Part shown: positions 1 to 64,000 of the stretch, in pieces
How positions within the stretch are numbered: the first letter of the stretch is position 1
Layout of the letters: each line of letters starts with the position of its first letter
Source of the DNA: Vicugna vicugna
Taxonomy: Eukaryota
DNA length: 64,000 bases
Direction of reading: 5' to 3'
NCBI GenBank assembly: GCA_013265495.1
Contig: MU057822.1
Coordinates: 33,133-97,132, forward strand
Translations under genes and position numbers: made by a program
The notes under the pieces: model-generated
What the model saw: only the letters and a program-made list of their open reading frames with translations
Databases searched by the model: none
Told to the model about the DNA's origin: nothing

Positions 1-17843
<17,843 letters not shown>

Positions 17844-18600
17844 AGCCCCTTTGGGGCTGGAGAGCCGACCCCTGGAGGAGATGGTGGGGCCGCCTGTGTT
17901 CCCAAGTCAGGACGCCCCCCCCCGGAAGAGTTGCATTCTGGTGTGAGAGCGCCGTTTGTTCTGTGCCACGTGACCGCGCTCCCCCACCTGCCCAGCTGCG
18001 TTGCCGATGGGAGGTACCACTCAGCTGCGCTCGGACTGCAGCCATCGCAGCTCGAAGGAAAAGGAAGTATTACCAGAGAAAGAGAGAGAAATTGGTGCTA
18101 AGTCATTCTCTTCCTTAAAAAATGCTTGCCTGTAGGTTCTGGAAGGTTGAATCGCAGTGTTCCCTCTGCTGAACTAGATCCATTGGCTTCACAGGGTTGC
18201 GCTGATTACCGAGTGTTTTTTTTTTTTTTTATCAAAATACCCAGAGTTTTCTACTTCCTCACACTATTGTAGGTTCTCTTCCTCCCTCCCTCTGGGCCAC
18301 TGCCAGGAAACAGACGTTTAATCAGCAACTTGACAAAGACCGAAGTCTTGGGAAGAAGCCGTTTAATCACTCCCAGGTCCTGGGCAACAGATGACCTTTG
18401 AGTCACCTCGGCTCTCTGGGGAGATGGAAAGGCTCTCTCCTGGTCCCAGAGCGGTCCTGTCCTTCCCAGGAGGCCCCACAAGTGTTTGGCTAAGAATAGG
18501 CTCTCGGGAAGTTAACACTTCTAGGGAAGGACGGACAGGCCTTTGGTGCTGCAAGGTGGTTTCTCTCCACAGCTTTTTTAGGAGTTTTGCTGCAGATATT

Positions 18601-18646
18601 TATAAAAAGTAACGCCATCTGTACCCACTGACCGTTTGTACATAAA
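18601..18646 (+). terminator. SMTNL2: Candidate SMTNL2 polyadenylation signals (variant TATAAA and CATAAA)
   Basis: TATAAA 18601, TGTA 18620 and 18637, CATAAA 18641, followed by GT/T-rich sequence; I saw no AATAAA nearer the stop. Confidence 0.45.
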
Positions 18647-19014
18647 AAGACGTGTCTCACTTTGCTTGGGATTTGTCATTTCTGTTGGGAGATGGGGGAC
18701 CTGGGAGTAAGAGATTTCGCACACATTCCGAATGAAAATCTACTGAAGTCCCCCCTTGACTATTTCTGTACCCAAATCACTGCCCAGAAAGTTGAAACTC
18801 ACATTTTCTGTTTCTGCCTTTGCCGGTCAGCCACCCATCTCCGTGTCATCGAAGGAGTGTGTACATAAAGTTCCCCCTCACAGATCTGTCCCCTGGATGT
18901 TGACTGACAGATCTGTGACCAGCAGTGGGGTGGTCCCGCACGTGGGGGAGCCCCTCGAGGGGCGCTGGTTTATTTTCACAGCTGTTTGGTGGTAGGCTTT
19001 TAGTAGAACATCTT

Positions 19015-19187
19015 TTTATTTTATTTTTTTTGAAGTGTAGTTGATTTACAATGTTAGTTTCAGGTGTACAGCAAAGTGATTCAGTTATACATATATATAC
19101 TTTTTTTTCAGATTCTTTTCCATTATATGTTATTACAAGAAATTGAATATAGTTCCCTGTGCTCTACAGTAGGTCCTTGTTTATTTA
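19015..19187 (-). mobile_element. 5'-truncated L1 3' end with perfect 14-bp TSD
   Basis: T-rich tail then gaagtgtagttgatttacaatg..gttccctgtgc; TAGTAGAACATCTT at 19001-19014 and 19188-19201. Confidence 0.85.
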
Positions 19188-21759
19188 TAGTAGAACATCT
19201 TGAGACTCTATAAAGCCATGGCCATTAGCTTATTCTTATTCAAGAAGCATTTTCTAATGGAGTTGGGTTTTAGCTATGAACTTGGAGAAGTTCCCTTTAA
19301 GGAGCTAATAGGCATCTTCAGCCCATGTAGTAGGTTCTAAACACCAGCATGTGTGTGCCTTCTCAGAGTCACCTGTGGTCCCTTGTGTTGGGGGACAGAG
19401 CTCTTCGGGGGGTATCGGGAGGAACGCAGCAGAGCTTGCCAGGTGGGTGAGCCGTAGCGTAGTCTCGGCAGATTTGTTTGTTCAGGCTGCAGCCCTCGTT
19501 CAAGCCTTTGGATACTCCCACAGTGGGAACCACTCCCTTTCCAGCTCTCTCATCTCTCGGAGGCTCGGGGAAGGTGAGCTCTATTATTAGCAGAGACACA
19601 GCGCCTGGTCTTTTTTCATACTGAAGCTTAGGGTTTCAAACCTAAAGCCAATTTGGGAACACAAGGGCTCTACAAAAAGCCTGCCTATACGTTACGAGTC
19701 CTCACGCGTGTTCAGTGGAACTCCCCTGAACTGCAGACGGGGGCTGCACCTCTGCACATAAAACAGCATGTCCTACTGGATTTAGAAACTTCTCTTAAAC
19801 TTGAGGGAGGGTGTCTGTCATATCTTGCATTCAGAATAAACACAGACTAGATATTTTTAAAGTAGGTTCTGTGATGTTCTTATCTGTGTTTTGGGAGGAA
19901 GGGGGAGACCAGGGCTCATCAGCTTTAAGGGGTTTTAAAACTTGATTACCTCCAGGACTAAAGCCTGAGGCTTCCAAGGCGAGGGAGCGGGGCTGGATAC
20001 AAGAGGGCTGCACAATCTCAAGACGTTTGGAAACCATCCTTTTAGATCAGGCTTACATGACATTTCCCATTTGTGAAATTTGATTTTGAGTTGCCTACCA
20101 TGGTACAAATGGTTTCATGTGGTTGGGTTGTTTTTTTTTTTCCATCTCTCTCCTGAGAATTATTTCTCAGAGCTGCTTATAAGATTCTCCTGCTTTTCCA
20201 GGTAGATTCCTTCACCTGGATTTGGTTAAAACTTCTTGGGTCTGACCAAATTGGCTTGTGTGTTTCCCCACAGTAAATGTGTTGCCGGAGCCAAGAGGGG
20301 TTTTGGCTTTTTCTGACAGCTGACGGAGATTTTTCAAGGCAAATGAGAGCTTATGAGCACTTTCTGAATATGATATTGTGTATGCTGGTTAGAGGAGAAC
20401 GTTCAGGCCAGGTGTTTGGGGAACAGCCTGTGAAGGCCAATGAATTTCGCAAATGTGTCAGATGAAGTTCTCAGCTTTCGCTGTTGCAGTGGTCAGCGCT
20501 CTGTAACTGGAGGAGACAAGTATGAGAGGACATTTTCTGCCATCCCTGGTCTGAGGGATGCCAGACAATTGGCTGGCAGGCTAAAAATGCTGATTGCGTT
20601 GGTCGGTTTGCGGTGGGACATCTTAGCAGCCCAACAGAAGCAACTCTGAAACAAACACGCTCGGGACCCTTATAACTGTTGGAGTTGCTCAGACTTGCTC
20701 AAACAGCTGACCAACTCGTTCTGATGACTCGTTGCTGGTCGAGATGGCCAGCTTGTTTCCTCTTTGTTTCCTAGCTACGCTCTCAGGATCCACACGATCC
20801 TCTGCTCTTGCTGAACAATGCATGCTCTTGGTAGGGTTATTATCCATCTTGATCTCTCTTGCTTTTAAGATTTGGCTGAGGCTTGCTTTCAGAGCCTTTG
20901 ATCTCTTATCTCGCAGGTCTTGGACTTGCTTTGACATCAAACAGCCCCCTATTGCCCTTTGAAAGAACACTCAGGCTTGCCTCCTCCCTAGAAAGCACCA
21001 AACAAGAAAAGGAGGGGGCCAAGAATGCTGCGCTCTCTGGGGCATCCAGGCGGCCTCTGTGGGAGGGAGATGGTCTGACCAGGTGCAATAAAGAGCTGAT
21101 GGAGGCTCTGAATCAGGGCAGGTGATATGGGTGGTGACACCTGATAGATGCCAAATAGTATTTGGGTGCATCTTGACTTTCTCCCTGGTCCCTTGAGTTG
21201 ACCCACTGCTGTCACACAGGCAGGGGCAAAATCTGTATGTTTTACAAACCCAGTTTTTAATCATTCACAGTTACAAGTGTCCTGAGTGTGTTTGATGTCT
21301 CCGTAGTAGTGCATTGTTGGACCACCCACTTCCTGACACCTTTGACCCAAACTCTCAGTTCGCCCTTACCTGTTAGTCTCCATCATAGCTTCCTTTCTCT
21401 CCATCCATTGCTCCCCAGTGCTGTGTCTCATGCTCTGTGCTCTGTCTTCTACATCAGGGGTTCATAACCCAGGGCTGGCGTGGCTTTGGAAGTCTGGATG
21501 TCCAAACTGAAAGTTTTACCTCCCTTTTCCCTCTAAAACTGGTTCCTTCTCCAATGTTTGCTACCTCGGCAAATAGCGACATAATCACTACCCTTCATCC
21601 ATGCCAGGGACCTGAAAGTCACCTTGTACCTGGCCATCGCGGACCGACTGTCCTTTCATGCATCGTGAACCAGGCATTTGTAAAACCCTCACCCATGAAG
21701 CCTCAAGATTTCTACTGAGTGTCCTGGAGCATCAGAGCTGTTAGTTTTCTGCAAGGTTT

Positions 21760-22520
21760 TATTCTGAAAATCCTCAAATTTACAGAAAATTGAAAGGAGA
21801 GTTCAGTGAACATTGTGTGTGCCTTTGCCTTGACAACAGTCTGCCATGTTTGTGTCCTGTCTCTCTCCGTTTCTCTGAGCCACTTGGAAGTAAGGTACCG
21901 ACATCCTGACACTCAGCCCTAGATCCTTCAGCAGGTATCGAGCGAGAATAACAACAGTCTCCCACATAAGCACAGTATATTAGCACACCCAGGAAACCCA
22001 TTCACCTCATGTACAGACTACATTCAAATTTCCCTGTTTCCACATGTCTTTTATGGCTGTTAAAGAATTTTCAAACTCCAGGTTCCAATCAGAGTTCACA
22101 CACTGCATGTGATAGTTATGTCTCTTTAATCTCTTTTCATCTAGAATGGTCTCTCCACTTTTTGTTCACTATTTTTCACCTAACTCTTTTGAAGAGCCCA
22201 GGCCGGATGCCTCATAGACTGTTCCCCATTCCGCTCTTGCTGGTCACCTCCTGAGGAGATTCAGGTGAAACGTGTTTGGCACCAATACAGCCCAGGTGAT
22301 GGGTATCCCGTGGCGCCCATCAGGAGAACATGCGGCAGGTTTGCCCACTGTGGGCCACGGGAGGGTTGGTGGCGTGGTGAAGGGGCTCCAGCAGACCCCT
22401 CCCCTGCCTTCTTTCCCCCTGTAATTAGTTAGGAATCTGTGAGTGATGTTCTTGAGACCATGTGCGTATCCCATGTCAGTGTCCCGTCCCCCGACACTTT
22501 TAGGATTATTGAGTGATGAT
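21760..22520 (-). mobile_element. Ancient L1M (L1MC-like) fragment
   Basis: caaatttacagaaaattg..gagccacttggaagtaagg..cacactgcatgtgatagttatgtctctttaatctc pattern. Confidence 0.55.
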
Positions 22521-22588
22521 TTTTGCCTGATTCTGTGATTAGACAGGAGCTGAAAAGGGTGCTTTTTTAAAAATTGTTTTTAAGTTAC

Positions 22589-22690
22589 TTTTTGTTTGTT
22601 TTTTTGGAGGGAGGTAATTAGGTTTATTTGCTTATTTATGTGTTTATTTAATGGAGGTGCTGGGGGTTGAACCCAGGACCTCATGCATGG
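22589..22690 (-). mobile_element. tRNA-derived SINE, vic-1-like, 5'-truncated
   Basis: gaggtaattaggtttattt..atggaggtgctgggggttgaacccaggacctcatgcat; matches the copy at 49244. Confidence 0.8.
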
Positions 22691-25417
22691 AAACACGTGA
22701 TCAGAACAATTACCTCCTAAGCCGGCTTCCAGGCCTCCATTCATGGCCTTCTCTAACCCATCCTCTGTGCAGGGCCACCAGGGAGATCTTCCAGCGCAAA
22801 TCTGACTGCATCACCACCTCCACTGAATGGATTCCTGTCACCCGTAAGATAAGCGATTCCTCATCAGGGCATTGAAAGCCACCTAACCTGGCTCCAACTC
22901 TCACCTTTACCTTTATCCCCCACTGTTCACCTGAATCCTTCATGTTCAGAGCTCACTCTAAACATCACCTTCTCTGGGAGGCCTTCATGGACAGCCCTCC
23001 ACCATCTCTGTTCCCAGAGCGCCATAAACTTACTCTGTCCTCTCACTCACCACTCTTGTCACTAGACTGTAAGCACCAGGAGGTCAGAGAGCGGGCCTGG
23101 CTCCCTACTGGGTGCCCATGACCTAACAAGAGCCTAACACACAGTAGGTGCTTCATGAGTATTTTTTGAATAGATGCTCTGTGCCAGGCGAGCACAGGAG
23201 GAATGGGCTGAATGAATTGGCTGTTCTGGGCGCCTCGGCCCCGGCCCAAGTTTCTGAAGGTTAAGTGCTTCCTTTCAGAATGAATCAGGTGCCGCTGCGT
23301 CTGCTTCCAGCGGGACGTGCTAACCCAGCATTGCTTCAGTTCCAATCGCAGGAGACTCCTGACCGGCAGCGGGCGGAGCAGAGTCAGGTGTTTGTTTGTG
23401 GAGCAGATGTTGCTAAATGGAGGCGAAGGGAACAGGCTGTCACTGAGCTTCTCCAGGCTTGAACTGGAACCACCATGGGTTAAGAGGTTCAGATTTCAGC
23501 TCCCAGAGGGCAGCGTCCCTGCCTTGGATGAGGAATGGGAATTAGTGTCACGGAGAGTCCACTGGGAAGGTTTCCTTCCCTTGGGTCATTAGCAGAGCCT
23601 GAAAAGAAGGAAAATCACGTTCGGTTAGAACGGATGAGTGCTGAGAACACCGCGGGGGTCTGCTGCACTGGCCAGAAGGCAAGGTGAGGTGGGGGATGGG
23701 GTGGGAAAGCAGACCACGGCCAACCAAACCCCGCCCGCAGCAGAGTACAGCATCAGATCCGTCCTAGTGGGACAAAGCAAATTGCATTAACCACGTGGCA
23801 CGTGGCAGAATCACAGAGCAAACCACTGCCGAGTTTATGCATGGATTCCCTGGGGGGCAGAGAGAGGGCTGTGTGCTCATCCCCCTCCCCCCTGCCATCC
23901 CAGCCTTGGACAGACTTTGCACACAGTAGGTGCTCGGGGAGGCTCTGTTGATTGGACTGGGACAGATCATCTGCCCACATGTTGACACCACTCCACTGTC
24001 CTGGTTCCTATCGTATTGCACGTTGGCAAGTTTGGGGGACGCCAGGCCACTTTATCCCTCTATTAAAGGCTTGGACAGAACTGAAGCAGGTCTGCGAAGG
24101 GGAAGCTGATTCACAAGGATCTTGCCTCCCACTGTGGCTTTCCCTCTGCCCCACCCCCCGCTCCCTGGGGCAGAGCTGGGCTCTAAGCACAACCAGGCCC
24201 ACCCCCACGAGAGGCACTGATTCTCCAGAGAAAAACTCAAGGTTCTGTCCAGAACGGTGTCCCCTACCCCGTCGCTGCAGTTTTCGTCCGGGCCTAGGAA
24301 TCTCATTCCAAAGGAGATCTGTTTGTTTCTTTCTGTTACTTTATCCTCAGGCTTACGCTACCCAAAGAGAGTGACTAAGGGGAAACAGAATATTTTCAGC
24401 CAGGGGCCATCACAGTTGCTGTATCAAGTATCTTTTGGGGCAGTGGATTTCATGACAGGTGTGTTTTTATTCGGGAAAAATAATGCACTTAATTTAGAGG
24501 GATGGACTTCCCTTCCAAGAACATGCCCTCCCTCTCTCCCCTGCCCCCCTCCCACCTTCCAGTATCGTCTACAGTGATGGCAACCACCGTGTTTAGCCTG
24601 GAGAGACCACGACACCATAAGCCAGAAGACCCCGCTTCCAGTCCATATTTTTAATGACCATATAAACTCACGGAGCCATAGTTTTCTCCTCTTTCAGGTG
24701 AGCATCAGCCCTGCACCACCAGCGTGGAAGGGATGGGGGTGGATTAGTGAGATGATCTTGAGGGGACAGCGGTCCTCACTGGGACAGCAAGATGTGAATG
24801 GTGCCCTGTGTTGGTCTCAGCCCTCTTTCAGGCCAGAGACCTGAAGGCCAAGGCCCAGAGTGGAAAGGGGACTGGGTTGGGTGTTTTCTGAAATTGCCCT
24901 TGCCCTATGATTGGGTATTTTTTCCTTTATTTTAAAAAAAAAATTGATTTTAGTAAAACAAAACCTACATCCTTTAAAAAACTATTTTATCAACGTAATA
25001 CAAGTACGTAGAATAAAAAGTCAAATGGTACTAAAAGACACACTGAAAAGCACTAGCCTTTTCCCCTCCCACACCCTCGCCCCCTCTTGCTCCCCAGAAG
25101 GACCCATTCTTACAGTTCTTTCTTCTATTTCCCTTTGTATTTATCGCTCTATTTCTAATTGACATTGTTTCACTCTTCTCTCTCGATTTTCCCTATGAAT
25201 ACATCCCTTGACCTCCCACAATGGGAGGTAAGAATGTGCTTCTTCCACACCATGACACCATCACTTTCTCCCAGTCAGTCCCCCCACTCTCCCAACGTGG
25301 TCACATCACAATTTTTGGTCAAAGCAATGGTCACTGTTCACTTGGTTATGACTGTGCAAATAGTGTTCAACTCAGATTTTTCCCCAACCAAATTCTTATC
25401 TTCTTCCCCAAACCTGC

Positions 25418-25930
25418 TGTGGTGGTTTTAAAACATATTCACAAATCCTTGGACTCTCCTTGCATCAAGAGAGGGAACTGATCCCCTGCCTACTTGAATA
25501 TGGTGACTTGATTCTACGAGTAGAATGTAGCTGCAGAGATGCTGTGCTGCCTCTGATGCTGGGTCATAAAAGGCGATGTGGCTTCCCTCTCTGTTGTGGG
25601 ACACACTCTGTGGAGCTCTGGGCAACCATGTAAGGAGTCCAGCTCTTCTGAAGCTACCATGGTGGAGAGAGCATGTCGAGAGACCACGGTGGGAGACATA
25701 GAGAGGGAGAAAGAGACAGAGAAAGGGACAGAGGCCATGAAGATACGGATGTCTGAAGAGCCCCACCTGGTCCGTCCTCCAGCTATCCTAATCTTCTAGT
25801 CCAACCAGCAAGTCAGACATGTGCAACTGAGCCCAGTCAACCCCCAAAACCATGAGAGCTAATAATAAATAGATGATGGTGGTGGTTTTATGCCACTAAG
25901 TTGGGACTGGTTCGACAAGGGATAACAAGG
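25418..25930 (+). mobile_element. MaLR solo LTR (MLT1G/H-like)
   Basis: tgtggtggttttaaaacatattcacaaat..gaagctaccatggtggagag..gagcccagtcaaccc..atgccactaagttggg. Confidence 0.7.
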
Positions 25931-25934
25931 TCAT

Positions 25935-26600
25935 TGCTTCAACTTTGGTCTCCTCATCTCGTTGACTGCCCCTTCATCTTTCCAGTTGCTCAGACCAAAA
26001 ATCTTGGGGCCACTCTTGACTTCTCTCTTTCTTTCATACCTCACATCTGTTATGTCAAGAAATATTTTGGCTCTGCCTTCCAAGTGTACCCAGAGTCCAC
26101 TCACTTCTGTCCACACACCTCCAATCCTGGTCCAAGCTGCCATCAATCCTCTTGGGCCATCATGATTGGATCACTGTACTAGCCTTCTAACTGCAATAAC
26201 ATCTCTTCTTTTCTATTTTTTTGAGGGGAAGGGAGGTAATTAGATTTTTTTTTAATGGAGGTACTGGGGATTGCACCCAGGACCTCGTGCATGCTAAGAA
26301 CACGCTCTACCACTGAGCCATACCCTCACCCTGCAATAGCATCTTACTTCTACCTTTCTCCCTGCTATAGTTTATTCTTCACACATCAGGCAGAATTTTC
26401 CTGCTAACATGTGAGTCAGATCACAAAACCCTGCGGCAGTGCCCATCTCACTCAAAGTCCTCACAGTAGTCTGCAGAGCCTTCACATCCTGGTCCCTCTT
26501 ATCTCTCTGACATCATCCCCTAGTCTTCTTCTCCCCCTAATTCTGCTCCAGCTCCACTCTTCTTGCTAGTCCTCAGATGCATTAGGCTCATTTCTATTTT
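25935..26600. mobile_element. L2 LINE fragment, interrupted by a SINE
   Basis: ttccagttgctcagaccaaaaatcttggggcc..cttgacttctctcttt..cctggtccaagctgccatca. Confidence 0.65.
26205..26330 (-). mobile_element. tRNA-derived SINE, vic-1-like, with TSD
   Basis: atggaggtactggggattgcacccaggacc..ctctaccactgagccataccc; CTGCAATA(A/G)CATCT at 26191 and 26331. Confidence 0.88.
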
Positions 26601-26899
26601 AAACCCTTTACATGAGTCATTCTTTTATTTTATTTCCAGAACTAATCATTACTTTTTGTTTTTTATTTGCTTAGCATTCCATATACCAATCACTAATTTT
26701 TTCCCCAAGTGCATCAGCATTTCTGGATACTATTTTCTATGTCCTCAAACATGTCCTTTTCTTTATTCCTTGGGTGCCTCCCTTCTGGTCCCCTCTCTAT
26801 GTAATCCTGGCATTTCCTTTCACTGCCTTCCTGTATTGAATCCCATGAATTCTAGTTCCACAACTCCTTTCTTAATTTACTTTCTCATTTGGTTGGCAC

Positions 26900-27800
26900 A
26901 CATCCTGCAGTAGCTGTTTCAGAGAAGATACATGTGTGAGGTAAAATTTAAATCCTTGCATGTTTGAAATGTTTTATTCTACTTTTATTCTTTATTGATC
27001 ATCCAGTTACAAGTATTCCAGGCTGAAAATCATTCTCACACAGGAGTTCAAAGGGACTGCTCCATTATTTTCTAACGTCTTTGTGGCTATTTAGATGTCT
27101 AATGCCATTCTGATTTTCTGTACTATTTTTTTTTTCTGGAAGCTTTGAAAATCTTTTCCTTATTCAGGGTCTTCTGAAATTTGTGCTGGCATATCTTGGT
27201 GCGAATCTTTATTCATGATGTCAGGCACTTAGTGGGACCTTTCAATCTGGAGATTCATGTCCTTCAGTTCTGGAAAATGGTATTGTTTTTGCTAGAACTT
27301 CCTTCCTCCCATTTCTCTTTTCCCCTGTTCTCTCTTGAATTCCTACTAGTTGGAAATTGGAATTCCTGGACTGGTCCTCATTCTTATCTTTCCTCAATTA
27401 TTATTATTTTTAAACCTCTTGAACTCTTATTCTGCATTACCTCTCGAACTTTCTTTTAAGTATTTTCTTCTTACTCTCCTTTTTAAATATTTCCAAAATC
27501 TCATTCTTGTTTTCTCATTAATTCCCTTAAAAATAACATCCTACTCTTCTTTAATGACTATAGCATCTTATTTTATTTCTCTGAAGGAATTATTTAAAGA
27601 ACTTTTATTTTTTCACATTTTTTTCCTGCTCCCATCAGCTCTATTTCCTCTAGATTCCTTTCTCCTGCTTGTTTGGGTCCCTGTCTTTCAAATGTTTGAT
27701 GATCCTGGGCTGCCCATTCTTGTCTAAACCCGATTCACTAAAAAGATGAATAGAGGCTGTGAAGGAGTGGCTGGGTTTGTCAATGGGAAGGACTTAGTAC
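26900..27800 (-). mobile_element. Ancient L1M fragment
   Basis: T-rich degenerate L1 antisense pattern (tgccattctgattt..gggacctttcaatctggagattcatgtccttcagttctgg). Confidence 0.6.
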
Positions 27801-29049
27801 AAGGTAATTGAGCCTTTTCAATGGGGGCGTGACTCCAAAATGTCAGACATCAGAGTTCTTTTCTCTGAAGCCATCAGTTCTCCAGAGAACTTCTCAGATC
27901 TGCCGGCAGTGCAGGTGGGAGGGGCACGATGGGGGTGTGGAGAGGGCTGGGGTGAGCCTGCCTGCGATGCCTGTTCATTTTCAAAAGCAGAGGAGGTCTA
28001 ACCACCCCCTCACATGACCTTTAGCCCCCAGTTTTCGTGCCAGGCTCATTCCCAGCTTCTGGAGACCTTGGTCCTCCAAGTCCCCTGAACTTAGAGTTCA
28101 ACAGAGCCAACCCCCTTCTGCTGGTTGGTCTCCTTGTCTGCAGAGACACAGAAAGTGGTCCCCAGTTCCACCAAATCAGCCATCCACCTCTCCATCTTCC
28201 AAATGTTTGTGGGACTGTCTTGGCCATGCTGTCTCTTCTCCCATTTTCTCCCTTATAGGTTTATATGTATTTATTTTTATTCCTTTGCTGCCATTTTAGG
28301 AAGGCCTTGGAAGTGGGAAGTCAGCCGTCTGCCATGCTTCCTAAGAAGTGGGTTGCATTTAATAACAGAATTTGCTGTATCGCTCAAAGAAAAGGGAGGG
28401 CAGTTAAAATACTCAATTTGTGTGCAGGATGTATCTTCTCGCTCATAATCCACACGTGCTGTCCGTGAGGGGCCAGCACATCAAATTCCCAGATGATGGA
28501 CTGCCCTCCGAGGGCTGTTAGGAACTTTCAGTGAACTAGGACAAGAGAGATGTGTGTTAGCGCAGTGCCTGTATTTGAGTACCGAAGTACAATTACAGTT
28601 TGGAATGTACTTGACTAAGGGCTCTGGAGATTTCGGTGAACGCCTAACTATTCTGTTCTGTGTCCAAAAGCAAGAGCAGTCTTCTGTGAGCTTCTCCTGG
28701 GAGGTCCACCAGCCCCTGGGTCTCAGGCTCTGGATTTTGAGGAGGCGGTGGGGCAGTCCCTCCGGTCTCGGCCACTCATGTACTGTGCAGAATTGGCATA
28801 CATGGGGCATCCTGGCTCAGCCAGAACGTTCTTGCTTCTTGGCATGAACCCATCTCTTTGCAAACCCAGACACTGTGTGTCTTTCTCCTCAGCCCTCTTC
28901 TAAAGTTTGCTTCTACCCATTCTTGCCCGTACACATCTTTTTCAACATTCAAGTCACTCTTTAATTTGTGACAAAGAGAGCTGGGTTCTAGTTCTGCCCT
29001 TGCCATAAACTGCCTGGAAATAGCTCAGAGGTGGCATCTAGATTCAGTC

Positions 29050-29240
29050 TGCCCCAGTCTGAATCCCAGCTCTGCCACCAATTAGCAGTGTTCCGTGGGT
29101 AAGCCCTCAATCCTCCACGGCCTCAGCCTCCTCCTCCGTCCAAAGGAGATGATAATAATAGGTCCTAACACAGAGCCCTGCTGCGGGGATTAAAGAGCTA
29201 ATCCACTGTGAAGTGCCCAGCCTGGTGCTCAGCATTCAAA
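29050..29240. mobile_element. MIR SINE fragment
   Basis: tgaatcccagctctgccac..gcctcagcctcctcctccgt..ggggattaaa. Confidence 0.65.
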
Positions 29241-29690
29241 AAAAGCCAGCTGTAACTCTGATTATCTTTCCCAAGTTAAACCCTCAGGCAAACTTTGTTG
29301 CTTCGAGCACAACTGGAGATGAGGACTCTTAGGGGGGATGAAACTTTTCAAACGGCTGAGGCAGAGGAAATGTGATCTCCTTGATTATGTCTGTAGCTTC
29401 TACCAGACCACATAGCAACAGAACAACATAGCAACTAATGAAAGCAATTCCGTTTTGCTCAACCCGTCAACTTGATTTTTTTTTAATGTCATTCTGACTT
29501 AAAAAAAGAAAAAACAAAACCTCCCTGAGTAGTTTCCGCATCACATAGACAAACCCCCGTGGTAAAAGTGGCATTTGATTTTTGTTTCGGCTCAAAAGCA
29601 GTACTCATCACAAATTTATAAACGAATCCCAGACTCCCTCGTTTCTCATGAGCCTGTTATTTTATAAGCTAGTTGCGAGATTGTTACCAC

Positions 29691-29706
29691 AGTGCCCTCT
29701 AGTGGA
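29691..29706 (-). promoter_or_regulatory. CTCF motif
   Basis: Reverse complement TCCACTAGAGGGCACT fits the CTCF core CCASYAGRKGGCRS. Confidence 0.65.
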
Positions 29707-30129
29707 ACATAATGATTTCCTTGAGTTAGGTTGCTTAGATTTTAAATAGGAGTCCGTTTATTTATTACTCATAGTATTAGGCTCATTTGAAGATAGGACT
29801 TATCCACATACTTCACGAAACTTTAAAAAAATTACTCATGATTTATTTTTCAGTCCTTTGAACTGTAAGGCTTGGTTTTCACCATCTAAGTTTCTACCTT
29901 CTCGCAGAGCTGTTCCACCACGTGGGCACATCCATCCTACTGTCGTGGTTCTCTGGGTTCAGACAGATGCTCTCAAATTAGTCCACAGGAATTCTGGAGG
30001 AGCGGGGAGAGCAAGCCAATTGTTCTGCACAGGATAGGGGGTGCAGTTAGAATTCCCAAGAAACTGCCTGAAATCATCCTTTTGTGCCAGCTCCTATCCA
30101 ACTTCTCCCCAGCTGGATGCGCTGAAGAT

Positions 30130-30699
30130 CCCAGAAGGGCTCATAGTATGATGCCCCAAAATATGCCATGTTGGCACTAGGATTATTTTGAGATGAAGGT
30201 AACTGAGAAACAGCAGATCCAGGAAAAGTTCTCTGCCCTCCCCTTATCTGCCTAAAAGTAGGGCATGGATTTTCCTTTAAGGAATGTGTCCCTCTGTCTC
30301 ATGAAGAAGAGACTAACTTTTAGCACTAGAGACTGGGGTCACACTGAGATGGAGCTGCATAGACAGACCTCACTAAAATAACCCTTATCGTCCATTAGTT
30401 TCCCCATACATTTCCTAGTCACTTTTCCAGAATTTATCACCCCTAGAAGCCCAGGTCTCCTTCCCTTTGTCTAGTCACTTCTCCACAGTGTATTGCCCTT
30501 TGTTAAAATGGTATATAAGCCCCCGTGTCTAGCTGCTTCTTTGAGTTTTCACTTCTTTTTTGGGGAAGCTCCCATGCACACAAACATGCTAACATCAATA
30601 AAAATTGTACTTATTTTCTTCTACGCGTTGTCAGTTTAATTTGCACATCCCCAGAGACAGAACATAAGCGGGTGGAGGAAAAGCTTTTCCTTTCCTACA
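30130..30699 (+). mobile_element. ERV1 solo LTR (MER34/MER39-like)
   Basis: ccccaaaatatgcc..ggattattttgagatgaagg..; TATAAG at about 30515, AATAAA at about 30597, ends ..cctaca; 5' boundary uncertain. Confidence 0.7.
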
Positions 30700-31549
30700 A
30701 TCCCAGGTGTGGAGTTAATTGTGAAAAGGGCAGGAGGTGGGTTAGCAGCCTTTGCTCCACCCACCAGGGAGCATCTTGCAGCTGGTTTGACTCTTGAATG
30801 TTACTGCTTCATCCAATTCAGCACCTTCAGCCGCTGTGCCTGACAAGTGGCTCAAGACAAGAAACCAACCACACAAAGAGCCCAGTGCACACTTTGTCCT
30901 GCCTCATCTTGACTTTCAAGGAGCTTTGTGTGTTCTATGAAATGCTAATCCTCCAGGGTGAAATCCAACCTGGTTTATCCTCAGAGCTACCAGGGCCTGC
31001 AGTGACGGTGAGCAATGAAGCACTAAATTTCTTCTCCTAAAACACAAGGGGTCTATTCAACAAACTCAGTGTTGCAGCACAAAAAGCTATTCTTGTATCA
31101 GATCAACAAAGGGAACTGGTCCAAGTGCAAGGACAATTTGAGGTTTATGTTCTGTTTTCTGTGGAAAAGTGAAACCCCAGGGAAGACCACTGGTAGGACC
31201 AAGCAAGCCCCACGAAGGGGCAGCATTTCCTAAACCTAAGTTCTGATCCAGCAGGTTGATGATGGGGCCTGGGAATCCATCCTTGACCAAGATCCCCCTG
31301 GAGAGGTTCTGATGCGATTACTGGAGGGTCGCCCACATTCTGAGAAGTACTCGATGATATCTGCCAAGGCTCAACAGCAGGTCCCATGAAAACGATCAGA
31401 TGCACAAGGTCATGACCATATAGTAAAAGAATAATTACATTTTCCAGGGTTTGGCTCAATCAGACTTTTCTTGGCCCACATAAACGCTAGTAGATAGGTA
31501 TTTATAAACAATAAATGTATGTTTAGCATCCTGAACTGTACTTTAAAAA

Positions 31550-31735
31550 AATTTTTTTTGAAGTATAGTCGATCCACAATGCTGCGCTAATTCCTGGCTC
31601 ACAGCACAGGGACCCAGCTGCACGTGTATATGCATGTTCCCCTTCATACTCTCCTAAGAGCTGCTGGAAAATATTGAATACAGTTCCCTGTGTCATACGG
31701 CAGGACTCCGTTGTCTGTCTATTCCGTATATGGTA
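31550..31735 (-). mobile_element. 5'-truncated L1 3' end, unusually GC-shifted, with TSD
   Basis: Colinear with copies at 19033 and 31862; CTGAACT(G/A)TACTTT at 31531 and 31736. Confidence 0.8.
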
Positions 31736-31849
31736 CTGAACTATACTTTTAAATAGAACATTAAGAAATAGTCATTACAGAACATTAATAAGTTGCAGTA
31801 TACAAAATCAATACACAAAAACCTGGTGTGTTTCTCTTTTTTGTAAATA

Positions 31850-32370
31850 TATATTTTATTGAAATATAGTCAGTTTACAATGTTGTGTTGATTTATGGTG
31901 TACAGCATAATGCTTCAGTCACACATGAACATATATACATATTTGTTTTCATATTCTTTTTCACCATAAGTTACTACAAGATATTGAATATAGTTCCCTG
32001 TGCTATACAGTATGAACTTGTTGTTTATCTATTTTATATATATTAGTTAGTATCTGCAAATCTTGAACTCCCAATTTATCCCTTCCCACCCCCTTCCCTC
32101 TCTGGTAACCATAAATTTGTTTTCTATGTCTGTGAGTCTGTTTCTGTTTTGTAAAAGTTCTTTGTCCTTTTTTTAGATTCCACATATAAGTGATATCACA
32201 TGGCATTTTTTTCTTTCTTTCTGGCTTGCTTTACTTAGAATGACAATCTCCAGGTCCATCCATATTGCTGGAAATGGCAGGATTTTCGTTCTTTTTTATG
32301 GCTGAGTAGTGTTCCATTGTATACATCTACTACATCTTCTTTATCCAGTCAGCTGTTAGGTGGTTTCCAT
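31850..32370 (-). mobile_element. L1 3' end (cetartiodactyl type)
   Basis: ttttattgaaatatagtc..ttttttagattccacatataagtgatatc..tggctgagtagtgttccattgt. Confidence 0.85.
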
Positions 32371-33479
32371 TATCTCACTGTTTTTAATCCATGTTACATT
32401 TTATATCATCTTGTTTCATTTTATTTATTTTAGTGGTTACTCTCTCATGCAAGTGATACTAGTTTTCTGTTTATGGGAGTGATGTAGGGTCGTCTTTTAA
32501 AATAATTTTGCTTACATGTAGATATGAGTGTGTTTGAAGAAAAATATCAAAATAATTTTACAGGTGGTGCATGGATATGTCAAAAATGAAGAAGTTGGCA
32601 CTAGACTGACTGAAATTTGGGACACATAGTTTTATTCCGACCAACAAAAATCTCAGAATCACTTAAAACTCAAATGCATCTTGCCTGAGGATTCCTAACT
32701 CTGAATATAAGCTTTGGCTGTCCACTTATTAATTTAGCAAATTCTAAGTCTTGAGCTGTGTATCTGCTTTACATACTCTTATTCCCTACCCAATACTGAT
32801 GCCAGATACACTGAGTAATTATTGATAATAAGCTGTTCCACACTTGATTGGACTCATTCCTTTGCTGGCCTGTGTGGGTGCAAAATAAGGTTTTTCTTTT
32901 GAAAATATTTTCAAATAGTTGCAATTACACTTAAACTATAAAATAAACAGTTGAAGGAGAGTTCTTTTTTTCTTTTTTTTTTTTTTAAAGTGTATTAGGA
33001 GATGCAACAGACTCCAAGTTTAGTCATTTCAGAGGGCAGAAGCAGCGGAGGAGAGCCCAGCTGGCAGGACTCAACCATAAGCATTCGTTCTTTGGTAAGG
33101 GTCTCAGGGTTTTTCTAGTTCCCTCCACCCCATGGGGGAGGGGGGAGGATTAAATCTGTCTACGGATGCAAAATACAATGGCGACCCATGATCATAATTC
33201 ATACAGCTAATTTCATGTACTTTGACCAATTCTATCACATTCCTAGCAGGTCCAAGAAATTTCCCTTCCTGTAACCTGCGGTGGGGGGACCCCAGGGTCG
33301 GGGCCTCCAAAGGAAACCATTCAGGGTTAGTTCGCTCCAGGTTGCCGCCCCTTTTTCTCGCCTAAGTAGGAAAGGAGACCCGCCTGCCCCACGCACTCCG
33401 GAGCCGGACCACCTTCTTCAGGTGTCCTTGTGAATGCAGGGCTGGGGCTGGGACTCGGGCCCTTCCCCCGGTGGGAAAC

Positions 33480-33900
33480 CCGGGCTCCACTCCCTGCACA
33501 CCCACCAGCAGCCGAGACTGGGGACTCACCTGCTGGGGTGTGGGTGGGGCAGGGCAACTTCGTTCTGAGAGTAGCCCCTCCTCTGAGGGGTGCGGAATAT
33601 GAATATGCAACACGAGCTCCTGGGCGCACACCTGGACCAGCCACGTGTTTAATATTCATGACGCTTCGTGGTTTCCCCAGGCGCTAACGAAGGGCTCGCG
33701 AGATGTTAACGGGGCGGGCTACACGAGGCAAAGCCTCCTCTGACTGGTTGCCCTTAGAGGGAGGCTGTCTTTGATTGGCTGGCATAAAGGGTGGAGCTGC
33801 AGGTTTGCCATTTGGGCGGGAGATTTGAATACCCATTTTCTTCATTTCAGGCCGTGTGGACAAGGACCTAGGCCAGCAATCCGCATTTCCCCCCAAACTG
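33480..33900 (-). promoter_or_regulatory. Second CpG-rich promoter-like module (CDE/CHR, CCAAT, GC box, CTCGCGAGA, E-box) with a minus-strand 5' splice site
   Basis: GGCGG-gaga-TTTGAA 33815-33829; ATTGG 33774; GGGGCGGG 33711; CTCGCGAGA 33695; CACGTG 33642; ACTCACCTG 33524-33532. Confidence 0.6.
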
Positions 33901-34439
33901 TGTAATTCCTTTATTTTTTACTTATTAGTACCTTACCAATACTACAACCATAAAGAACATACTCCAAACACTACTCTCAGTCTGGGAGCTCCAATCCACT
34001 CCTTTTGTAGATGTAAAAACTACTTCTGACTCCTAGTCTGAGTCCGGCCACCGCCCTAGTCTGTCCTCTGAGGGGCAGGCCTGGGGTGCGAGGACCGGCG
34101 CCTCCGCCCACCTCCTCTCAACCCCCTCGCAGCCGCGGCAAACCCAGGAATCTCTCGCGCCTAACTCCCTGTAGCGCCAGGTTTGTGGCTTAGCGGTCCC
34201 GGGCCAGCCGACGGCTGCGAGGACGGACGTGGAGGCACCGTCCAGCCCAACCCTGAAGCACACCTAGGGAGTCCCAGATCCAGTGAGAGCAGTGCGGCCG
34301 GAGGTGACCCAACCGCAGAACTCCCGACTCCTAGCTTGGGGTTTTGGTCGCTGTCTCTTGCTTGGTGTCCCGCGTCTTCGTGGTAGGTTGAGACGGCCGA
34401 GCATCTGGCCCGAGCTCTCCCAGGCCACATTCCTGTGTC

Positions 34440-34655
34440 TCCAGAGCTGGGAAAACATAGAACTCGCGCCTGCGCAGAATCTTCCAGCGATGCTGCTTCG
34501 CGCTAGACCGCGCCCCCTTTGCCTTGGTGACGCGTCATTGGTTGCCATGGAGACCGTGCTGTTAACCTCCCAGTTCTACAAGAGCCCCGAGCTCCAGCTA
34601 GGGTAAGGAGCCTCCCACCCTGAAGTTGCGTAGTAGTTCTGTCCTTGAGGTAAGT
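34440..34655 (+). promoter_or_regulatory. TEKT1: TEKT1 promoter and non-coding exon 1 with RFX X-box
   Basis: GTTGCCATGGAGAC 34541-34554; TGACGCGTCA 34528-34537; ATTGG 34537; donors GG|GTAAGG (34603) and GAG|GTAAGT (34650); CpG-rich. Confidence 0.8.
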
Positions 34656-35309
34656 AAACCCCGGCCCCACCCCATCAACCCTTTACTGCAGCCTCAGACC
34701 TACCTAAAGTCTCGTGCCCACTGGGATCAGGCCGAATTTGGGTTTAATTTCGACCTCATTTAGCCCTAACTTCGATTTCTCTGGGAGCTACTCAGACTTA
34801 TCGAGGAGTCTTGGGTTAAATTTTGAGTCCCACACGCAGACAAACTTGGCAGGGGCCATAGGAGGGACTGGATTAGGAGACCCATGTTGTCAGAGGGTGC
34901 TGGGTGACCTAGGGCTCAGCCTGGTCCAGATCTGACCCCATTTCCATCCTTGTATATTTCAAAGACTTTAGAGATCCAGAAGCCTTTAGGGACAGGTGCT
35001 CAGATTTTGGGGATGGGAATGTGGCTGGGGGCAGACTTTAGCCCTGTCTGAGGAAGGCAGTTCTCACAGACAGAGCTGTGTGCAGATGAGGTGGTGAAAC
35101 AGTCGTCTCTCTGTTGCTGCTGGCCTCTGCCTGCTGACTCCTCATACATTCTTCTTCTTGTTCTCTCCTTTTCTTTGTCCTGGGAAAGTTTTGTTTCTTT
35201 CATCTGCTGAATAGGCTCAATACCCAATTGTCAGTTTATAGATGTTATGTTTGTCCATTTTTTTAGAAACATATCTGAGTTCATCTGTTTAGCAATCCCT
35301 ACTAAAACT

Positions 35310-35760
35310 GAACACTGCCCTATGACCCAGAAATTCTAATGAGTCATAAAAAATGCATGCATGTGTTCACCAAAAAACATTTATGGGAATATTCATAGCA
35401 TTCTCATGATAGTCCATAACTGGAAACCACAAATAATAGAAAACAGAGATAAATATTGGTATATTCATCCAATGGTATACTACACTTCAACGAAAATGAA
35501 CAAACTACAGCTGAGTGATACTGATAAATCTTAGAACATGATGTTGAGTGAAAGGAGTCAGATATAGAAAGGCACATAGTGATTCCATTTATATTGAGTT
35601 CAAAAACATGAAAAACAAACTTATAGCATTAAAAGTTGGAATAGTGATCACTGCGTGGTAGGGTAGTGGGGGTGGGTGGGTGAAGAATTGTGGCCAGAGG
35701 CATGAGGTGCTGATAATGCTCATTTCTTGATCTTTAATAAAAACTGCTGTTAAAAAAAAA
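35310..35760 (+). mobile_element. Ancient L1ME 3' fragment
   Basis: ctgccctatgacccagaaattc..atgttgagtgaaaggagtcaga..gattccatttatattgagttcaaaaac. Confidence 0.7.
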
Positions 35761-35806
35761 AAGGACAACTTGCTTTCAGTGAATCTAAAAGAAATTCTAC
35801 TTTTGA

Positions 35807-47732
<11,926 letters not shown>

Positions 47733-47759
47733 GAGGAGGCTTCTCGTTAAGCCATTCTT

Positions 47760-47765
47760 AATAAA
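47760..47765 (+). terminator. TEKT1: TEKT1 polyadenylation signal
   Basis: AATAAA 27 nt after the stop, GT-rich element at about 47805-47820. Confidence 0.75.
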
Positions 47766-48180
47766 CCATGTCATAAAACAGTAGTACGGAACTCTCATTT
47801 CAGCTGGTGTGGTGGTTGTTTAAGGGTCCAATTCCCTGTATTTGCACAGGCCATTCTTATGAGATCACAGGACTTGAGGCCTGGGGGAGGGGTCCAAGAC
47901 ATTTTCATTTAGATTTATTTCAGTTCAGGGGTTGGGCTGGATCCCCTATTCAGACCACGCCCGGCTTCCTCATGAGAGGACATGCAAACATTGCTCCTGG
48001 CTCTCAAGATTTCTCTTCCCTAGAAAATAGTGCGGTGATTGCTGCCTTAGACCCCTGCCTGGTCTACAGGAAGCACGTGCAGGTCATACAGAACTTAGAT
48101 GAGAGAGGAGCAGCCCTGGGTCAGGAGTCCCCTGAGGTCTTCCCAGCATCTGTAGGCATCTCTCTGGGCCCTCTCCTGGG

Positions 48181-48625
48181 TGAAACTAAGACAGGCTGGG
48201 ACCTGGGACCCTTTACTGCAGTGCTTGCACCTGGACAAACACCTCCTCGAGCAACAGAATACAAAGAAACTATAAGGGACTAAAAATAACGGGACACATG
48301 CCCAGTCAGGGCAGTTATGAACAAGAAGATACAAAAAGGCCACAGACCAACTGCCATTTCTGAGGTGCCGGGAGCAAAAACAGGACTGCCCATGATCCCT
48401 GCACACAGCACCACCGAGGGGGTGAGCAGACCACCTAAGCCACCCTCTGGGCCTCGCCCACAGACTCGCCCCTGTTTTTACCCCATTTAAGGAACCAGCT
48501 TGCCCCTCCCCAAGCAAGGGCACCTGTTACTTGTTTTCACTCCCTCGTGCTGCAGCCTGCCTTTCTCACCTGGCCTCTTAGCAATTTCTATTGATTAAAA
48601 AGTCCAATAACCTGGGTGGGTAACA
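48181..48625 (+). mobile_element. ERV solo LTR (cetartiodactyl ERV1-like)
   Basis: TG..CA termini (tgaaactaagacaggctgggacc..gggtaaca), TATA-like TTTAAG at about 48486; no clear TSD. Confidence 0.65.
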
Positions 48626-48967
48626 AGTTGATGAGGAAGGAGAAGCCCCAAGGGCCCTCCAGCTCCTAGGAGGTCAATCCTAGTGGGAGGGGTTGAGGAG
48701 CAGGGGAACCAGGTTGCTGTTTTCTGGGGTCATGGTGTGACAAAGTCACGCGTGCACGTGCGTACACGCACACGCACACTCAGCTTGAGGGGACTGGAGG
48801 AAAGCTGACTGCTGGGCCCACATCCTTCCTTGCGTCTTTTTTGTAGGCGCAGCCAGGACTGCTGGGGACAACCAACCTTTGACGAGTCCCCCAGCACAGG
48901 TCCTCAGAAGAGGGACTCAGTGATTGCCCGGTATACGCAGCTATGAGGGAATTAGTTGAAGCAGCAC

Positions 48968-49550
48968 TTCTCAATTCTCAAACCTGGCTACATATTAGAA
49001 TCACTAGGGGAGCTTTAAAAACTATCCTGATGGCTGAGGCTCACTTCCAGAGATGCTGACTCCATTGCTTTGGGACAGGGGAGGGGAAGGGACTAGGATG
49101 TCGACATTTAAAAAAAAAAACAAAAAAACAAAAAAAAACAAAAAACACTGGAAGTGATTCCAGTTGCAGAAAGCACTGGACTAGCTGGCCAGATAAGGTG
49201 GGGGTTCTCAACCTTGGCTGCACATTGAAATCCCCAGGAAGCTGGGGGGAGGGTACAGCTCAAGTGGCAGAGCCCATGCTTAGCATGCACAAGGTCCTGG
49301 GTTCAATCCCCAGTACCTCCATTAAAAAATAAATAAGTAAACCTAATTACCTCCCCCTTGCCAAACTAAAATAATTAAATAAATAAATAAAATATTTTTT
49401 AAAAACACTCAGAGAGCTTAAAAAAAAAGATCTCCAACCTAACGATTCTGATTAAATTATGTAATTGGTCTGCCTGGGTATTAGGAGCTTTTAAAGCTTA
49501 CAGGTGTTTCTAATGTGTAGAACCGTTAGGACAGAGTTGAGAACTATTAG
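48968..49550. mobile_element. Two MER5-like hAT elements, the second interrupted by a SINE
   Basis: ttctcaaacctggctacatattagaatcactaggggagcttt; ggttctcaaccttggctgcacattgaaatc..caggtgtttctaatgtg..gttgagaacta. Confidence 0.7.
49244..49405 (+). mobile_element. Full-length tRNA-derived SINE, vic-1-like
   Basis: A box (cagctcaagtgg), B box GGTTCAATCC, A-rich tail. Confidence 0.9.
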
Positions 49551-49853
49551 GATAAGAGAATGAATGAGCGAGGAAATGAGGAAATGGGCGAAGACATCAG
49601 TATAGCTGTTTTTTATAATTTCAATGGAATACAATCTGAAAATACTGAATCACTATGTTGGAACCTGAGACTAATATAATATTGTAAATTAATTATACTT
49701 TAATAAAAAATAAATGAATGAGTGCATGAAGGAATCTACAGTCCTACACATCACTCAGAGGACCCTGTGAGAGGGTGTGCACGTGTTTGTGTGTGTGTGC
49801 GTGATACGTGTGTTTGGTTGCAGGGACGAGGCTTACCCACGTCATTTTAGCAT

Positions 49854-50185
49854 TGTAAGGCTCACATGACTAGCCAATCTGCTTAATCATAGGGTTTAAT
49901 CAGTAACTACCTGTGCGCTTGCCCCCTGCCCCAGCCGCCGGTTTCCCTGGTAACTAATGAGCCAATCTGACATCAACTCCTGCTAGAAATGGTAGCCTCC
50001 TCCTCCCCTGAGTAACCAAGCTTGTTTCCACATCCTGCTTGCTGTCCACTGTCCATGGTGTGCTGTCGCTCCAGGCATTCACTTTGGACTCGTAAGAATC
50101 TCTACCCAATAAATCATTGATGTCTTTCTTTGGGCTCGTGGCTGGGCAATTCTGAGGCCTGCAGACCTGCAGGGTTTAGCCGACA
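49854..50185 (+). mobile_element. Probable ERV solo LTR
   Basis: TGTAAG..GACA termini, two AGCCAATC boxes, AATAAA at 50108. Confidence 0.55.
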
Positions 50186-52247
50186 GAGGCCTGTAGAGAG
50201 AAAGGAACTCATGTTTTTGGAGGGTCCACTCTGTAGCAGGCATTGGTCTAAATGCCCTAAATGTATTTCCTTGTTGAATCCTCACAACCACCCTGGGCGG
50301 ATAGATCCATGATGGACCCTGTTTATAGGCATAGAGTCAAGATTCCCAGATGACTTGCCTGCAGTCACACAGGAGTCAATGGTAGAAACTGGACCAGACC
50401 CAGGTCTCCAGAAGCCAGGGCCATTCCCAAGTCCCACAGAAGTGAATGGCTCCATCTGCCCCTGGAGCCCCTTGGCCTGACCACCATTCATCCCCAGAGC
50501 CTGTCGGGCATCTAATTGCAGCTTAGCTAATAGACATCCCTGGGGGTGTGGGGCAGTCCTGTCCAGGCTTAGTGGGAGTGAGAAAGACCACATAGGGAAA
50601 GGTCCCAGGACCCAGTCAGTGGAGGTCTTGGTCCCAAAGAGCTTGCCAGGGGATCATTCTAAGGACAGGAATGTTGGCTGGACAGATGCTAAAGAATGTC
50701 TGCTGGACCAAAGGAGCCCAGAGGCCAGGCTGAGGATGGGGCAGGAGATGGGGCCAGTATAGACACACAAGGTTTCCAATTGCCTTTTATTAGGAAGGAA
50801 GTACCGACCTTTATTCTGACGTTACAACCTTCCCACAATCATGTTCACAGAAAGTGAAATCAAATTATATTATGAAATGGGAACAGATGGTAATTGTGAT
50901 TTGTCCCAACCCTTGGCAAAATAAAAAATTGACCACTCTATACTAGTATATCCAGTTTGTTGTTTGGTTAGTTGGTTATTGAGTTAAGAAATTAGAAAAC
51001 CTAGAAACTGAAGTTTTCTCTGGGGGGTTGGGGGTGGAAGCCAGCTTGTAGTGGGCTGAGGGGGAAAATAAGAGGCAAGGCAGAGGAGACAGCAGGTGTA
51101 CATCTTTTGTAGATCAGTGCTTGTTCTAAGATTGGTGGCAGCAGCATCACCTGGGAGTCAGGAAAGCAAAGTCCTGGTCCCTACCCCAGACCTACAAAGT
51201 CAGCATCTCGAGGAAAGGAAAGTGGTTGGAGAGATAAATGGGATTAAAGGATGGTTTCTGTGGTCGTTGTTGTAATGTAGAAAACACTTGAGCTTTTTTC
51301 TAACAACTTTTTATTGAAATGCAACATACCTCCAGAAAAACACACGTGTCACAAATGTACAACAGTTGGGTGCGCTTCCCTGTTGAGGAAGCCACGTAAC
51401 TAACCTCAGACTGGGAAGCAGAACACCAGCAGCCCTCTCATGCCGCCTTCTTTCTGACGTATAATGACAGAGACGAGTTTCACCTCTTCTTGGACTTGAT
51501 ATAAGTGGAAGCAAATGGGATGTGGTCTTTCCTTCCTGGCTTCTTTCACTCCCCGTGCGTTTGCAAGATCCACCTACGTTGTTGCATCTGCCTGTAGAGC
51601 CCTCGTTCTCACCGCGGCGAAGCAGTCCACCGCGACGACACCACTTACTACTGAGTGTGGGCTTCCCAATACGGGGCTGTTGCAATCAGTGCAGCTATGA
51701 ACATTCAAGTCCATGCCTGTTGTGAGCATACCTAGAACCTAGGAGAGGAATTTCTGAAGACTCGATCCTGTTTAAATGCTGTTAAGAGAGAATCAGCAGA
51801 AAAGACACGAAGCTAACAGGAGAGAAGGGGTCAGTGAGAGAAAGAGGTCCCTGGGGAGGCGGGAGGCAAGAGATGCGAGGGGTGGGGGCCAGAACCAGAG
51901 GCAGGGAATGGTTTTTCCATTGCAACAGGTGGAGCGGTGTGGAAGGCGGATTTGTAGCTGGGGGTGTGCACGGGGGGTCCTTGTGTCTGTCTTTCCCACA
52001 TGAAGTAGGACAGATGGTGTGCTGAGAGTACATGGTGGAGATTTCAGGGTCTGAAGCAGGGGAGATGGAGGTTTGAAGTGGTCATGGTAGAGCGTGGTCA
52101 GCAGACAGATGACTAAAGAACAAATGAGACTGCAGCACTCTTTGGCGCTATACGATTTTGCCACAGAACAGCTCCTTGATGTGAACCCCAGAGAGAAGGA
52201 ACTTGGAAATGCCTAGTTTCCAGGCTGTCGCTCTCCAGGTGGTCTAT

Positions 52248-52263
52248 GGCGCCACCTGCTGGA
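52248..52263 (-). promoter_or_regulatory. CTCF motif upstream of GGT6
   Basis: Reverse complement TCCAGCAGGTGGCGCC. Confidence 0.65.
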
Positions 52264-52823
52264 CAAGAGCCACATGACGTGCCCAGGGAGTTGACTTCAC
52301 CACCCAAGTTGCTCCCCAGATAGAGAAACCCAGACCTGGAGTGGCCTCTGGCTGAGCCTTAACCCCAGCTGGAGATGAGACACCCCTACACTGGAACCTA
52401 GTCACATGTTGAGCCCTGGTCCAAGCCAGTGTAACTCCAATTCTCATTCAAGCTCCCCTGGCCCTAGATTAGAGCCAGAACAGGCCAGGGGATCCAAGGA
52501 CAGCACCCCCTAAAGCGAAGGGCCAGCAGGTGCCTTGGGTCCCAGGGCCTGTGGCTGTGGCCCTAGGGCTGGGCTCCTCCTTCCTTGCTGAGCTGTGTTC
52601 CCTGACAAGGTCCCTGCCATGAGAGACCCTCAGGCCCTGTGCCCCAGTGCGGCAGGCTCACGCACTGCCTACCTGGCCCCATGCCCTGCCCAGACCTGTT
52701 CTAATTCCACACCACCCTTCCCCAAGGCTGCCTCCACCTCCCACCCACCGGCTCGGGCAGGGCCTGCCGAGACTCAGCTGGGAAGGCCGGCAGGAAGGAG
52801 GCTGGGGCAGGTGCTGTGGGGCC

Positions 52824-52957
52824 ATGGAAACCGAAGCAGGGCCTGTGCTCTACCAGAAGCTGCTGGTCTGGGAGCCAAGCTTAGAGTCCGAGGAGGAAGA
52901 GGAGGAGATATCAGAGCAGCTCATTCCGGATCCCTGGGGGCCCCAGGACTCCTCTGG
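52824..52957 (+). CDS. GGT6: GGT6 exon 1
   Basis: GCCATGG start to GG|gtgagt. Confidence 0.93.
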
Positions 52958-55258
52958 GTGAGTCTGGGGGCAGCCTGGGCACCCAGCAACTCAGACCTGA
53001 GGCTGGCAAGTCCCTCCCTCTGGGGCCCCTAAGGAGGGCCAGACAACCCTGTGCTTGGCCAGCTCAGGAAACTTTCTGGCTGAAAGAGGGGAGCCTGGGC
53101 TACAGCTCCAGGCCTGGCCTGTGCCAGTCAATCCAAGGCCTGTGCATCTGAAGGGACATCTGTACCAAGCCAGCCCCACCAAAGGCTCCCAGCCCCCACC
53201 CCCAGCAGGAGACACTTGCTGGGCAGGTTGGGCCTGGCTACACCTGGCCGGCCCCTGCTCCTCCAGCCTGCCAAGGCCCCCTCAGGCATCCCTCCAGACT
53301 GGCCAGACCCTACCTCTCCAGAGACTCAGTTTCCCCCAGCTCACTCCCACCTCTGTCTTCTGCCAGGAGGCCCTTTCTCTTGCAGACTTACACTCTCACA
53401 AGCAAGACCAAACCTTTTGGGAATTATTCCCTGGGTTCTCATGGGGTTCTTGGGGGGTCCCCCCACCTGGCCCTGGCTCAGGACATCCCTCTCTGCAGGA
53501 ACAAGGCTGGAGGTCTGCCCGGGGCCTGGGCCCGACTCGTGGCTGCCCTGCTGCTGCTGGCCGTTGGTTTCTCCCTGGCCGTGAGGCAACTCCACAGCAG
53601 CAGTGGCTCTCCAGGAACATTGGGCTCTGGGGCCCCTCCACCCAGCAGGCATTCCCACGGCCCTGGCGTGTACCCCCATGGTGCCATCATCAGCCCTGCA
53701 GGTCAGTGCCAGGAGCGGCTCAGGGGACGGAAGAGGCTGGGGTCACTGGTCCCAGCCCGCCTCTCCACGACAGTCCCTTTCTTGCTGCAGCCACATGCTC
53801 CCACCTGGGCCGGGAGTTGCTTGTTGCCGGGGGCAACGTCGTGGATGCTGGCATTGGAGCGGCTTTGTGTCTGGCAGTGGTGCATCCACACACCACAGGG
53901 CTAGGTCAGTGACAACCCCAGATGGTGACCCCAACCCTGGGTCTGATCAGTAACCTGATCAGTAACCTGAACTCAGGCAGTCAGTGGCCTTGACCTCAAG
54001 GCTGGCTAGTGGGTAGGAGCCAGGACTTGGGCAGTAGCCCCCACCTTAGGCTGTGACCCTTGATTCCAGATCAGTGCGATCTTGACCCCGGGCCTGGTTA
54101 TTGACCCCTGTCTCCAGACCTAGTCAGTAACCCCTGACCCCAGGCTAAGTCACTGACCCTTCACCTGGGACTACTGAGTGCCCTTGTCCCCAGTCTGTGC
54201 CCCTGACCCCTGTGTGACCCCTTTGTCTCCTCCCAGGTGCCATGTTCTGGGGCCTCTTCTACAATAGCTCCTCAGGCAACTCAACTGCCCTGACATCAGG
54301 CCCAGCCCAGACCCTGGCCCCCGGCCTGGGGCTGCCCTCGGCTCTACCTGCCCTGCGCCTGCTACACACCCACTTCGGCCGCCTGCCCTGGCCACGCCTG
54401 CTGGTGGGCCCCACCACGCTGGCTCAAGAGGGCTTCCTGGTGGACACACCACTGGCCAGGGCTCTGGCAGCCCAGGGCACAAAGGGCATCTGTCCACTCC
54501 TTTGCCGTACTGATGGGACCCCCCTGGGACCTGGGGCCCGAGCCATCAACCCCCAACTGGCAGCTGTGCTACACAGGGCTGCACTTGCCCCCACCCCAGA
54601 CCTCACTGGGGATGCCCTACTGAGCCTTCTGGCCCGAGACCTGGGGCTGGAGGGCCCCTCAGCTGGGCCCAGGCCCACCTTGGAGCCAACACTGCGACTG
54701 CCTGTGCCGCAGGGCATCCTGTTCACCACCCCTAGCCCCTCAGCTGGCCCAGAACTCCTAGAGCTGCTAGAGGCAGCTCAACAGTCTGGAGGGCCCACCA
54801 CATCTGGTGACCCCTGCCCACCATGCCTCCCAGCTGCTGGGACCCCCGGGAGCAGTGTCCTGGCCACTGTGGACAGCGGCGGCTCTGTGCTGCTTCTCAC
54901 CTCCTCGCTCAACAGCTCCTTCGGCTCTGGACACCTGTCCCCAAGCACTGGGGTTCTACTTAGCAACCTGGTAGCCAAGTCTGCTGCCTGGGCCTGTCCT
55001 CTCATCCTCTGTGGCAAGCTGGATGACAATGAGGCTGACGTGTTGGGGCTGGTGGCTTCAGGGACCCCTGCAGTGGCCAGAGTCATGACTCATACCTTGC
55101 TCAGCCACCTGGTAAGGCCCCAAACCCATGCTCAGCAAGGACCCACCAAGAGCCCCAGACCTTGTATCCAAGGGACCCTGCTCCAGGTGGCAGCCCATGC
55201 AGAGCATGCCCATGTCTCCAGTGTCCCCAGTGGCTGCTGCCCCTCCCAGGGGTTTTAA
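52824..55258 (+). CDS. GGT6: Gamma-glutamyltransferase 6, full CDS: join(52824-52957,53499-53701,53791-53904,54237-55258), 1473 nt, 490 aa
   Basis: YQKLLVWEPSLESEEEEEE N-terminus, type II TM segment, GGNVVDAGIGAALCLAVVHPHTTGLG, LLTSSLNSSFGSG; GT-AG and phase-consistent. Confidence 0.95.
53499..53701 (+). CDS. GGT6: GGT6 exon 2 (TM helix)
   Basis: ctgcag|NKAGGLPGAWARLVAALLLLAVGFSLAV..IISPA|gtcagt. Confidence 0.93.
53791..53904 (+). CDS. GGT6: GGT6 exon 3
   Basis: ctgcag|TCSHLGRELLVAGGNVVDAG..HTTGL|gtcagt. Confidence 0.93.
   Translation, partial: PHAPTWAGSCLLPGATSWMLALERLCVWQWCIHTPQG
54237..55258 (+). CDS. GGT6: GGT6 exon 4
   Basis: tcccag|AMFWGLFYNSSSGN..CCPSQGF-TAA. Confidence 0.95.
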
Positions 55259-55638
55259 GGTGGGGGGAAGTGTCTGGCAGGGAGGGCGGTGGGAGTAGAG
55301 GTCTCAAGCCTGGAGACAGGGGCAGGGCAATGGAGTGCATAAAGAATGTGCATCGGTTATGTGTTCACTGCTGGCTCGGGCCCTCAACTTCCAGCCTGGT
55401 CAGTTGCCTAGAATTGAGTTCCAGGTCTTTTTTCAGCTAAGGACCCTGAGGATAATGAGGAAAGAACACCAGGGCCTGGGGACAGCCCTGAGTTCAGATC
55501 CAGCTCTGGGAAGGACAGGTGGCAGAATGCCACACCCCTGCCTAGGCTCTGGGATCATAGGCAGAGCATGCATCTGGCATTTCCGTCTTCCCCTTCAGGC
55601 CACACTCTGCTGATCGCCCTCAACTGGGCTGGAAACAA

Positions 55639-55644
55639 AATAAA
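55639..55644 (+). terminator. GGT6: Candidate GGT6 polyadenylation signal
   Basis: First AATAAA after the stop. Confidence 0.6.
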
Positions 55645-56079
55645 GAGCAAGTCTCCTGGACACCATGTGCCGTTCCGCCTTCTTGGTTAATTTCACATCA
55701 GCGTTTGAGGCAGCTGGTGTCTGGGCTTCTTCGTGGGCAGCGCAGGAGACTCACAACCAGGGATGCGGAGCCAGGCTCGTGTCTTTTCAGCTTTCCCTTG
55801 CTCTGCTCACCTTCTCTTCCTCCTGGGGCACCAAGTACCAAATGTACATAGTAAATGGTTTATTCTCACTTTCTGAAATACAGTAGAGCAAGGAAGGGGT
55901 TGAGAGGGTGAGTAGGGAGTGACAGAGGCAGGGGCTGGAGCTGGGTGTGTGGAATTTCAAGGCTGGCGGGGTTGGCCCTCGCCTCCCCACCTCTCCAAGG
56001 GTTGGGGTCTCTCTGAACTACAATAACCCAAAGACAGCTTCTCAGGCCAAGAAACAGGAGTGGCCAGTAGTACTCCTCC

Positions 56080-56450
56080 CCGGCACTGTAAAAGGTATCT
56101 CTGATGTAACAAAAATCTTGGTCCCATCGCCTCTGCCTCCCCCTTCCTCCAACAAAAACAATTCTCTCAGCTCAGTAAATGGTACACAATCTACCCAGTT
56201 ATTTTAACCCCCAAACCTAGCATTCCATAACCCACTACCAGCTCCAGATCAGCTGGAACTTTCTCACGTTACCTTGGTCCAATCCACCATTGTCTCCAGC
56301 TGGTCTTCCTGCTTTTACCCTGGCTCTCCTACAATCCATCCCCCACATAGCAGCAGAATAATCTGTTAAAAACGTAAATAGGATCAGGGCTCGTTCCTGC
56401 ATAAAATCCTTCAATGACCTCCCATCACACTCAGAATGAAATCCAAACTC
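56080..56450. mobile_element. L2 LINE fragment
   Basis: ctcagtaaatgg..ccttggtccaatccacc..cctacaatccatcccccacatagcagc..cccatcacactcagaatgaaatccaaactc. Confidence 0.7.
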
Positions 56451-56479
56451 CTGGGCTGCCTGATTGAGAGCAGAAGGGC

Positions 56480-56616
56480 CTGGCAGCCACGCCCGGCTCC
56501 GCCTCCAGCCGGCTCCGCTCCCGTCTAGCCCCGCCCCCAGCCGACCCAACCCAGTGCGCATGCGCCGGGACCTGACCTGGAAGAGGCAGTCTTTGGAGCC
56601 CACGTGTTCGGCCAGC
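56480..56616 (+). promoter_or_regulatory. MYBBP1A: MYBBP1A CpG promoter (GC box, NRF1 site, E-box)
   Basis: CCCCGCCCC 56529; TGCGCATGCGC 56555-56565; CACGTG 56601-56606. Confidence 0.8.
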
Positions 56617-56823
56617 ATGGCGGAGATGGAGAATATGGGAGTCGCTGAGGCTGTGTCTACTGGAGAGGCCCCGAAGAGCGGCGCCCGGCCTGCCGACCGT
56701 CATGGCCTGCTGAAGCACAGCCGCGAGTTCTTGGACTTCTTCTGGGACATTGCGAAGCCGCAACAAGAGACGCGGCTTGAGGCCACAGAGAAGCTGCTGG
56801 AGTATCTGCGCACAAGGCCAAGG
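56617..56823 (+). CDS. MYBBP1A: MYBBP1A exon 1
   Basis: MAEMEN..YLRTRPR|gtatgg. Confidence 0.92.
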
Positions 56824-59800
56824 GTATGGTAGCGGGGCCTGAGGCAGGAGGTTGCGTAGATTCCGGCAAAGATGTGGCGGTGGGACTTGGGGCACGGGGT
56901 CGCGAACCTGGATGCCCAGGTGAGCGCGCGCTGAGGGCCGACGTGGGCGGGTGCCAGATGATTCTTCTCACTGGCCCACCTGAGGTTGTGCTTGATTTTG
57001 CAGGGGTCATCCGAGATGAAGTACGCCCTGAAGCGCCTAATCACTGGGCTCGGCGGCGGACGGGAAACCGCCCGGCCCTGCTACAGTTTGGCCCTGGCAC
57101 AGGTGAGTGGTCGGTCCTGGAAGGGAACCAGCCGTGCTGGTCAAAACGCTAGGGAGTGAGGAGGGCAGATGCCTCAGCTGCAGGGGAAGTGGCAGCTAAG
57201 AAGTTGTGGGTGGGGGAGGTGGCATCTGAGCAGAAGGGAGGTGTCCCCACGTGGATGTAAAGAAAGTGTGGGAGCAAGTCCTGTCTGCAGAAAAGCCCAG
57301 GCAGGTGGGGTAGGAGGTTGAGCAAGTTTGTTTTTGGGTACATGGATTGACCAGCCACCAAGGTACATTGATTGAAGGCAATAAGCTTTGGAGTGGGTTC
57401 CCTTATCTCTGCAGGGTTCAAGGCCCTTTCCCCTCAACGGGCACTTAGCTAATTTTAGGCCACCTGTAAGGAGTGTGGAGTGATGAAAGGGCAGTAGAGA
57501 CCCAAGCCCTTTAGGATCTGGGGGCAAAAGTTACTTTCTGAACCCCAGTTGGACATGAGGCAGGGAGACAAGATTCAACTCCATTCACAGCAGTGTTCCA
57601 TCAGAGACATCCTTGGCCTCGGCCAAGGCCTCTGGGCAGAGTTGAAGGGAGAAGTGGGAGGAGGTTGAGGTCTGAGGAATGTGGCTGGACCACTCCCCTG
57701 CAGCCCTCTCTTCGTCCTGGCAGCTGTTACAGTCTTTCGAAGACATCCCCTTGTGCAGCATCCTGCAGCAGATACAAGAGAAGTATGACCTGCAGAAGGT
57801 GAAGAAGGTGAGAGTGAGTGGCCCCAGGGAAGTCAGGAGCCCAGGGTGGGGAACACTTGGGCCCTTCTCACCAGGGCCTGGAATCCTTTTTCTAGGGGAT
57901 GGTGAGACCAGCTCTCTTCGCAAACCTGTTTGGGGTGCTAGCCCTCTTTCAGTCAGGCAGGCTGGTGAAGGTAAGAGCTTTGGGGATGTAAGGAGGGATG
58001 TGGGCTGGCTTGGGAGTGATGGGGAAGGGTGGCACGCCCTGCTCATCCCCTCTCCCCCTCTGGGGGTACCAGGACTCCGAGGCACTGATGAAGTCGGTCA
58101 AGCTGCTGCAAGTCCTGGGCCAGCACTACAACCACTTGCAGGAGCAGCCCCAGAAGGCCCTGGTGGACATCCTCTCTGAGGTACAGGTTTCGCAGCTGTG
58201 GGGCAGTGGGGCCTTGGGTAGCACCACCTGTTACAGAACAGGGAGAGGATGCGAGTTGATGCATGGAAATGTAGCACCATCTGGTGGAAATAAAAGCGTA
58301 TAGCTTGACATTTCATAGTAACTATGTTTATAAAAAGTTAAAGATAAGTATAACTTAGTAACATATTTTACTTGATTTAACATATCTGAAGTGTTACTTT
58401 AATGTGTAAAGAGTATAAAAAAAAACTGTAGAGGTTTTTTGGGTGAGGAGGGGTGCATATTAAGTCTCAAGTCCAGCGTGTGTTTTACACTCACAGCGTA
58501 TCTCCATTCAGATTAGCGCATTCTAAGTGCTCAGTGTTCCTGTGTGGCCAGTGGCTCCGTATTGCACAGTGCAGCTCTAGAACAGCACCTGGCATGTGAC
58601 AAGGGGGTTAAACACATTTGCCATTGTTATTTTGGGCAGAACTGGCCCCTCAGAGACCCCCCGTGCCCAACTTGGGAAACGGAGATGGGCCAATACCTAG
58701 AATCCTTTGTTACTGGGGAAAAGGAAGGGATTGGCTGGCATGTCCCAGGCTGGGCCTTTCTGCACCTGAACTTGAATCCTAGCTCTCCACTTGGGGTTCC
58801 TTGTATAAGAAATGGGATAGTCCTGAAAAACCTGAAAGAGGAATAATTAAAGGAGTGGCCCCGGGCCAGTTAACATCAGTGGGATGCTTGTTAAAGACCC
58901 AGCTTCCTGGGACTTGGGAATTTGAGCATTTTAACAGATACCCTTTGATGGTTCTGATGCCCAGCAAGGTGGATTGTGGCTGACCCTTCTCAGGCTGGCA
59001 CTGTGCCAGAATCCTCGTGGGAGCCTGGCAGGTGGAATAAGGCCCAAAGCGTTCACCCCCACGGCAGGGAGACAGGATGCTGTGAAGGAGCCCCCCTCCC
59101 TCATCCTGTCTCCCCACACCAGGTCCCAGAGGCTGTGTTGCAGGAGGTCCTGCCGAAGGTCCTCAAAGCTGACTTGAGTTCAGTACTTGGCTCACCTGAG
59201 CACCTGGAGCTCTTCCTCTTGGCGCAGCAGAAGGTGCCCGAGAAGCTGGAGAAGCTACTGGGACCAGTCAACCTGTTCTCAGATGAGAACATCCCCAGGT
59301 GTGAGGGAGGTGGGCGGCTGGGCTCTCTGGTCCATGGGGGTGGGCGTCCCTTCAGTCCCAGGCGCCTGGCCCTTTAATTGTTCTGGGGGTGCCCTCTGAG
59401 TCCCCTCTGCCCTCCTCAACAGGCTGGTGACAGTGCTAAAGATGGCAGCCTCCTCTATGAAAAAGGAACGCAAGCTGCCCGCCATGGCCCTGGAGCTGCT
59501 CCGCCTGGCGCTCCAGGAGGACGTGTTCTCACGGTTCTGGAAGGAGGTTGTAGAGCAAGGGCTCCTGAAGAAGCAGTTCTGGCCGGTCAGGTGCGTGGAC
59601 GCGTGGCCTCTCTCCATCCTCTCTCCCCTGTTAAGCGGGGGTGGGCCAGTGGTCCCTGGGGACCGAGGGCTCTGACCAGGCTCTGTCATGCACCCCCTTA
59701 GCTACCTGTGTTTCCGCCTGCTGGGCACGGCCCTGCCCCTGCTGTCCAAGGAGCAGCTGCAGCTGGTGATGCAGGGAGACCTGATCCGACATTATGGGGA

Positions 59801-62653
59801 GCACGTGGTCACTGCTAAGGTGGGTGCCACCTCCTGTGGTCCACACTGCCAGAAAGGGCCAGGCGACGGGGCTGCTTCCTGCACTGTTGTGGGCGGTGGG
59901 CCTCGGGTGTCAGCCCGCTGCCGCAAGAGAGGATTGCTTTTGGTGTCAGTGGTCCTGCCTGGGACGGGCAGTCACAGCTGCTGTTGGAAGGGACTTGGGA
60001 TGTGGGTGTCTTTTTTTCCTATGGGTAAAGTGAGCTACCTGAGCCCCCCTTCCCATCTTCCTCTCTGAACGGAGTGTGGCAGGGCCAGCCCTTCTGCCTT
60101 CACGCCCCTCAGCCCAGGCACGGACAGCCAGCGGTCTGTCCAGACCCCCCTCCCCCCCCAGCGGTCACACTAAGAACAGTCATCACTGATGCTGTTTTCA
60201 GCACCGTCCACGCACCCCACACCCCAAAGTGCTCGACAGGAGAATCAAGTAGTAGTTAAGAGCATGGAATCGGGGACCAGACGCCGGACTCCAGCCCTGA
60301 CACCATAGCAGTTAGCTGTGTACTGTGCACAGGTGGCCTCCCTTCCCTGTGCCCGCCTCTGCTTGTTCCGGAGACAAGAGGAGCAGTTCCTTCCTCTTGT
60401 TACGAGGATAGCCAGGCTAGCATCCATGGGCGCTTAAAGCAGTGCCCCGTGCACAGAAGCACAGCTGGGCTTGCTGGGTGTGCTCACTTCATCCCTACAG
60501 CTGGCTTGGGAGAGCTGCCATTCCGGTCCTCGGGGCGAGGGACAGGCGCAGAAAGTACGGAGCGGTGATTGAGAGTGCAGACTAGGGGGCCCGACTGACT
60601 GGGGTCAGACCCCAGCTGCACCGTTGGAGCCCTGTGACCCTCAGAAATTACGTCTAAGCTTTTTTGTGCCTCATTTTCTTCATCTGCAAAACAATTACAC
60701 CCTTTGTGCGAAGGGTCGTTACAAAGATTAAGCACTGGAGCAACAGGGCAGCCCAGCCTGGTGGGGCGCCAGGGAGGAGACTTCCCGGGCCCTGATGTGA
60801 CCCAATGTAGAAGAGGCTGGCGGCGGGGGCTGTTCGACCCCTCCCGGCCAGTGACCCCCCAATCCTGTACCCAACTCTCTGCAGCTCCCAAACCAGTTCA
60901 AGTTCGCTCCAGAGATGAACGAGTACGTGGAGGCCTTCCTGAAAGGCTGCCAGGATGACCCTGAGCGGCAGTTGGACATGGTGGTGGCCTTCACGTCCGT
61001 CACCAACCAGGGCCTCCCTATCACGCCTACCTACTGGCGGGTCGTGCGGTTCCTGAGTCCCCCGGCTCTCAAAGGCTACGTGGCCTGGCTGCGGGACATG
61101 TTTCTCCAGCCCCACCTGGACTCCTTGGTGGACTTCAGCACCAACAACCAGAAAAAAGCCCAGGACGCTTCGTTCCACGGGTGAGGGGGCCGGGCAGAAA
61201 GGGGCCTCTTGGGCCCATAGACCTGGACCCACCCTCCCTCCTGTCATGCCAGATTCCACGGGAGGGGGCGGGGAAGGAGAGGAGCCAAGCTGAGCCTTCA
61301 CTCTTTAAGAAGACCTTCTTGGGCGTGTTCCCATGCTGGTGATAAGGGCATTGGGGAGGTCTTGGTTGGTTTTCTGTCTCCAAGATGCAACCAAGGAGAA
61401 TGGTTTTTGCCATCTCTAAATGGCCTCTGTGACCCGCCTCCTACCTGCAGGCCTGAGCGAGCTGTGTTCCGGCTACGGAAGTGGATCATCCTTCGCCTGG
61501 TCAGCGTCGTGGACAACTTGCACGTGGAGAAGGAGGAGGCCTTGACTGAGGAGGTGGCCAGGTACTGAGACATGCTTGAACCCCAGCTCCCCATGGGTGT
61601 GGCAGCCGAAGAATTGGGCCTCTTGCCTAATCCTGGTTTAGGTCCCCCTGGAGCCAGAAGCCAGAGGGGATCAAGTCGTCACAGGAAGCAGGCCATCCTC
61701 GCCTCTTGGGGCAGAAAGAGATTTAGGGAAAGGCATTTTGGGAGCTCACGGAAGGAAGGGACCCAAGGAGTGTGGGGCTGCAGGGGCAGCAAAGGCCCCC
61801 GGCTGGCTCTGCGCTCCCCGGATGCCTTTGTGCATCGACGGTGTTGGGGGCGCCTCTGGGCCGGAAGCTCCTTCGCCCTCACCACAGCCCTGAGAGCAGC
61901 AGCCGTGCTGGCAGAAGCAGTGGTGGCCTGGCCACCAAGATAACACGGGTTATTCTGTCCTCCCCAGGTTCTGTTTTTTCCACTCATTCTTTGAGACAAA
62001 GAAGCCCACGTCCCAGATCCCGGAAACTGAGCAGTCCTTCTCCCCTCCTCTGGAGAGCCGGACCCGGGAGGTGGTGGGCAATGCCTTCTTCAGGTGGGCA
62101 CTGGGCAGCTTGGAGGGGAGGTCTGAGGGTGGGCGAGCAGGTGGGAAGGGGGCCTGGGGAACACTGCCCCCTCCAGTTGTAAGCGGCAGCCCAGAGAATT
62201 GGGGTGAGTCAGGGCGTGGGGGTGGAGAGAGGTGGCCGTGCTCACCAGCCCATGACACTGACTCTCCTCCCTCCAACCACCACCAGCCTGCTGCAGACCC
62301 TCAGCACACAGTTCAGGCAGGCGCCGGAGCAGACCCAGGACAGGAGGCTCTGGACCCATCGCCTGGTGCAGTTTGCAGACATGCTTTTGAGCCATGGCCG
62401 CAGCGTGGCTCCCCTGACGCCCTTCACCACTCAGCAGCGCCAGGCCTGGGACCGGTGAGAGGGTGTTGGGGTTTCCAGGGCATGTGCAGGGCGCTCTGGG
62501 GTCTGACACTGCCTTCAGGGGCTTAAGAGTGTACCTGTCTCACCCAGGATGCTAAAGACTCTGAAGGAAGTGGACGCACGGTCCTCAGAGGCCAAGGCCA
62601 AGGCTGCTGCCTTCCAGCACCTGCTACTCCTGGTGGGCATCCACCTCTTCAAG
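56617..62653 (+). CDS. MYBBP1A: Myb-binding protein 1A, exons 1-13 (3'-partial, 614 codons): join(56617-56823,57004-57102,57724-57807,57896-57970,58073-58180,59123-59298,59423-59590,59702-59819,60885-61180,61451-61561,61968-62093,62287-62454,62548-62653)
   Basis: LLKHSREFLDFFWDIAKP, EMKYALKRLITGLG, RPALFANLFGVLALFQSGRL, AFQHLLLLVGIHLFK; GT-AG and phase-consistent; continues beyond the window. Confidence 0.96.
57004..57102 (+). CDS. MYBBP1A: MYBBP1A exon 2
   Basis: GSSEMKYALKRLITGLGGGRETARPCYSLALAQ|gtgagt. Confidence 0.93.
57724..57807 (+). CDS. MYBBP1A: MYBBP1A exon 3
   Basis: LLQSFEDIPLCSILQQIQEKYDLQKVKK|gtgaga. Confidence 0.93.
57896..57970 (+). CDS. MYBBP1A: MYBBP1A exon 4
   Basis: GMVRPALFANLFGVLALFQSGRLVK|gtaaga. 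Confidence 0.93.
58073..58180 (+). CDS. MYBBP1A: MYBBP1A exon 5
   Basis: DSEALMKSVKLLQ..VDILSE|gtacag. Confidence 0.93.
58272..58288 (-). promoter_or_regulatory. CTCF-like motif in MYBBP1A intron 5
   Basis: Reverse complement TCCACCAGATGGTGCTA. Confidence 0.5.
58310..58580. mobile_element. hAT-Charlie MER (MER33/MER3-like)
   Basis: gtgtgttttacactcacagc..tctaagtgctcagtg..tgtggccagtggctccgtattgcacagtgcagctcta. Confidence 0.7.
59123..59298 (+). CDS. MYBBP1A: MYBBP1A exon 6
   Basis: VPEAVLQEVLP..FSDENIP|gtgtga. Confidence 0.93.
59423..59590 (+). CDS. MYBBP1A: MYBBP1A exon 7
   Basis: LVTVLKMAASS..KQFWPV|gtgcgt. Confidence 0.93.
59702..59819 (+). CDS. MYBBP1A: MYBBP1A exon 8
   Basis: YLCFRLLG..EHVVTAK|gtgggt. 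Confidence 0.93.
60885..61180 (+). CDS. MYBBP1A: MYBBP1A exon 9
   Basis: LPNQFKFAPEM..AQDASFH|gtgagg. Confidence 0.93.
61451..61561 (+). CDS. MYBBP1A: MYBBP1A exon 10
   Basis: PERAVFRLRKWII..TEEVA|gtactg. Confidence 0.93.
61968..62093 (+). CDS. MYBBP1A: MYBBP1A exon 11
   Basis: FCFFHSFFETKKPTSQIPE..NAFF|gtgggc. Confidence 0.93.
62287..62454 (+). CDS. MYBBP1A: MYBBP1A exon 12
   Basis: LLQTLSTQF..QRQAWD|gtgaga. Confidence 0.93.
62548..62653 (+). CDS. MYBBP1A: MYBBP1A exon 13
   Basis: MLKTLKEVD..VGIHLFK|gtacag. Confidence 0.93.
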
Positions 62654-62799
62654 GTACAGCGGCCTGGAAGGGAGGTCAGGGACCTGGGGTCAGTGGTGGA
62701 CAAGAGAGGCTCTAGGGAGTTGGAATGGGGAGGTTTCCTAGGCCAGCTGCTCCTGACTGGAGTTCCAGCTCGAACAATCACTCCACCTGCTTAGTGGGC

Positions 62800-62970
62800 A
62801 CCAGCTACATCCGGAGTTTTCCCTGCAGCATCACTTATTTGTAATCCCCACACTTATGAGGCAGGTGCTTCTGTTTGACAGGTAGGGAAACTGAGACTCA
62901 GAGAGGCAAAGTAACTTACCCCAGGCCACACAGCTGTTGGCTGGGATTCAAGCATAGGGGTCTGACTCCA
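62800..62970. mobile_element. MIR SINE fragment
   Basis: gggaaactgagactcagagagg..aagtaacttaccccaggccacacagct..gggattcaa. Confidence 0.7.
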
Positions 62971-64000
62971 CTATCTCACAGGGCCTCCCCAAACTGCCTT
63001 ACTGACCAGAGGTGGTGAATGTAAAGAGAGAGGGGGCGCTGCTTCCTTCTGTCTGTCACAGTCAGTTAGAAGTAGGGTCCTGATTTTTCTGTTTAACTCT
63101 CACCCACCCGGAATCCATGGTAGTGGGTTGGGGTTAGCGTGTTTCTGTCTGGTGCTCCCCACGTGGGGTTCTGCTCCTGTCACAGTGTTCCTCGTGTTGT
63201 CACTCACGCTCCTTCTAATAACGGGTCCTCTGGAACCAGCTCTGTCTCTCTGTTCTCTCCACCAAGAAGCCTTGACCACATTTGGCGCTCACGGCAGCAA
63301 CTCTTTTGACCCTTGTGTGGTTTCCTCCTGACTCCAAACCCTGGTCTCTCTAGAAGTTTTCCTTGCGAGTTGTGTGAGGCCCTCGAACTCTTAAGGAGCC
63401 TGATTAGACAGCGCTCTCAGTTGCTCCTTCTGGCCTCGTGGCTGTGGTTTCTGCTTTCAGGCCCCGGTCACTCCAAGCCCCACTCGTAGACAAGCTGTGT
63501 GGGTGATGGATTGGCCACGCCGCCCCTTCCAATCCTTGGCACTGGGCGTCTGGAGCTTGGCTTGGGTTAGAGGTGCCCAGCCACAGCAGGGGAGCTGGAG
63601 ACATAGATGGCCAGGGCTTTGGGCCCCTGTTCTGGCCTTCATTCTGCCACTCCTGTCCCAAACATTGAAGCCACCCACCACGTTATAGGGAAGAAGTCTG
63701 CCTTTTGGGTACCATTGATCACACACGTTAATTTCAACTCACTGGTTGGTAACTGGATTCTGGGTTTATTCCCTGGCAAGATGGGCTTAAATTGGTTTCA
63801 GTTTAAACTTGTTAAAATTAATGGTTTTCAGTTCTTTTTCTGTAACGACATCAAGGCAGGTGTGGGAGGGAAAATCTAGAATTGCGAACTAGGAGGCTGG
63901 GCACCGATGGGGAAGTTGGGCGCCGTGTTCCCTGAGGGCTCTCAGGCCATGACTGCAGTTCAGTGTAAGAGGTCATCAGCTCTTGGACTCCTGGGGTCTG

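Follow-up and report, generated by a model that had tools for sequence, protein, structure and literature searches.

Promoters of the CDE/CHR type share a recognizable layout, and their CHRs are bound by MuvB. According to PMC4176359, CHRs lie on or very near the transcription start, CCAAT boxes are generally found upstream of them, and this layout likely sets the direction of transcription. The CHR itself functions in both orientations and is reversed in ∼45% of genes, so that orientation alone is weak evidence; at head-to-head promoters just one of the two genes is CHR-regulated (same source). A GGGCGG placed 4 bases upstream of TTTGAA is one of the CDE/CHR forms given in Table 1 of PMC5716687. 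Divergent transcription has been tied to other elements. CGCG elements lead to divergent initiation, most of it within 50 bases (PMC6192621). Stable transcripts are marked by U1 sites close at hand, and new transcripts are stabilized when a U1 site is gained (PMC6172195).

The promoter-like block and the order of its motifs

The DNA analysed here, a 64-kb stretch of the Vicugna vicugna genome (the window), contains four genes, all on the plus strand: in order, a smoothelin-like gene, TEKT1, a GGT-like gene and a MYBBP1A-like gene. The first is of smoothelin type and carries a CH-domain; the original prediction named it SMTNL2, which agrees with the expected synteny. TEKT1 was assigned from its exon 2 (35811–36017, plus strand; ATG at 35828), which matches tektin-1 at 84–97% in the best 120 of 222 protein matches, and from Pfam Tektin and PDB tektin-1 matches; Camelus proteins are 96–99% identical to the five TEKT1 exon matches of the window. 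The third is a gamma-glutamyltranspeptidase gene and the fourth a DNA_pol_phi-family gene, presumably GGT6 and MYBBP1A. In human and mouse, FBXO39 follows TEKT1 and GGT6 stands head-to-head with SMTNL2. Set against that order, the window would imply an inversion of the SMTNL2–TEKT1 block; the promoter block treated below lies inside this implied inversion and is not severed by it.

The main TEKT1 exon 1 region (34530–34649, plus strand) ends in a donor, GAG/GTAAGT, after 34649. The proximal promoter (34466–34554, plus strand) carries elements that we take to be NRF1-like (34466), CRE-like (34528) and an X-box, GTTGCCATGGAGAC (34541–34554). A distal CHR-type block lies ∼715 bases upstream of this X-box promoter. 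The block (33330–33900) has a GC content of 0.60 and a CpG observed/expected ratio of 0.55, rising to 0.79 in its core (33590–33830), and is marginal as a CpG island. It had been described as CpG-rich and separate from the TEKT1 promoter. The separation stands, with a CpG-free, AT-rich gap of 130 bases (33900–34030) between the block and the stronger TEKT1 island (observed/expected 0.75), whereas the richness is marginal over the block as a whole.

A motif search of the window placed every motif of the original prediction at the coordinates it had given. GGCGG-GAGA-TTTGAA occurs at 33815–33829 and is the sole such pair in the window on either strand; written in full, the module (33814–33829, plus strand) is a CDE, GGGCGG (33814–33819), followed after 4 bases by the CHR TTTGAA (33824–33829). 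An inverted CCAAT box (ATTGG, 33774–33778, plus strand) lies 46 bases upstream of the CHR. The predicted layout of CDE/CHR with CCAAT boxes thus holds except for the plural, since the block contains a single CCAAT box. Farther upstream, a MYB-like TAACGG overlaps a GC box, GGGGCGGG (33711), at 33707–33718 on the plus strand, each alone being at chance level. The BANP/ZBTB33-type motif CTCGCGAGA is present at 33695, within a CGCG element at 33694–33703 that has no assigned strand, as a single copy where the surrounding CpG ratio is 0.55–0.79; it matches 9/10 bases of the consensus TCTCGCGAGA, and the full decamer is absent.

To gauge chance occurrence, the 571-base block was dinucleotide-shuffled 5000 times, and for each motif the share of shuffles with at least one match was taken. 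These shares flatter the motifs, because the motifs were picked after the sequence had been seen. The CDE/CHR pair (0.0006), CTCGCGAGA (0.0014) and a minus-strand splice donor (0.017) were above chance; the E-box (0.077), the GC box (0.11), the CHR alone (0.23) and the CCAAT box (0.72) were not. The E-box, CACGTG at 33642, is flanked by two inverted ATGAATAT octamers (33599 on the plus strand and 33652–33659 on the minus strand), presumably POU-like, the second of which overlaps a minus-strand ATTAAA at 33653. The octamers are 53 bases apart, and at least one match was found in 0.002 of shuffles, a figure for a motif chosen after the fact.

On the plus strand the elements run in the order GC box (33711), CCAAT box (33774), CDE (33814) and CHR (33824). 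From this order, plus-strand starts are predicted near 33830, toward TEKT1, which is opposite to the earlier reading, in which the cell-cycle module served the minus strand. The sequence thus bears out a genuine promoter-like element laid out in the CDE/CHR manner. In the table of the CHR paper, the row for human TEKT1 has no DREAM or CHR entry; the table covers 200 bases on each side of the main start, a range that stops short of the distal block. Metagenome scans gave 0 matches for the exact 22-base pattern and at least 120 loci for a gapped CCAAT–CDE/CHR pattern, none of them an orthologue, with alignments of at most 16–26 bases that were nearly all the motif itself.

A probable upstream first exon of TEKT1

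Exon 2 of TEKT1 begins GA CTT TGG, so that every upstream exon must join it in phase 1, giving one extra base. Longer TEKT1 proteins were sought with exon 2 among 120 of its 222 matches, in 30 clusters, with up to 15 members taken from each. The exon-2 N-terminus was present in 293 of 344 TEKT1 proteins and absent in 51. Thirty proteins were flagged as extended, and two without a real extension were dropped, leaving 28. In 12 of these, from nine felid species (jaguar, leopard, clouded leopard, cheetah, puma, jaguarundi, lynx, leopard cat and cat), one 21-residue peptide stands ahead of the G-L-W of exon 2. They include tektin-1 'isoform X1' models such as XP_019672582.2 (cat), XP_026903070.1 (cheetah) and XP_025776201.1 (puma); the puma model bearing the plain name 'tektin-1' uses the upstream felid exon. 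All twelve are predictions made within a single family; they are close to identical and do not count as independent.

The felid peptide maps to the distal block. A tblastn search matched it to 33832–33900 on the plus strand with 13/23 identity (E = 5e-4 in 5.9 kb; a moderate 0.005–0.05 in the whole window); with the cat variant, the best tblastn match lay elsewhere in the window and the 33832–33900 site was not among the matches listed. A scan that takes account of codons, run over both strands of 58 of the 64 kb, placed the end of the peptide at 33900 on the plus strand with 32.7 bits, against 8.9 bits for the runner-up site and at most 12.0 bits for shuffled peptides, 0/60 of which reached 32.7. 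Four further felid variants scored 28.9–29.8 bits at the same site, so that all five variants, cat included, agree; in a free-start scan the next best sites reached 15–21 bits. A GT follows one base after 33900, at the phase-1 position demanded by the junction L-G/GL-W, and the splice site was no criterion of the scan. As a control, the horse extension returned the known exon 1, with 56.8 bits in the scan and E = 2e-12 in tblastn. The horse match ends at 34653, 4 bases beyond the main exon-1 donor and ahead of a second, weak GT (34650–34660).

The segment from 33829 to 33901 on the plus strand, 73 bases from the CHR onward, is on this evidence very probably orthologous to the 3′ part of the felid upstream TEKT1 first exon. 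Counted by hand, felid and window sequences differ by at least 11 changes in 64 bases and a 9-base insertion. The felid Met aligns with ATA at 33829–33831, which overlaps the end of the CHR by one base. The segment also contains a good plus-strand acceptor (33832–33851, 13/16 pyrimidines, CAG/G at 33851), which could take read-through from farther upstream.

None of the 16 non-felid extensions mapped to the upstream exon. No placement was obtained for those of fox (three proteins), fur seal, armadillo or one degu model, and those of panda (five) and a second degu model gave weak matches on exon 1. Extensions of elephant (two proteins) and of one horse model fall in TEKT1 intron 1, at 35360–35381 and 35541–35570, with 24.7 and 29.3 bits, and are probably retained-intron or repeat-derived. 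Both Camelus species have two RefSeq accessions for one 418-aa TEKT1 protein, which fits more than one 5′ UTR without locating them.

Comparison with the felid X1 models gives a mixed picture of how the exon would behave in the vicuña. Their 21 extra residues map to 33829–33900, and their junction phase fits the GT at 33902. The window differs in having ATA for the Met, the 9-base insertion and a T at position −1 of the donor; it should therefore lack the N-terminal extension and may not be spliced at 33901. There is no ATG in the frame of the upstream exon before the upstream stop, so that the exon would be untranslated, a 5′ UTR if used. The GTAATT at the felid-predicted phase (33902–33907, plus strand; TGT/GTAATT) is a very weak donor, with a U1 duplex energy of −1.9 kcal/mol. 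At the 7 TEKT1 exon ends the best nearby GT has −6.8 to −12.3 kcal/mol, and 271 of 509 plus-strand GT sites are as good as or better than the 33902 donor, a median rank. Thus no competent donor was found at the upstream exon end in this genome, and since this donor is weak, camelids may not splice at 33901. Sense transcripts may instead use the donors at 34180, 34381, 34602 or 34649 (−8.6 to −12.3 kcal/mol), or be rare.

Since the block holds the orthologue of a felid TEKT1 first exon, TEKT1 most likely accounts for it. The block had been called an orphan that none of the four genes explains; motif order and the felid match both point to TEKT1 instead. We consider it probable that the block is a distal, alternative CHR-type promoter of TEKT1 common to at least camelids and cats; what has been shown to be common to both is the exon next to the CDE/CHR. 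Its plus-strand use in camelids, taken separately, appears a little more likely to us than its disuse.

The minus strand and competing explanations

The minus strand carries a consensus 5′ splice site, CAG/GTGAGT (ACTCACCTG on the plus strand), at 33524–33532, with 33530 as the last exon base. As had been claimed, the site is perfect; it is the sole MAG/GTRAGT on the minus strand in 64 kb (3 occur on the plus strand), and its U1 duplex (−12.2 kcal/mol) is the strongest of 470 minus-strand GT sites in 26000–35800. By sequence pattern, the nearest candidate acceptor is at 33361–33381 on the minus strand, giving a 168-base intron. The minus-strand ATG at 33659 does read, as proposed, through 43 codons plus one base to the donor; unspliced, it opens a 110-codon ORF (33327–33659, minus strand). 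The first minus-strand AATAAA past the donor is at 32636, and the ATTAAA at 33653 precedes the donor if the start lies above 33653.

Homologues were found neither for the 43-codon exon among proteins of 77–2000 aa nor for the 110-aa ORF among proteins of 60–193 aa (0/15 candidates scored in each case), in a protein database that includes many mammalian TEKT1 isoforms. These blanks are moderate evidence, because such searches need shared exact words. Pfam returned no family for the 110-aa ORF or for a plus-strand ORF at 33370–33684. The 110-codon ORF is probably non-coding, and with neither homologue nor family a coding or lost gene on this strand is unlikely. The first exon of a lost protein-coding gene, one of the two identities originally suggested for the block, finds no support on the same grounds.

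Traces in sequence archives were sought with 37 words sampled from 33500–33900. Of the 24 runs listed, seven, from 4 studies, contain 0.35–0.49 of these words; two of the seven are recorded as RNA, and for the other five RNA is a guess. Five of the 24 rows with small shares (0.08–0.14) were set aside, and 8 raw-read rows are classed by species label alone. A minus-strand exon of 170–210 bases would give a share of 0.38–0.49, and complete coverage in a relative that has diverged by ∼3%, or carried-over DNA, would produce like shares as well. At most, part of the block occurs in RNA-type assemblies. A divergent, spliced non-coding RNA from the minus strand is plausible from the sequence; whether it would also be stable is to us close to an even question, leaning slightly to the negative.

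The earlier view, in which the block is unrelated to TEKT1 and is either an independent promoter for an unannotated spliced gene on the minus strand or what remains of a lost coding gene, draws on the same donor, sole and perfect in 64 kb and 130 bases past an ATG in fair context, and on the physical distance of the CpG block from the TEKT1 island. We regard it as quite unlikely: the orthologue of a TEKT1 first exon lies inside the block, the module order is that of a plus-strand promoter, neither the 43-codon exon nor the 110-aa ORF had a homologue among the proteins searched, and Rfam gave no match in the block. Equally improbable in our judgement is that the block is a promoter-proximal TEKT1 enhancer making unstable bidirectional RNA, the felid exon being leak-through annotated as an isoform. 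The marginal CpG island and the weak sense donor would suit an enhancer, as would the spread of the extensions, at the block in felids only and otherwise scattered to exon 1, intron 1 or nowhere, like annotation noise. The felid exon, however, starts at the CHR, the position expected of a start, the puma model with the plain name uses it, and CDE/CHR is a start-proximal element (PMC4176359). An endogenous retroviral LTR with a major splice donor we consider very improbable. The minus-strand CCAAT, GC box and ATTAAA with a strong donor downstream would loosely resemble an LTR and leader, but the closest fit to any of five primer-binding motifs leaves 5 mismatches, a level reached by 31/100 shuffles, there is no second copy of at least 30 bases within 17000–37500, the CpGs are kept, and part of the block goes back far enough for cats to share it. 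Rfam over 17000–37500 gave one tRNA-like match, outside the block, and none within 33330–33900; this match is a tRNA-derived SINE copy at 26256–26327, above the Rfam tRNA threshold (44.8 bits), with a related copy at 22633–22689.

Somewhat more probable, though still unlikely, is a switch of direction, in which the ancestral upstream TEKT1 promoter was kept, the camelid sense donor decayed and antisense transcription became productive, yielding a young spliced non-coding gene toward the smoothelin-like gene. In its fullest form, which we hold to be just as unlikely, the ancestral promoter was a meiotic-type CHR promoter and the new non-coding gene is under MYB–MuvB control. The energies of the antisense (−12.2 kcal/mol) and sense (−1.9 kcal/mol) donors favour such a switch, as does the AATAAA at 32636, the first on the minus strand beyond the donor at 33530. 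So do the divergent starts that CGCG elements drive within ∼50 bases (PMC6192621) and the stabilization of new transcripts by U1-site gain (PMC6172195). The word share expected of a 170–210-base exon is near the share seen, although a ∼3% diverged relative or DNA carry-over would give the same and 2/7 runs are recorded as RNA. Against the switch, the donor of cats may itself be a later gain, any of the four downstream donors could serve sense transcripts, and the ATTAAA at 33653 lies ahead of the minus-strand donor. If true, this would show, at a single locus and at base resolution, the birth of a gene as U1 sites shifted around a promoter that was already there.

A proposed two-promoter account of TEKT1 and its nearest parallels

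A distal CHR-type promoter of TEKT1, the reading we prefer, can be given a mechanism. Factors at the GC box and CCAAT box would hold a small CpG-rich region open, and MuvB bound at the CHR would lead to plus-strand transcription from the CHR or just upstream of it. In resting cells DREAM would repress this upstream promoter, and MYB–MuvB (A-MYB with LIN54 or TESMIN/MTL5) would activate it, most plausibly in spermatocytes. In ciliated cells, the X-box promoter 715 bases downstream would give RFX-driven expression. At the other edge of the open region the CGCG element would probably produce divergent minus-strand starts, and the donor at 33530 could stabilize the resulting transcripts as spliced non-coding RNA. 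The camelid TEKT1 protein would be unchanged, because the upstream exon has no in-frame ATG.

Control by MYB–MuvB in spermatocytes remains tentative, somewhat below an even chance in our estimate. A-MYB is described as a spermatocyte factor related to B-MYB, which acts via MuvB at CHRs (PMC11229319); MTL5 pulls down MYBL1 and MuvB from spermatocytes and is proposed to replace LIN54 (PMC8386835); and Tekt1 appears both in a list of late-spermatocyte genes (PMC11840104) and in one of motile-cilia genes with RFX-site enrichment (10.1101/817072). This published expression would suit a division in which the distal CHR promoter serves germ cells and the proximal X-box promoter serves ciliated ones. 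Against it stand the human TEKT1 row noted above, the distance of 128 kb between macaque TEKT1 and the nearest TCFL5 peak (PMC9808571), and the blank result for Tekt1 in the supplement files searched of PMC10060231 and PMC4994865.

If the account is true, the two promoters of TEKT1 follow different logics, one that of a cell-cycle-type CHR and the other that of an X-box, and there is a testable explanation of how one axonemal gene is switched on in both meiotic germ cells and ciliated epithelia. It would also suggest that the 27-residue extension in the tektin-1 models of felids comes from a 5′ UTR exon mistaken for coding sequence. Alternative promoters and divergent non-coding RNAs are common, so in general terms the account holds little surprise. 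In a literature search largely confined to journals outside subscription, we found no description of this TEKT1 promoter and no paper linking Tekt1 to A-MYB or MuvB. Cat gene models in databases already contain the exon, and it is the CHR-promoter reading that appears to be unpublished.

Among described systems, CDE/CHR promoters are the closest, sharing with the block the GGGCGG, the 4-base spacer, the TTTGAA, the CCAAT and GC boxes that precede them and the position of a first exon at the CHR. Those promoters serve G2/M genes, whereas here the gene is a ciliary and flagellar structural one, with one CCAAT box and a putative promoter that is a secondary one. With the bidirectional CpG promoters built on CGCG elements (PMC6192621), the block has in common a near-consensus element in CpG-enriched DNA between putative sense and antisense starts; it differs in having 9/10 bases of the consensus, a single copy, a marginal island and a gene that is not a housekeeping one. 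Repurposed promoter or enhancer elements and U1-stabilized divergent RNAs (PMC6172195) offer a further parallel, in that here too a strong U1 site follows shortly after what may be an antisense start.
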